UHGV virus genome: UHGV-0326994 | Direction: 5' to 3' (one strand) | Source: a virus | DNA: 64,000 nt | Shown here: positions 1-64,000 of the stretch, piece by piece | How positions within the stretch are numbered: position 1 is the stretch's first letter | Layout: each line of letters starts with the position of its first letter | Position numbers and translations under genes: made by a program | Notes under the pieces: generated by a model | What the model saw: only the letters and a program-made list of their open reading frames with translations | Told to the model about the DNA's origin: nothing | Databases searched by the model: none

Positions 1-318
1 AAAGATGAGATAATGTATGCTAAGGCCACTAAAGAGTCATTTGGAGCATTTTTGAAGTATCTTGATAGCTCTATTGATGAAGATGTCTTTGTAATTGGTG
101 GCGCAGGTGTCCTTGTCGATGCTTTACCGCATGCTGATGTAGTGTTCCATACTGTTTTCCATAAAGTTACTGAAGAGGTCACTGTGCATTTACCTTTTGA
201 AAACTTCTTTGAGAAGCTGTATGATAACCGTATATTTACAAAGGTACAGTCAAAACCATCAGAGGATGGTAAAGCAACCTTTGAAATTTATGTTCCACAA
301 GTAAAAGGACACTTTTAA
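1..318 (+). CDS. frd: dihydrofolate reductase, C-terminal part (gene start lies left of window)
   Basis: Frame is open to window start; translation ...VFVIGGAGVLVDALPHADVV... resembles the DHFR C-terminus of T4 Frd; stop overlaps the td start (TAATATG). Confidence 0.75.
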   Translation, partial: KDEIMYAKATKESFGAFLKYLDSSIDEDVFVIGGAGVLVDALPHADVVFHTVFHKVTEEVTVHLPFENFFEKLYDNRIFTKVQSKPSEDGKATFEIYVPQVKGHF

Positions 319-319
319 T

Positions 320-1219
320 ATGTCACAAGCAGATACAAGCTACAAAAATATACTGAACCATGTTTTATCAGTCGGTGAACTGCGTACTACACGAACTGGA
401 GATGTTATCTCTGCATTTGCTCCACCTAAGTTTCGTTTTGATATGCGTACTGGTTTCCCGCTCTTAACATCTAAACAGGTGTTTACACGGCAAGTTGTCG
501 GGGAAGCTTTATGGTTCCTGAACGGTGAGAATAAACTCGGCGAACTCCGTTACCGCACTTGGGGTGAAAATGATGGAGAGCGTTGGACTATCTGGTCAGA
601 TGATTTTAAACGCTGGTTAAGTTCTAATTATTCTTCTGAACAAGATTGGCTAGAAGATGCAGGTGGAAGAATCTACGGGGTTCAGTGGAGAAACTTCGAA
701 GGTCATAATGGTTGTGTTGTAGACCAGTTAGAAACCTTAGTAACGAAGATGAAGGGTGATATCACAGACCGTTACATGCTTGTTAATGCTTGGAATGCAG
801 CAGATATTGCAGCAAACTCGATGGCTTTAGCACCTTGCCATGTTCTGTTTCAGATTTACATTACTAATGAAGGCGAAGTAGATTTGCAATGGTATCAGCG
901 TTCTGTAGACACCTTTTTAGGACTTCCATTTAACATTGCGTCTTATGGTTTTATTCTGGAAGTTCTTTGTAAGATGACTGGATATACTCCACGGTACTTG
1001 ATAGGTGTCTTTGGAGATACTCAGATTTATCATAACCATATGAAGCAGGTTTATGAACTGATGAACAATGAAGAGTTCCATGCACCAACTTTTGAGATTG
1101 GCTTACCACTTAACACTTTAAGTGACTTAAAACATCTCACTGCAAGTGATTTTATTGGTGGCATTAACAACTACCAACATGCAGGAAAGATTGAAGCACC
1201 TTTATCAGTAGGTAAGTAA
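320..1219 (+). CDS. td: thymidylate synthase (uninterrupted, no intron)
   Basis: 299 aa; motifs ALAPCHVLFQ and DLQWYQRSVDTFLGLPFNIASY are the ThyA active-site/folate-binding signatures. Confidence 0.92.
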   Translation: MSQADTSYKNILNHVLSVGELRTTRTGDVISAFAPPKFRFDMRTGFPLLTSKQVFTRQVVGEALWFLNGENKLGELRYRTWGENDGERWTIWSDDFKRWLSSNYSSEQDWLEDAGGRIYGVQWRNFEGHNGCVVDQLETLVTKMKGDITDRYMLVNAWNAADIAANSMALAPCHVLFQIYITNEGEVDLQWYQRSVDTFLGLPFNIASYGFILEVLCKMTGYTPRYLIGVFGDTQIYHNHMKQVYELMNNEEFHAPTFEIGLPLNTLSDLKHLTASDFIGGINNYQHAGKIEAPLSVGK

Positions 1220-1225
1220 AACAAA

Positions 1226-1260
1226 AAGGCTCCCGTAAAAAGGAGCCTTAAATTTTATTT
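1226..1260. terminator. bidirectional rho-independent terminator
   Basis: ggctcc-cgtaaaaa-ggagcc with A-run before and T-run after; between convergent td and the 1255-1626 gene. Confidence 0.7.
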
Positions 1261-1626
1261 TTCAGTATTCTTTGTGTTCTTTTCAGTAATAGCTTGCAAG
1301 GCTGATACTGATTGAGCCAGATTGTTCACGCTGTCAGAGAATTTATCAAGAGTTTTAGTAAGTTTTGCGTTCTCACCCTTAACATTCTCTAACTGAACTT
1401 TCTGGTTCTCCATCCCTAACTGAAGCAATCTCATGTCAGACTGTAAATCACGAATAGCTGAGTAATTAGATTTACTGTAATTATCTAGCTGCTGTAATTT
1501 TGTTGTGATAGACACCTCTTGCTTACCATCCGAAACTTGCATGGTGGTATACATTCCAATAACACTAAAAATACCAACTACAATTGCACCAATATTATTT
1601 TTAAAAGCTTCCTCTAGCCACCTCAT
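1255..1626 (-). CDS. membrane-anchored coiled-coil protein (function unknown)
   Basis: 123 aa; N-terminal hydrophobic segment IGAIVVGIFSVIGMY, remainder Q/L/K-rich heptad-like. Confidence 0.4.
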   Translation of the reverse strand: MRWLEEAFKNNIGAIVVGIFSVIGMYTTMQVSDGKQEVSITTKLQQLDNYSKSNYSAIRDLQSDMRLLQLGMENQKVQLENVKGENAKLTKTLDKFSDSVNNLAQSVSALQAITEKNTKNTEK

Positions 1627-1821
1627 TTATTTCTCCCCCTTAAAAGCTTTTTCTAAGTTATCTACGAACTCATCATCAATAGGTGTGTCTGTTTTACTCG
1701 CAAGGTATCTTGCAAGCCTAAAGAACACTTTCTCAATCATGTATTCACTTAGAAGGGATAAAATGAGTTTCCAGAAGAAGCTACCTAGATTTTTTAGAAG
1801 AATTGCTAGGATTGTAGGCAT
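1627..1821 (-). CDS. small hydrophobic protein (holin-like? unproven)
   Basis: 64 aa ORF abutting the previous gene; hydrophobic N-terminus ILAILLKNLGSFFWKLILSLL. Confidence 0.35.
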   Translation of the reverse strand: MPTILAILLKNLGSFFWKLILSLLSEYMIEKVFFRLARYLASKTDTPIDDEFVDNLEKAFKGEK

Positions 1822-1900
1822 TTAATCACCTCATCAGCCAAGATGGTGAGAATACCCATAAAGAATATTAACACCATCTTAACAATCAGTCAACAAGGGA

Positions 1901-4468
1901 TTAAGCAGTTCTTACCCAAGCCATTAACTTGTAGAACTGGTTAGTAACACTAAATGCTGAACCAGAACCTGTGCTACCAGTGTTACCACTAACTGTGTGG
2001 CTGTGAGCACCAATACCTACAGAGTGGGAATGGTCGCCAGCACCACTTGTAGTACCAGACCAAGTGTGTGTATGGTTACCAGTTGTGTTAGTGTTAGGGA
2101 ATTTATTGTCTCTTCTGTCAAGCCAGTCAAGTGTTCTAGGGAGACTGTTACCAACGGTTGTATAACCATACAAAGCATCACCACCATTAACTAATAACAG
2201 GCCTAAGTGGTGAGCATGGTTACCAGCAGCACTTGTTGTACCACTTACAGAGTGAGTATGCCCACCCGTACTGTTAGTCCCCTTCGTACCATAATCAAAA
2301 GATGAAGTGGTAGCAGAGAAACTATGAGTGTGTGCTGGTAAGTTACCAACAGACAACGTCACAGAGTCTGAACCACCAGTTGTAGCAACATCTGAACCAT
2401 TTGCTGCTGCAATTCTGATAGTTCTCCCAACACCATTGTTCAGGTACGTCCAAGTTAATCCAGGAAGTGCTGTATTAGGGTCAACATTACTGTTAAACCA
2501 CGTTACAATACCTACTGGATAGATTTTATTAAGGTCTGTAGAGTCACTTACTGCCTGTGCAATCTTCTGGTCAGTCTCAGCTTTAGTGTATGCACCGATA
2601 TCTGAAGGGGTTGGTTTCAAGAGACTAGTATAATAATAAGCAATTGTCCCAGCAACATAGCCAGATGGAGCACTGTCAGATGTCTCTGGGGTTTCAAACA
2701 GTTGTACTGTTGCATTATCTGATGACTGAACCCTAGCTGTCGTAGCATTTTGGTAGTTACCAGTTTTGCAATAGATGTCATAATTATCACCAGATGTATT
2801 AACATAGCCAACTTCAAGTACAGTACCATTCGGTGAGTTTTTCCAAGCTACAACATTTAAACCTTTTGGTTTGTTATTCCCTGTTCTAAGAACAATTTCC
2901 GTTTTACAAGCTTGGTCAGGTGTATTATAGTTGAACCCAGACCCACCAAACCACTCGATTACTGCTGTTGATGTTGCTTGTGGCATAGTGACAGTAGCAA
3001 TCTTAGACCATTTAGCCGTACCACTGATATTAAACCCAGTGCTCCTTACTCTTAGATACCTATTATCTGCTGATGACTTGTTATAGTATCGCCCATCAAT
3101 GTTAGTCCAATCAGAAGGTTGAACTTGACCAGTGATAGCAAAATTCTTGTTAGCCACAATTGCTGATGATTCAAGGGCAATTTGAGTGCCAGAGGAGCTG
3201 TTGTTCAAAGTAACCACGTTAGAGTTATTTCCCCCCACACCAATCCACCATCTAGAGGTGTGTGTGGTATCAACACCACGGATATACAAAGGCTGATTTT
3301 GTGTTAAATTCTTCACAATCAAACCTTCATTGTTAGCAACAATAGTTTGTGTATTTGTGAAAGTATTAGCCACATTAATTTTAGCAAGATTACTCAAAGT
3401 GGCTGCTGGAATGTATCTAGAGTCAATGTTAGACCAATCAGAAGGTTGAACTTGACCACCAATTTGGACTGTTCTGCTCATGGTAATGGTGTTACCTAGT
3501 GAGATTTGTGTTTTTGCTAAATAGTTATAGATGTTTACAATATTCTCATCACCGTCATTACCAATGTACCACTTATTAGTTCCATCTGACTTTCTTGCTT
3601 GGATGTACAAAGCCGCAGTTGTATCTACATTTTGAATAGTAATAGCATTAGCATTCTTCTTAATAACAAAGTTAGTGAAAGTATTAGAGCCACTAAATGT
3701 GTTATTACCAGCTAACTGTGCAAATCTCTGATTAGCTACTGTCTGGGTAAAATATCTAGCATCTAAGTTAGCAAAACTTGAAGGTTGAACTTGACCAGCA
3801 ATTTGAAGAGTCCTGTTGACTGTCACCAAATTCTCTAAAATAGCAATTGAAACGTCGGACTTTACATTCTTTAATACAAGATTATGTGTACCTCTATTAT
3901 CATTACCTAGATACCATCTGTTAGTACCATCTGCATCTTGACCACGAAGATAGAGTGGAGCACCTTGAGTGATATTTTTAATAATGAGTGCTTCATTGTC
4001 AGAGAGAATAGCTTGAGTACCCCTAAAGGTATTATTCACAGCTAGTCTTGCATACCTTGCATCATTCTCTTCATTAGTTCTCATGCCAAGCTCATTAGGA
4101 CTTGGTTTATTCAGAGTATGATAGACAGTTGCTGACCTTGAAGCATCTGCAATAGTCAGTTTAAGACCATTTGCGTTAATTTTAAAAGTCTTTAAAACAT
4201 CACCAATATTAATCTCAGAAGAGCCTGTTGGGTTAAATACTACCTTACCACCATAAAGTAACTTAACAATCCCTAAGTCACCCGTCATAGTGCTACCAGC
4301 AATCTGAACAAATCTTTCAAGTTTAAAAGATGCTAAGAAGTCTTGATAGGTCATTCGACGGTCTTCATCACCCAGCATTTCAGGTCTCTTTTTAACTCTG
4401 ACATGAAGAAGGTCGTCTGAACGGATTGTGTCGATTGAGTTTAATTCACTCAACTTGTAATCTGCCAT
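1901..4468 (-). CDS. long tail fibre protein with His-x-His receptor-binding tip
   Basis: Start moved to the ATG at 4468 ([10 protein letters not shown]..., preceded by GAGGAAA RBS); repeated beta-rich segments; C-terminal [35 protein letters not shown] motifs; C-terminus paralogous to the 4515-5702 product. Confidence 0.75.
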
Positions 4469-4480
4469 TATAAATTTTCC

Positions 4481-4506
4481 TCTAAAAAGGGGCTTTATAG
4501 CCCCTG
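4481..4506 (-). terminator. terminator-like hairpin between the two tail fibre genes
   Basis: aggggct-ttat-agcccct followed on the minus strand by TTTTTAGAGG. Confidence 0.55.
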
Positions 4507-4514
4507 TAAAGAAA

Positions 4515-5702
4515 TTAAGCTGTTCTCTGCCATACATACAGTACGAAGGATGGCTGCTCAATGTTGAAAGCTTGTCCACCACCAACACTATTAGTGTTCC
4601 CGCTATGCGTATGTTCAGAAGAAGAAACTGTTACAGTACCATTATGTGTATGCGAACCAATACCAACTGTGTGGCTGTGAGCACCAATACCTACTGTATG
4701 GTTGTGGTTACCTGTTGTGTTGGTTGTGACACTGAAAGAGTGTGTGTGTGCACCAGCGACTTCACAGACAGCATCTGCTGAGTACCATGATTGGTCATTC
4801 CTTGTAGACCAAACCATTGCAGGTCTTTCCGATAGACCACCACCTGCTTCATATGTCAATCTGTGGTTGTGAGCACCAGCAGTACTTGTTGACCCACTAC
4901 CAACATGGTTGTGGTTACCTGTTGTGTTAGTAGTCTTTGTTCCATAATCAAAAGAGTTGGTAGTCTTAGTTCCATAATCAAAAGCTGAAATTGACACAGT
5001 TGCATTATGAGTGTGAGCGCCACCACTAAGAGATACAGAGTGGGAGTGCTGAGGCATATTATTAACTGACAAAGTAACAGTTGAAGCACCAAATACAGAA
5101 CCTGCTGGTCTTGTGTCAGAGTCATAACCAACCAATGCTCTACCCTTTGAAACTAACTCCCAAGTACCTCCACAAATTAAATATGTAGAAGGGTTTGCAG
5201 AGTTCATAGAAAGATGAATAGTACCTACTGGATAAGAAGCCTGAACAGCCTTGTACAAGTTATTTACTGCTCTTGCTGTAGCGTACTTATTTGCATCTTC
5301 ATTATAAAGGTCAGATGTTGTCCAGTTCTGAACATTACTTAAGCCAACCTGTGCCTTAGTTGTATTGTGTGGGTTACTCTTATCCTTGATATGTTGTTGG
5401 ACAAGATTATTAACCTCTTCTGAAGACATAATCTGTAGATTTGCTCTTGCCTCAGCTACATTGACAATATCTGATAAGTTATTTGCAGCGACTAACTGGA
5501 GAGCATTAATAACATTATCTAAACCAATTTGTGTTTTAGTAACACCATGAGGGTTATTTCTTAGGCTTGAGTGTGGAGCAAGTAATTGCTCAAGAGTACA
5601 CCTTTTATCCTCAATACCCTGCTTAAGATGGAAGATATCGCTAAGGTCAATTGGTAAGGCTGCTTGAGGCAAGGCACTAATTTGAATTTCACCTACTGCC
5701 AT
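4515..5702 (-). CDS. tail fibre protein (tail-collar-like domain plus His-x-His tip)
   Basis: 395 aa; [15 protein letters not shown]...[14 protein letters not shown] collar-like motif; [32 protein letters not shown]; internal duplication FDYGTKTTN x2. Confidence 0.75.
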
Positions 5703-5704
5703 TA

Positions 5705-13699
<7,995 letters not shown>

Positions 13700-13700
<1 letters not shown>

Positions 13701-13939
13701 TACATTTTTCCTGCTCTTCTAAGTTCGTTGTAAGCAATTTCCTCTTTATACGACCTCTGAATTTCAAGAAATTGTCTCAATGATAATAAATCAGAGAATG
13801 TCATAGCAAAGAGTTGGTCAAGTGTTTCTTTACACCCTTCCATACCATAAATAGCAAGCACAAATTTCATCTCGTCTGCTTCTTCATAGGTTGCCTCTAC
13901 AGCAGCATCAGTTAGTGGTGTCTGTAGAGTGTTACCCAT
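13700..13939 (-). CDS. tail assembly chaperone (putative)
   Basis: 79 aa acidic ORF between tail tube and tape measure. Confidence 0.4.
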
Positions 13940-13941
13940 GT

Positions 13942-14340
13942 TTACTGAGAAGTTAGGCTTTTGAAAATGCTTGCTTCGAAAAAACTTCCGAAGTTTGCCT
14001 CCAGCGCAAATGCTAAGTAATCAATAAACTCACCATAGTTTGCTTGGAAGTACGTATCAATATTAAGTGGGAAGTCATCAACAGTCGCCCCTTGAAATAG
14101 TAATGTAGCCATTTCTTCTAGGTTAATCTCTTCAATTCTGTCAAAACAAGCTTCAACAAGTTCTTTAAATGGGACCATTGGAGCTTCTTTCTTATCTTTA
14201 TCAGTCAGACTTGACAACATCTGTGCAAATGTTGGAACAACAATCTTACCCAACTTCATAGACATCTTAATACCATCTCTTGCCCCAAGCAGAATGATGT
14301 TTACTTTCTTACCATTAATTACTCTAGATTCTGTTTTCAT
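13942..14340 (-). CDS. tail assembly chaperone (putative)
   Basis: 132 aa ORF between tail tube and tape measure. Confidence 0.4.
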   Translation of the reverse strand: MKTESRVINGKKVNIILLGARDGIKMSMKLGKIVVPTFAQMLSSLTDKDKKEAPMVPFKELVEACFDRIEEINLEEMATLLFQGATVDDFPLNIDTYFQANYGEFIDYLAFALEANFGSFFEASIFKSLTSQ

Positions 14341-14363
14341 TGTGATTCCTTAATACTTTTAAA

Positions 14364-14402
14364 AGAAACAAAAAAGGGGAAGACCTTTTAAAGTCTCCCC
14401 CT
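14364..14402 (-). terminator. terminator-like hairpin after the tail tube gene
   Basis: ggggaagacc...agtctccccc with a T-run on the minus strand. Confidence 0.5.
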
Positions 14403-14413
14403 TATAGGATTTA

Positions 14414-14860
14414 TTAAACCCTTGACGCTGGAATTGTAGAAGTGTAGTCTAACTTCTCACAACCAAAAATCCAAGTTTTAGAGTTCTGGTCACGACCAAG
14501 TTCAATCTGTGGTAATTCCTGCAACCAAGCATTAATACCAGTTGCCAGAACAGAGCCTGATGGGTCGTAGATTACGAAGTTAGAAGAGATATCTTCTTCA
14601 AGTTCCATATTGTCTTGTTTAGCTTGAATTGCAGAAAGCATCTGGTTAGAGAGAGAAGTCTGCATTAGCTCAATCTCAATAGTACCTGTCTTGTCTGCAT
14701 TTCTTGTCAGAGCAACTTGACCACCTGCACCAACAACTGGTGTCACGAGTGGTGATGTTCTCTGTAGACGTAAGAATGAGTCTGGGGCAAAGCCTTCAAT
14801 GGCAATACCATTCCAGCTACATACAACGTCTTTAGGGGAATATTGCTGATACATAGCCAT
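14414..14860 (-). CDS. tail tube protein
   Basis: 148 aa directly downstream of sheath gene; typical size and position. Confidence 0.55.
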   Translation of the reverse strand: MAMYQQYSPKDVVCSWNGIAIEGFAPDSFLRLQRTSPLVTPVVGAGGQVALTRNADKTGTIEIELMQTSLSNQMLSAIQAKQDNMELEEDISSNFVIYDPSGSVLATGINAWLQELPQIELGRDQNSKTWIFGCEKLDYTSTIPASRV

Positions 14861-14875
14861 TCCAATTTACCTCTA

Positions 14876-16228
14876 TTATTCGTAAGCCACTGTACCTTTC
14901 AAGTCAACATCCAAGATAGCCCCTGCTAAGATACCTGCGAAGGTAACATCTTTCAGGATACGAGCTTTCTTGTCTGCCAAAGCAACTTGAGAGGCTTTAG
15001 GAACATTAACTGTGTAAGATGACAGGAAGTTTCTGTTGACTGCTCTTTGTAGAGAGGTTTCAATGACTTGACGAATACGAGTAATACCAGTATCATCATA
15101 AGTAATCTTACCACCCTTCTGGTTAATTAGCAAGTCTCTCAGAGAAGTTTTCAGGTCTGATTCTAACCAGTCAACACCACGGATGATATCAATCCATTCC
15201 CCACCAGAAGTAATCCCTCTACGAACCACTGGAACACCACCATCAAGGTCAATAAAGTTACAGTGACGTGCATCTAAAGCAGATTTCTGAATACTTGTTA
15301 GTGGTCTCTTATTAGTTGGTTGTAGAGAAGCAGCTACACCAGTGAGCTGTGCATTACCCCAAGCAATTGACCCTGCATCATATGGAGCACCATAAGCGAT
15401 GTATGCCATTTCTGGATAGTCTTCTGCTGCTGTGTGATGCCACAAACAAACTGTACGAGTGTACATGCTCTTAGCAAGCTGTGCGGGAACATCATTTGCA
15501 CTAGCTAATTCTGTGCCCTGTAGTGCTGTTACATCTGAGTTAGCTGTAAAGAAGATTTTCTTACGAGCTTGAATCTCAGAAGCCATTGCTAAGACAAACT
15601 GTTGAGTTCTATCTTCGGCTGCAATGAAATACCAGTCAGTTGAATAAGCTTCAATAGCTGCTAGAGCGGTTGATGCTGTATCAGCAGTTGTACTTGCAAT
15701 ATATACAGTCTGTGCTGTGGTTGTTACTTTTACAAAGTCATTGTCACCAGCTTTGGTGATAACCATTGTGGCAGAACCACCACTACCAGTTACGTTCACA
15801 GAAACCTTGTCTTTGATTGTTGGGTCAGCTTCAATCTGTGTTTTAAACTGTTGCAAAACTTTCTCAGCAGTATCTAATTCCACTGCTGTATACTGATATG
15901 GTTGAGAAATTCCACCGCCAGCAGCTACAGTAATTGAGTAGTCTGTACTTTCGGTAACGGCATCAGGAATTGATACAGTATACTGCATAGCACGTCTACC
16001 AATATAAAGCTGAGTTACTTTAGGAGTCTGACTCCAAAGTTGTTTAGCAGCCTTATATGCAGCAGAGTTTTCATCGAAATCTTCAGCAACTTCAGTTAAG
16101 GAAGTGTAACCGCGTACTCTTTCTTCAAAGTTATCTGTTGAAGCTAAGAATAGTGGCAAACCAAAACCTTCTCTTGTAGTTCCTGCGGTGTTCAATGTAA
16201 TATCTACATTAACAATTGGATTCCACAT
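14876..16228 (-). CDS. tail sheath protein
   Basis: 450 aa; typical size and position for a contractile-tail sheath upstream of tube gene. Confidence 0.65.
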   Translation of the reverse strand: MWNPIVNVDITLNTAGTTREGFGLPLFLASTDNFEERVRGYTSLTEVAEDFDENSAAYKAAKQLWSQTPKVTQLYIGRRAMQYTVSIPDAVTESTDYSITVAAGGGISQPYQYTAVELDTAEKVLQQFKTQIEADPTIKDKVSVNVTGSGGSATMVITKAGDNDFVKVTTTAQTVYIASTTADTASTALAAIEAYSTDWYFIAAEDRTQQFVLAMASEIQARKKIFFTANSDVTALQGTELASANDVPAQLAKSMYTRTVCLWHHTAAEDYPEMAYIAYGAPYDAGSIAWGNAQLTGVAASLQPTNKRPLTSIQKSALDARHCNFIDLDGGVPVVRRGITSGGEWIDIIRGVDWLESDLKTSLRDLLINQKGGKITYDDTGITRIRQVIETSLQRAVNRNFLSSYTVNVPKASQVALADKKARILKDVTFAGILAGAILDVDLKGTVAYE

Positions 16229-16828
16229 TTATTTTACCCCTTTGGAGTCTACATCTAGATGGATAGTATATTCTGGTGGCTCTTGTCCTTCTTCGTAAAC
16301 TAATTCACCATCCACAATGACACGTTCAATAATACTTCCACGCTCATCTTTCAGGACTGAATTTTTTACAAGAGTTACAACAAGAGGTGCAGAATTTTCG
16401 AAATCTGTATTGAGATAAGTATAGTCATTCGGTATTGCTCCAGTGTCTAGTACTGTAGCCCCTGTTTCTTCAAGGATTAAATCTCTGACTGAACTCATCT
16501 CTAATCGTTGTTTAAGCTCAAGCATGATGCTGTGAGCACCTTTACCATTTACCGTAATCAATACAGGAATCTGAAAAGCAATTCTGTAGCAAACTACATC
16601 ATCTTCAACAAATTTATCAAGAACCCAACCATAAGGTGTTGCAGCATCTTGACAATATACGGTAATAAATGGCTGGTCAGGTTTTAAACCTTTGTCATTT
16701 GAGTTATCAGAAGGGTAAGCTCTAATTACGTTTGGTCTATTATTTTTATCACGAGCTAGTCTGTGACCAATAACATCCACTAAGGTTCTAACTAGACCTT
16801 TTTCAAGTTCTGCTGTTTCTAACTGCAT
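16229..16828 (-). CDS. structural protein (head-tail joining region), unknown
   Basis: 199 aa ORF between capsid and sheath genes. Confidence 0.3.
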   Translation of the reverse strand: MQLETAELEKGLVRTLVDVIGHRLARDKNNRPNVIRAYPSDNSNDKGLKPDQPFITVYCQDAATPYGWVLDKFVEDDVVCYRIAFQIPVLITVNGKGAHSIMLELKQRLEMSSVRDLILEETGATVLDTGAIPNDYTYLNTDFENSAPLVVTLVKNSVLKDERGSIIERVIVDGELVYEEGQEPPEYTIHLDVDSKGVK

Positions 16829-17204
16829 TCATTTTATCCCTTCTAATAATGATATATTCATAATGGGACGTATGGGCTAATTGCTGTGACCAATCCATAG
16901 TCATAAATACTTCATACTCATGACCATCAATCATAACAATGTCAGACTCATTCCACTCTACATCGTCTGAAGTTCTAAGTTTATATGTGGTATATAGGAT
17001 TCTTGTATCGGTAAGTCTAATACCTTCCGGTAAAGCAATCTGTGTACCATTCTTTACAGAACCTTTGATATATGGCTGGATATTACCTTTGCAGTTAACC
17101 TCAACAATATCTTGTGAAGCTACCCAATCACCATCATCATTATAATAACCATCTTCAGAGACTTTACGCTTTACTATAAAGCTGTGTCTGTTTAAGAGTC
17201 TCAT
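16803..17204 (-). CDS. structural protein (head-tail joining region), unknown
   Basis: 133 aa ORF. Confidence 0.3.
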   Translation of the reverse strand: MRLLNRHSFIVKRKVSEDGYYNDDGDWVASQDIVEVNCKGNIQPYIKGSVKNGTQIALPEGIRLTDTRILYTTYKLRTSDDVEWNESDIVMIDGHEYEVFMTMDWSQQLAHTSHYEYIIIRRDKMNAVRNSRT

Positions 17205-17683
17205 TTCTTAATACCCTTCTTAGTAGAAATTTTATAAGCAAGGTTATCCCTTAAGTCACCTGTCTCAACAAGAGGTGCATTAAAGCCTTTTTTCTTGACT
17301 GTGGAAGGTGCGTTAGGAGGGAGGATAGCAGAATTACCAAAGCCCCTTTTAATTGCCTTTTGAGCATTCTTTGCAAATGCTTCTAAGGTATTTGAAGGGT
17401 CTGTGTTGAGACTGCTAAGTTGCTTATATAGATTCTTCTTAGTCTGCTCTAACAAGGTCTGTCTGTTTAGCATCATAGTGATTTCAAACAACCTACGATA
17501 TACTTTACCAGAAGCTGAAGGAACCCCAATAACTTCTTGTAAATACATTAAAGCAGGATAAGAAAAACCAGAGCTATGTTGACCTTGTTCTTGAAAATAC
17601 CCAACTTGAGCATTAGCCGTTTGCAAGTTCTTCATAGCCCCGACTAATTTTGCTCTAGCGGGGTGAATAACCCTTTTAACCAT
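17201..17683 (-). CDS. head-tail connector/adaptor protein (putative)
   Basis: 160 aa ORF; position only. Confidence 0.3.
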   Translation of the reverse strand: MVKRVIHPARAKLVGAMKNLQTANAQVGYFQEQGQHSSGFSYPALMYLQEVIGVPSASGKVYRRLFEITMMLNRQTLLEQTKKNLYKQLSSLNTDPSNTLEAFAKNAQKAIKRGFGNSAILPPNAPSTVKKKGFNAPLVETGDLRDNLAYKISTKKGIKK

Positions 17684-18132
17684 TATTCATCTCGCTCGAT
17701 AATAAATACGCCATTAACACGGTTGCAGTAATCTCTGCCCTCGTATCTGGCAGCATCACCATATTCTGTGTATTTCTTGACAGAGCAAGGATTTTGACGA
17801 CGCATGTCAATATCGCACTGGTTAATACCACCTGCATAGGGTAGTCCTGAAACAGAGCTTTTAACAAGGTCATCATAAACAGCTTTCAGAGATTTGAATC
17901 TGGAAGAGTTACGTAAATAAACACCACCAACCTTCTCATCTCCCATCTTGGCTACTTGAAAGAGTAAATATTTAAGAGCTTTGATGGCTGCTTTCTTTTC
18001 ATCCTTTCCAGATTCTAGATAGAACCACTCTAGCACAGACTGCTCAATAAGAATTTCATCATTATTGGTGTCTGTGCAGAGGATTCTTACTCTATCAAGA
18101 GGGTTATTGGCTGGGTCGCCTGTATAACACAT
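17683..18132 (-). CDS. head completion protein (putative)
   Basis: 149 aa ORF immediately after major capsid gene. Confidence 0.3.
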   Translation of the reverse strand: MCYTGDPANNPLDRVRILCTDTNNDEILIEQSVLEWFYLESGKDEKKAAIKALKYLLFQVAKMGDEKVGGVYLRNSSRFKSLKAVYDDLVKSSVSGLPYAGGINQCDIDMRRQNPCSVKKYTEYGDAARYEGRDYCNRVNGVFIIERDE

Positions 18133-18153
18133 TCATAACCCTCCTTAAGAATA

Positions 18154-19257
18154 TTAGTCTTTAGCGTCAGCACGAACATCTACCAGCAACTGAGGACGAG
18201 TACAGTATGGCAGCATGTAAGAGTGAGCTTCGAAGTCAATACCTTCGTCACGGTCTTTTTCGTATTCGAATACGTACAGTTCCTGACCAAGTGTATTTGC
18301 GTAACCCATCTTAGGACATGGACCATAAGCCACTTCGAAGATGTTGTTTGCTTCACCCAGCATAGAAACGTTAGGGAAGGCATGACCAACACCAACAGTT
18401 GCTGCTGCACCATCAATGCTCACCAGAGTGTGAACCTTACCGCGCTTGTCTTTGAACTTACCGTTGTACTGGACAAACTTAACACCACCGTAGTAGAAGG
18501 TGTTCATATGAGCCTGAACGCCGTCAGTACCACCAGTTCTCAGAGAACCAGTAATCTGTTGCCAAGCCAGCGGAGTCTGCTGTGCAAGATAAGCATCACG
18601 AATCTTAGGATGTTTAGTCAGCTTGCTGAAGAACACACGGTCAACAACTACGTGAATTTCTTCACCGTTGATTACAGTGCCAGTCTTAGCTTCATCTTCC
18701 ATGTGCATACGCAGTTCTTCAATAGAAGCATCGATATCAGCATTAGGGTTGTCAAGGTCGAAGTAAACAGTCTTCTTCTCAACATCGAACTGCTTGTACA
18801 GGTCAGCGTACAGAGTACCACGAGCATCGACAACTTTACCCTTCAGAGCTTGCATAAACAGGAACTCACGAGTAATATCGAACTTGGTACGAATCTTCAT
18901 CAGCTTCTTAGCACGTACTACAGCTTCAGTAGTAAGCTCGTTTGCAGTGCCTGGCTGACGTACACCCTGAATTTCATCAGGAGTGATGCTTTCAACTTCT
19001 TTGAAGTACATCATTGGGAAGCTGATTTGACGAACACGCTCAGGTGCGCTAGTCTCTGCTTTACGGCTGTCACGGTCTACCGCATCAAGCAAGCTAACAT
19101 CCCAATCAGTCAAGTCCATAAGGAAAGTAGTTTGGGTGATTGGTGCTGAACGGAACAGACCTAAGTTGGAAATATACCCATAAGTATTTGGGATAGACTG
19201 GACTTCACCAGTCAGGTCAGCAAGGAAAAATCTGCTTTTTTCAGAATTAGTCAACAT
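18154..19257 (-). CDS. major capsid protein
   Basis: 367 aa; follows decoration-like and protease genes; high codon-adapted composition. Confidence 0.7.
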   Translation of the reverse strand: MLTNSEKSRFFLADLTGEVQSIPNTYGYISNLGLFRSAPITQTTFLMDLTDWDVSLLDAVDRDSRKAETSAPERVRQISFPMMYFKEVESITPDEIQGVRQPGTANELTTEAVVRAKKLMKIRTKFDITREFLFMQALKGKVVDARGTLYADLYKQFDVEKKTVYFDLDNPNADIDASIEELRMHMEDEAKTGTVINGEEIHVVVDRVFFSKLTKHPKIRDAYLAQQTPLAWQQITGSLRTGGTDGVQAHMNTFYYGGVKFVQYNGKFKDKRGKVHTLVSIDGAAATVGVGHAFPNVSMLGEANNIFEVAYGPCPKMGYANTLGQELYVFEYEKDRDEGIDFEAHSYMLPYCTRPQLLVDVRADAKD

Positions 19258-19290
19258 TGTAAAATTCTCCAGAATGTCTTATTATTGTTA

Positions 19291-19668
19291 TTACAGGCCA
19301 GTTGGTACGAAATCAATACCTTTAGCAGCCAGAGCTGTCTTGACTGCATCAGCATCAACACCTGATTCAAGAGTAAGCAGGTCTTTTAGCTCTGCGTCAC
19401 GGTAAATACCAACAACTTTCAACTGACCGTGGTAAGACAGTTGCAGGTCTGCATAAAAGTTAACGATACATACTGAATCAGCCTGAGCTTCTTGCCCTGC
19501 TGTAACCTTAGTACCGTCTGCTTTCAGAACTTCACCTACACGGTATTCTGTTGAAGCAACCGGAGTGTACTCTTTACGAGAGTGGCCTGTTGGGGTAATC
19601 TGTTCCCAAAGAATGATATCATTCAGAGGTTCTCTTTTACCTAACTTAGTAAAACCTTGATATGCCAT
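19291..19668 (-). CDS. head decoration protein (putative)
   Basis: 125 aa ORF directly upstream of major capsid gene. Confidence 0.45.
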   Translation of the reverse strand: MAYQGFTKLGKREPLNDIILWEQITPTGHSRKEYTPVASTEYRVGEVLKADGTKVTAGQEAQADSVCIVNFYADLQLSYHGQLKVVGIYRDAELKDLLTLESGVDADAVKTALAAKGIDFVPTGL

Positions 19669-19679
19669 TATTGTGTTCC

Positions 19680-21026
19680 TTATTTGATAAGAGATTTTAG
19701 AGCATTCTGGAGAGCCAGTTTGCGTTGTTCAGCGGTGTCTTCGGAAGCATTCTTAGCTGGTTCTTTTTCTTCTTCAACCAAATCAGCTTCGCCGTCATTA
19801 CCCACTTCTTCCATAGCATTGGAATGTTCAAGAACAGCACCAGCAGTTTCTTTCAGCTTGGTAATTTCTGATTCTTTTTCTTCCATTGCAGAAGCATGGG
19901 ACGCGATAGTTTCATTAAGTTTCTGGTTAGCACCTTCCATAGCATTCATAAACAGAACACTCAGAGGGTTATCAAGACCAGCACCTAAAATAGTCGTTGC
20001 AGCTTCTTTTGCGTCAAATCCAAAAGCTTCAGCAGAAGCAGAAATCTTATTAGTCAAATCTGACAAAGCAGCTTCCTGTTCTTTAGCTTTCATTTGAGCA
20101 ACCTGAAGACGCAAAGCTTCTAGTTCTTGCTTTTCTTGTTCAGTCATTTCTTCACCTGAATTGTTAACGTTTAAACTTACAGGAGCCTCTTCAGAACCTT
20201 GTAAGTAATTTAAGAAATCATCTTGAGACATGATTGAGTTAATTAAACCAAGTTCAAGAGCTTCCTGAGCAGAATAAACATTCGCCTCAGTATTCTTTAC
20301 AGCTTCTTCAGAGAGATTACGCGATTCAGCTACAAATCCTGTAAAGGTTGCGTAGGTATCATTAATTCTCTTTTGAAGTCTTTCTTTGCTTTCTTCTGAA
20401 AGTGCTTGGAATGGTGAACCCATACCTTTAAACTCACCAGCTTTGATGACGTTAATTGTTACGCCATTCTTTTCAAATGCCTTAGTTAATTCCTGATGAA
20501 CCATGATTACACCAATAGAACCAACATCTGCATCTGGTGATGCAATAATTTCTTCAGCAGAAGATGCAAGAGCGTATGCAGCGGAACAAGCGAACTCATC
20601 TACATAGGCAATAATTTTCTTTTGGCCTCTTGAAGCCATGATGTGACGTGCTAATTCAAAGCAACCTGAAGCTTCACCACCACCAGAATCGATGTGCAGA
20701 ACAATAGTCTTGATTGACTCATCTGCTAAAGCTTCGTCAAAGCCTCTACGTAAACCTTCGTAAGAGCTTAAGCCACCTGTACACATTGCATCAATGAATG
20801 TCATACGATGGGTTAAACCACCCATAATAGGGATAATAGCAATATCATCTTTTACTTTTAAAAGACTTCTTGCTTCACCTTTGGGTTTATCAAAGTTTAC
20901 TGCTGCTTGGACATCACCCAGCAATCTGTTATTCACATAAGTTGCTGCTGAGTGAGCTAATGATTCAGTGGCTAGTAAAGGTTGGTTGAATAATCTATCA
21001 GCAAGTCTGAAGATATTCGAACTCAT
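19680..21026 (-). CDS. prohead protease/scaffold (S49 SppA-like peptidase)
   Basis: 448 aa; IVLHIDSGGGEASG...DEFACSAAYALASSA S49 motifs; acidic coiled-coil C-terminus typical of scaffold fusion. Confidence 0.7.
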   Translation of the reverse strand: MSSNIFRLADRLFNQPLLATESLAHSAATYVNNRLLGDVQAAVNFDKPKGEARSLLKVKDDIAIIPIMGGLTHRMTFIDAMCTGGLSSYEGLRRGFDEALADESIKTIVLHIDSGGGEASGCFELARHIMASRGQKKIIAYVDEFACSAAYALASSAEEIIASPDADVGSIGVIMVHQELTKAFEKNGVTINVIKAGEFKGMGSPFQALSEESKERLQKRINDTYATFTGFVAESRNLSEEAVKNTEANVYSAQEALELGLINSIMSQDDFLNYLQGSEEAPVSLNVNNSGEEMTEQEKQELEALRLQVAQMKAKEQEAALSDLTNKISASAEAFGFDAKEAATTILGAGLDNPLSVLFMNAMEGANQKLNETIASHASAMEEKESEITKLKETAGAVLEHSNAMEEVGNDGEADLVEEEKEPAKNASEDTAEQRKLALQNALKSLIK

Positions 21027-21037
21027 TTTTACTCACC

Positions 21038-21370
21038 CTATTTGTTTAAATCTACAGAGACTGAAGAGATAACATAGATACCTTCTTCAGCAAAGAATTG
21101 AGGTTTGCTAAGAGCACCAGTTGCCACGCATTTATCGTTAGCATCCCACAAGCTATAGTGTGAGACCGTTGCAGAAGCTGGAACAGTAATATTAACTGTG
21201 TCTTCTGAGGCAATTAAGCCATTATCCGGTTCAGAAAAATAAATAGCCACTGGCTGAGTAACCTTATTTGCTGTAGGGTCTGCCGTTGGGTCTACATTGT
21301 GTAAAATAATAGTCGTTGGGGTTAGCGTGGCGAGGATTTTATTCTTACCATCAATAGTTAATGTTCCCAT
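21038..21370 (-). CDS. hypothetical head-module protein
   Basis: 110 aa ORF. Confidence 0.3.
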   Translation of the reverse strand: MGTLTIDGKNKILATLTPTTIILHNVDPTADPTANKVTQPVAIYFSEPDNGLIASEDTVNITVPASATVSHYSLWDANDKCVATGALSKPQFFAEEGIYVISSVSVDLNK

Positions 21371-21870
21371 TAATTAAACCTTACTTTTTGTTTAAGGACT
21401 GTTGAATGGTTACCAGATTCATCTACCACATTTACAATCATATCATATACTTTACCTTTGACAAGTACTTTGTAATCATTTTGTGAAAAAATGTATTCAA
21501 GTCTGTTTGTTTCTTTATTAACTGTCATTGGAGATTGAAATGCAGTGTCGAGGGTAATGAAAGCGGCTTCAATGCTATTAACATTGATACGTTTATTCTC
21601 GCAGTTATATAACTTTACACCCAAAAGGCATGAACTGTCAAATGGAATTTTAACAATTTCACTACAATTTCCTGAAATAAACGATTTTCCACTCATTGGT
21701 GCATCAAGTAACCTACAAATAGTGAAAACGTCAGAGGTTCCCCCATCACTAACATAACCTGAAAGGTTGACCCTTGAGCCAACCTCTACAGATAACTTGT
21801 CAGTGATGATAAGAACACCTCTATACGAATGCACTCGTGTAGCATTTGAAATAGAGATAACTTCAGCCAT
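21370..21870 (-). CDS. hypothetical head-module protein
   Basis: 166 aa ORF between portal and protease. Confidence 0.3.
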   Translation of the reverse strand: MAEVISISNATRVHSYRGVLIITDKLSVEVGSRVNLSGYVSDGGTSDVFTICRLLDAPMSGKSFISGNCSEIVKIPFDSSCLLGVKLYNCENKRINVNSIEAAFITLDTAFQSPMTVNKETNRLEYIFSQNDYKVLVKGKVYDMIVNVVDESGNHSTVLKQKVRFN

Positions 21871-23345
21871 TATTTATTTGCCTTATTTGCTGTGCTTGGG
21901 TCTTTCGCTGAAGGTGTCTTTGCAGTACCTTCTCCAGCGGTCTTATAACCATCTCCTGAGCGGCTTTGGCTATTTGGAGAAAGCTTCTCAGATACTGGTT
22001 GAGACTCATCAGCAGGAGGAAGACCAATATGCTCTCTAAGCTTGTTAGATAGCTCTTTGTCAACTTCCAAAGCACCTACTGCAACAGTCTTCTGGATATA
22101 AGAACCAATTACTTCAAGGTCTGGAGTTTCGATATCATCATATGTAATCTGCACATGTTCTTCATCATCCCACATATTAAGAGCATAAGTCTGTGCAACT
22201 AAATCACGGTTAATTACGTTCTTAATTTGCTTCAGCAGAATATCTACTGACATTGCCAGTAAGCTTGTCTTAGAATCTGCAAGAGAGAATGAACCATATT
22301 TTGACTGACCCATAGCAAGAACATCTGACATGAATGCCATCATAATCTGCTTGGAATATCTGTCAATGATAGAACCTGTGTCATATGCTTTAGCACCCTG
22401 TCTAGAAACTAATGAGAACTCAAAAATATCCTCTTTAGTATCTGGGTCGATATATCTAGGCCAGATTAAACCTGCTCTATCATTAGCAATCATGTCATTG
22501 ACAACAGTTTTGCAGTATTGTACGAAAGCTTTCTTTTCAGGTTCTGCGTTTTCATCGAGATAATCTGGTGGTAAACCAATCTTTGGCATACCTACCAAGT
22601 CTCTTGAAACACCAACAGCTTCATACTCTTCAATCTGTACTTTATACTTCCACGGTACATAAGCATTAAGTAATGGTGAACGACCTTCTGGGTTTCCATA
22701 TTCATCATCATACTTAAACAGCATGAATTTAGCTCGTGGAAGTTTTCTTGTTAGTGGTCTTTCTCCGAGATTAATTGCTCCAGCAATATGTGAAACATTT
22801 CTCAGATTCTGTCTAACACCAGTAACTTTTCTAAAGTCTTCGTCAAAATACCACTTATCAAGTGTTGACTGGTTTCTGATTGGTAATTTAGCCCATCCGA
22901 TTAAACCATCATCAAATTTTGACTGGTACTTTCCTTTCTTACCCTGACGTTTCTTATAAACCTTTTCATTAACACAGAACCCATAAGTGCAGAATGACAT
23001 TACAGAATTAATAAAATCTGCCCAATCATGCTCCATGTCATCCATTAAAGAATTAAAGAAGTCTGCTCTTTCAAGCATTTTAGGGTCTTGCTCTTTTCCC
23101 TTTGGAGGTACGAATCTCCAGTTGACTTTTCTGACAAACATCTTAATAATATTTACAGATGCTGCTACAGCAGGGTCACGCATCATTAATTGGAAAGTTT
23201 TAATACTTTCAGGGAACCTTAGTGCCTGACGAGGTTCTTCATAGATTCTTCCATTCTTAACCTTCAGACCCAAAGAACCTACTTCACCCATTCTAAATGG
23301 TGGTAAGCTTTCTTGTGTTTCTGTAATATCTGCCATTCTTCTCAC
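21870..23345 (-). CDS. portal protein (putative)
   Basis: 491 aa directly downstream of large terminase; start may be the internal MADITE codon. Confidence 0.6.
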   Translation of the reverse strand: MRRMADITETQESLPPFRMGEVGSLGLKVKNGRIYEEPRQALRFPESIKTFQLMMRDPAVAASVNIIKMFVRKVNWRFVPPKGKEQDPKMLERADFFNSLMDDMEHDWADFINSVMSFCTYGFCVNEKVYKKRQGKKGKYQSKFDDGLIGWAKLPIRNQSTLDKWYFDEDFRKVTGVRQNLRNVSHIAGAINLGERPLTRKLPRAKFMLFKYDDEYGNPEGRSPLLNAYVPWKYKVQIEEYEAVGVSRDLVGMPKIGLPPDYLDENAEPEKKAFVQYCKTVVNDMIANDRAGLIWPRYIDPDTKEDIFEFSLVSRQGAKAYDTGSIIDRYSKQIMMAFMSDVLAMGQSKYGSFSLADSKTSLLAMSVDILLKQIKNVINRDLVAQTYALNMWDDEEHVQITYDDIETPDLEVIGSYIQKTVAVGALEVDKELSNKLREHIGLPPADESQPVSEKLSPNSQSRSGDGYKTAGEGTAKTPSAKDPSTANKANK

Positions 23346-23352
23346 CTAGCTA

Positions 23353-24969
23353 TCAACGTCTAAGCCCCTCATATGGGTTTCCCCTCACTAAGTCTGTGTG
23401 AGCGCCCATTGATGGTGGCTTGAATAATTTAACTTCGTTAAGACTGTTGAAAGCATCACTGGTAGCATCCACTTGGTCATCTTTAGTTTTACCATCACCA
23501 CAAAAGCCTTCAAGCTCTTGGAAGTAAGCTTCATTCCAACTACCTCTCAAGACTTTTACAAGCCCAGCTTCAGAAGCAGCAGAAAACCCCGCAAATCGGG
23601 TAACTTTGTCTTTGTTTGTTGGTTTAGCTCTTGCTCGATAACCTTTCTCGGCAAGTTTCCTGATGAGGGATGTTGCGTAGGATTTACCAGCAGCGCCTGG
23701 GTCTTGAGGGATAAAAATACCAGTTCGCTTACCGTCACTTTCAGCAGTCAAATTAATTTGTGTTTCGACTCCAGAGGGTCTATCTCTAAATCTTACTACA
23801 TCAATGATATAATAGCAACCGTCTTTTTTAGATTTACCCATCTTAACACCTGCTGTCCAGTCTGGATTAGGGTTAATCTCAGATGGTAAAGTTGCTGCTA
23901 AGTCCCATGCTCTGACATCGAATATGTCTTCTGGGAGTGAATCAACAATCTCACACCACTGTCTTTGCCAATAGTTTGAACCTTCTGCACGAGCCTTCCA
24001 GTTACCGAAGCGAAGTCTTGCAACGTTTACAGGGGTGTTGTTTTCCAACTTACCACGATACTTTGGTTCTAAGAAGTCAAGAATTGGGTTATCATCAATC
24101 GTACCAGAGATGAAGGTGTATGTTTGAGGAATCTCAAGAGGGAACATTTCAAGAATCTTGTCTCTTTCCCAATCAGAGACCATCACACCATCATTCATCA
24201 CATACCAACGGATACGACCACACTTTTCAGGGTCTGGATAACCTTCTTCATCTAAGAATGGTTCTACCCAATCATAAATAAAATGGTCTCTGTCTGGGTT
24301 CATGGAAATCTTCATGTATGAGTCACCTTCAGCACCAGAACGTAGACGAGTCTGTAGGTATGAAATCTGTGAAGCAGAGAAGTGTGTACCTTCGTCAAAG
24401 TAAATAGCTGAGTACTCAATACCCTGATGACCTTCAGCGTGCTTTTCAAGTTCTAGATAGGTGAACTTGATAGTTGCCCCAGAAGGGAATGTGATAGTCA
24501 TCTTCTGCTCGTGAGGAACCCCACCAAACTTGCCAAACAGTTTCTTTGCAGCAGGCCACAAACCACCTTGTAACTGTGTCGTGTTTCGACGGAAATATAC
24601 AGCATTATAATTAGGGTCTTCGATAAATCTTAAAGAGTCCATTAATAATGCAGCAGTTTTACCAGCACCAGCAGCACCACCATATAGAACCAAGTCAGCA
24701 TTGGTATTTAAAAAGACCTCTTGAGAACCCGGCTGAGGGGCTACATAATTCTTATCAGTCATTAATTTGAAGATAAGTCTAACTTGGTCTGGTGTGTATC
24801 TTAATAAAGTCAGAATTTGAGTTGGAAGGAATTTAGAGGGGTCTTTACCGAATGATTTAATAATTTCTTTTACTTCATCAGAAAGCCCCAACTCTCCAGC
24901 TAGGACTTTCCTAACATCTTCCACTCGCTTCTGCTTAACAGCGTTTAAGTCCATTAAGCACCTCCGCAA
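23353..24969 (-). CDS. terminase large subunit
   Basis: 538 aa; Walker A VLYGGAAGAGKT; nuclease-type C-terminal region. Confidence 0.85.
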   Translation of the reverse strand: MRRCLMDLNAVKQKRVEDVRKVLAGELGLSDEVKEIIKSFGKDPSKFLPTQILTLLRYTPDQVRLIFKLMTDKNYVAPQPGSQEVFLNTNADLVLYGGAAGAGKTAALLMDSLRFIEDPNYNAVYFRRNTTQLQGGLWPAAKKLFGKFGGVPHEQKMTITFPSGATIKFTYLELEKHAEGHQGIEYSAIYFDEGTHFSASQISYLQTRLRSGAEGDSYMKISMNPDRDHFIYDWVEPFLDEEGYPDPEKCGRIRWYVMNDGVMVSDWERDKILEMFPLEIPQTYTFISGTIDDNPILDFLEPKYRGKLENNTPVNVARLRFGNWKARAEGSNYWQRQWCEIVDSLPEDIFDVRAWDLAATLPSEINPNPDWTAGVKMGKSKKDGCYYIIDVVRFRDRPSGVETQINLTAESDGKRTGIFIPQDPGAAGKSYATSLIRKLAEKGYRARAKPTNKDKVTRFAGFSAASEAGLVKVLRGSWNEAYFQELEGFCGDGKTKDDQVDATSDAFNSLNEVKLFKPPSMGAHTDLVRGNPYEGLRR

Positions 24970-24975
24970 ATAGAA

Positions 24976-25176
24976 TTATTCAGAGTCTGTAGCAGTCTCT
25001 TCTTTCTTAACTTTGAACTTTGCATCAACAGCATCAAGAAGTTCATCCATAGATGCTTCTTTGATATCGATACCAGTGGCTACAGATAGTCTGTCTGCAA
25101 TTGCCATGATAGTATTCTGCATAAACTCTAACTTCTTGTTAGCTTCATAAAGTTCTTTATAAACGGTCTCGCTCAT
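24976..25176 (-). CDS. small protein upstream of terminase (function unknown)
   Basis: 66 aa; RBS GGAGAAAACATAATG; preceded by terminator hairpin. Confidence 0.35.
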   Translation of the reverse strand: MSETVYKELYEANKKLEFMQNTIMAIADRLSVATGIDIKEASMDELLDAVDAKFKVKKEETATDSE

Positions 25177-25210
25177 TATGTTTTCTCCAAATAATTAATT
25201 TTGTTTCTCC

Positions 25211-25236
25211 TTAAAAAAGACGGCACAGAGACCGTC
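25211..25236 (-). terminator. terminator hairpin upstream of the 24976-25176 gene
   Basis: gacggc-acagag-accgtc followed on the minus strand by TTTTTTAAGGAG. Confidence 0.55.
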
Positions 25237-25398
25237 AAGAAGAAACCACAATGTACGTCAGAGACATACTGTATAAGGCTTCTTATAAAGTATAACTCTG
25301 TAAAAAAGCCCTGTCTAAAAATACTCTTCGGTAGCGAAAGGAAGAATACTTATAGCAGGGCGTTATTATTATTTTAATTGAGAGAGAGTAAAATAACT

Positions 25399-25474
25399 TG
25401 GAGAATCCGAAGGGACTCGAACCCTTATAAACCTGTTTTGCAGACAGGCACATAGCCATTTCTGTCACGGATTC
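25399..25474 (-). tRNA. tRNA-Cys (anticodon GCA)
   Basis: Hand-folded cloverleaf; anticodon loop CTGCAAA; T-arm GGGTTCGAGTCCC; CCA encoded. Confidence 0.75.
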
Positions 25475-25478
25475 AAAT

Positions 25479-25571
25479 TGGAGGAAGATACCAGACTTGA
25501 ACTGGTACACCGATTTCTCAGCTACTGGCAGTTTAGCAAACTGCTCCCTTACCTTTTAGGGTTAATCTTCC
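25479..25571 (-). tRNA. tRNA-Ser (anticodon GCU), class II
   Basis: 93 nt; acceptor GGAAGAT/ATCTTCC; anticodon loop TTGCTAA; long variable arm; CCA encoded. Confidence 0.65.
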
Positions 25572-25572
25572 A

Positions 25573-26307
25573 TTATTTCTGTAATGCGCTCTTCATTTCT
25601 GGTGTTGCAATAGTGTCAATCACACCAGTTTTACAAGCATCATCAAACCAGTCTGGTAAGATACCTGCTAAGAACCCATTGATATTCGTTTTAAGGTACT
25701 CTGCAATAAGGGCAGCTTCTTCTTCAATCATTTGCACAACTTCATCTGCATAAGCTGTAATCTTTGAGATACCTTCATTAATCTTACTAACAGCCTGATT
25801 AGCTAAATCAGAAACAGTATCAAGACCTTTGTCAATAGCATCTTGTAAGTCACTTAATACGTCATTGACGCTGTCTAATGTGCCGTTAATAGCATCAATA
25901 GCTTTTTGACCATACTCTGTAGCAACACCCATGATACCGCTGAATGGTGTACAACCAACTTGTTCTCCCGCTGCACCCATAACATTGGAATACCCCTTTG
26001 CTACCTGCATACGTGATGAAAACTCGTCAATAGACTTTTGACCGTAGTCTGTTAGGGTCTTAGTAGTTGCTGTAGTGCTTGTCAGACTAGTTGTAAAGCT
26101 GTTTAGAAGGACTGTTGTAAGTCCAGCGGCAACAAGTTTTTCCTTCATTGTAGGGTCTGTTACAGAGCTAATAGAGCTTACAAGTGATGTAGAGGCAGAT
26201 ACGGTTCCACCGAGAACTGCTGCACCAGTAATAAGTGGGTTAGAAAACCCTTTACCGGTTTTTAAGAGATTAAAAATCTCCTTACCTTGTTCTGTCATCT
26301 CTTTCAT
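25573..26307 (-). CDS. hypothetical S/T-rich protein embedded in tRNA array
   Basis: 244 aa ORF between tRNA-Ser and tRNA-Phe. Confidence 0.4.
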   Translation of the reverse strand: MKEMTEQGKEIFNLLKTGKGFSNPLITGAAVLGGTVSASTSLVSSISSVTDPTMKEKLVAAGLTTVLLNSFTTSLTSTTATTKTLTDYGQKSIDEFSSRMQVAKGYSNVMGAAGEQVGCTPFSGIMGVATEYGQKAIDAINGTLDSVNDVLSDLQDAIDKGLDTVSDLANQAVSKINEGISKITAYADEVVQMIEEEAALIAEYLKTNINGFLAGILPDWFDDACKTGVIDTIATPEMKSALQK

Positions 26308-26323
26308 TAAGCACCTTTAAAAT

Positions 26324-26399
26324 TGGTAGTCCAGTGGGATTTGAACCCTCTTCTCATGTTTTTCAGACACGCGCTTTAACCATATAAGCTACTTGGACT
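26324..26399 (-). tRNA. tRNA-Phe (anticodon GAA)
   Basis: Anticodon loop CTGAAAA; T-arm GGGTTCAAATCCC; CCA encoded. Confidence 0.7.
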
Positions 26400-26405
26400 A
26401 TAAAT

Positions 26406-26481
26406 TGGGGTGACCTACGGGATTTGAACCCGTATAGACCATGTTCACAGCATGGGTCATTACCATTTATGATAAGGCCAC
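26406..26481 (-). tRNA. tRNA-His (anticodon GUG)
   Basis: Anticodon stem-loop CCATG CTGTGAA CATGG; discriminator C; CCA encoded. Confidence 0.7.
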
Positions 26482-26512
26482 ATTTAAGGACTCTCGTAAG
26501 AACCCTTAGAAG

Positions 26513-26588
26513 TGGCAGCGGCATAAGGATTTGAACCTTAATAGGACAGCTTCAGAGACTGTTGCATTGCCAGTTATGCTATACCGCT
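26513..26588 (-). tRNA. tRNA-Gln (anticodon CUG)
   Basis: Anticodon loop CTCTGAA; T-arm TAAGGTTCAAATCCTTA; CCA encoded. Confidence 0.65.
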
Positions 26589-26593
26589 AAATT

Positions 26594-26672
26594 TGGTACT
26601 CCATATCGGATTCGAACCGATACATAACACAGATTTTAAGTCTGGCCTCTCTGCCAATTGGAGTAATGGAGC
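26594..26672 (-). tRNA. tRNA with Leu-type anticodon UAA but class-I length (tentative)
   Basis: 79 nt; acceptor and T-arm good, CCA encoded, discriminator A; D-loop CAATTGGCAGA; 4 bp anticodon stem with loop CTTAAAA. Confidence 0.45.
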
Positions 26673-26674
26673 AT

Positions 26675-26750
26675 TGGCGGGGGATGTTGGAATTGAACCA
26701 ACTTCTTCGATTTCAAAGACCGAGGTTTTAACCTTGTAAACTAATCCCCT
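26675..26750 (-). tRNA. tRNA-Gln (anticodon UUG)
   Basis: Anticodon stem-loop TCGGT CTTTGAA ATCGA; A1-C72 mismatch; CCA encoded. Confidence 0.6.
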
Positions 26751-26758
26751 TTAAATCT

Positions 26759-27316
26759 TTACTTTCTTAGTGGATGAATAAAGAATGCCAACATAACTCT
26801 TTCCCTTGAGAATGCTCTTTCTTCTGGGACAACACTTTTAAGTTTCCATCCAACATAAATTCTCCAGTAGAATTGTTTACCAAAGATTTTAATTGACGGG
26901 ATAAAAGCGAATAAACCCCAAGCATTACTGTTCCACATTAGGAGATAACCTGTCTGATTATCTTCAGGGTTAGAACTTACGTTGATATTACCTTTCCACT
27001 TAGTAACATCTTTTACATCTCTTCCTAACACATGGTAAGAGAAGTTATAAGCTTTGTTTCTCCAGAGCCATCCAACTCTCTGCATGTAAACACCGAGCTT
27101 ACCAATCTTTCTAATCTTAGCCCATCGTTTGATATGACCTGCATCACCATCAATTGGGTTGTCATATGTCTCCATCCATCTGAAACCAAAAGGTAGATGG
27201 CCTTTCTTCTCACTGTAAAATGGGACTACGAAAGGTGCTAAGATAACTGCTAAGATTGCTGCAAATGGCTCTAACAAAGCTAAGAAAATCCATGAAGCAT
27301 ACTTAAAATATCTCAT
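26759..27316 (-). CDS. membrane protein embedded in tRNA array
   Basis: 185 aa; N-terminal hydrophobic segment WIFLALLEPFAAILAVILAPFVV. Confidence 0.4.
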   Translation of the reverse strand: MRYFKYASWIFLALLEPFAAILAVILAPFVVPFYSEKKGHLPFGFRWMETYDNPIDGDAGHIKRWAKIRKIGKLGVYMQRVGWLWRNKAYNFSYHVLGRDVKDVTKWKGNINVSSNPEDNQTGYLLMWNSNAWGLFAFIPSIKIFGKQFYWRIYVGWKLKSVVPEERAFSRERVMLAFFIHPLRK

Positions 27317-27555
27317 TGTCTAATCCTAGTAAGGAGGTAAACATTATTATCTGTTTCTGAGTTTTCTGGTAAAGCTGTCTCAAAATTGACGCTTTTAAAT
27401 TGTCTCCCACCAAAGTAATGACCAATAAATTTTTGTACTTTTATTGGGTCACATTCCCAGCCGACTTTCAAGAAAATGTGGGTATCTATAGTGGGAACCC
27501 TTACAAACTCAATGCTATTGGAATTTTCATGTTCAACGACTATTAACGTTTGCAT
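27313..27555 (-). CDS. hypothetical protein
   Basis: 80 aa ORF overlapping previous stop (ATGA). Confidence 0.35.
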   Translation of the reverse strand: MQTLIVVEHENSNSIEFVRVPTIDTHIFLKVGWECDPIKVQKFIGHYFGGRQFKSVNFETALPENSETDNNVYLLTRIRQ

Positions 27556-27573
27556 AAACCCCTCTTACTTGTC

Positions 27574-27649
27574 TGGCGCAGGATAAGGGATTCGAACCCC
27601 TATTAACAGCTTCGTAGACTGTTGCTCTATCCATTTGAACTAATCCTGC
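27574..27649 (-). tRNA. tRNA-Arg (anticodon ACG)
   Basis: Acceptor GCAGGAT/ATCCTGC; anticodon loop CTACGAA; CCA encoded. Confidence 0.75.
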
Positions 27650-27757
27650 TTACCTACGAGAACACCATACAGTTTTTCACAAACTTTGTTTTTACGTCTG
27701 TTTAGGTATGACGCTCTAAACTTTTTTGCGATGGACTTATTACTCATAGTGCTCTCC

Positions 27758-27835
27758 TAAAAAATTGGTGTTCCAAGACGGATTCGAACCGTCACTAGTA
27801 CAAGGTTTGAGCTTGCATCCTCTGCCAATTGGGAT
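27758..27835 (-). tRNA. tRNA with Leu anticodon CAA, class-I length
   Basis: 78 nt; D-arm TCC CAATTGGCAGA GGA; anticodon stem-loop GCAAG CTCAAAC CTTGT; discriminator A; CCA encoded; only ~6 nt variable loop. Confidence 0.55.
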
Positions 27836-27836
27836 A

Positions 27837-27911
27837 CTGGAACATGGTACTCACTAAAGGACTTGAACCTTTTTCTTCATCTTGTAAGGGTGGTGTTTTA
27901 CCATATAAACT
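27837..27911 (-). tRNA. tRNA-like gene, possible anticodon UAC (Val), weak anticodon stem
   Basis: Good acceptor (ACTCGCT/AGTGAGT), T-arm and CCA, but the anticodon stem pairs at only 3 of 5 positions. Confidence 0.4.
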
Positions 27912-28007
27912 AAGCGAGTGTGAAAGAGGTCTGAAGTTGTGCCACTAACTCAACTCCGTGGAATTTGTTACGGTCTTCAGTTGACTCAAAGTGGTCTTTC
28001 ACTTGAC

Positions 28008-28083
28008 CTCTGAATTGGTGCTCCCACAAGGATTCGAACCCTGATAAGTTGCTTACAAGGCAACCGTAATAGCCAATTATACG
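28008..28083 (-). tRNA. tRNA-Thr (anticodon UGU)
   Basis: Anticodon stem-loop GTTGC CTTGTAA GCAAC; CCA encoded. Confidence 0.7.
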
Positions 28084-28090
28084 ATAGGAG

Positions 28091-28165
28091 CATTAATTTG
28101 GAGCATCCAGAGGGAATCGAACCCTCAACCTCAGTTTGGAAGACTGTAATTTTCCCGTTTAAACT
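28091..28165 (-). tRNA. tRNA-Gly (anticodon UCC)
   Basis: Acceptor GCATCCA/TGGATGC; anticodon loop CTTCCAA; CCA encoded. Confidence 0.7.
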
Positions 28166-28171
28166 ATGGAT

Positions 28172-28247
28172 GCACTAATTGGTGGAGTCACTGAGAATTG
28201 AACTCAGTTCCCAAGTTTGCAAAACTCGAATTTTAACCATATAAACT
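28172..28247 (-). tRNA. tRNA-Ala (anticodon UGC)
   Basis: Acceptor GGGGTCA with G3-U70 pair typical of tRNA-Ala; anticodon loop TTTGCAA; CCA encoded. Confidence 0.7.
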
Positions 28248-28253
28248 ATGACC

Positions 28254-34828: not shown

Positions 34829-36207
34829 TTAAAGCAAAGACTTACCCAGACTTCAAAGAGTTCGTAAAGGGTTTCGTTGCAAATGTAAAGGCTGGTAAGA
34901 GGTATGATTTTAGAACATATCAAGAGGCTATTTTGCCACTTACTTATAGTTCGTATTGGCCTGAAGCTGATATTGCAGAAGTTGAGAAGTTTGACTACAA
35001 ACCAGACTACAAAGTCCCATTTAGAGATGATTTGCTTTACAGCATCGGTGCTCAAATGAGAACTTCTGATTTCTTCATGGATTTGCAATACGCAATTATC
35101 AATGGTAAAGACGTTGATACTGTTTATTGTGAATGGCTGGCAAGAGTTAAACCATTCTCAATGTTAAATGCTAAGCTGAAAGATGCCATTAAACCACCAG
35201 CAATCACTCAGCAACCAACAAATCAAACAGTCAATGAGGGTGGTAAACTTACCCTTAGTGTTGTTGCATCTAATGCCACTGGCTATCAGTGGAAGAAGGA
35301 TGGTGAGGACATCTCCAGTGCCACCTCTGCAACTTACACAAAACAGTCAGTGGTTCCTTCTGATGCTGGTTCATACACTTGTGTTGTATCTGGAGAGGGT
35401 GGAACAAGTGTCACATCAGATGCAGCAACAGTTACTGTGAATGCCTTACCAGTGATTACTAAGCAACCTTCTAACCAGACTATCAATGAAGGTGGAAACA
35501 TCAGCTTAGCAGTTACTGCAACAGGTGCAACTGGTTACCAGTGGAAGAAAGATGGTTCTGACATCCCTTCAGCTACAAAGGCCACATATAGCAAATCTGG
35601 TGCACTTCCAGCAGATGCTGGTTCCTATACTTGCGTTGTAACAGGTGCTGGAGGTTCTGTCACTTCTAACCCTGCAACCGTTACTGTAAAAGCTTTACCA
35701 GTTATCACTCAACAGCCAACTGCAAAAACGGTTAACGAGGGTGGTACGCTAACCCTTAATATCGCTGCAACTGGTGCAACAGGCTACCAGTGGAGCAAAG
35801 ATAACGTAAATATTGAGGGAGCAAAATCTGCAACCTTTACCAAAGCTAGTGTAACACCTGCTGATGCTGGGTCTTACAAATGTACGGTAACTGGCGCAGG
35901 TGGAAATGTAGTCTCTAACGCTGCTGTAGTCACTGTTAATGCGCTTCCTGTAATCACTCAACAACCAGCCAATCAGGAAATCACTGAAGGTGAGACCTTA
36001 ACTCTGAATGTTGTGGCAACAGGTGCAACAGGTTATCAGTGGAAGAAGGGTGGCACGAACATTCCTAGTGCAACTGCTGCAACTTACACCAAAGAGAGTG
36101 CAACCACTGATGATGCAGGAAGCTACACTTGTGTAGTTACTGGCGCAGGTGGCTCTGTAACATCTAGTGCGGCAACAGTTACAGTTAACCCAGCAGGGGA
36201 GGCATAA
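34825..36207 (+). CDS. protein with N-terminal domain plus five tandem Ig-like (BIg-type) repeats
   Basis: 460 aa; five ~80 aa repeats of pattern ITQQPxNQTxNEGGxLTL...TGATGYQWKKDG...AGSYTCVVTGAGGSVTS...TVTVNALPV. Confidence 0.6.
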   Translation: MIKAKTYPDFKEFVKGFVANVKAGKRYDFRTYQEAILPLTYSSYWPEADIAEVEKFDYKPDYKVPFRDDLLYSIGAQMRTSDFFMDLQYAIINGKDVDTVYCEWLARVKPFSMLNAKLKDAIKPPAITQQPTNQTVNEGGKLTLSVVASNATGYQWKKDGEDISSATSATYTKQSVVPSDAGSYTCVVSGEGGTSVTSDAATVTVNALPVITKQPSNQTINEGGNISLAVTATGATGYQWKKDGSDIPSATKATYSKSGALPADAGSYTCVVTGAGGSVTSNPATVTVKALPVITQQPTAKTVNEGGTLTLNIAATGATGYQWSKDNVNIEGAKSATFTKASVTPADAGSYKCTVTGAGGNVVSNAAVVTVNALPVITQQPANQEITEGETLTLNVVATGATGYQWKKGGTNIPSATAATYTKESATTDDAGSYTCVVTGAGGSVTSSAATVTVNPAGEA

Positions 36208-36671
36208 TGCAACTCTCAAGAAAAGGTTTAGACGCTATTAAGTTCTTCGAAGGTCTGAAGTTAGAAGCTTACGAAGACTCTGCCGGAATCCCAACAATTG
36301 GGTATGGGACAATCCGTATTAACGGAAAACCTGTTAAGATGGGAATGAAAATTACTGCTGAACAAGCTGAACAGTATCTTCTCGCGGATGTTGAGAAGTT
36401 TGTTGCAGCAGTGAACAAAGCTATCAAGGTTCCAACTACTCAGAACGAGTTCGATGCACTTGTAAGTGAAACATACAACATCGGTATCACAGCTATGCAG
36501 GATTCTACATTTATCAAGCGCCACAACGCTGGTAATAAGGTAGGTTGTGCAGAAGCTATGCAGTGGTGGAACAAGGTTACAGTCAAAGGTCAGAAGGTCA
36601 CTTCAAATGGACTGAAAAACAGACGCAGAATGGAAGCTGACATTTATCTTGACAGTGTATACCCAAAGTAA
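36207..36671 (+). CDS. endolysin (T4-type lysozyme, GH24)
   Basis: 154 aa; FEGLKLEAYEDSAGIPTIGYGT catalytic motif; start overlaps the upstream stop (TAATG); terminator follows. Confidence 0.85.
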   Translation: MQLSRKGLDAIKFFEGLKLEAYEDSAGIPTIGYGTIRINGKPVKMGMKITAEQAEQYLLADVEKFVAAVNKAIKVPTTQNEFDALVSETYNIGITAMQDSTFIKRHNAGNKVGCAEAMQWWNKVTVKGQKVTSNGLKNRRRMEADIYLDSVYPK

Positions 36672-36680
36672 TATCTTCAT

Positions 36681-36710
36681 AGGCTCCTTCGGGAGCCTTT
36701 TTTATTTTCT
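36681..36710 (+). terminator. rho-independent terminator after the endolysin gene
   Basis: ggctcc-ttcg-ggagcc then ttttttatttt. Confidence 0.75.
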
Positions 36711-36722
36711 AAGGAGAAAACT

Positions 36723-37121
36723 ATGAAGCTTTGGGCTAGTGACTTTGGGACTTTTAAGTACACCCGTAATGGTTCAATGGTGAGAATCATTGGCAGCCAG
36801 ATTGTAGTAAATGGTGATGAGGTTTCTACAAAGTTCACTGTAGAGTTAGCTGAGCTATCACCTATTACCCGTGCTAAAGATGGGCTTTTCAGGTTCGAGA
36901 TTTACAAAGTAGATGAGTATGGTCGTTTCAACCCTCTTGGAGAAAGTGGATTAGATATTATTTCTGAACACCCATTGACAGCAGAGCAATTGTCAGGTTA
37001 CTATAAAACCATCCTTGAAAGAGAGTTAGCAACTCATGAGTGTGAAGCAAGATACCATATTGAACGTTGCGAAACACTCAAAGAAAAGATAAAACTAGCA
37101 GAGAGAGGTTTTTATGAATAA
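36723..37121 (+). CDS. hypothetical protein
   Basis: 132 aa ORF. Confidence 0.35.
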   Translation: MKLWASDFGTFKYTRNGSMVRIIGSQIVVNGDEVSTKFTVELAELSPITRAKDGLFRFEIYKVDEYGRFNPLGESGLDIISEHPLTAEQLSGYYKTILERELATHECEARYHIERCETLKEKIKLAERGFYE

Positions 37122-37509
37122 TAACAGTCATATCCATGTTAAAGTTGATGCCAGTCGTTACAGCGAAAATGAAGAATTAGACCTGAAAGATGCTATTCTT
37201 TTTGAGAAGAATGGTAACCTTCATTTGCATTTTGAAGGTACAAACACATATCTCCACAGATGCCGAGATGATGCCGATGGTTGTCCTGTTTTTGCTTGGT
37301 ACAATTTAGAGTTCCCTCTTTATGCAATCCACTACCCAGATGGTGGAGAGGACTGGACTACTCAATCAATCTTTGATGAGCTTAATGGTGTTCCAGTTGA
37401 GCAAGAAGAGCAAGAACCTGTTGAACTAACCTTCACCTTCATCAAAGAAGAGAAGGTAGGTGATTTGTCTGTAACTGAAGCAATTCAAGTCTCACAGGTT
37501 ATTCGTTAA
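37114..37509 (+). CDS. hypothetical protein
   Basis: 131 aa ORF, overlapping start. Confidence 0.35.
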   Translation: MNNNSHIHVKVDASRYSENEELDLKDAILFEKNGNLHLHFEGTNTYLHRCRDDADGCPVFAWYNLEFPLYAIHYPDGGEDWTTQSIFDELNGVPVEQEEQEPVELTFTFIKEEKVGDLSVTEAIQVSQVIR

Positions 37510-37802
37510 TGAGTAAAGTACAGGTTATTTTCCCTATTTGTGACTTCTCACTAGAGCGTGAACTTGACCTGTACGAAGAAATTACTGACGAAATCATCTG
37601 GTCTGTTGTAGAAGAGGCTATCAAGAAACTGTATGGTGGCCTCTTAAATCCATCAAGTAAAAAGCTCAACACCAAACAAGTAGCTGATACGTACACTTCA
37701 TATGATGCCTACAACAAACCTTTTGAAAATACCTGCTTTGACCTTATGGTAGGTAATAATAAAGTCAACTATTTCTTCGTCAGAGAGTTTAACGATGAGT
37801 AA
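37509..37802 (+). CDS. hypothetical protein
   Basis: 97 aa ORF. Confidence 0.35.
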   Translation: MSKVQVIFPICDFSLERELDLYEEITDEIIWSVVEEAIKKLYGGLLNPSSKKLNTKQVADTYTSYDAYNKPFENTCFDLMVGNNKVNYFFVREFNDE

Positions 37803-38139
37803 GCTCCATGTCACAGTGTACAAAAACTTCTCAGATATCAAAGAGTCTTTAACCAACAAGCTTGACTTACAACGGAAAAGACTCTTTTTAATGTATGACA
37901 TCGACAACTACAACCATCCTAAAGAGTTTAACTACAAAGATGGTACAAAGGTCGTTGAATTTGAAGATTCTGTAACGGTGTATGTTAAACACGACTTACC
38001 AGCAAAGTACATAGGCATGTTAGAGTACTATATATTCAAACATACTGGTATGCGTGGTGAATCTGTCAAGATATCTTCTATAGAAGTTTTTGAGAAACCA
38101 AACACACAACTTAAAAAATATTTAATGAGGAAACTGTAA
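37795..38139 (+). CDS. hypothetical protein
   Basis: 114 aa ORF. Confidence 0.35.
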   Translation: MSKLHVTVYKNFSDIKESLTNKLDLQRKRLFLMYDIDNYNHPKEFNYKDGTKVVEFEDSVTVYVKHDLPAKYIGMLEYYIFKHTGMRGESVKISSIEVFEKPNTQLKKYLMRKL

Positions 38140-38720
38140 TGTCCGAAGAGCAACAAAGTATCACTCCACAAGTGACATTAGTACAACATTTTGGAAACAT
38201 TGAAGGGTGTATTGCACTTTTTCAACCAAACATCAATTCTCCTGCAAAAGTCTGTAAGTTGACTATGAATGTCAACAATATCAGTGTTTGTCTTGTTGAT
38301 GAAGTCCAATACTTCAAATTCAATGACAGAGAGGTTGATGCTGCACTATTGAAGTATCGAGCAAGCCTCGAAAAAGACATTGACCATAAAGAACTTGTAA
38401 CACTGTTTGGTGACCTACACAAGCTTCTTGAAAAGGTTATGAAGCGCACATACTACATGAACAATGGTTCAATTATCACCACTTTGATTTCACCATGTAT
38501 CTCAGAACCTATCCTGACTGATGATGGTGGGTATTACGTGGTAGCATCAGCAGATTCTGATTGGTGGATGAAAAATACAGCACTGAAGACGGTTATTGAG
38601 GCTATTCGTGAACACATCCCTTCATTTAGCCCGTGGAAAGGTAAAGGTGACGAGTTTATCGCACTATTGAGTGAAGAGAGCAACAAACGCAGTGCATTAC
38701 TGCCTAAAAAATACTCTTGA
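38139..38720 (+). CDS. hypothetical protein
   Basis: 193 aa ORF. Confidence 0.4.
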   Translation: MSEEQQSITPQVTLVQHFGNIEGCIALFQPNINSPAKVCKLTMNVNNISVCLVDEVQYFKFNDREVDAALLKYRASLEKDIDHKELVTLFGDLHKLLEKVMKRTYYMNNGSIITTLISPCISEPILTDDGGYYVVASADSDWWMKNTALKTVIEAIREHIPSFSPWKGKGDEFIALLSEESNKRSALLPKKYS

Positions 38721-38803
38721 CCGAGTATACAGTACTGATTATGATGGGAGCTATTGAGAGGTAGTTCCCTTTTTAGTTTCTAGAGAAACACTACGGTGAA
38801 AGA

Positions 38804-39022
38804 ATGAAAAAACTAACTACAGTTGAAGATTACTACAAACTGTCTCTATTAGAACAGTATCGTAGAAGCCAGAACATAAGAAAGTGCTATGGTAAACACG
38901 CTGAAGGTGACTTCTACCATTGCTACGATGCAGATTTAAAAGGTGTAACACCTAGAGGGAAAGTCCTGCAAAGGCTTGTTGACCTTGAGTGGAATAAACG
39001 ATTGAGAGGGATTGGGAAATGA
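38804..39022 (+). CDS. hypothetical protein
   Basis: 72 aa ORF. Confidence 0.3.
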   Translation: MKKLTTVEDYYKLSLLEQYRRSQNIRKCYGKHAEGDFYHCYDADLKGVTPRGKVLQRLVDLEWNKRLRGIGK

Positions 39023-39522
39023 TTTACGAAGAAAGATACAAAATAGATTACCAGAAGACTGGTCATCATACTTCTCTTAGAGTAACCAAACCAAATGGAG
39101 ATACTGGTATCATAGCACATTTTGGTGGTGATTATTGGTACGGTACAGGTTGCTTTGAAGGCTACACTCAAGAATACTTGAAAGCTTTTTACAGGGACTT
39201 TACAAACGACTACAACAGAGTTGTTGAAGAGAAGAATAAGTGTATTAAGCATGAACACTATGCCAAAGGTTGTCTAAGTACGGTGATGGTTCTGGCATTC
39301 TTCTTAGCAATGTTATTAGTAGTGTCAGCAATCAGTTCCATAGCTCAAGACTTGACCATTGCACAGATTACTTCAAAGCTGCATGATATTTGGTACTTGT
39401 ACGCTGTTCCTTTAGCTGGTATCATCATCTCACTAATGAGATTCAGAGTTCATAAGAAGCGACTTAAGGACTCGGAGATTAAACTTGAAGAGGTAAGTAA
39501 AGAATGCAACCTACAATTATAG
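39019..39522 (+). CDS. membrane protein (two C-terminal TM segments)
   Basis: 167 aa; hydrophobic VMVLAFFLAMLLVVSAISSI and IWYLYAVPLAGIIISL. Confidence 0.4.
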   Translation: MIYEERYKIDYQKTGHHTSLRVTKPNGDTGIIAHFGGDYWYGTGCFEGYTQEYLKAFYRDFTNDYNRVVEEKNKCIKHEHYAKGCLSTVMVLAFFLAMLLVVSAISSIAQDLTIAQITSKLHDIWYLYAVPLAGIIISLMRFRVHKKRLKDSEIKLEEVSKECNLQL

Positions 39523-39598
39523 CTGTATGTGTTCGTTTTGCAATCGCTGAAATGATTAACAAGGCAATCTTAAAAGATGCCTATGGAGAGACTAAGTA

Positions 39599-39823
39599 AT
39601 GATTAAGACACCTGTACCAATTTTTGGATTTCCTTCTATAGAAGAGTTCAAAGTTTATCTTGACAAAAACTTCTACAATGAGCAGCCTGTTACTTTACTG
39701 AAGAGTGACTTATCAGAACTTCTTGATATGGTTATCAAGGCAACTTCTGAGAAGGAACCTGAACAGAAAGCTGAGAAGAAGACTAGTAAGAAATCCGATA
39801 AGAAGACTGAAAAGTCTGAGTAA
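39599..39823 (+). CDS. hypothetical protein with K/E-rich tail
   Basis: 74 aa ORF followed by a hairpin. Confidence 0.3.
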   Translation: MIKTPVPIFGFPSIEEFKVYLDKNFYNEQPVTLLKSDLSELLDMVIKATSEKEPEQKAEKKTSKKSDKKTEKSE

Positions 39824-39875
39824 CGGTTTAGGGGGTTACTTGATAGCCCCTTTGTAGAACTTAGAAGGTAGCGAA

Positions 39876-40340
39876 ATGAAAATTAAAGAAGTAGTCCAAA
39901 AAGCAATGCTTAATAATTCAACTAAAGATGAAATGTACAAAGAGATTTGTGATAAGTTGAATTGTTCAAGACATGCTGCTAAGGCTCTTGTACATTGTTT
40001 TATCTGGGAATGCTCAGAAGCTTATATGCAATATGTAGCATTTGAAAGTTCTCACTTACTAGGTGATGTAGAAGCTGGTGAGAAGCTAAAAGAATCTGAA
40101 GTGAAAACAGTTCCTAGAGTTGGTAATACATACCATCTTAAAGATTTCAAGACTGGAAAGATTGTTGCAAAGGGTGTAGTAGAGTTTGTCTATCATGACG
40201 GTAAATACTTACTTAAAATATTTGAGTATGATAGCCACTACACACACTTGTGTGGTCTTACACTCTTAGTGACAGAAGAAGACCTCATCAAAAACAATGA
40301 CAACAAGTTTGCAGTCCCAGATTACCAAGTTTTACGATAA
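39876..40340 (+). CDS. hypothetical protein
   Basis: 154 aa ORF. Confidence 0.35.
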   Translation: MKIKEVVQKAMLNNSTKDEMYKEICDKLNCSRHAAKALVHCFIWECSEAYMQYVAFESSHLLGDVEAGEKLKESEVKTVPRVGNTYHLKDFKTGKIVAKGVVEFVYHDGKYLLKIFEYDSHYTHLCGLTLLVTEEDLIKNNDNKFAVPDYQVLR

Positions 40341-40353
40341 TGGTGTGATAGTT

Positions 40354-40902
40354 ATGGAAAAAGATAACTTAAAAGAAGTTGAAGGTAACTACCTAGTACT
40401 TGACTGGAGTGATGTTAGAGAAGCACTTTCTAAAGAAAGTCTTGGCATACTAGAACAGCTTGTCTTCTCGGTACGACATATCAGAGAAGTGAAGAATGGT
40501 AAAGAGCCACTTGAAGGAATCTTTGTAGAAAAGTCTTATCCATTCTATGAAGACACTTTACAGAAAGTTAAAATGTACTTTAAACAGAAGAACCGTAAAG
40601 TGGTCACTATGGTATCTCTTGGTGGACAGAATATGTCTGTGATGGAAGATATCAACCCTAAGAGACCGAGTAAAGGTGTTTGTATAAAAATCACAGGTCA
40701 TGAAGAGTATATCTCAGTGGATGACTTTAGTGCATTCTGTAATGGCTCTTGTGTCTTTAATGGTTTTCACTATGATATCCGAGTGTACCCAATCAAGGGA
40801 GATGATATCATGATGCAGGTATTCGATAACAACAATGGATTCACTCATTTTTATCAGACCACCAAGTCATCACTAAAGACAGTTCTGGAAACACTGACTT
40901 AA
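40354..40902 (+). CDS. hypothetical protein
   Basis: Start moved to the ATG just after the upstream stop; last plus-strand gene; terminator follows. Confidence 0.35.
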   Translation: MEKDNLKEVEGNYLVLDWSDVREALSKESLGILEQLVFSVRHIREVKNGKEPLEGIFVEKSYPFYEDTLQKVKMYFKQKNRKVVTMVSLGGQNMSVMEDINPKRPSKGVCIKITGHEEYISVDDFSAFCNGSCVFNGFHYDIRVYPIKGDDIMMQVFDNNNGFTHFYQTTKSSLKTVLETLT

Positions 40903-40911
40903 AATATCTTA

Positions 40912-40948
40912 AGAGCCTCCTTAATTGGGGGCTTTTTAATTTTTATAA
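40912..40948 (+). terminator. rho-independent terminator at the end of the plus-strand unit
   Basis: agcctcc-ttaatt-gggggct then ttttaatttttat. Confidence 0.6.
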
Positions 40949-41282
40949 AATTTTATCGGTTGTCCCAACCTCTGGGTCACCATCATATGTGAACAAAATA
41001 TCTACCCTTCTTAACAACCTTCTTAATCTTACTCTCTATATAGTTATATAGTACTATATAGTATCTTAGTATCTATCTAGTGGTCTTAATAGCCATCTGT
41101 ATAACCCTTCTAACTAGCCCTCTAAACACTCTTCTAACAAGCCTTCTTAACAACCTATACAATCACCTTAACCACCTCTCTATACCCTCTTAGAAGCTCC
41201 TATACACCTCTTAATCTCTATGTCAGCTATGATACCCTCTATAGGTGTTCACTAGGTATTACTAAGCCTCTATATAGACTGT

Positions 41283-41790
41283 TTTAACAAACTTAACAGG
41301 AATATCTTTACAGACCTTATCTCACAAGGTCTAACACGGTACTAACAAGGTATCTTATAAGCCTGTTTCCACCTGTATTTTTAAAAGACTGTCTAGGTAA
41401 TTATTCAGAATTTTAAAATTTTTATAAAATAGGACTATCAAGTCATTTTTTAGGGTCTTTGAAGGAACTGAAAAATATCTGTAGAAGATGTATATCTGCT
41501 TGGTAGCCCTTAACATCCCTGTAACATCCCCTTTGCAGAATTTTAAAATATCCTTAACAATCTCTTAACAGCTCTTACACCTTCTTAACATCTCTTCAGA
41601 GGTCTTAACAGTTTCTTAACAGGACTAACAAGGGTGTAACAAGTTCTTAACAAGTGCTGAATAGTCTTTACAGAGGCTTAACAGATGACTAACAAGAGCT
41701 AACAAGTTAATTTTTAAGAGTTATTTTGTTAAGAAAATTAACAAGTTCCTAACAAGTGTTTAATCTTTTTAACAAGCTATTAACATGGTC
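41283..41790. repeat. iteron-like array of TAACA(A/G) direct repeats
   Basis: About 19 copies of (C)TTAACA(G/A) or CTAACAAG, densest in 41550-41790 at roughly 11-20 bp spacing. Confidence 0.6.
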
Positions 41791-41979
41791 ACTATCTCTT
41801 TCTTATCGTTCCCTTCCCCTTCTCAGTGATTCTCTAAACATACCTCTTAAAAGCTCTCTATAGCTCTTTATAAGCCCTTTTAAGCCTCTTCCTAGTATCT
41901 ACACCCCAACTGTACAGATACCTTTTTATAGAGCTTTACAGGAGCTTTAAAGGCTATGTCAAAGACTCTTACAAGGCTT

Positions 41980-42090
41980 TTACGTGGTCTTAACAGAGAT
42001 TTAACAAGGGGCTAACAAGTTGCTAACAAGTGCCTTGAAAGAATAACTATGTAGGGATTGTTAAGAAATTGTTAAGAAAATGTTAAGGGG
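41980..42090. repeat. second iteron cluster with inverted copies
   Basis: tcttaacag, tttaacaagg, ctaacaagtt, ctaacaagtg followed by inverted ttgttaag x2 and atgttaag. Confidence 0.6.
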
Positions 42091-42504
42091 GCTAGCATTT
42101 ACGTAACTTTTAAGCTACTTCAAAGTAACTTTATAGCCCCTATAACATACTTTTTAGTGACTATCAAGGGGATTGTTTAACTATTCACAAGATACTAACG
42201 AGATAATAAAGCTTATAACCTTATAAGATTCTTTTAAGCCTCTATAAAGCCCTGTAAAGAGCTTTTTAGGGTGAGTTAATGCAATCCCTTAAGTTAGGTT
42301 GATAAGGCTGTTATAGCGCTTTATAGAGCGTTTAAGGGATTGGTAACAATACCAATTAGTGGGCCATCCCCTTTCTGGGGTTATTGGCTTGTATTTAAGT
42401 TGATTTGATAAAAGGCTATAGAGTAGACTATAGAGTTATTGCTTTTAAGGTCTGATAAGATTCTGAAAAGGTGAGGAAAGGGATTGTATAAGGATTGGAT
42501 AGAT

Positions 42505-42558
42505 GTAAAAAAGCCCCTGTGAGGGGCTGTATAAAGGTATCTGGGGCTAAATAGCCCC
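42505..42558 (-). terminator. tandem GC hairpins, terminator at the end of the small-gene island
   Basis: agcccct-gtg-aggggct with TTTTTT on the minus strand, plus ggggct-aaat-agcccc. Confidence 0.65.
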
Positions 42559-42568
42559 GTTGCGTCGA

Positions 42569-42817
42569 TTAGTTGCAACCTTGCTTATTGTAGTACAGGG
42601 AGACAATCAAATCACCCCAATAATGGTAATGATACTCATCGTTCAACGCCTCTTTTACTGCATCTTTCCAGAAGTCATCAGTGGGGTTATAGTCTGGGAT
42701 AACTTGCTTGATAACTGTCTTCACTAATGAAAAGCATTCATCAGTTCCACCAATATCAAATTTAACGTCCAGAGTGTAGCAGCCATAAGAATTTACAATT
42801 GCGCGGATAGTTGCCAT
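42569..42817 (-). CDS. small-gene island protein 1
   Basis: 82 aa; preceded by type-A cassette and GGAGATTCTAAAATG. Confidence 0.45.
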   Translation of the reverse strand: MATIRAIVNSYGCYTLDVKFDIGGTDECFSLVKTVIKQVIPDYNPTDDFWKDAVKEALNDEYHYHYWGDLIVSLYYNKQGCN

Positions 42818-42883
42818 TTTAGAATCTCCAGTTTAGGATTTTATTTAGTGGGGAAGGTCATTCCCTCCCCGTTGATTAGTAAT
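42818..42883 (-). repeat. intergenic cassette, type A
   Basis: gccattttagaatctccagtttaggattttatttagtggggaaggtcattccctccccgttgat. Confidence 0.7.
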
Positions 42884-43147
42884 TTACTGCATATTGGCGT
42901 ATGTTGCAAGCCTTTTTTCGTTGTATTTTGTCAGAATCTCACAAGATAAAACATCATATTTTGTAACTGCTTTACCTTTGTCGAGGTCAAAGAATCCGAA
43001 CGCTTTACCGTCTTTGAATCCGACAACTTCGTAAGATTCTTTAACGATTTCACCATTGAACAAATCGCTTTCGATGCGGTGAAACAGTGCTACGTCTTCT
43101 TTGTCAGTTGCAATTTGTAAAAGTGTGGTCAGTTCGACGTGTTCCAT
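42884..43147 (-). CDS. small-gene island protein 2
   Basis: 87 aa; preceded by type-A cassette. Confidence 0.45.
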   Translation of the reverse strand: MEHVELTTLLQIATDKEDVALFHRIESDLFNGEIVKESYEVVGFKDGKAFGFFDLDKGKAVTKYDVLSCEILTKYNEKRLATYANMQ

Positions 43148-43212
43148 TTCGAATCTCCAGTTTAGGATTTTATTTAGTGGGGAAGGTCATTCCCTCCCCG
43201 TTGATTGACAAT
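43148..43212 (-). repeat. intergenic cassette, type A
   Basis: Near-identical copy of the 42818 cassette. Confidence 0.7.
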
Positions 43213-43743
43213 TTACAGATTTTTGATTGTCTCGTCAATATCTTTTTCAATATCTTTTAAAGTTTTTTCTAAGTTCTTGATATTGAACGTTAAACCTTCA
43301 CCGAGAGTCTTAGAGTAACCGCTAGGGCGTAAATCATGCAGCTTGATTTCTTCCACATTAGATAAGTTTACCATCTCACCATTTGCAGCATAGGCTATAG
43401 ATACAGTGTTTTCAGGCGCGTTGTAAAATTTGTTCAAGGACTTGATAGAACGTTCATAAGCCATTTTATAACCGTTTAAAAGGCTTTTAACGTGGTTGTG
43501 AACGTTTTTACACTCATCCAAGTAAATTTCTAAGAATAACGGTAATAATTCCGCGACAGCTTGCATAAAGTGAGAGACTACAACGGTTGCAACATTACGA
43601 CGATGAACGTAATAAGCCCCTTTTTCTGATTTGGTAATGGTTGCGAAATGTACACCATTACAACGAAATTCATAGGTATCTTTAACAGGCTTTGACATTA
43701 CAGCATTTGAACGAATGAAGTTGATAGCTTGAAATTTGTTCAT
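43213..43743 (-). CDS. small-gene island protein 3
   Basis: 176 aa; preceded by type-A cassette variant. Confidence 0.45.
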   Translation of the reverse strand: MNKFQAINFIRSNAVMSKPVKDTYEFRCNGVHFATITKSEKGAYYVHRRNVATVVVSHFMQAVAELLPLFLEIYLDECKNVHNHVKSLLNGYKMAYERSIKSLNKFYNAPENTVSIAYAANGEMVNLSNVEEIKLHDLRPSGYSKTLGEGLTFNIKNLEKTLKDIEKDIDETIKNL

Positions 43744-43830
43744 TTTAGAATCTCCAGTTTAGGACTTTATTTAGTGGGGAGGTTATTGCCTTCCCGTTGA
43801 TTAGTAATTTACTTGTTTTGATAGTCGATT
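43744..43830 (-). repeat. intergenic cassette, type A variant
   Basis: Same framework; hairpin variant ggggaggttattgccttccc. Confidence 0.65.
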
Positions 43831-43963
43831 GCAAGTAATTTTTTGAGCTTATCTATAAAGAATCTTTTAAGTTAATCCCTTTTAGATAAACCCCCTCGAA
43901 CAAATGTACTATTGTCAAGGGGTATCGTCAAGTGATTTTTTAAAGTTTTTTGTAAGTTATTGA

Positions 43964-44305
43964 TTAACTGATGAATATTTTTTCAGGCTTTACATAGCTG
44001 ATACGCTGACTTTTTAGCAGGTCATTCCAGATTAGCGCGGCAATATGAGAATAGCCGGATTCACGTAAAAGTTTCATTGTTTTACTTCTCGTCTCAAAGC
44101 GGCTTGCGTAGTATTCACTGTTCAAGGTTGTTTTGTTCCCTTCGTTATCTGTATGGATGATTTGCATCACTTGAAAGGGGCTTACATCCTCACCTTTATT
44201 CCACTGCTCAAAGTATTTTAGGCACTGCATAGGCGATATCTTATCACTTACTTGAGTTGACCAAGATGAACCCTCTTTATCAGTAATTACAGTTACATAA
44301 GCCAT
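43964..44305 (-). CDS. small-gene island protein 4
   Basis: 113 aa; preceded by type-A cassette. Confidence 0.45.
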   Translation of the reverse strand: MAYVTVITDKEGSSWSTQVSDKISPMQCLKYFEQWNKGEDVSPFQVMQIIHTDNEGNKTTLNSEYYASRFETRSKTMKLLRESGYSHIAALIWNDLLKSQRISYVKPEKIFIS

Positions 44306-44394
44306 TTTAGAATCTCCAGTTTAGGACTTTATTTAGTGGGGAAGGTCATTCCCTCCCCGTTGATTGACAATTTACAGATTTTTATCAGGATTGT
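44306..44394 (-). repeat. intergenic cassette, type A
   Basis: Near-identical to the 43148 copy. Confidence 0.7.
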
Positions 44395-44628
44395 CTAGTC
44401 TTTTTCAATGATAATTTCATACTGACCATCTACGCTGTCAAAATAGACACCATCTTCATCTTCTGTCTTGAAGTAGCATTGTATGTCATCACTGGCGGGG
44501 TAGTCTTGTCTTGCTATCTGACAGACCTGAACGGCATTTTCTTTACTCCCCGTAAACTCCTCAAGCCCTTTAAAATCACATGAATGACCATTACAAATAG
44601 AAAGGATAAGATAAACGGTTGTAAGCAT
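44395..44628 (-). CDS. small Cys-containing protein with hydrophobic N-terminus
   Basis: 77 aa; MLTTVYLILSICNGHSC N-terminus; no cassette upstream. Confidence 0.35.
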   Translation of the reverse strand: MLTTVYLILSICNGHSCDFKGLEEFTGSKENAVQVCQIARQDYPASDDIQCYFKTEDEDGVYFDSVDGQYEIIIEKD

Positions 44629-44694
44629 GATTTAAGCCTCTTAAAAGCCCCTGTGAGGGGCTAATCAGTGTTTATAAGGTAATTGCATAGGTTT

Positions 44695-45237
44695 TTAGAA
44701 AAAACTCTTTAAATCCTCTTCTGCGATGTTTCCCGTTAGTGTGTCCATGATGTCACAAAAAACCTGAATACTGTCCGACTGTTGAACACTTTTAGCAAGT
44801 AGTTCTAATGTCTCATCAAGATAGTTCATATTTTGGTTATCCAGTGAAGGAAGACAAAAAGGTGAATACATAGCGTTAAACTCTGTTGTATAGACCTTTT
44901 TAATCCAGTTTACATCAAAGTACTCTGTAAAACTCGCTACACTCGACATATTATCACAAGAATAATCATCATTTAGCTCATCCTCTGGAATATCGAGTTC
45001 TAAGATAACAATATTTTGAGTCTTCATCTGAAAAGCTGCGGTGATAGTGGCATTGCCTAGAGCTTGCTGGATACCTTCAGAGATTATTTCTTCCTCATCA
45101 TCGCCATAGATTTTATTTTCTGGATACACGTAAAAATTGCCGTCCATATCCGAACAATTCCATGCGCCTGATGGTTTATCACCGTTATTAATAAGGTTGA
45201 GGAAATTTTCTTGAGTAGTACCGTGAAAACATTTCAT
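44695..45237 (-). CDS. small-gene island protein 5 (acidic)
   Basis: 180 aa; preceded by type-B cassette. Confidence 0.45.
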   Translation of the reverse strand: MKCFHGTTQENFLNLINNGDKPSGAWNCSDMDGNFYVYPENKIYGDDEEEIISEGIQQALGNATITAAFQMKTQNIVILELDIPEDELNDDYSCDNMSSVASFTEYFDVNWIKKVYTTEFNAMYSPFCLPSLDNQNMNYLDETLELLAKSVQQSDSIQVFCDIMDTLTGNIAEEDLKSFF

Positions 45238-45324
45238 TTTAGAATCTCCTAGTTTAAGGATTGAGTGGTAAAGCTCTTTATCTGGGGCTTACTTTATCGA
45301 ACTATAAGCCCCCTGTAAAGTACT
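45238..45324 (-). repeat. intergenic cassette, type B
   Basis: tagaatctcctagtttaaggattgagtggtaaagctctttatctggggcttactttatcgaactataagccccctgtaaagtacttta. Confidence 0.7.
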
Positions 45325-45573
45325 TTATTTAACTTTCTTTGAGAAAATTAGTTTAACTGCAACCGTAGGAATCTCGTCAGCGCTTGTAACTAGCATTACT
45401 TTTTGAGTAACCAACTTATAACCGTTCTTTGCAGCGTATGCGGTAAAACGGTTAACGTTGTAACTATAAGTTTTTGGTGTGCTATCTGGCATGTGGTAAA
45501 GAAAAGGTTTACCCAAATTTTCTTCTTGTGTCAACAGTCGGCAGGTATCAGGTATATTGAAATAGTTCATCAT
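45325..45573 (-). CDS. small-gene island protein 6
   Basis: 82 aa; preceded by type-B cassette. Confidence 0.45.
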   Translation of the reverse strand: MMNYFNIPDTCRLLTQEENLGKPFLYHMPDSTPKTYSYNVNRFTAYAAKNGYKLVTQKVMLVTSADEIPTVAVKLIFSKKVK

Positions 45574-45667
45574 TTTTGAATCTCCTAGTTTAAGGATTGA
45601 GTGGTAAAGCTCTTTATCTGGGGCTTAAGATATCAACTTTTAAGCCCCCTGTAAAGTACTTTATCAG
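45574..45667 (-). repeat. intergenic cassette, type B
   Basis: Type-B copy with loop variant cttaagatatcaacttttaagcccc. Confidence 0.7.
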
Positions 45668-45865
45668 TTATTTTTTGACAACTTTTAAAACTGCAAGATA
45701 ACCTAAGCAATAAGAATCACCGAAGAGAGTTCTCCCCATGAAAGAATCCTCTTTGATATCCTTTGCAGTGACAGTTTTTTCTACGCCGTGGGAAAGGACT
45801 ACATCACCAACTTTGATGTCTTTGATGTGTGTTGTTTCAATGGTTAAGCCGTTAATAATAGCCAT
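45668..45865 (-). CDS. small-gene island protein 7
   Basis: 65 aa; preceded by type-A cassette. Confidence 0.4.
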   Translation of the reverse strand: MAIINGLTIETTHIKDIKVGDVVLSHGVEKTVTAKDIKEDSFMGRTLFGDSYCLGYLAVLKVVKK

Positions 45866-45967
45866 TTTAGAATCTCCTAGTTTAAGGACTTTATTTAGTG
45901 GGGAAGGTCATTCCCTCCCCGTTGATGTGCAATTTAGCCTATCTAAAAATCAGTGTCAATAATTTTT
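45866..45967 (-). repeat. intergenic cassette, type A
   Basis: Type-A copy with extended tail ...gttgatgtgcaatttagcctatctaaaaatcagtgtcaat. Confidence 0.7.
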
Positions 45968-46372
45968 TTAGAGTTCTGCGTAAATTGCATCGCAGATATT
46001 ACGGAAGTCATGATTTGACAAATTACGTTGTAACCAAGTGGCGAAGAAATCAGCGATTGCAAAATTAGCATCATACTCGACAGATAACCACACTTTAACA
46101 GCAAATCGGAACATTTTCAAGTCTAACTCTTTATTCATTACCTTAGATTTGCCTAACATGTCGGACATCTCATATTGTGCACCGTCTAGCGTGATACCTG
46201 CTGCAACGTCAGACAATGAGTTTTTTACGTTTTCAACGTCTAAGATAACACTTTGAATCTTCCCGATAATGTTGTGCAATGTTTCATCCGGTGCTGATGA
46301 TGTGATAACATTAATCCGGTTAACGGTCAAACGTGCTTTTAAAATTGATAACTCACGGTTATTAATAGCCAT
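45968..46372 (-). CDS. small-gene island protein 8
   Basis: Start moved to the ATG (MAINN...); the MENLKM extension in the ORF track starts at a TTG inside the cassette. Confidence 0.45.
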   Translation of the reverse strand: MAINNRELSILKARLTVNRINVITSSAPDETLHNIIGKIQSVILDVENVKNSLSDVAAGITLDGAQYEMSDMLGKSKVMNKELDLKMFRFAVKVWLSVEYDANFAIADFFATWLQRNLSNHDFRNICDAIYAEL

Positions 46373-46458
46373 TTTTAAGTTCTCCAATTTAGGATTGAGT
46401 GGTAAAGTTCTTTATCTGGGGCTTACTTTATCGAACTATAAGCCCCTTGTAAAGTACT
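46373..46458 (-). repeat. intergenic cassette, type B (ACTTAAAAATGGC start variant)
   Basis: gccatttttaagttctccaatttaggattgagtggtaaagttctttatctggggcttactttatcgaactataagcccc. Confidence 0.7.
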
Positions 46459-46731
46459 TTATACTAAATGCAGCTTTTTACCTTTTACTATGATGTAACT
46501 AGATGCGCTATTGCTGCATACATCTTGGTAAATTCTGCGCAAACGTCCTTCATAGTGTACTTTCCAACTGGTTGGAATCTTTTTCCCGTATCCTGTAGCA
46601 GTTTTTTGGAGTCCTGCAACTTGCCAATTTAAGATGTGTTGCTCAGCCCGTAAATCTTCAAAGCACATCACACCATCTACATAGTGACGCAAGGTGACAT
46701 TTAAGGTGCGACCGTTGTTAGTAGTATACAT
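46459..46731 (-). CDS. small-gene island protein 9
   Basis: 90 aa; preceded by type-A cassette. Confidence 0.45.
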   Translation of the reverse strand: MYTTNNGRTLNVTLRHYVDGVMCFEDLRAEQHILNWQVAGLQKTATGYGKKIPTSWKVHYEGRLRRIYQDVCSNSASSYIIVKGKKLHLV

Positions 46732-46822
46732 TTTCAGAATCTCCTAGTTTAAGGACTTTATTTAGTGGGGAAGGTCATTCCCTCCCCGTTGATGTGTAAT
46801 TTAACCCATCTAAAAATCAGTG
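46732..46822 (-). repeat. intergenic cassette, type A
   Basis: Near-identical to the 45866 copy, including the ctaaaaatcagtgtcaa tail. Confidence 0.7.
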
Positions 46823-47155
46823 TCAACAGTTATGTTTTCGTTTGCTCAATTCTTGAACAATTACAGCATAGTAGTCTTTTAAGTCACTGATATTTAAAGC
46901 ATTTATCAGAGAATTATAATCATCCACCAACTGAAAATCATCTTTGAAGATGTCACTTATCTGATAGGTTTTCGCTTTATATCTGAAGCTCATCTCTAGC
47001 CGCTTTATTTGCTCATCGCTTAAACGCTCCAGAAAGCTCCCTACAAGGTTATTGCTAACCTGTTGTGTGATTGCCTTATTTGCTAGATTATAGGCTTTAT
47101 ATGCCTTATAGAGCGCGAAAATGGCAATGATTGCAGTGATACCAGTCATTAACAT
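46823..47155 (-). CDS. small membrane protein
   Basis: 110 aa; N-terminal TM ITAIIAIFALYKAY; overlaps upstream gene stop. Confidence 0.4.
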   Translation of the reverse strand: MLMTGITAIIAIFALYKAYKAYNLANKAITQQVSNNLVGSFLERLSDEQIKRLEMSFRYKAKTYQISDIFKDDFQLVDDYNSLINALNISDLKDYYAVIVQELSKRKHNC

Positions 47156-47445
47156 GGTGTTTCCTCTTTACGTGATACTTTACCATTTACAGTTATCTCA
47201 TAGGATTCTAATAAATCGCTTTTAGACTTTACAGGACTTTTAAAAGTATCATCATAGATATTAACTTGCAATACAGGTTTTTTATATTCCCTGCAACTAT
47301 TCCATAAGCAAATCACTACACGACGGCCTTTTATTTTGCCGTGTAACCATTCCATAACATCATGACTATTCCTTGATGTTTCAATGAAATCAATTTTGTT
47401 AAGTAGCTTGCTTAGATTTTCCCTAACTTTATTTGATAATTTCAT
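47149..47445 (-). CDS. small-gene island protein 10
   Basis: 98 aa; preceded by type-B cassette variant. Confidence 0.4.
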   Translation of the reverse strand: MKLSNKVRENLSKLLNKIDFIETSRNSHDVMEWLHGKIKGRRVVICLWNSCREYKKPVLQVNIYDDTFKSPVKSKSDLLESYEITVNGKVSRKEETPC

Positions 47446-47537
47446 TTTTGAGTCTCCTAGTTTAAGGGCTTTATTTGATAAATCTCTTTATCTGGGGCTA
47501 TCCTACCAGCTTGATAACCCCGTGTAAAGAAATCTAT
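47446..47537 (-). repeat. intergenic cassette, type B variant
   Basis: catttttgagtctcctagtttaagggctttatttgataaatctctttatctggggcta... Confidence 0.6.
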
Positions 47538-48050
47538 TTAGTTCTTAAAGATATTCATCACTGAATCTTTCAACGATTCCAAACGTTCTAATACTTCAGT
47601 TTCTGCGTCTGAATTGCTCACCTCTTCTTTTAGTCTATCCTCTAAATCATCACCGTCACGATAGCACCAATCGAAAGCATAACCAAGATAAAAACTTTCT
47701 AAAACCGTGTTACCGTTTGCATCCACAACTTTCGCGGCAAGGTTGTACTCTGAAGCCTCTAAATCTCTTTCGAGTTCTTTCTGTAAGCTGGTGTAAGCCT
47801 CTTTTGATGGATTTTCCCGACCTTGTTTTGCATAGTCACTTGAAAGCTGTTTCAGGCTGTAATGTAAAGGGATTGCATATTTAAATCCATTACGCTGATA
47901 AATAGGATTTTTAACAGTAACACCGCCTTGATGGTTGTCTGTAAATTCCCAATTATCAAGGTTATGGCTTGCTTCGTAGCAATTAACAGCTTCGTAAATG
48001 ATGGAAAATTTTTCTTTTACAACTTCAAAGGTAGCGTCTACAGTTTTCAT
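47538..48050 (-). CDS. small-gene island protein 11 (acidic)
   Basis: 170 aa; preceded by type-B cassette. Confidence 0.45.
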   Translation of the reverse strand: MKTVDATFEVVKEKFSIIYEAVNCYEASHNLDNWEFTDNHQGGVTVKNPIYQRNGFKYAIPLHYSLKQLSSDYAKQGRENPSKEAYTSLQKELERDLEASEYNLAAKVVDANGNTVLESFYLGYAFDWCYRDGDDLEDRLKEEVSNSDAETEVLERLESLKDSVMNIFKN

Positions 48051-48135
48051 TTTTGAATCTCCAGTTTAGGATTTAGTGGTAAAGCTCTTTATCTGGGGCT
48101 TAAGATATCAACTTTTAAGCCCCTTGTAAAGTACT
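48051..48135 (-). repeat. intergenic cassette, type B
   Basis: catttttgaatctccagtttaggatttagtggtaaagctctttatctggggcttaagatatcaacttttaagcccc. Confidence 0.7.
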
Positions 48136-48429
48136 TTATTTGTTAATTTTCAGCTTTGCATAACCTCTCATTGTACGGATGGGCGATGTTAAGGCCATGC
48201 GTCTGATATATGCCTTTTTCGTGTATACGCTTGTCTTCCCGATAGTGTTTACACATGTAAAAAGGTTTACCGGTGAATTTTTTAACTTCAACTGCTTATC
48301 AGCCTTCACGCCCCACCTTACAGCGGATTGTTTCCCGTTGTCAATCACTTTCCCGCATAACTTTTTAGCTATGTTGCGAGCGTCATCACGAGTCTTTGCA
48401 GTAATTACAACGTTTTTGATAATAGCCAT
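48136..48429 (-). CDS. small-gene island protein 12 (basic)
   Basis: Start moved to the ATG (MAII...); the ORF-track start is a TTG inside the cassette. Confidence 0.45.
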   Translation of the reverse strand: MAIIKNVVITAKTRDDARNIAKKLCGKVIDNGKQSAVRWGVKADKQLKLKNSPVNLFTCVNTIGKTSVYTKKAYIRRMALTSPIRTMRGYAKLKINK

Positions 48430-48515
48430 TTTTAAGTTCTCCAATTTAGGATTGAGTGGTAAAGCTCTTTATCTGGGGCTTACTTTATCGAACTATAAGC
48501 CCCTTGTAAAGTACT
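48430..48515 (-). repeat. intergenic cassette, type B
   Basis: Near-identical to the 46373 copy. Confidence 0.7.
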
Positions 48516-48896
48516 TTATTTAATTTTGAAAATTGTTACATAACCATCACTACCGATTATTTGAGACACTCCAGCTTTTTCTACTTGATAGCCCATATTT
48601 TCAAGATGATAAACAGCATCATCATAACCATATGCGCCGCCTTGATAACGTCTCTTATCGCATCTTACTAATACCTTTCCACGTCCAGCAAGTGCATTCA
48701 GTACAGCTTTTTCACTTGAGAGTGTGCCATCTAACATGGTTGCCGTGTAATGGTTGATTCTATTCCCGTTTACATCATACTTAAAATTGTATGCGTGAAC
48801 AACAATAACGTTGCCTTTGAAATTTTCATCAAGTGACTTCTCCAGTACTTTGCGAAAGTTGTCTTTGTTGATGAATTTCGGTGCACGATAAGCCAT
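48516..48896 (-). CDS. small-gene island protein 13
   Basis: 126 aa; preceded by type-B cassette. Confidence 0.45.
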   Translation of the reverse strand: MAYRAPKFINKDNFRKVLEKSLDENFKGNVIVVHAYNFKYDVNGNRINHYTATMLDGTLSSEKAVLNALAGRGKVLVRCDKRRYQGGAYGYDDAVYHLENMGYQVEKAGVSQIIGSDGYVTIFKIK

Positions 48897-48985
48897 TTTT
48901 GAATCTCCTAGTTTAAGGTTAGTTAGTAAAGCTCTTTATCTGGGGCTTACTTTATCGAACTATAAGCCCCTTGTAAAGTACTTTA
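48897..48985 (-). repeat. intergenic cassette, type B
   Basis: gccatttttgaatctcctagtttaaggttagttagtaaagctctttatctggggcttactttatcgaactataagcccc. Confidence 0.7.
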
Positions 48986-49192
48986 TTAGATATTGTAGTA
49001 ATAAACTGCTGTCTGTCTTATGTACTTTCTTGTATTTCTTGTAAGGTAGCAATTAGAGTTTATAGCTGTTTCTACATAGTTGCAATAGTCAGCTTCTGAT
49101 ATTCTGGACCATACGTCACAGATTTTCATGTAAAAACGTTTTACCTTTGTGTTAACGTTAGTTGTAACCATCAATTCGCGACTGTACAGCAT
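48986..49192 (-). CDS. small-gene island protein 14
   Basis: 68 aa; preceded by degenerate cassette. Confidence 0.35.
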   Translation of the reverse strand: MLYSRELMVTTNVNTKVKRFYMKICDVWSRISEADYCNYVETAINSNCYLTRNTRKYIRQTAVYYYNI

Positions 49193-49260
49193 TTTTAGAT
49201 TCTCCAGTTTAGGAAGTGGGCTTGATTGCCCGTCTGATGCAAATATTAGATAACCATACT
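49193..49260 (-). repeat. degenerate cassette copy
   Basis: catttttagattctccagtttaggaagtgggcttgattgcccgtctgatgc; 5' part conserved, hairpin replaced. Confidence 0.5.
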
Positions 49261-49419
49261 CAAAGAGTCAATAGGAATTTTAAAAATATTTTTGGCAAAA
49301 ATGTAATGAAACGGGTGCGCGCGAATACCACAAAACAGAACACAAATCAAGAATTATTTTCCAATCCGCTACAAATTTTTCTGTTGACTTTTCTTTTCGG
49401 ATGTGGTAGCCTTGTGAGA

Positions 49420-49640
49420 AATGGCGACATTCCCACCTGCACCCACCTACCTGCACAATTCTAAAATGATTTTTCTTGCCCGACCTGAGCGGGGTCTGCA
49501 CGTTTTGAAAATAAAAAAGCTCTTTGGAGATTATCTGCACAGTTTGAAAATGAATTTTCTCTTTGGAGTTCAAAATTTTCTCTACAGATTTCTCTAGAGA
49601 AATACACCTGCACAATCCTGAAATAAAAAAGCCCTCCTTA
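49420..49640. repeat. three direct repeats CTGCACA(A/G)T(T/C)(C/T)TGAAAATGA-like
   Basis: cacctacctgcacaattctaaaatga, ttatctgcacagtttgaaaatga, acacctgcacaatcctgaaataaaaaag. Confidence 0.5.
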
Positions 49641-49699
49641 CCTGAAAAATTTACCAGATAAGAAAGGCTTAGTCTATTGTGAATATCCTACAGAGTTTC

Positions 49700-50485
49700 T
49701 TAGTTCTTTGCGTCTAAGAAGGTAACTTCCGGTGAAGAGAAAATTTCCTCAACATCCTCATCAGTTCTTGCATAGATATATGTATCTGCATCACTGCCAA
49801 ATGTTACTGCAATCCTGTGATTGTTCTTTGACAGGTGGGTAACTAGAGCGTTACTTAGAGACATCTTTTCAACCGGAGGGTTACTTTGATGTATCTTGCC
49901 TTTTCTTCGTCTGAAGAGGGTAACTGCATCATTAGTGAACACTACTACACCTGCAAAGTATTCTGGTTCACAGTAGTTCTTCCAACCTGAGCGTAACTTG
50001 TGGTACATCTCTCCTTCGTAGACATACAGATACACATCTACACTCTTCATCACCTGATTGATAATAACTGTGACAGCTTGAGGGTCAAGTCCACCGATTC
50101 CTGCGCCAATCATAGGTAAACCAACTTTCTTTAACTGGTTCACTTCACAGTATCTGTTGAGCTGGTTCAAAGATGACTCTAAAGCACTGTATCGGGCATC
50201 TTTACCAGTCTTAAGCTGAGTGTAAAGGTTAGCTATACGACCTTGTTTTAAACGTGCTACAGAGAAATTACCTAGCAAATTTTCACAGGGTTTGTGGCCT
50301 ATACCACCTGCATACAGATAAACTTCTGTATCAGTCTCATATGCTTTTGGGTAAAGTTTAGAAATCTTGTCAGCGATACCTGCACCCATTAAGTTCATAC
50401 AGTTGCAACCGTGACCGATGACGTCAAACTTACCTTTATCAAATGCTGCAAAGATATCACCATTGATGATTTTTACAATACCCAT
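49700..50485 (-). CDS. macro-domain protein (ADP-ribose binding/processing) with C-terminal extension
   Basis: 261 aa; N-terminal IINGDIF...VIGHGCNCMNLMGAGIADKI...GLPMIGAGIGGLDP resembles the macro-domain core; C-terminal ~90 aa of unknown fold. Confidence 0.6.
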   Translation of the reverse strand: MGIVKIINGDIFAAFDKGKFDVIGHGCNCMNLMGAGIADKISKLYPKAYETDTEVYLYAGGIGHKPCENLLGNFSVARLKQGRIANLYTQLKTGKDARYSALESSLNQLNRYCEVNQLKKVGLPMIGAGIGGLDPQAVTVIINQVMKSVDVYLYVYEGEMYHKLRSGWKNYCEPEYFAGVVVFTNDAVTLFRRRKGKIHQSNPPVEKMSLSNALVTHLSKNNHRIAVTFGSDADTYIYARTDEDVEEIFSSPEVTFLDAKN

Positions 50486-50686
50486 TTAACATCTCTCCCA
50501 AGATTCTTTATCTTCTGAAGGTTTTACACGTTGTCCTTCGTGGTCTACCCAGATACACCCGCAGCCTTCACAGATTACTGGCATTGCATAACCAGCTTTA
50601 AAGTCATCTTCAGTGATAAGACCTTTTAAGTCTCCTGTATCACGTCCGAACATTTCGATAGAACAGTCTTTGCAGAAGTCAGCCAC
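50486..50686 (-). CDS. small Cys-rich (zinc-ribbon-like) protein
   Basis: 66 aa; CKDC...CEGCGC. Confidence 0.4.
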   Translation of the reverse strand: MADFCKDCSIEMFGRDTGDLKGLITEDDFKAGYAMPVICEGCGCIWVDHEGQRVKPSEDKESWERC

Positions 50687-50912
50687 GAATAATTACCTCT
50701 TGAGTGATAATACCTTTACCACAACGACTTTTAAAATCTTCTAATGGTTCAGAGAAGAAGTCACGGAAATGGTTACTATACTCACGTTTCAGCACCTTCT
50801 TGTAAGTTAACACATCTTTTTCTGCAAACGGGATGACTTCATTTCTCCCTATGAATACTGCTGAACTTACAATCTTACGAGTCTTTTTATTTCTGGCTAG
50901 TATTACTTTCAT
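50679..50912 (-). CDS. hypothetical protein
   Basis: 77 aa ORF with coupled start. Confidence 0.3.
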   Translation of the reverse strand: MKVILARNKKTRKIVSSAVFIGRNEVIPFAEKDVLTYKKVLKREYSNHFRDFFSEPLEDFKSRCGKGIITQEVIIRG

Positions 50913-51213
50913 AGTTTACCTTCTCAGTTAGCTCATATAAATCAACATGCTCAATACTGTCAATGTTGATATTAATCTTTTTGAAACGTTCTATCACTTC
51001 GTTGTCAGTCATCCATATTAGACACCAATGATTCTGAATGGATTCTTCAAGAAGGTCAACACAATCTTTAAAAGTTTTTGTATCACTTCTTGTTCCGACT
51101 ACTGCGATTGTTCCATATAACCACTTACCATTACCATAGGTTACTTGTGCTACACCAACTTCTTTATCGTTCTCATAGTAAACGGCTACAAAGTCTCTCC
51201 CATTAATCTTCAT
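50887..51213 (-). CDS. hypothetical protein
   Basis: 108 aa ORF. Confidence 0.35.
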   Translation of the reverse strand: MKINGRDFVAVYYENDKEVGVAQVTYGNGKWLYGTIAVVGTRSDTKTFKDCVDLLEESIQNHWCLIWMTDNEVIERFKKININIDSIEHVDLYELTEKVNYESNTSQK

Positions 51214-51215
51214 AG

Positions 51216-51485
51216 TTACTTCCTCGTTTTAAGAACTGCTAAGATTTCTTTAGAGTCTGGTAAGAACCATGTGTAGTGATTCTCTTTGATTTCTGGATGA
51301 GTGTCAACCTTTATTTTGCAGTCTTTACCAACATGCTTAAGCTGTGCTGTGACACCCTGCATAAAGATATGACACATCACATTATCCATAATGGTTGGTA
51401 TGAAGTCAATTCGCATATAAGTTTCTTTTGGTCGTGGTAACAGTAAGTACCCTTCTACGTAAAAAGTATCTTCATTCTCTGTCAT
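51216..51485 (-). CDS. hypothetical protein
   Basis: 89 aa ORF. Confidence 0.35.
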   Translation of the reverse strand: MTENEDTFYVEGYLLLPRPKETYMRIDFIPTIMDNVMCHIFMQGVTAQLKHVGKDCKIKVDTHPEIKENHYTWFLPDSKEILAVLKTRK

Positions 51486-51751
51486 TACTGTTTATTTCCT
51501 AATAAAATCATATCAATAAGGTTGTTAGCTTTGATTGTACACTGGTAGAATCCATCACGATAAAACTCTAGGGCTGCTGCCACATCACTACCAGTATTAC
51601 CTTTGATAGTGAATCTTGAGTCTTCTTGAGTGTACTTATCACTCTCACTTACTTGGGAGTTTTTGAATGTACTGCTCACTTTGTTCGTTGAACACCCTGA
51701 CATAATTATCAGTAACACAAACATTATAAAACTCTGGCTTAGTTTTTTCAT
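51485..51751 (-). CDS. lipoprotein, candidate o-spanin
   Basis: 88 aa; signal peptide with lipobox LLIIMSGC; gene starts inside the 3' end of the upstream ORF in another frame. Confidence 0.45.
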   Translation of the reverse strand: MKKLSQSFIMFVLLIIMSGCSTNKVSSTFKNSQVSESDKYTQEDSRFTIKGNTGSDVAAALEFYRDGFYQCTIKANNLIDMILLGNKQ

Positions 51752-51992
51752 ATGTTAGTACCTCTTTTGTATGCTTGTTCTTAGCAAGCACGTCTTTCAA
51801 ATCATTTTTGTAATTGGTGCTCAGTGTAGCTAATCCTTCCTGATAAGCGTCTTTAGCAACACTTATTAGCCTCTCATTGCTTAACTCAGCTTCAGCAACT
51901 TGGTAGTCTCTGTAAGAGTATCCTCCCCAGACACCTGCCCCAACTAAGAAAACAATTATGAAAGTAGCTTGACAAAACTCTTTAAATGTCAT
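51645..51992 (-). CDS. N-terminally anchored periplasmic protein, candidate i-spanin
   Basis: 115 aa; single N-terminal TM FIIVFLVGAGVWGGY followed by a charged helical region; overlaps the lipoprotein gene by 107 nt. Confidence 0.45.
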   Translation of the reverse strand: MTFKEFCQATFIIVFLVGAGVWGGYSYRDYQVAEAELSNERLISVAKDAYQEGLATLSTNYKNDLKDVLAKNKHTKEVLTYEKTKPEFYNVCVTDNYVRVFNEQSEQYIQKLPSK

Positions 51993-52017
51993 TTAACAAT
52001 CTCCTGAAATGAAAAAG

Positions 52018-52042
52018 GCTCCCGAAGGAGCCTGTATCTTAA
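52018..52042 (-). terminator. rho-independent terminator
   Basis: ggctcc-cgaa-ggagcc with a T-run on the minus strand. Confidence 0.65.
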
Positions 52043-52044
52043 CC

Positions 52045-52509
52045 TTAACCGAGGACTTTAGCAAGGACATTTGCAGCCATCGAAGAAGCTTTTGCAGCAG
52101 CAGCTACCCCAGCTTTGACGGTGCTATCCTTGATAGCAGATACCGTTGCAGCATCAGTAAAGAGATAAGTAGTTGTTTTAGAACCACTTGTAAAGGAAAG
52201 CATAAGAGCAGTTTCCAGATTGAAAGAGCGATACGGAGCACCTTCTTTAACGATACCTTCAGCACCTAACTCTGAAGCCATACCCATATCATAGATAGTC
52301 ATCAGGTTTTCTTTGTGTGCAGTCGTTGAACCAGCACCTTTGACGTGTTTCTTAACATTCAGAAGAGCACGATACTCTCGGATGTTACCATCTGCTTTTA
52401 CATTGACAGCACGGAAGATTTTACCCTCAAAGTTGCTTTTGATAATGTTACGAACTACTTCAGATTTGTTTGCCGTAACATCCAGTGCTACCGTAATGAT
52501 ATTGTTCAT
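52045..52509 (-). CDS. hypothetical protein
   Basis: 154 aa ORF followed by a terminator hairpin. Confidence 0.35.
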   Translation of the reverse strand: MNNIITVALDVTANKSEVVRNIIKSNFEGKIFRAVNVKADGNIREYRALLNVKKHVKGAGSTTAHKENLMTIYDMGMASELGAEGIVKEGAPYRSFNLETALMLSFTSGSKTTTYLFTDAATVSAIKDSTVKAGVAAAAKASSMAANVLAKVLG

Positions 52510-52519
52510 AAGTTTTCTC

Positions 52520-53215
52520 TCAATGTTTAACTAACATGGTTTTAATGTGTGGAAGGATTCTGTTTACCTTCTGAACATTCTTCTCTGTATCTTCTATAAA
52601 ACATACTATATCAAAGTAAGGCAGAATGCAAGACTGAATCATCCGTACTTTTAAACTTTCTGCACTTATAGAGTTAGTTCCAAAACCACGCATAAAAAGC
52701 ATGTAGTCATGCTCTGTGTTATGCCTTAAAAACATCTCAGTAGGTATTCTCTGAGATTCACCCCTTGCTGTCAAGAGTCCAATGGCAGCATGATTAGCAA
52801 TTGCATCAATAATATTGAAAACATACGTTGGTTTTGCTCTTACAGAGTCAAGAAGGTTAGTATACTGTGAAAATGACCCATCAGTCAATTCCGTTGAGCA
52901 ATCTTCGTGATTAAAATTTGTAAGAACACCATCAATATCTGCCAAGATAAGGTTGCCTTTCTCCACAAGGTCTTTATTGACTATGACTAAACTATCACGC
53001 CTTACACCTATAGTTTGTCCAGTCTCTTTGTCCATAACGTTCACAATTGGTTCTGATGTGTGGAACTCTTCAAGTGAACATACAACCTCTCTTGCAGTGT
53101 CTTCAAAGTCTCTACACTGCTCTGTAGTCCATATGCCAGAATCAATACCTAATTCATGAGGATGCAAGTCATAAGCATGGCACAGTACTTCATCAGACTT
53201 TCTTAATTTTTTCAT
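52520..53215 (-). CDS. HAD-superfamily phosphatase-like protein
   Basis: 231 aa; motif I LILADIDGVLTNF (DxDGx). Confidence 0.45.
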   Translation of the reverse strand: MKKLRKSDEVLCHAYDLHPHELGIDSGIWTTEQCRDFEDTAREVVCSLEEFHTSEPIVNVMDKETGQTIGVRRDSLVIVNKDLVEKGNLILADIDGVLTNFNHEDCSTELTDGSFSQYTNLLDSVRAKPTYVFNIIDAIANHAAIGLLTARGESQRIPTEMFLRHNTEHDYMLFMRGFGTNSISAESLKVRMIQSCILPYFDIVCFIEDTEKNVQKVNRILPHIKTMLVKH

Positions 53216-53741
53216 GGTTTACCTTAGAAATGTTTGTTGCAAATTCACATTGAGCAATAACTTTCATATTGTTATAGACATCTTGAGAGTATTTCTTAGC
53301 TTTAGGAATTTTGTATGAATACCCAGCATTATAAGATGCTAAAACTTTTTGTAAAGTCTTCTTTGACTTTGGCTGACCATGTACCTTCGTCCAAAACTCA
53401 AGCTCTTTGTGTGTTTCTTTTGCGGCATAATCAAAATCTTTTAAAAGTTTCTTTTTAGCCACATTAGGACTAATTTTGTTACGCTTTACAACAGTCTTCA
53501 AGTGATTCTGGAAAATACCATAGTCATGTGTCTTTTTATTCTCTACCTTCAGACCTAACTCTGACTCTTGTAAGGCTATAGCAGCTAGAGTGATACCCCA
53601 ACCTTTACCCATATTATTCTCACCATACTGGTAAGCTTTTAACATGTTTACTTTTTGGCTAATTGATAGCTCTGGGCAGTCAACTGCATAAGATAAGTGT
53701 GCTGTAAACATTAAGCACAAACCTAGAATCAATTTCTTCAT
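53193..53741 (-). CDS. secreted lytic-transglycosylase-like protein
   Basis: 182 aa; signal peptide MKKLILGLCLMFTAHLSYA; SLT-like ALQESELG...YGIFQ motif. Confidence 0.45.
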   Translation of the reverse strand: MKKLILGLCLMFTAHLSYAVDCPELSISQKVNMLKAYQYGENNMGKGWGITLAAIALQESELGLKVENKKTHDYGIFQNHLKTVVKRNKISPNVAKKKLLKDFDYAAKETHKELEFWTKVHGQPKSKKTLQKVLASYNAGYSYKIPKAKKYSQDVYNNMKVIAQCEFATNISKVNHEKIKKV

Positions 53742-53841
53742 TGGTTCTCCTGTTTAGTTTATCGTGACAACAATTATACAGTACTCTGCACAAAATACAA
53801 ATAAAAAAGGCCGCCGAAGCAGCCTTTTAAGAAATTACTTA

Positions 53842-54951
53842 TTAGATTTCACGTTTACGTTGAGAGATGAGTTCACCAGCAGTGCCAACGATGACATGCA
53901 AAGCTTCAGTCTTACCATCCCATGCTTTCAGCACTTTACGTTGGTTATCAACGATTGCTGCAACTTCATAACGAGAGGAACGCATCTTCATATCGTTGTA
54001 ATCAGTTGGGACAGATACAACATCTCGTGGATGGACACGAACCTTCAGAATTGTATCACCTGAGAAGCAACGAACATAATCCCAAGCACCAACATGAAGA
54101 CCCTGAGAGCAAGTCACATTACGGTTATTATCAACCATCCAACGTGGCATTTCTACAATGTTACCCAAGTCATTAGGTACTCTGTAGGTGTGGGAGTCAA
54201 CCAGCTTGCCTTCACGAGTAGAGACTTTCTTCCAACCAATGATGTAGCCTTCTTCATCAATTTCAACATCAAGGTGAGATACGAAGCCCCAAAGTTGTTC
54301 TACAGAATCTTTAGATGGGTTTTCCATCAGTTTTTCGAAGAACATTACAAGTCGTTCAAAGCCTTTATCACCAGTCTTCATCATGTGAAGAATACGGTCA
54401 ACCAGAGTAGAACGCATCTCAACAGCACCGTAGAATAACTTGTCACCTTTGATTGTGATAGCACCCTGAGTGAAGTTTTCGATAGACTTACGAATGTTCA
54501 TCAGTTCAAAGGCTTTCTTGAACTCACCTTTCACAACATGAACTACAATCTCTTGATAGTTCGGATGAGTAGACTCAACAATTTCAGATTCTGAACCGTA
54601 AGTCATAATTACAGAGTCACCAGTAATCATGTACTCAATCTTGTCATCTTTCTGCATAGCTTCATGCAGTTTATTTACCGGAGCTTTCTGTACAGAATCT
54701 TTAACAACCTTTTCAACTGGCTTGTCAGCTTTCTTTTTAAAGGTCTTAGCAACTTGTTTCAAAGTCTTTGTAGCTGGTGTAGAAGTTGCCTTCTTCTTCC
54801 CTTTTAAGGTTGCTTCATGACGCTCTACAGCACGACCGACTGAACGGGTTGAAGTATTGAATTTCTGTGCAATAGCTGTTTTGGTCAGCTTACCTTCTTT
54901 AACCAGTTTGTAAATTTCTGCGTCAATCTGTGCTTTAGTTTTAGTAGTCAT
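53842..54951 (-). CDS. rIIB: rIIB-like protein
   Basis: 369 aa immediately downstream of rIIA with basic N-terminus; call rests on synteny and size. Confidence 0.55.
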   Translation of the reverse strand: MTTKTKAQIDAEIYKLVKEGKLTKTAIAQKFNTSTRSVGRAVERHEATLKGKKKATSTPATKTLKQVAKTFKKKADKPVEKVVKDSVQKAPVNKLHEAMQKDDKIEYMITGDSVIMTYGSESEIVESTHPNYQEIVVHVVKGEFKKAFELMNIRKSIENFTQGAITIKGDKLFYGAVEMRSTLVDRILHMMKTGDKGFERLVMFFEKLMENPSKDSVEQLWGFVSHLDVEIDEEGYIIGWKKVSTREGKLVDSHTYRVPNDLGNIVEMPRWMVDNNRNVTCSQGLHVGAWDYVRCFSGDTILKVRVHPRDVVSVPTDYNDMKMRSSRYEVAAIVDNQRKVLKAWDGKTEALHVIVGTAGELISQRKREI

Positions 54952-55000
54952 CTTATTACTCTCTCTTGTCAGTTAATAAATCATTTTGTGAGGCTATTCT

Positions 55001-55020
55001 AAGGGGCTTCAAAGCCCCTT
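55001..55020 (-). terminator. GC hairpin between rIIA and rIIB (weak terminator or attenuator)
   Basis: aaggggct-tcaa-agcccctt; no clear U-run. Confidence 0.35.
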
Positions 55021-55030
55021 GTCAAACATT

Positions 55031-57397
55031 TTAATCGTAAATTGTAGTCCCTTCTGGAACACACTTCACATCAAAGCCTAAGAACTTACTCACTTCGATA
55101 GGTGACACTTTATTCCAATCTAAATGAGAAAGCAAGAAGTTTTCTTGTTTTCTTTTTGAAAGATAGTTTGTCACCTTAATGACCATACGGTCACCAGCTT
55201 TCTTAATTTTCTTGTACAGCTTTGTGTCGTTGTCAAGGCATTCTTTCAAAGTTTGCAATCTACTAACAGTGTAAGTGTATGCAAACGGTGCAGCAACGTA
55301 TTGGATTTTACCGAACATTGCCTCTACAGCCTCTTCATTACCTTCTAGGAAGATAGTTTTGTTTGTATCCCGTGAATAGCAATAACCACGAGAAATCTTC
55401 CTGTTATTGAATGTAAAGTTTCTGGCAATAATCCAGCTACTTGTAAGGTCAAGAACACCATTCATGTAGATGCGTGTCATATACCTGTTATGATTAATCC
55501 AATGAACATCAGTTAAGCTGTCGTTCAAGAGCTTCTCATCTACTTCAATCCAGTCTTCTGGTATCTTTTTCCAATTTGCTTTTCGGAAAACATAGACTGT
55601 CTTTCCAATAACATTTGCAACTGACTTAGCTACATCTTCTGGAGATGAGCAAAAACACTCACCATCAACTGTGTCACCAACTGCCTTAATGTAAAGCTGA
55701 GGTTCTTCAATTGTGTCTAAGTCTTCTGATACCTCTTTGTAGGAGGCTACACCTTCTGCTGGGACAGCTTTCCAGAGTTTTACAACACCTCTTACAGCTT
55801 CTTTACGCTGGTAATGGTGTTCCTTATCAGACATTTTCACAATCTTTAACAAGCTTTTATCAAGTCTGTGCAGATTGATTAAGTCATCTAACTCTTTTTC
55901 AGTAGAGAATACAAAGACAATACCATTGTATCTGTGAAACAGACCTGACTCACTGGCATAGTCTCGACATGCACCACGCAAGATTTGGTTGCGTCCTACA
56001 GTCTTCTCAGTACCATTTTTATTGCGACGGTCATTAATAACAAACAAAAACTGTTCAATTTGGCTTTTACGCATTGCGCCAAAGATATTGAACATACTTG
56101 CCTCTTGAGTGTAGGAAAGTGCTGTTGCACGAATCTTACTCTCTAAAGAGTTGAACTTGACATAAGCAACCGGATTGTACAGGAAGTCAACTTTAGGGAT
56201 ATTGTTTCCTTTGCTGTCAACCTTAATATTGCCTTTACCATCACGTTCATAAATAACTGAGCCGTCTTCTGCGTAAATAATCCCCCGACGAATGTTTAGT
56301 AATTCTTCTTCCAGAGACTCAAGTTTAACACCACCCCACTCTAGCTTTGGACACACAGCATTAAACATCTCTCGTGAGTTCAAACGTAACTCAGCATAAG
56401 CCTGTGCAGCGTCCATGAGTGTAGGTTGATTATTAACCCCCTTAATAACATCCCTTGTAATCGCTTCAGTTATCTTTTTAGTAGCCTCAATGATAACATT
56501 TTTTGTCGTATCATTCATCTGCAATGCTTCACGAGAAGCTGCAATAGCAACTGAACCAATAGGCATGTAAATGTTTACAAGGTCTACACTCCTACGGAAA
56601 AATTCTGGCAAGACTTTGAAGAAATCATCTCCAAGTAGCGCTTCCATGTTAACTGGATAGGCAATATTACCCATCACCACATTAAACTCTGTCCTGTTAC
56701 CACTAGAACGCCAGCTTTGCTTATGAATCATGGCATCATAGACACCCTCTTCACGGGCAATGACGTTCATATCTGCTAATACATCGTCGTACACAATATT
56801 ACTTTCTGGTTTTACAGCAAAGTATGAGTATACATTACCAGCTTCTTCAAAGAACTTTGAGATACGATGGTCAGCAACTGCTACACGTACAGCTAAACCA
56901 TTAGGCTCTTTTGTTGGGTTAGTGGTTAGCTTGGTTACTTGAGGAATACCATTCTCAAGATAAACAGAGTATTTATTAACAACACCATCAACGTAGCTCG
57001 ATACTGTGAATGACTGAGCAATTGCAAACGGTGACTTTGAACCGATACCCATTGCACCAATGTAGTCATTAGAGTCATTCTTTGTAGAAGCCCCGTAGTT
57101 TAGATACAAACTCATAACTTTATCATGAGTCAATCCAGTTCCAAAATCACGAACTTCAAAGTAAGGCTCAAAACGAGTAGGCAAATGCACATGGAATGGG
57201 ATGTTCTCTTTTCCAGCTTCTTTCTGAGCATCTACTGCGTTACATGACAGTTCACGAATAACTGCCCTTTCTTTAAATGTATATACACCAGAACTCAAAA
57301 GGCTGAACATTTCAGGTGTCATTGTAATCTGTGCTTGAGACGTCTCTAAAGAAGTTGAACTTTTAATCACTTCTGCGTGGTCGTTTACCATGCGCAT
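55031..57397 (-). CDS. rIIA: rIIA-like protein (GHKL ATPase-like N-terminus)
   Basis: 788 aa; N-terminal RELSCNAVDA...DFGTGL...GAMGIGSKS ATPase-lid motifs as in rIIA. Confidence 0.7.
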   Translation of the reverse strand: MRMVNDHAEVIKSSTSLETSQAQITMTPEMFSLLSSGVYTFKERAVIRELSCNAVDAQKEAGKENIPFHVHLPTRFEPYFEVRDFGTGLTHDKVMSLYLNYGASTKNDSNDYIGAMGIGSKSPFAIAQSFTVSSYVDGVVNKYSVYLENGIPQVTKLTTNPTKEPNGLAVRVAVADHRISKFFEEAGNVYSYFAVKPESNIVYDDVLADMNVIAREEGVYDAMIHKQSWRSSGNRTEFNVVMGNIAYPVNMEALLGDDFFKVLPEFFRRSVDLVNIYMPIGSVAIAASREALQMNDTTKNVIIEATKKITEAITRDVIKGVNNQPTLMDAAQAYAELRLNSREMFNAVCPKLEWGGVKLESLEEELLNIRRGIIYAEDGSVIYERDGKGNIKVDSKGNNIPKVDFLYNPVAYVKFNSLESKIRATALSYTQEASMFNIFGAMRKSQIEQFLFVINDRRNKNGTEKTVGRNQILRGACRDYASESGLFHRYNGIVFVFSTEKELDDLINLHRLDKSLLKIVKMSDKEHHYQRKEAVRGVVKLWKAVPAEGVASYKEVSEDLDTIEEPQLYIKAVGDTVDGECFCSSPEDVAKSVANVIGKTVYVFRKANWKKIPEDWIEVDEKLLNDSLTDVHWINHNRYMTRIYMNGVLDLTSSWIIARNFTFNNRKISRGYCYSRDTNKTIFLEGNEEAVEAMFGKIQYVAAPFAYTYTVSRLQTLKECLDNDTKLYKKIKKAGDRMVIKVTNYLSKRKQENFLLSHLDWNKVSPIEVSKFLGFDVKCVPEGTTIYD

Positions 57398-57425
57398 AAT
57401 ACTTTCCTCTTAGTTTACTGTTAAA

Positions 57426-57602
57426 TTACTTATTAAACATTTTACCAGAACCACCACACATAGGGCAACAACCTGCTCTTGTATACCCTTCTCCGCTACA
57501 GTAGTCACACTTTTTGTGTTCTGCAAAGTACTTACAAAGAAGGCAAACAAATATTGCTACACTACCAAGTGACAGTAAAATTTCTATCCAATATGCTTGC
57601 AT
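57426..57602 (-). CDS. small membrane protein with two CxxCxGxG zinc-finger motifs (not in ORF track)
   Basis: 58 aa MQAYWIEILLSLGSVAIFVCLL...CDYCSGEG...CPMCGGSG; GAGGTGA RBS 4 nt upstream of ATG. Confidence 0.45.
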   Translation of the reverse strand: MQAYWIEILLSLGSVAIFVCLLCKYFAEHKKCDYCSGEGYTRAGCCPMCGGSGKMFNK

Positions 57603-57931
57603 GACTCACCTCTCATGTTTTTGTAAAGGATAAAGCTTCTGTCATGAACGATACTTGTAGATACTGCAAAGTTACTTTCAAGCATCTGTTTGTTTGGATT
57701 GTAGAAGCTTTCTTTAAACTCGTCAAGTGCAAATTGGTGATGTTGTGGAAGACCTTTTACACAAACCTTTATTGTGATTGCTGCTGCAACCTTTCCAGTC
57801 AGTTCTTCTTTAGCTGCTACTAAAATTTTGTTGAGGAACTTATGACCATCTTCAGGCTTTTTGATGTTCTCCCAACGTTCTTCTAAGACAATGTTGATGT
57901 TCATTTCTTTGATTTTCATATCTTTTACCAA
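57584..57931 (-). CDS. hypothetical protein
   Basis: 115 aa ORF. Confidence 0.35.
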   Translation of the reverse strand: MVKDMKIKEMNINIVLEERWENIKKPEDGHKFLNKILVAAKEELTGKVAAAITIKVCVKGLPQHHQFALDEFKESFYNPNKQMLESNFAVSTSIVHDRSFILYKNMRGESCKHIG

Positions 57932-58269
57932 GTCCAGTTAACAAGTATGCCATCAAAACCTTTTGCTAAAGGTACACCCTCGTGTTCATAAAATTCAGGA
58001 TTAACTTCGAATCCACGATTTTCAATATACTCTATCATGTATTTCATTACAAAGCTAATCTCTTCATAGTCATCTGGGTCTCTGCCAAAGAACTGTTCTA
58101 TGACAAACATACCTTCTTTTGTAGCAAATTGACAGTGGTGATTGTAGATACCTTCACAGAACTTTTCAAACTTTTCTTTACCGAGAACTTCAAGGATGTC
58201 TGTATAGGCAACTTGCAAATACTTAGGTTGTACAGGCTTCTTATTAAACCATATAGAAAGATTATCCAT
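57925..58269 (-). CDS. hypothetical protein
   Basis: 114 aa ORF preceded by a terminator. Confidence 0.35.
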   Translation of the reverse strand: MDNLSIWFNKKPVQPKYLQVAYTDILEVLGKEKFEKFCEGIYNHHCQFATKEGMFVIEQFFGRDPDDYEEISFVMKYMIEYIENRGFEVNPEFYEHEGVPLAKGFDGILVNWTW

Positions 58270-58283
58270 AGCATTCTCCAGAA

Positions 58284-58308
58284 ATTAAAAAGGCTCCCGT
58301 AGGAGCCT
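58284..58308 (-). terminator. rho-independent terminator after nadV
   Basis: ggctcc-cgta-ggagcc with TTTTT on the minus strand. Confidence 0.65.
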
Positions 58309-58322
58309 CTTATCATATACTT

Positions 58323-60104
58323 TTAAAGCTGCTTGTCAATATTATTTCGAATATCACCAAGAGATGTGTAGCCATACTGCTCAGAATCACTAAAGACTAA
58401 GCGTAGAGCACAAGCTGGATGTTCAAGTGCATCTGCAAAGCTCTGGAATCCATAACCATCTACAGCTTTCAGTTTATCACCATCCCACATAGGTGCTACA
58501 CCACCAAAAGCAGACTTCTTAACACCGCTATCTGTTTTAGGGTCTTTTGCAAGCATAATCTCTTTACCACCAATGCTTGCAAGAGTCGCTTTAACAGCAA
58601 ATGCAAAGGTGTCACGAGTCATGTACTGGTAAGTGTAAGAGCCTACGCCAAACACTACGTTAGAGCTTGCAAAACCCATTTCATACAGACGCTTCAGGAT
58701 TTCGTTTGCACGTTCCAGTGTGATAGAGTCACCATAGATAAGGCCAATGTGTTCATCCAGTACCTTAAAACCTTTGGAGTTGATAGTCCCTCCGAAGATG
58801 TTATACAGGGTCTTAATAGCCCCATCAATCTCTGCTACAGGGCGTGTTACAACGTTTGCAGAACCAACCATATAAGCGTTCTTCAACAGCACTGTATCAG
58901 CAACTTCAAAGTCTTCTCTGTCAACAACCATTTCGTAGCCTTCTGACAGTAGCCATCCAGCAATACCATAGCTGATGTTTTCAAGCTTCATATTCAGAAC
59001 AGCATTCAACATTGTGTCGCTGGCTTCCAACTTACTAAGGTGCTCATAATAAGCCTTTTTAGCGCACTCTAAGTGGATTGCTTTATAACCTGTGACAATA
59101 TGTACAGGGTCTCCAGAGTCAGGACGAATTACCAGTTTACCGTCACGTTCCATAATCTCTTTGCGAAGTGCTGGTAAGATTTCTGACACAGTTCTCCAGA
59201 AGTTATAAGTATCTGAAACAACACTTGCAATACCAGTCGGGTAAGTCTTTGTTAAGAAACGACGGAAGGTCTGCAACTCACCTTTAAAGCGTCTTTCCTC
59301 TTCAATCAATTCATTACCACCTTCCCAAGCAATGTTTGCACACATTACAGAGTGTTCAGTGGCTGGTACAGAACCACCAATATCAGAGACTGGGTAAGAC
59401 TGTCCGTAGATGCGTTTAGCTGTATATACAGCAGGGAAGCTATCAGTCCCTTTAAAGCTGGTCAAGTGACCTACAGCATTAAATGCGTCATCAGTAAAGC
59501 CGGACATACCACGCATAGCAAAGTCATGGCACTGATAAGGTAAATGTAAGTCATTGTCACAAGTAAGGTCAGCCCACTTCTTACAGATGCGTTTGTAGTG
59601 CAATGCAATAGTTGCAATGGTACAAGCCTTCCAAATCTCAGCAGAGAAAGCATCTTCCAGATAACCTGCTACCCAATGAAAACCTGAAACAGTGTTCTGG
59701 AAGACAATCATTGGTACACGCATCGGAACAACTGTACCTTCTTCTACAGCGTATACCTCAACTGGCAGATAGCCTAAGTCGTGAAGTGCTTCCCAATGTT
59801 CTCGACCAATAGCATCTTTACCAAGAACACCGTTCATGACTTCTAAGATTTCGTCAATTGCTTCTTTTTTATCACGTTCAAAGAAAGTGGCGTTCCAATG
59901 GTCTATCAAGTAATCTTTAACAAAACGTTGAATACCAAAAGCTACTACACCGTCAATTGCTAAGGGGCTGTTAAACCATTTGTCGCTACGTGGTGTCAGG
60001 TTGAACATCAAGTACTCTGTTGCGCTAGGATACTGGTAAACATGACCAGATTTGTAAGCATCTGCATTTAAACCTGCTGGTACTGCGTAAAGTGATTTAG
60101 TCAT
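58323..60104 (-). CDS. nadV: nicotinamide phosphoribosyltransferase (Nampt/NadV)
   Basis: 593 aa; size and N-terminal AYKSGH motif typical of Nampt; adjacent to PRPP synthetase. Confidence 0.8.
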   Translation of the reverse strand: MTKSLYAVPAGLNADAYKSGHVYQYPSATEYLMFNLTPRSDKWFNSPLAIDGVVAFGIQRFVKDYLIDHWNATFFERDKKEAIDEILEVMNGVLGKDAIGREHWEALHDLGYLPVEVYAVEEGTVVPMRVPMIVFQNTVSGFHWVAGYLEDAFSAEIWKACTIATIALHYKRICKKWADLTCDNDLHLPYQCHDFAMRGMSGFTDDAFNAVGHLTSFKGTDSFPAVYTAKRIYGQSYPVSDIGGSVPATEHSVMCANIAWEGGNELIEEERRFKGELQTFRRFLTKTYPTGIASVVSDTYNFWRTVSEILPALRKEIMERDGKLVIRPDSGDPVHIVTGYKAIHLECAKKAYYEHLSKLEASDTMLNAVLNMKLENISYGIAGWLLSEGYEMVVDREDFEVADTVLLKNAYMVGSANVVTRPVAEIDGAIKTLYNIFGGTINSKGFKVLDEHIGLIYGDSITLERANEILKRLYEMGFASSNVVFGVGSYTYQYMTRDTFAFAVKATLASIGGKEIMLAKDPKTDSGVKKSAFGGVAPMWDGDKLKAVDGYGFQSFADALEHPACALRLVFSDSEQYGYTSLGDIRNNIDKQL

Positions 60105-60116
60105 CTTTTAGTCTCT

Positions 60117-60141
60117 CTCAAAATGGGGCTATGAAGCCCCT
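60117..60141 (-). terminator. hairpin between prs and nadV
   Basis: ggggct-atga-agcccc followed on the minus strand by ATTTTGAGAG. Confidence 0.5.
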
Positions 60142-60149
60142 ATAAAGTT

Positions 60150-61046
60150 TTAATCAAGGTTTGCTACAGTAACTTGACCATAATGTGTTAACCCACGGTC
60201 TTTAGCTTCCCCTAAAGAGTTTGTAGTGTAGATATGGTCAATACCATTGTCAAGTAAGTTTTCAACACCTTTAGAGAAGATACCATGTGTTACATAGAGT
60301 TCCACACGTTTTGCACCTGCTTCACGTAGGTGTTTCGCTGCCTCTATGAAGGTTCGTCCTCCATCACAAATATCATCCAGAATCATGACTGTTTTATCTG
60401 TCAAATCAACATCATCAAGGATTCGCATACCAGTGATTTCACCAGTCTTGAGGTTACGTACTTTAGACATTGTGATGTATGGCTTATCCACTTCTTTAGC
60501 AGTCTCTGCAATCTTCTTAGCAGCACCTGCATCTGGGGCTACTAAGTAATCAACCAGTGGGTCATTTGCATAGTGGACTGCAATTTCCTTTTGAGGAATA
60601 CTCTGGAAGCAGTTAAACAGGTTATCTGGTACATAGCTGTGAGGGTCAACTGCACAGACTGCATCAAAACCCATTGCATTAACCTGTTGTGCAAACACTT
60701 TCAAAGCTGCTGCATCGCCTTTAAACATGTGACGGTCATAACGTGCATTTGGCAAATAGTAAAAGATAATGGTCTTCATAGCAAACTTATGGGGTACTAA
60801 ATCATCAATTGCTTCTTTAGCAAGTGCCACAGCAAACAATGTGTCTTTATCATAACCTTTTACAATCATAATCACATTGTTGATGGATGATGCTGCATAA
60901 GCAGTGAAATCAACAAACTCTGGTGAAAAGTGTCCACCAATCTCACCAGAAGGGAATTGGATGATGTTAAACTCTTCTTCGTGAGTCCCTTTAGTGGGTG
61001 AATGGACTGTAACACGGATAGATGTTTTCATAGTTTTCTCTCTCAA
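60150..61046 (-). CDS. prs: ribose-phosphate pyrophosphokinase (PRPP synthetase)
   Basis: 298 aa; PRPP-binding motif VMILDDICDGGRTF and flexible-loop region. Confidence 0.8.
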   Translation of the reverse strand: MREKTMKTSIRVTVHSPTKGTHEEEFNIIQFPSGEIGGHFSPEFVDFTAYAASSINNVIMIVKGYDKDTLFAVALAKEAIDDLVPHKFAMKTIIFYYLPNARYDRHMFKGDAAALKVFAQQVNAMGFDAVCAVDPHSYVPDNLFNCFQSIPQKEIAVHYANDPLVDYLVAPDAGAAKKIAETAKEVDKPYITMSKVRNLKTGEITGMRILDDVDLTDKTVMILDDICDGGRTFIEAAKHLREAGAKRVELYVTHGIFSKGVENLLDNGIDHIYTTNSLGEAKDRGLTHYGQVTVANLD

Positions 61047-61321
61047 TCAAAAGTTACGTTTGTTACTGCCATTGCAGATTTGCATTTTGCAGGGTCTACA
61101 ATGTGATAAAGTACACTACAGTTGCCTGTGCTGTCTGGTACAGGCTTTACCCATTGTTGCTTGACAGTTGGTTCTCCTAAATCTTTGTATGAACCATCTG
61201 TAAAATTGTTTAACATCTCAAGTGCAATTGGTTCTGGAACATGACCTCGTATCATGTACATCTCACAACCATTACCACCTTCGCTAACTAATGGTAAAAT
61301 CTCCCACTTTTCTTTAGCCAT
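61043..61321 (-). CDS. hypothetical protein
   Basis: 92 aa ORF overlapping the prs start. Confidence 0.35.
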   Translation of the reverse strand: MAKEKWEILPLVSEGGNGCEMYMIRGHVPEPIALEMLNNFTDGSYKDLGEPTVKQQWVKPVPDSTGNCSVLYHIVDPAKCKSAMAVTNVTFD

Positions 61322-61829
61322 TGTAAGTTGCCCTATAAACTGTCTCGAACTTCAACAGGAGAGATATTGCCAAATCTGTATAGTTGTTGTCAAGAACATC
61401 TGGCATATTATTTTTGATATATTTCTCTTGTTCTTCATAGGTCATCTTAGGGGTGCTTAGAAGGTTATTTCCTTGCTTCTGGTTGTCAAGTTTAGTCTGG
61501 ATAAACCAGTTTGCACAGTGATGCTCACCACCCTTTGTAACAGGTTTGTGGTGGCCTAATGTGAAGGATTGACTACCTGTGTATCTGCAAAGTTTATTGA
61601 GCACTGTAATGGTGTTCTTCACAACAAACAATTCATACAGATTATCTATAGTGTAGTGTGGGTAATAACGGAATAGTGCTCTTTCACGAGTACTTTCACG
61701 ATTCCAGAGAATCATGTGATTGGAGTTTGAGGGGTCGTATTGATGGGAGTCAATGAACTCTTGACGTTCCTCAAAGCTGAGTCTTAACACTGACATTGCA
61801 GCAGAACGTTTCAGGTTTGACAGATACAT
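61314..61829 (-). CDS. hypothetical protein (possible His-Me nuclease-like; weak)
   Basis: 171 aa; GHHKPVTKGGEHHCANW segment. Confidence 0.3.
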   Translation of the reverse strand: MYLSNLKRSAAMSVLRLSFEERQEFIDSHQYDPSNSNHMILWNRESTRERALFRYYPHYTIDNLYELFVVKNTITVLNKLCRYTGSQSFTLGHHKPVTKGGEHHCANWFIQTKLDNQKQGNNLLSTPKMTYEEQEKYIKNNMPDVLDNNYTDLAISLLLKFETVYRATYNG

Positions 61830-61880
61830 TTTATCTCCAAAATAAAAAGGGAACCTTTACAGTCCCCTTATAGTATCTGT

Positions 61881-62201
61881 TTACTGAGCTACTTTCAAGA
61901 TGCTTGTGAATGAGATTTCACTCTCATCCATAAACTCTTTTGCTTCTCCAGTAACTTTTACAAAGTTATCTAGGCAGATAATCTTCTTATCTTTCTTGCT
62001 GTAGGTTAGCTTAACCTTTTCAATATCTTTCTTAGAGCTTTTCTCTTCATTGAAGAGTTTTACAGCTTCTTTGAATGGTAGATATGAACCATCATTGTCA
62101 CTAATGAACCCTGTACCACAATAGTAGTAGTTATACTCTTTAGCCATAAATTGGCACAGTACGAAAATCTGTAATTTACGAGTGTTATAAACTTTGCTCA
62201 T
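61881..62201 (-). CDS. hypothetical protein
   Basis: 106 aa ORF. Confidence 0.35.
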   Translation of the reverse strand: MSKVYNTRKLQIFVLCQFMAKEYNYYYCGTGFISDNDGSYLPFKEAVKLFNEEKSSKKDIEKVKLTYSKKDKKIICLDNFVKVTGEAKEFMDESEISFTSILKVAQ

Positions 62202-62203
62202 GA

Positions 62204-62536
62204 TTATTTAGCCTTCTTGTTACGTTTACGGTTACGAGCTTTTTTAGCTGCACGTTTAATTGCTGCTGCACCAGTTGGTCGATGTGCTTGTTTCTTACCA
62301 CCTTTACCACGACCTACGTAGATGCTTTTCATAATCTCATTAGCCAGATTCTCATCCATCTTGAAGTTTTGCATAAGATGGGTCACATCAACACCAGTGA
62401 GCATACCTAATGATGCCAATGCTGCTTTTACTTTTGATTTAAAACTGTTCCAGATTCCCATTTCACTATCTCTCAAACTTTTATACAGAAGTTGATTAAC
62501 TCTTCTGGAGTAATACCGACTCTCCACATTCCACAA
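62204..62536 (-). CDS. small protein with highly basic C-terminal tail
   Basis: 110 aa; C-terminus RGKGGKKQAHRPTGAAAIKRAAKKARNRKRNKKAK; true start may be an internal Met. Confidence 0.35.
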   Translation of the reverse strand: MWNVESRYYSRRVNQLLYKSLRDSEMGIWNSFKSKVKAALASLGMLTGVDVTHLMQNFKMDENLANEIMKSIYVGRGKGGKKQAHRPTGAAAIKRAAKKARNRKRNKKAK

Positions 62537-62704
62537 AAGAGGTTTGTTTTGTAGTACTCTCCAAACTTTTCATCTAAGACTAGAAATACACCTGCTCCAA
62601 CTATACAAGCAAGAGATTCTAAACCATCCTTCCCGTGGTTATCAGATGTAAACTTAGTCCACTCATCTAATAACTCACTGTTGTATGTGTATAGCCCTGC
62701 TATA

Positions 62705-63190
62705 CTACTCTGCTCGCCATTGACAGTCGCCTTGCCACCCATACTCTTTTCTCCAGAGGTTTTGGTTATCAGAACCACGATATGGTTTAACTGTTGGTTT
62801 AGAAGAATCATACTTACCATCAATCACCACGTCAACATATTTCATCACATCTAAGTGGATTTTTTCGTGCAGTTGAAAACCAGTCCAAAGCCATATAGAC
62901 TTTTCTGGATAAACAGTTTTAATACGCTTACATATGTTGGTGACTTCTTGAATGTTTCTGTCATCAAGAGGCTCTCCACCAAGTATTGACAACCCACTGA
63001 TGGCCTCATCATCCATTAATTTAATGATGCCGTAAAGGTTTGCATAAGTAAACACTTTACCAGCATTAAACTTCCAAGACTCCCTGTTAAAGCAGCCTTC
63101 ACAGTGATGTTTGCAGCCAGCTACGAAGAGGCTCACACGAACCCCTTCACCATTAGCTGTGTCAAATGGTCGAATCTCCATGTAATTCAT
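62705..63190 (-). CDS. nrdG: anaerobic ribonucleotide reductase activating protein (radical SAM)
   Basis: 161 aa; CxxxCxxC cluster FVAGCKHHCEGCFN and glycine-rich SAM motif. Confidence 0.8.
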   Translation of the reverse strand: MNYMEIRPFDTANGEGVRVSLFVAGCKHHCEGCFNRESWKFNAGKVFTYANLYGIIKLMDDEAISGLSILGGEPLDDRNIQEVTNICKRIKTVYPEKSIWLWTGFQLHEKIHLDVMKYVDVVIDGKYDSSKPTVKPYRGSDNQNLWRKEYGWQGDCQWRAE

Positions 63191-63199
63191 CTAGTTACC

Positions 63200-63499
63200 T
63201 CACCAATACATATAAGTGCTCTGAGCAGCTTTCTTTGGAGACTTGCTGTCAATGTCAAAATCTTCATCTAAGAAGGATGTCTTAGAAAGCTGACTGATTT
63301 GTGTTCTTGTAAGACGTTTAGTAGCCTTCTTAATCTCTCTACAAGGCTGACTTGTAAAGTCATAAGAGCCACCTTTTCTGGACATCATATCAGAATGGAA
63401 GTAGACATCTGAAGCATTTTCTCTGTTACGTACTTCATTCCTCCACTCATAGAGTCCGTTAACGTTCTTTAAACCTTTTCTTCGAATTGTTTTACTCAT
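63200..63499 (-). CDS. hypothetical basic protein
   Basis: 99 aa ORF. Confidence 0.35.
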   Translation of the reverse strand: MSKTIRRKGLKNVNGLYEWRNEVRNRENASDVYFHSDMMSRKGGSYDFTSQPCREIKKATKRLTRTQISQLSKTSFLDEDFDIDSKSPKKAAQSTYMYW

Positions 63500-63891
63500 T
63501 CAAATACCACCTGACAAGGAACTTGTTTAGTAATAAATTCTTCACAGTGTTCTTTAATGAAGTTTTGTAATGGCACACAGTCTTGTGCACACGTCATTAG
63601 CATAATGTACTCTGGATTCATAATATTTTCAATGGTGTAGAAGACAACATTGTCAAATAATTCATGACCGTCTTCTTCAGACCAAGTTCCAGTGACTATA
63701 GCTAATTTGTCAAGCAATTCATTAGGCAAAGCTACACCATCTTCTGCGGAATCACTTAGAACGTTGTCACCCATGTACAATGTGAAGACCGTATGGAATG
63801 TTGAGTATCTTACGTGATTCTTTTCGCAAGAGCCACACTCTGAGGCGTAATCTTTAATCCACTCTAACTGTTTTTTGTTCAACTTAATCAT
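63496..63891 (-). CDS. hypothetical Cys-containing protein
   Basis: 131 aa ORF with coupled stop/start. Confidence 0.35.
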   Translation of the reverse strand: MIKLNKKQLEWIKDYASECGSCEKNHVRYSTFHTVFTLYMGDNVLSDSAEDGVALPNELLDKLAIVTGTWSEEDGHELFDNVVFYTIENIMNPEYIMLMTCAQDCVPLQNFIKEHCEEFITKQVPCQVVFE

Positions 63892-64000
63892 AATTTCACC
63901 TTAGTTGGTAATGCACTGAATGCTATAGCTAACCCTAAAAATGGTTTGAAGCATGACCATAAATCCATCTGACCATGATATGCGAAACTCCATTGTGGGT

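Follow-up and report, generated by a model that had tools for sequence, protein, structure and literature searches.

An adps-namat gene pair annotated as PRPP synthetase and Nampt: a probable NARP1 counter-defence locus in a Felixounavirus

Organisation of the locus

The window, that is the whole stretch of 64,000 nucleotides analysed here (UHGV virus genome UHGV-0326994), belongs to a Felixounavirus. The initial annotation placed in it two adjacent genes, for a PRPP synthetase (Prs) and a nicotinamide phosphoribosyltransferase (Nampt), separated by a GC hairpin. Both open reading frames and the hairpin are indeed present, on the minus strand, with one correction to the start of the first gene. 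The features of the locus, in the order in which this strand is read, are:

61847-61898, minus strand: upstream cassette TTGAAA-17-TACTAT, stem-loop, T-run, GGAG, ATG, of the same design as the element at 58288-58339
61043-61829, minus strand: two small ORFs (171 and 92 amino acids) between the upstream cassette and adps
60150-61031, minus strand: adps, putative ADP-ribose diphosphokinase (Prs-like), 293 amino acids, first gene of the putative NARP1 pair
60125-60140, minus strand: GC hairpin GGGGCU-UCAU-AGCCCC in the adps-namat spacer, followed by AUUUU and then by the GAGAGAG ribosome-binding motif of namat
58323-60104, minus strand: namat, putative nicotinamide ADP-ribose transferase (Nampt-like), 593 amino acids, second gene of the pair
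58824-59075, minus strand: part of namat encoding an 83-residue insertion (residues 344-427), between the RPDSGDP ribose loop and the YGDS loop
58288-58339, minus strand: promoter-like box TTGACA-16-TATGAT, with a 10-bp stem-loop and a T-run directly after it

The open reading frame of the first gene was initially delimited at 61046, but that TTG is a mechanically assigned start and overlaps with the upstream ORF's stop codon. Translation almost certainly begins at the ATG at 61031 instead, since this codon is preceded by a GAGAGAG motif, as is the second gene, and agrees with the annotation of phage Bas63 (Escherichia phage JohannRWettstein).

The hairpin lies in a 45-nt spacer, and has a folding energy of -14.4 kcal/mol (z = -2.7 relative to shuffled sequences). 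Its stem is invariant in most of about ten Felix-like variants and altered in one (L005/L006), while the loop varies freely; the Bas63 spacer carries the same stem. A role as operon terminator was rejected, as just four U follow the hairpin and the strong terminator lies past namat. The hairpin may be a weak attenuator or an RNA-stability element. From their motifs, the element at 58288-58339 is probably the terminator of the adps-namat unit combined with the promoter of the next one, and the transcription unit holding both genes probably begins at the upstream cassette, in which case the two small ORFs would probably be co-transcribed with them. These ORFs are orthologous to Bas63_0077 and Bas63_0078. 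Downstream of namat the window has a 114-amino-acid ORF, which some relatives do not possess. Genes of nucleotide metabolism are found nearby, namely NrdG, NrdD, NrdAB and thymidylate synthase.

Sequence features of the two proteins

The Namat protein matches the Pfam families NAPRTase and NAMPT_N, and the NCBIfam model PRK09198 at 469 bits. It is 98% identical to Bas63_0080 (581/593), and scores 427 bits against the Namat crystal structures of Bacillus phage SPbetaL1 (9W5W/9W5X) and 352 bits against PDB entries 9KE8/9KEO, as compared to 180 bits for a true Nampt from Xanthomonas (Xcc) and at most 144 bits for human NAMPT. Loss of catalytic residues had been named as an observation that would speak against an active enzyme; the core residues are all kept (D15, Y17, F195, R198, D221, A248, H251, R327, D329, G458-D459 and R497-D498), including the Arg equivalent to SPbetaL1 R306.

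Beyond this shared core, the protein possesses the helix of an adenine selectivity clamp, G488-S-Y-T-Y-Q-Y494 (GSYTYQY), with aromatic residues Y490 and Y494. In SPbetaL1 Namat the clamp consists of the helix aromatics F392 and Y396 plus a loop stacking residue, whereas the true Nampt of Vibrio phage KVP40 reads GGGLLQQ at the helix position. The clamp loop is Lys-Trp (K42-W43) in the window, which fits the description of Bas63 Namat, and Arg in SPbetaL1. Among the homologues, the clamp motif cleanly splits Namat-type from Nampt-type proteins.

Neither SPbetaL1 Namat nor KVP40 Nampt has the 83-residue insertion, and SPbetaL1 Namat also lacks a 15-residue insertion seen in the window. Long, divergent inserts occur at the same site in three further Namat-type proteins (L053, L078 and L081) and in no Nampt-type protein. 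An intein or homing-endonuclease remnant was considered and rejected, as no such Pfam domain is found, and the variable inserts at this one site argue for an accessory subdomain instead.

The first gene product matches the Pfam families Pribosyltran and Pribosyl_synth. It passes one NCBIfam model, the broad subfamily model TIGR01251 (123 bits for a cut-off of 113), but falls about 200–480 bits below every Prs equivalog cut-off: the highest such score reaches 106 bits where 296 are required, and PRK01259 gives 93 against 297. Its best PDB match is Sulfolobus Prs, at 74 bits, in a PDB set lacking the Adps structures. Alignment with E. coli Prs, to which it is 23% identical, reveals that the C-terminal alpha11-alpha12 module of PRPS, a regulatory and filament-forming element, is missing, the C-terminal segment lacking from the window protein being about 24 residues long. 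The absence of this module has been described as a defining signature of the Adps family.

The residues described as essential in characterised Adps proteins were mapped. K190 aligns to the essential K185 of Vibrio phage ICP1 Adps (UniProt F1D1Q1 structures) and K162 of SPbetaL1 Adps, and R97, H131, D167, D219, D220 and D223 correspond to the ICP1 acceptor-groove set R87, H121, D161, D212, D213 and D216. The counterpart of ICP1 F18 is F26, within FPSGE, by motif alone because MAFFT mis-registers the ICP1 N-terminus; that of F92 is ambiguous, being either M102 or F103.

The window Adps is 81% identical to Bas63_0079 (236/293) and 83% identical to Felix O1 Adps. The differences from Bas63 are unevenly spread, with 62% identity over residues 1–65, 68% over residues 131–180 and 96% over residues 181–293, so that the N-terminal half is a different allele. 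Among Felix-like records, the window type is the more frequent of the two (154, versus 74 of the Bas63 type).

Assignment to NARP1 and competing readings

I propose, with a probability of about 0.9 and on the basis of the sequence comparisons above, that the two genes are adps and namat of the already characterised NARP1 (NAD+ reconstitution pathway 1) counter-defence pair. This pathway was discovered in Bas63, in genes 79-80 (Osterman et al., bioRxiv 10.1101/2024.02.11.579819), and the window pair is orthologous to precisely these genes. The genus, locus, gene order, gene lengths and spacer length are shared, with NrdG upstream and rIIA/rIIB downstream in both phages, and adps lies upstream of namat, the two genes being adjacent and on the same strand, as expected for NARP1. 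The window locus is thus orthologous, through Bas63, to an operon that has been shown to act in counter-defence. One point against is the Adps N-terminal allele, which differs from that of both Bas63 and Felix O1.

Experimental support for NARP1 comes from the Bas63 operon in vivo, and from in vitro and structural work on the SPbetaL1 and ICP1 homologues. Deletion of genes 79-80 sensitises Bas63 about 20-fold to SIR2-HerA, with a deeper loss of NAD+, and leaves plating normal on hosts without a defence system; the operon is active in hosts lacking pncC and nadR, and ADPR-pyrophosphate (ADPR-PP) is detected in vivo (bioRxiv 10.1101/2024.02.11.579819). Bas63 Adps could not be purified, but the purified SPbetaL1 enzyme uses ADP-ribose and not ribose-5-phosphate, and SPbetaL1 Namat offered PRPP and ADPR-PP together yields NAD+ as the sole product (bioRxiv 10.1101/2024.02.11.579819). 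Tables S1/S2 of the same study include Felix O1 and Bas63 as Adps/Namat, under 'Namat-associated' and 'Adps-associated'.

By analogy with these systems, a host defence NADase of the SIR2, TIR or SEFIR type would split NAD+ into ADP-ribose and nicotinamide. The window Adps is predicted to move the beta-gamma pyrophosphate of ATP to the 1'' position of the terminal ribose of ADP-ribose, generating ADPR-PP, which Namat would join to nicotinamide to form NAD+ in one step, with release of pyrophosphate. As NAD+ would be regenerated in one step, neither an NMN intermediate nor a host or phage Nmnat would be required; and since the substrate would be present only after immune cleavage, the pathway should be nearly cost-free in undefended cells. 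Carrying this function over from Bas63, SPbetaL1 and ICP1 to the window proteins, including the different Adps N-terminal allele, is suggested by orthology, synteny and the conservation of all residues named as essential. The enzymology itself is drawn from homologues at 31–49% identity, the window being 31% (Adps) and 49% (Namat) identical to SPbetaL1. These homologues share with the window proteins the catalytic Lys, the acceptor Arg/His/Asp residues and a missing PRPS C-terminal module in Adps (SPbetaL1 and ICP1), and the catalytic core and aromatic clamp helix in Namat (SPbetaL1).

The initial annotation had read the pair literally, as PRPP synthetase and Nampt. On this reading the two would make NMN from ribose-5-phosphate, ATP and nicotinamide, and NAD+ would then be completed by host NadR, or by PncC followed by NadD and NadE. 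This route carries the names given by Pfam, NCBIfam and PHROG alike, passes the PRK09198 and TIGR01251 cut-offs, and is what more than 200 GenBank records state; furthermore, SPbetaL1 Namat deprived of ADPR-PP can turn PRPP into NMN. The window proteins do share folds and core phosphoribosyl-transfer chemistry with cellular Prs (E. coli prs) and Nampt (human, Xanthomonas), which explains why annotation pipelines assign these names. However, the Bas63 operon is independent of pncC and nadR and generates ADPR-PP in vivo, a homologous Adps is inactive on ribose-5-phosphate, the Prs equivalog cut-offs are failed and the Prs C-terminal module is missing, and Namat possesses clamp residues for ADPR-PP that cellular Nampt lacks. 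Nor is an Nmnat found among the non-structural ORFs of the window, although 94% of true-Nampt phages carry one. A genuine Prs and Nampt route, including its host-dependent last step, was rejected on the Bas63 orthology, the failed Prs cut-offs, the clamp motif and the missing Nmnat, and is very improbable. The side activity of Namat with PRPP in vitro means that some NMN formation is possible alongside NARP1.

NAD+ salvage partners were sought at several levels. The window's 50 non-structural ORFs include no Nmnat, NadR, PnuC or Nudix family, and the 25 Pfam families covered, of 41, in its structural half include no Nmnat/CTP_transf_like. For the approximately one quarter of the genome beyond the window, the sole check is the complete Bas63 genome, in which no such gene is annotated. 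This bears on two related pathways. NARP3 (PnuC and a NadR-like protein) was rejected, as neither family is in the window inventory. NARP2, which combines Nampt with Nmnat, was rejected because the clamp helix is of the Namat type and no Nmnat is found at the levels just given. NARP2 of KVP40 (the Nampt NadV and the Nmnat/Nudix protein NatV) does include a homologous Nampt-fold enzyme, 30% identical to the window Namat, and likewise acts to restore NAD+ when immunity depletes it. It differs in using PRPP via NMN, hence in needing Nmnat, in a clamp helix without aromatics, in having no Adps partner and in overproducing NAD+ constitutively. The KVP40 Nmnat gene does not adjoin nadV.

The initial annotation had also attributed to described phage-borne Prs and Nampt pairs an NAD+ reconstitution that counters NAD+-depleting immunity. 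That role holds for the orthologous Bas63 operon, but the names and the mechanism do not: the homologues use ADP-ribose and ADPR-PP, the window proteins have sequence features specific to Adps and Namat, and in NARP2, the pathway built on a true Nampt, the partner is Nmnat and not Prs. The suggested homology search of both proteins recovers orthologues of a phage NAD+ pathway, while not bearing out a true Prs and Nampt identity. It is accurate, too, that Felix O1-type phages have long had both genes annotated: 260 phage records match, of which 215 do so across 80% or more of the query, and almost all are named 'nicotinamide phosphoribosyltransferase' and 'ribose-phosphate pyrophosphokinase'.

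A different view, prevalent before 2024, is that such genes form a housekeeping auxiliary-metabolism module that boosts NAD+ and nucleotide precursors regardless of host immunity. The setting among nucleotide-metabolism genes would fit this, and NARP2-type pathways do raise NAD+ even in the absence of a defence system. NARP1 phages, however, gave no excess NAD+ in defence-free cells, where ADPR is scarce, and the Bas63 deletion mutant plates normally there. In addition, a natural Felix-like contig (L007) has lost exactly the NARP1 cassette, and still has both small upstream ORFs. The cassette is therefore dispensable and is lost in nature, and a housekeeping role has little to recommend it next to NARP1, its probability being only a few per cent.

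A distal macro protein and the meaning of the pair

The macro-domain gene that had been noted some 8 kb away on the same strand is present as described:

49700-50485, minus strand: two-domain macro protein, 261 amino acids (Pfam Macro 30.9 bits, cut-off 22)

It lies 7,838 nt downstream of the pair, about 14 genes off, in its own terminator-bounded unit, and three terminators separate it from NARP1. In other phages, NARP1 is extended by Adpp, an ADPR-1''-phosphate phosphatase family (bioRxiv 10.64898/2026.01.28.702374). The N-terminal domain of the window protein (residues 1–156) belongs to this Adpp/Poa1p-like family and has the catalytic His; an extra domain of about 100 residues follows at the C-terminus. 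The protein matches a profile of Adpp proteins from NARP1 operons end-to-end at 109.6 bits, shares 27% identity with Adpp of Vibrio phage Gary, a characterised member, keeps 10 of the 10 invariant Adpp columns, and possesses in H25 the counterpart of Gary H24, whose replacement (H24A) inactivates the enzyme.

It is therefore a candidate unlinked accessory of NARP1, and the pair and the distal gene might together form a split NARP1-AP in Felix O1-type phages. The macro enzyme would strip the 1''-phosphate from ADPR-1''-P, supplied by RES-type NAD+ phosphorylases such as aRES, and hand ADPR to Adps. Family membership speaks for this. The structural model (pLDDT 90.8) has the TARG1/Poa1p/DarG fold class, which also holds de-ADP-ribosylases, but K84 and D125 of TARG1 align to Q90 and G131, and the TARG1 dyad is thus absent. 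A TARG1-type de-ADP-ribosylase, while compatible with the fold class, is made less likely by these substitutions in the TARG1 alignment. The synteny of Namat and macro genes persists in relatives whose macro protein is only 33–41% identical, although conserved backbone synteny is not independent evidence; unrelated backbones also show a loose linkage, over 6–9 kb, of Adpp-like macro genes and NARP1-type genes. Moreover, aRES is found in E. coli and Salmonella, the hosts of Felix-type phages.

Several observations weigh against the extension. In NARP1-AP of phage Gary (Adps-Adpp-Namat; bioRxiv 10.64898/2026.01.28.702374) the macro gene is inside the operon; the window has all three protein families and the conserved His, but its macro gene is 7.8 kb off, in another transcription unit three terminator-bounded units downstream, and carries the fused domain. 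The linkage by which NARP1-AP is recognised, an Adpp gene inside the operon and within two genes, is not seen at 7,838 nt, and no Felix-type phage is in the list of the Gary paper (bioRxiv 10.64898/2026.01.28.702374) or named in the aRES study. Of the Adpp-like macro genes in viral contigs, about 75% lack an NAD+ salvage gene within 10 kb, and 6 of 68 adjoin Nampt-type genes instead. Finally, the near-invariant Trp of GGDW is replaced in the window protein (GLDP). A split NARP1-AP is therefore best regarded as a tentative proposal, with the odds somewhat against it. If it is true, NARP1 could also use the product of RES-type NAD+ phosphorylases (aRES), and the published figure of 15% of NARP1 phages with the phosphatase, for which only genes up to two positions from the operon were counted (bioRxiv 10.64898/2026.01.28.702374), would be a substantial underestimate.

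For NARP1 itself, the window pair is an ordinary member of a known system, and leaves its current understanding unchanged. It is a textbook case of a transferred annotation that implies the wrong chemistry, as Prs and Nampt are still the names found in more than 200 GenBank phage records and used by the current Pfam, NCBIfam and PHROG models. The phage is expected to evade NAD+-depleting defences of the SIR2, TIR and SEFIR types (SIR2-HerA, DSR1/2, type I Thoeris) without needing host salvage genes, and should stay vulnerable to other forms of NAD+ cleavage (aRES, Metis) if the distal macro protein does not provide the phosphatase step. Such an escape independent of host salvage would be relevant when choosing Felix-type phages for therapy or biocontrol.

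Orthology of the pair to a characterised operon

58323-60104, minus strand: namat, 593 aa; Pfam NAPRTase and NAMPT_N, NCBIfam PRK09198 (469 bits), PHROG 448
60150-61031 (ORF called to 61046), minus strand: adps; Pfam Pribosyltran and Pribosyl_synth, TIGR01251 (123 bits), PHROG 619

These two ORFs had been read in the initial annotation as a nicotinamide phosphoribosyltransferase (Nampt) and a PRPP synthetase (Prs). Both are found where it placed them, on the minus strand, and the Pfam, NCBIfam and PHROG matches carry the expected names ('nicotinamide phosphoribosyl transferase' for PHROG 448, 'ribose-phosphate pyrophosphokinase' for PHROG 619). The adps ORF opens with a TTG at 61046 that overlaps the stop codon of the preceding ORF; because the ATG at 61031 follows a GAGAGAG motif, as namat does, and matches the start annotated in relatives, adps is best read as 60150-61031, encoding 293 aa. 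The PHROG 12872 profile (547 positions) matches Adps in its N-terminal part (positions 74-224) and Namat in its C-terminal part (positions 235-534), which suggests that the two enzymes also occur in nature as a fusion.

The region around the pair, taken as a 3.4-kb query (58000-61400), has matches in 260 phage records; in 215 the match extends across 80% or more of the query, mostly at 90-95% identity. Nearly all of the records belong to Felix O1-type phages of Escherichia, Salmonella, Shigella or Citrobacter. Nampt and Prs names appear in nearly every matching record, in agreement with the earlier remark that these genes are long annotated in such phages. In some relatives an HNH endonuclease is annotated inside this region. 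With a best match of 95%, the window is a Felixounavirus identical to no record in the collection searched.

The same genus includes Escherichia phage Bas63 (MZ501086.1), the source of the NAD+ reconstitution pathway NARP1 (Osterman et al., bioRxiv 10.1101/2024.02.11.579819). Bas63 genes 79-80 encode proteins of 293 and 593 aa separated by a 45-nt spacer, lengths and spacer equal to those of the window pair, and the context is common to both phages: upstream come five small ORFs and NrdG, and downstream further small ORFs precede rIIA and rIIB. Homology search of both proteins identifies genes 79-80 as the orthologues, at 236 of 293 identical residues for Adps (81%) and 581 of 593 for Namat (98%). 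In the supplementary tables of Osterman et al., the Felix O1 proteins are listed as 'Namat-associated' (Adps) and 'Adps-associated' (Namat). A literature search found no paper linking Felixounavirus with NARP1 or its extension NARP1-AP.

Bas63 lacking genes 79-80 forms ∼20-fold fewer plaques on cells carrying SIR2-HerA, an NAD+-depleting defence system, with deeper NAD+ loss, and untargeted mass spectrometry detected ADP-ribose pyrophosphate (ADPR-PP) only when operon and defence system were both present (Osterman et al.). The gene 79 protein purified poorly, and its SPbetaL1 homologue was used instead; this pyrophosphorylated ADP-ribose, while the Prs substrate gave no product. When PRPP and ADPR-PP were offered together to the gene 80 homologue, NAD+ was the sole product, and the names Adps and Namat, and that of the pathway, come from that study (Osterman et al.). 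Of the initial proposal of an NAD+ reconstitution pair, the counter-defence purpose is thus borne out by the Bas63 deletion phenotype, but the Prs/Nampt chemistry is not, since the homologues act via ADPR-PP.

Nmnat accompanies the true Nampt of NARP2, the pathway of phage KVP40, and is encoded by 94% of the phages that have this type of Nampt; NARP1 and NARP2 were never found together in one phage (Osterman et al.). In contrast, no Nmnat was found with the window pair. A Pfam inventory covered the 99 candidate genes of the window, with 41 families in the structural half (25 of the 41 listed) and only nine in the 50 non-structural ORFs; Nmnat, NadR, PnuC and Nudix families are not among these nine, and no such gene is annotated in the complete Bas63 record. 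NARP3, which consists of PnuC and a NadR-like protein (PMC13464706), is therefore excluded, neither having been found in the window inventory or the Bas63 annotation.

Residues and insertions specific to Adps and Namat

The best PDB matches of the window Namat (427 bits) are 9W5W and 9W5X, both solved for SPbetaL1 Namat by Lan et al. (PMC12774641), against 180 bits for the Xanthomonas Nampt and at most 144 bits for human NAMPT. The catalytic residues, on which the initial reading had made its case depend, were checked, and all core residues named by Lan et al. are conserved. The alignment also shows the clamp helix specific to Namat (GVGSYTYQYMTRD in the window, GIGSFTYQYNTRD in SPbetaL1), whereas the bona fide Nampt of KVP40 has GMGGGLLQQLDRD at this position, and the motif told Namat-type and Nampt-type proteins apart in every case among 11 further homologues from viral contigs. 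The clamp loop is Lys42-Trp43. This fits the rule that a Lys at the third loop position is followed by the residue stacking on adenine, 'e.g. Bas63 Namat' (PMC12774641). PDB 9KE8/9KEO, named 'nicotinamide phosphoribosyltransferase', scores 352 bits against the window Namat, far above true Nampts, and is probably another Namat; a literature search found no paper citing it.

Relative to SPbetaL1 Namat and KVP40 Nampt, both of which lack them, the window Namat has two insertions:

58824-59075, minus strand: Namat insertion 1, residues 344-427, 83 residues, between two active-site loops
∼59280-59330, minus strand: Namat insertion 2, residues ∼259-275, 15 residues

Long, divergent inserts occupy the same two sites in three Namat-type proteins from unrelated contigs (L053, L078, L081), and none was seen there in any Nampt-type protein compared. 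No Pfam domain matched the Namat insert, and the structural paper (PMC12774641) does not discuss the insertions.

For Adps, the structure of UniProt F1D1Q1 was solved by Liu et al. (PMC13586617), whose residue numbering fits the ICP1 sequence in the table of Osterman et al. In that protein K185 is essential, R87, H121, D161, D212, D213 and D216 form the acceptor site, and loss of the C-terminal alpha11-alpha12 module is a family signature (PMC13586617). By alignment, window K190 corresponds to ICP1 K185 and to SPbetaL1 K162, the residue mutated by Osterman et al.; the acceptor-site equivalents R97, H131, D167, D219, D220 and D223 are present; and the C-terminal segment that E. coli Prs keeps is missing, the two proteins being 23% identical. 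ICP1 F18, in 'TFSD', corresponds by motif to window F26 in 'QFPSGE', a stretch that automatic alignment mis-registers, and F92 could correspond to either M102 or F103. The best PDB match is an archaeal Prs, at 74 bits, and the protein falls far below every NCBIfam Prs equivalog cut-off. Prs and Nampt chemistry is thus rejected on the basis of the Bas63 orthology, these Adps- and Namat-specific features and the finding of no NMN-route partner, and I infer that the window's own Adps and Namat behave like their characterised relatives.

Proposed transcription unit, alleles and natural loss

61898-61847, minus strand: putative promoter/stem-loop cassette upstream of a 171-aa ORF
60140-60125, minus strand: spacer hairpin, GGGGCU-UCAU-AGCCCC in the 45-nt adps-namat spacer
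58339-58288, minus strand: putative promoter/stem-loop cassette at the end of namat

Both cassettes consist of sigma-70-like -35 and -10 elements directly followed by a GC-rich stem-loop with a T-run, then GGAG and the next ATG, and are similar to the promoter/stem-loop cassettes known from T4-type phages. This shared architecture suggests a four-gene unit of ORF171, ORF92, adps and namat between combined terminator/promoter cassettes. ORF171 (61314-61829, minus strand), which is probably co-transcribed with the pair, weakly resembles an HNH-endonuclease PHROG (E = 1e-4) and DUF7167. The spacer hairpin has a folding energy of -14.4 kcal/mol (z = -2.7 vs shuffles); across ∼10 sequence variants of related phages, only one (L005/L006) has a changed stem, while the loop is free to vary. 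Only four U's follow it, and a strong terminator-like hairpin lies just past namat (58311-58288). For the spacer hairpin, the proposed role is weak attenuation or stabilisation within the unit.

As a caveat to the inference from characterised relatives, adps comes in two alleles among Felix-like phages, which differ in the 5' half (60780-61050), with 154 records at least 90% identical to the window, 74 at 60-80%, and almost none in between. The allele of Bas63 and Felix O1 is not that of the window; identity to their Adps is 62% over residues 1-65 and 96% over residues 181-293, and the named functional residues are identical in both alleles. This difference from Bas63 occurs although the adjoining Namat is 98% identical, and looks like a recombination mosaic.

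The Felix-like contig L007 (IMGVR_UViG_3300045988_004931) lacks exactly window positions 57921-61024, a clean 3.1-kb deletion with an 8-bp overlap at its junction, which removes adps from its third codon, namat and a 114-aa ORF just downstream (57925-58269, minus strand). NARP1 is thus an accessory cassette that can be lost in nature, as expected of a counter-defence module. The 114-aa ORF is itself an indel, present in the window and Bas63 and the only part missing from some other contigs, including several at 94-95% identity (L009 and others).

A macro-domain protein and its possible link to the pair

49700-50485, minus strand: macro-domain protein gene, 7,838 nt from the pair

The macro-domain ORF reported ∼8 kb away on the same strand is thus present. 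The RES-domain defence proteins aRES break NAD+ down to nicotinamide and ADPR-1''-phosphate, and the latter is no substrate for NARP1; in 15% of NARP1 operons, counting only genes within two positions, a macro-domain phosphatase, Adpp, restores ADPR, and this extended pathway is NARP1-AP (10.64898/2026.01.28.702374). The preprint's Adpp table holds no Escherichia or Salmonella phage, and aRES homologues are listed from both genera.

Residues 1-156 of the macro protein can be aligned to the full length of the characterised Adpp of Vibrio phage Gary (27% identity, pairwise E = 2e-13). Against a profile of 13 operon-encoded Adpp proteins it scores 109.6 bits end-to-end, versus 30.9 bits for Pfam Macro; all ten invariant Adpp-family columns are kept, as is the His matching the H24A mutation site of Gary Adpp. 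This is evidence that the protein belongs to the Adpp family. Its model (pLDDT 90.8, pTM 0.88) comprises a macro domain, placed by Foldseek in the TARG1/Poa1p/DarG class, and a beta-rich C-terminal domain. In a profile alignment, the family has invariant Gln90 and Gly131 at the positions of Lys84 and Asp125, the catalytic residues of TARG1. The C-terminal domain (residues ∼158-261, 49703-50014) is confidently modelled, occurs in relatives down to 33% identity and has no Pfam or PDB sequence match; operon-encoded Adpp proteins (∼155 aa) lack it.

It is possible, if on balance doubtful, that the macro protein functions with the pair from a separate locus, as a split NARP1-AP. Besides the family match, NARP1-type genes lie within 10 kb of the macro gene at 9 of 68 Adpp-like loci in viral contigs outside the Felix group (Nampt-type genes at six, a partial or Prs-like hit at two), compared with a NARP1 frequency of 4.3% across phage genomes (Osterman et al.). 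Macro and NARP1-type genes are 6-9 kb apart at L076, L078 and L084, whose backbones lack rIIA, rIIB and PNK homologues; this argues that loose linkage is not peculiar to Felix-type phages. However, in around three quarters of cases no NAD+ salvage gene lies near the Adpp-like gene, the fold class also holds de-ADP-ribosylases, and the window macro gene lies three terminator-bounded units downstream of the pair, whereas Adpp is inside the operon in NARP1-AP.

Two-domain relatives whose macro proteins are only 33-41% identical keep the order Namat, rIIA-rIIB, PNK, macro, but this is conserved backbone synteny. L086 (Logan SRR18206799 contig) is Felix-like elsewhere, its Adps, Namat, rIIA and rIIB genes having unchanged lengths, yet its macro gene (10001-10780) encodes a protein only 41% identical to that of the window and has diverged much further than the genes around it. 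At six loci (L035, L038, L082, L043, L051, L067), Adpp-like macro genes adjoin Nampt-type genes (GGxLLQ clamp helix) rather than Namat-type genes, three with a longer Prs-like gene as well, which points to an association of the macro family with NAD+ salvage genes broader than NARP1 alone.

The pair is an ordinary member of NARP1, in the genus where this already fully described system was discovered, and the main addition here is its corrected enzymology.
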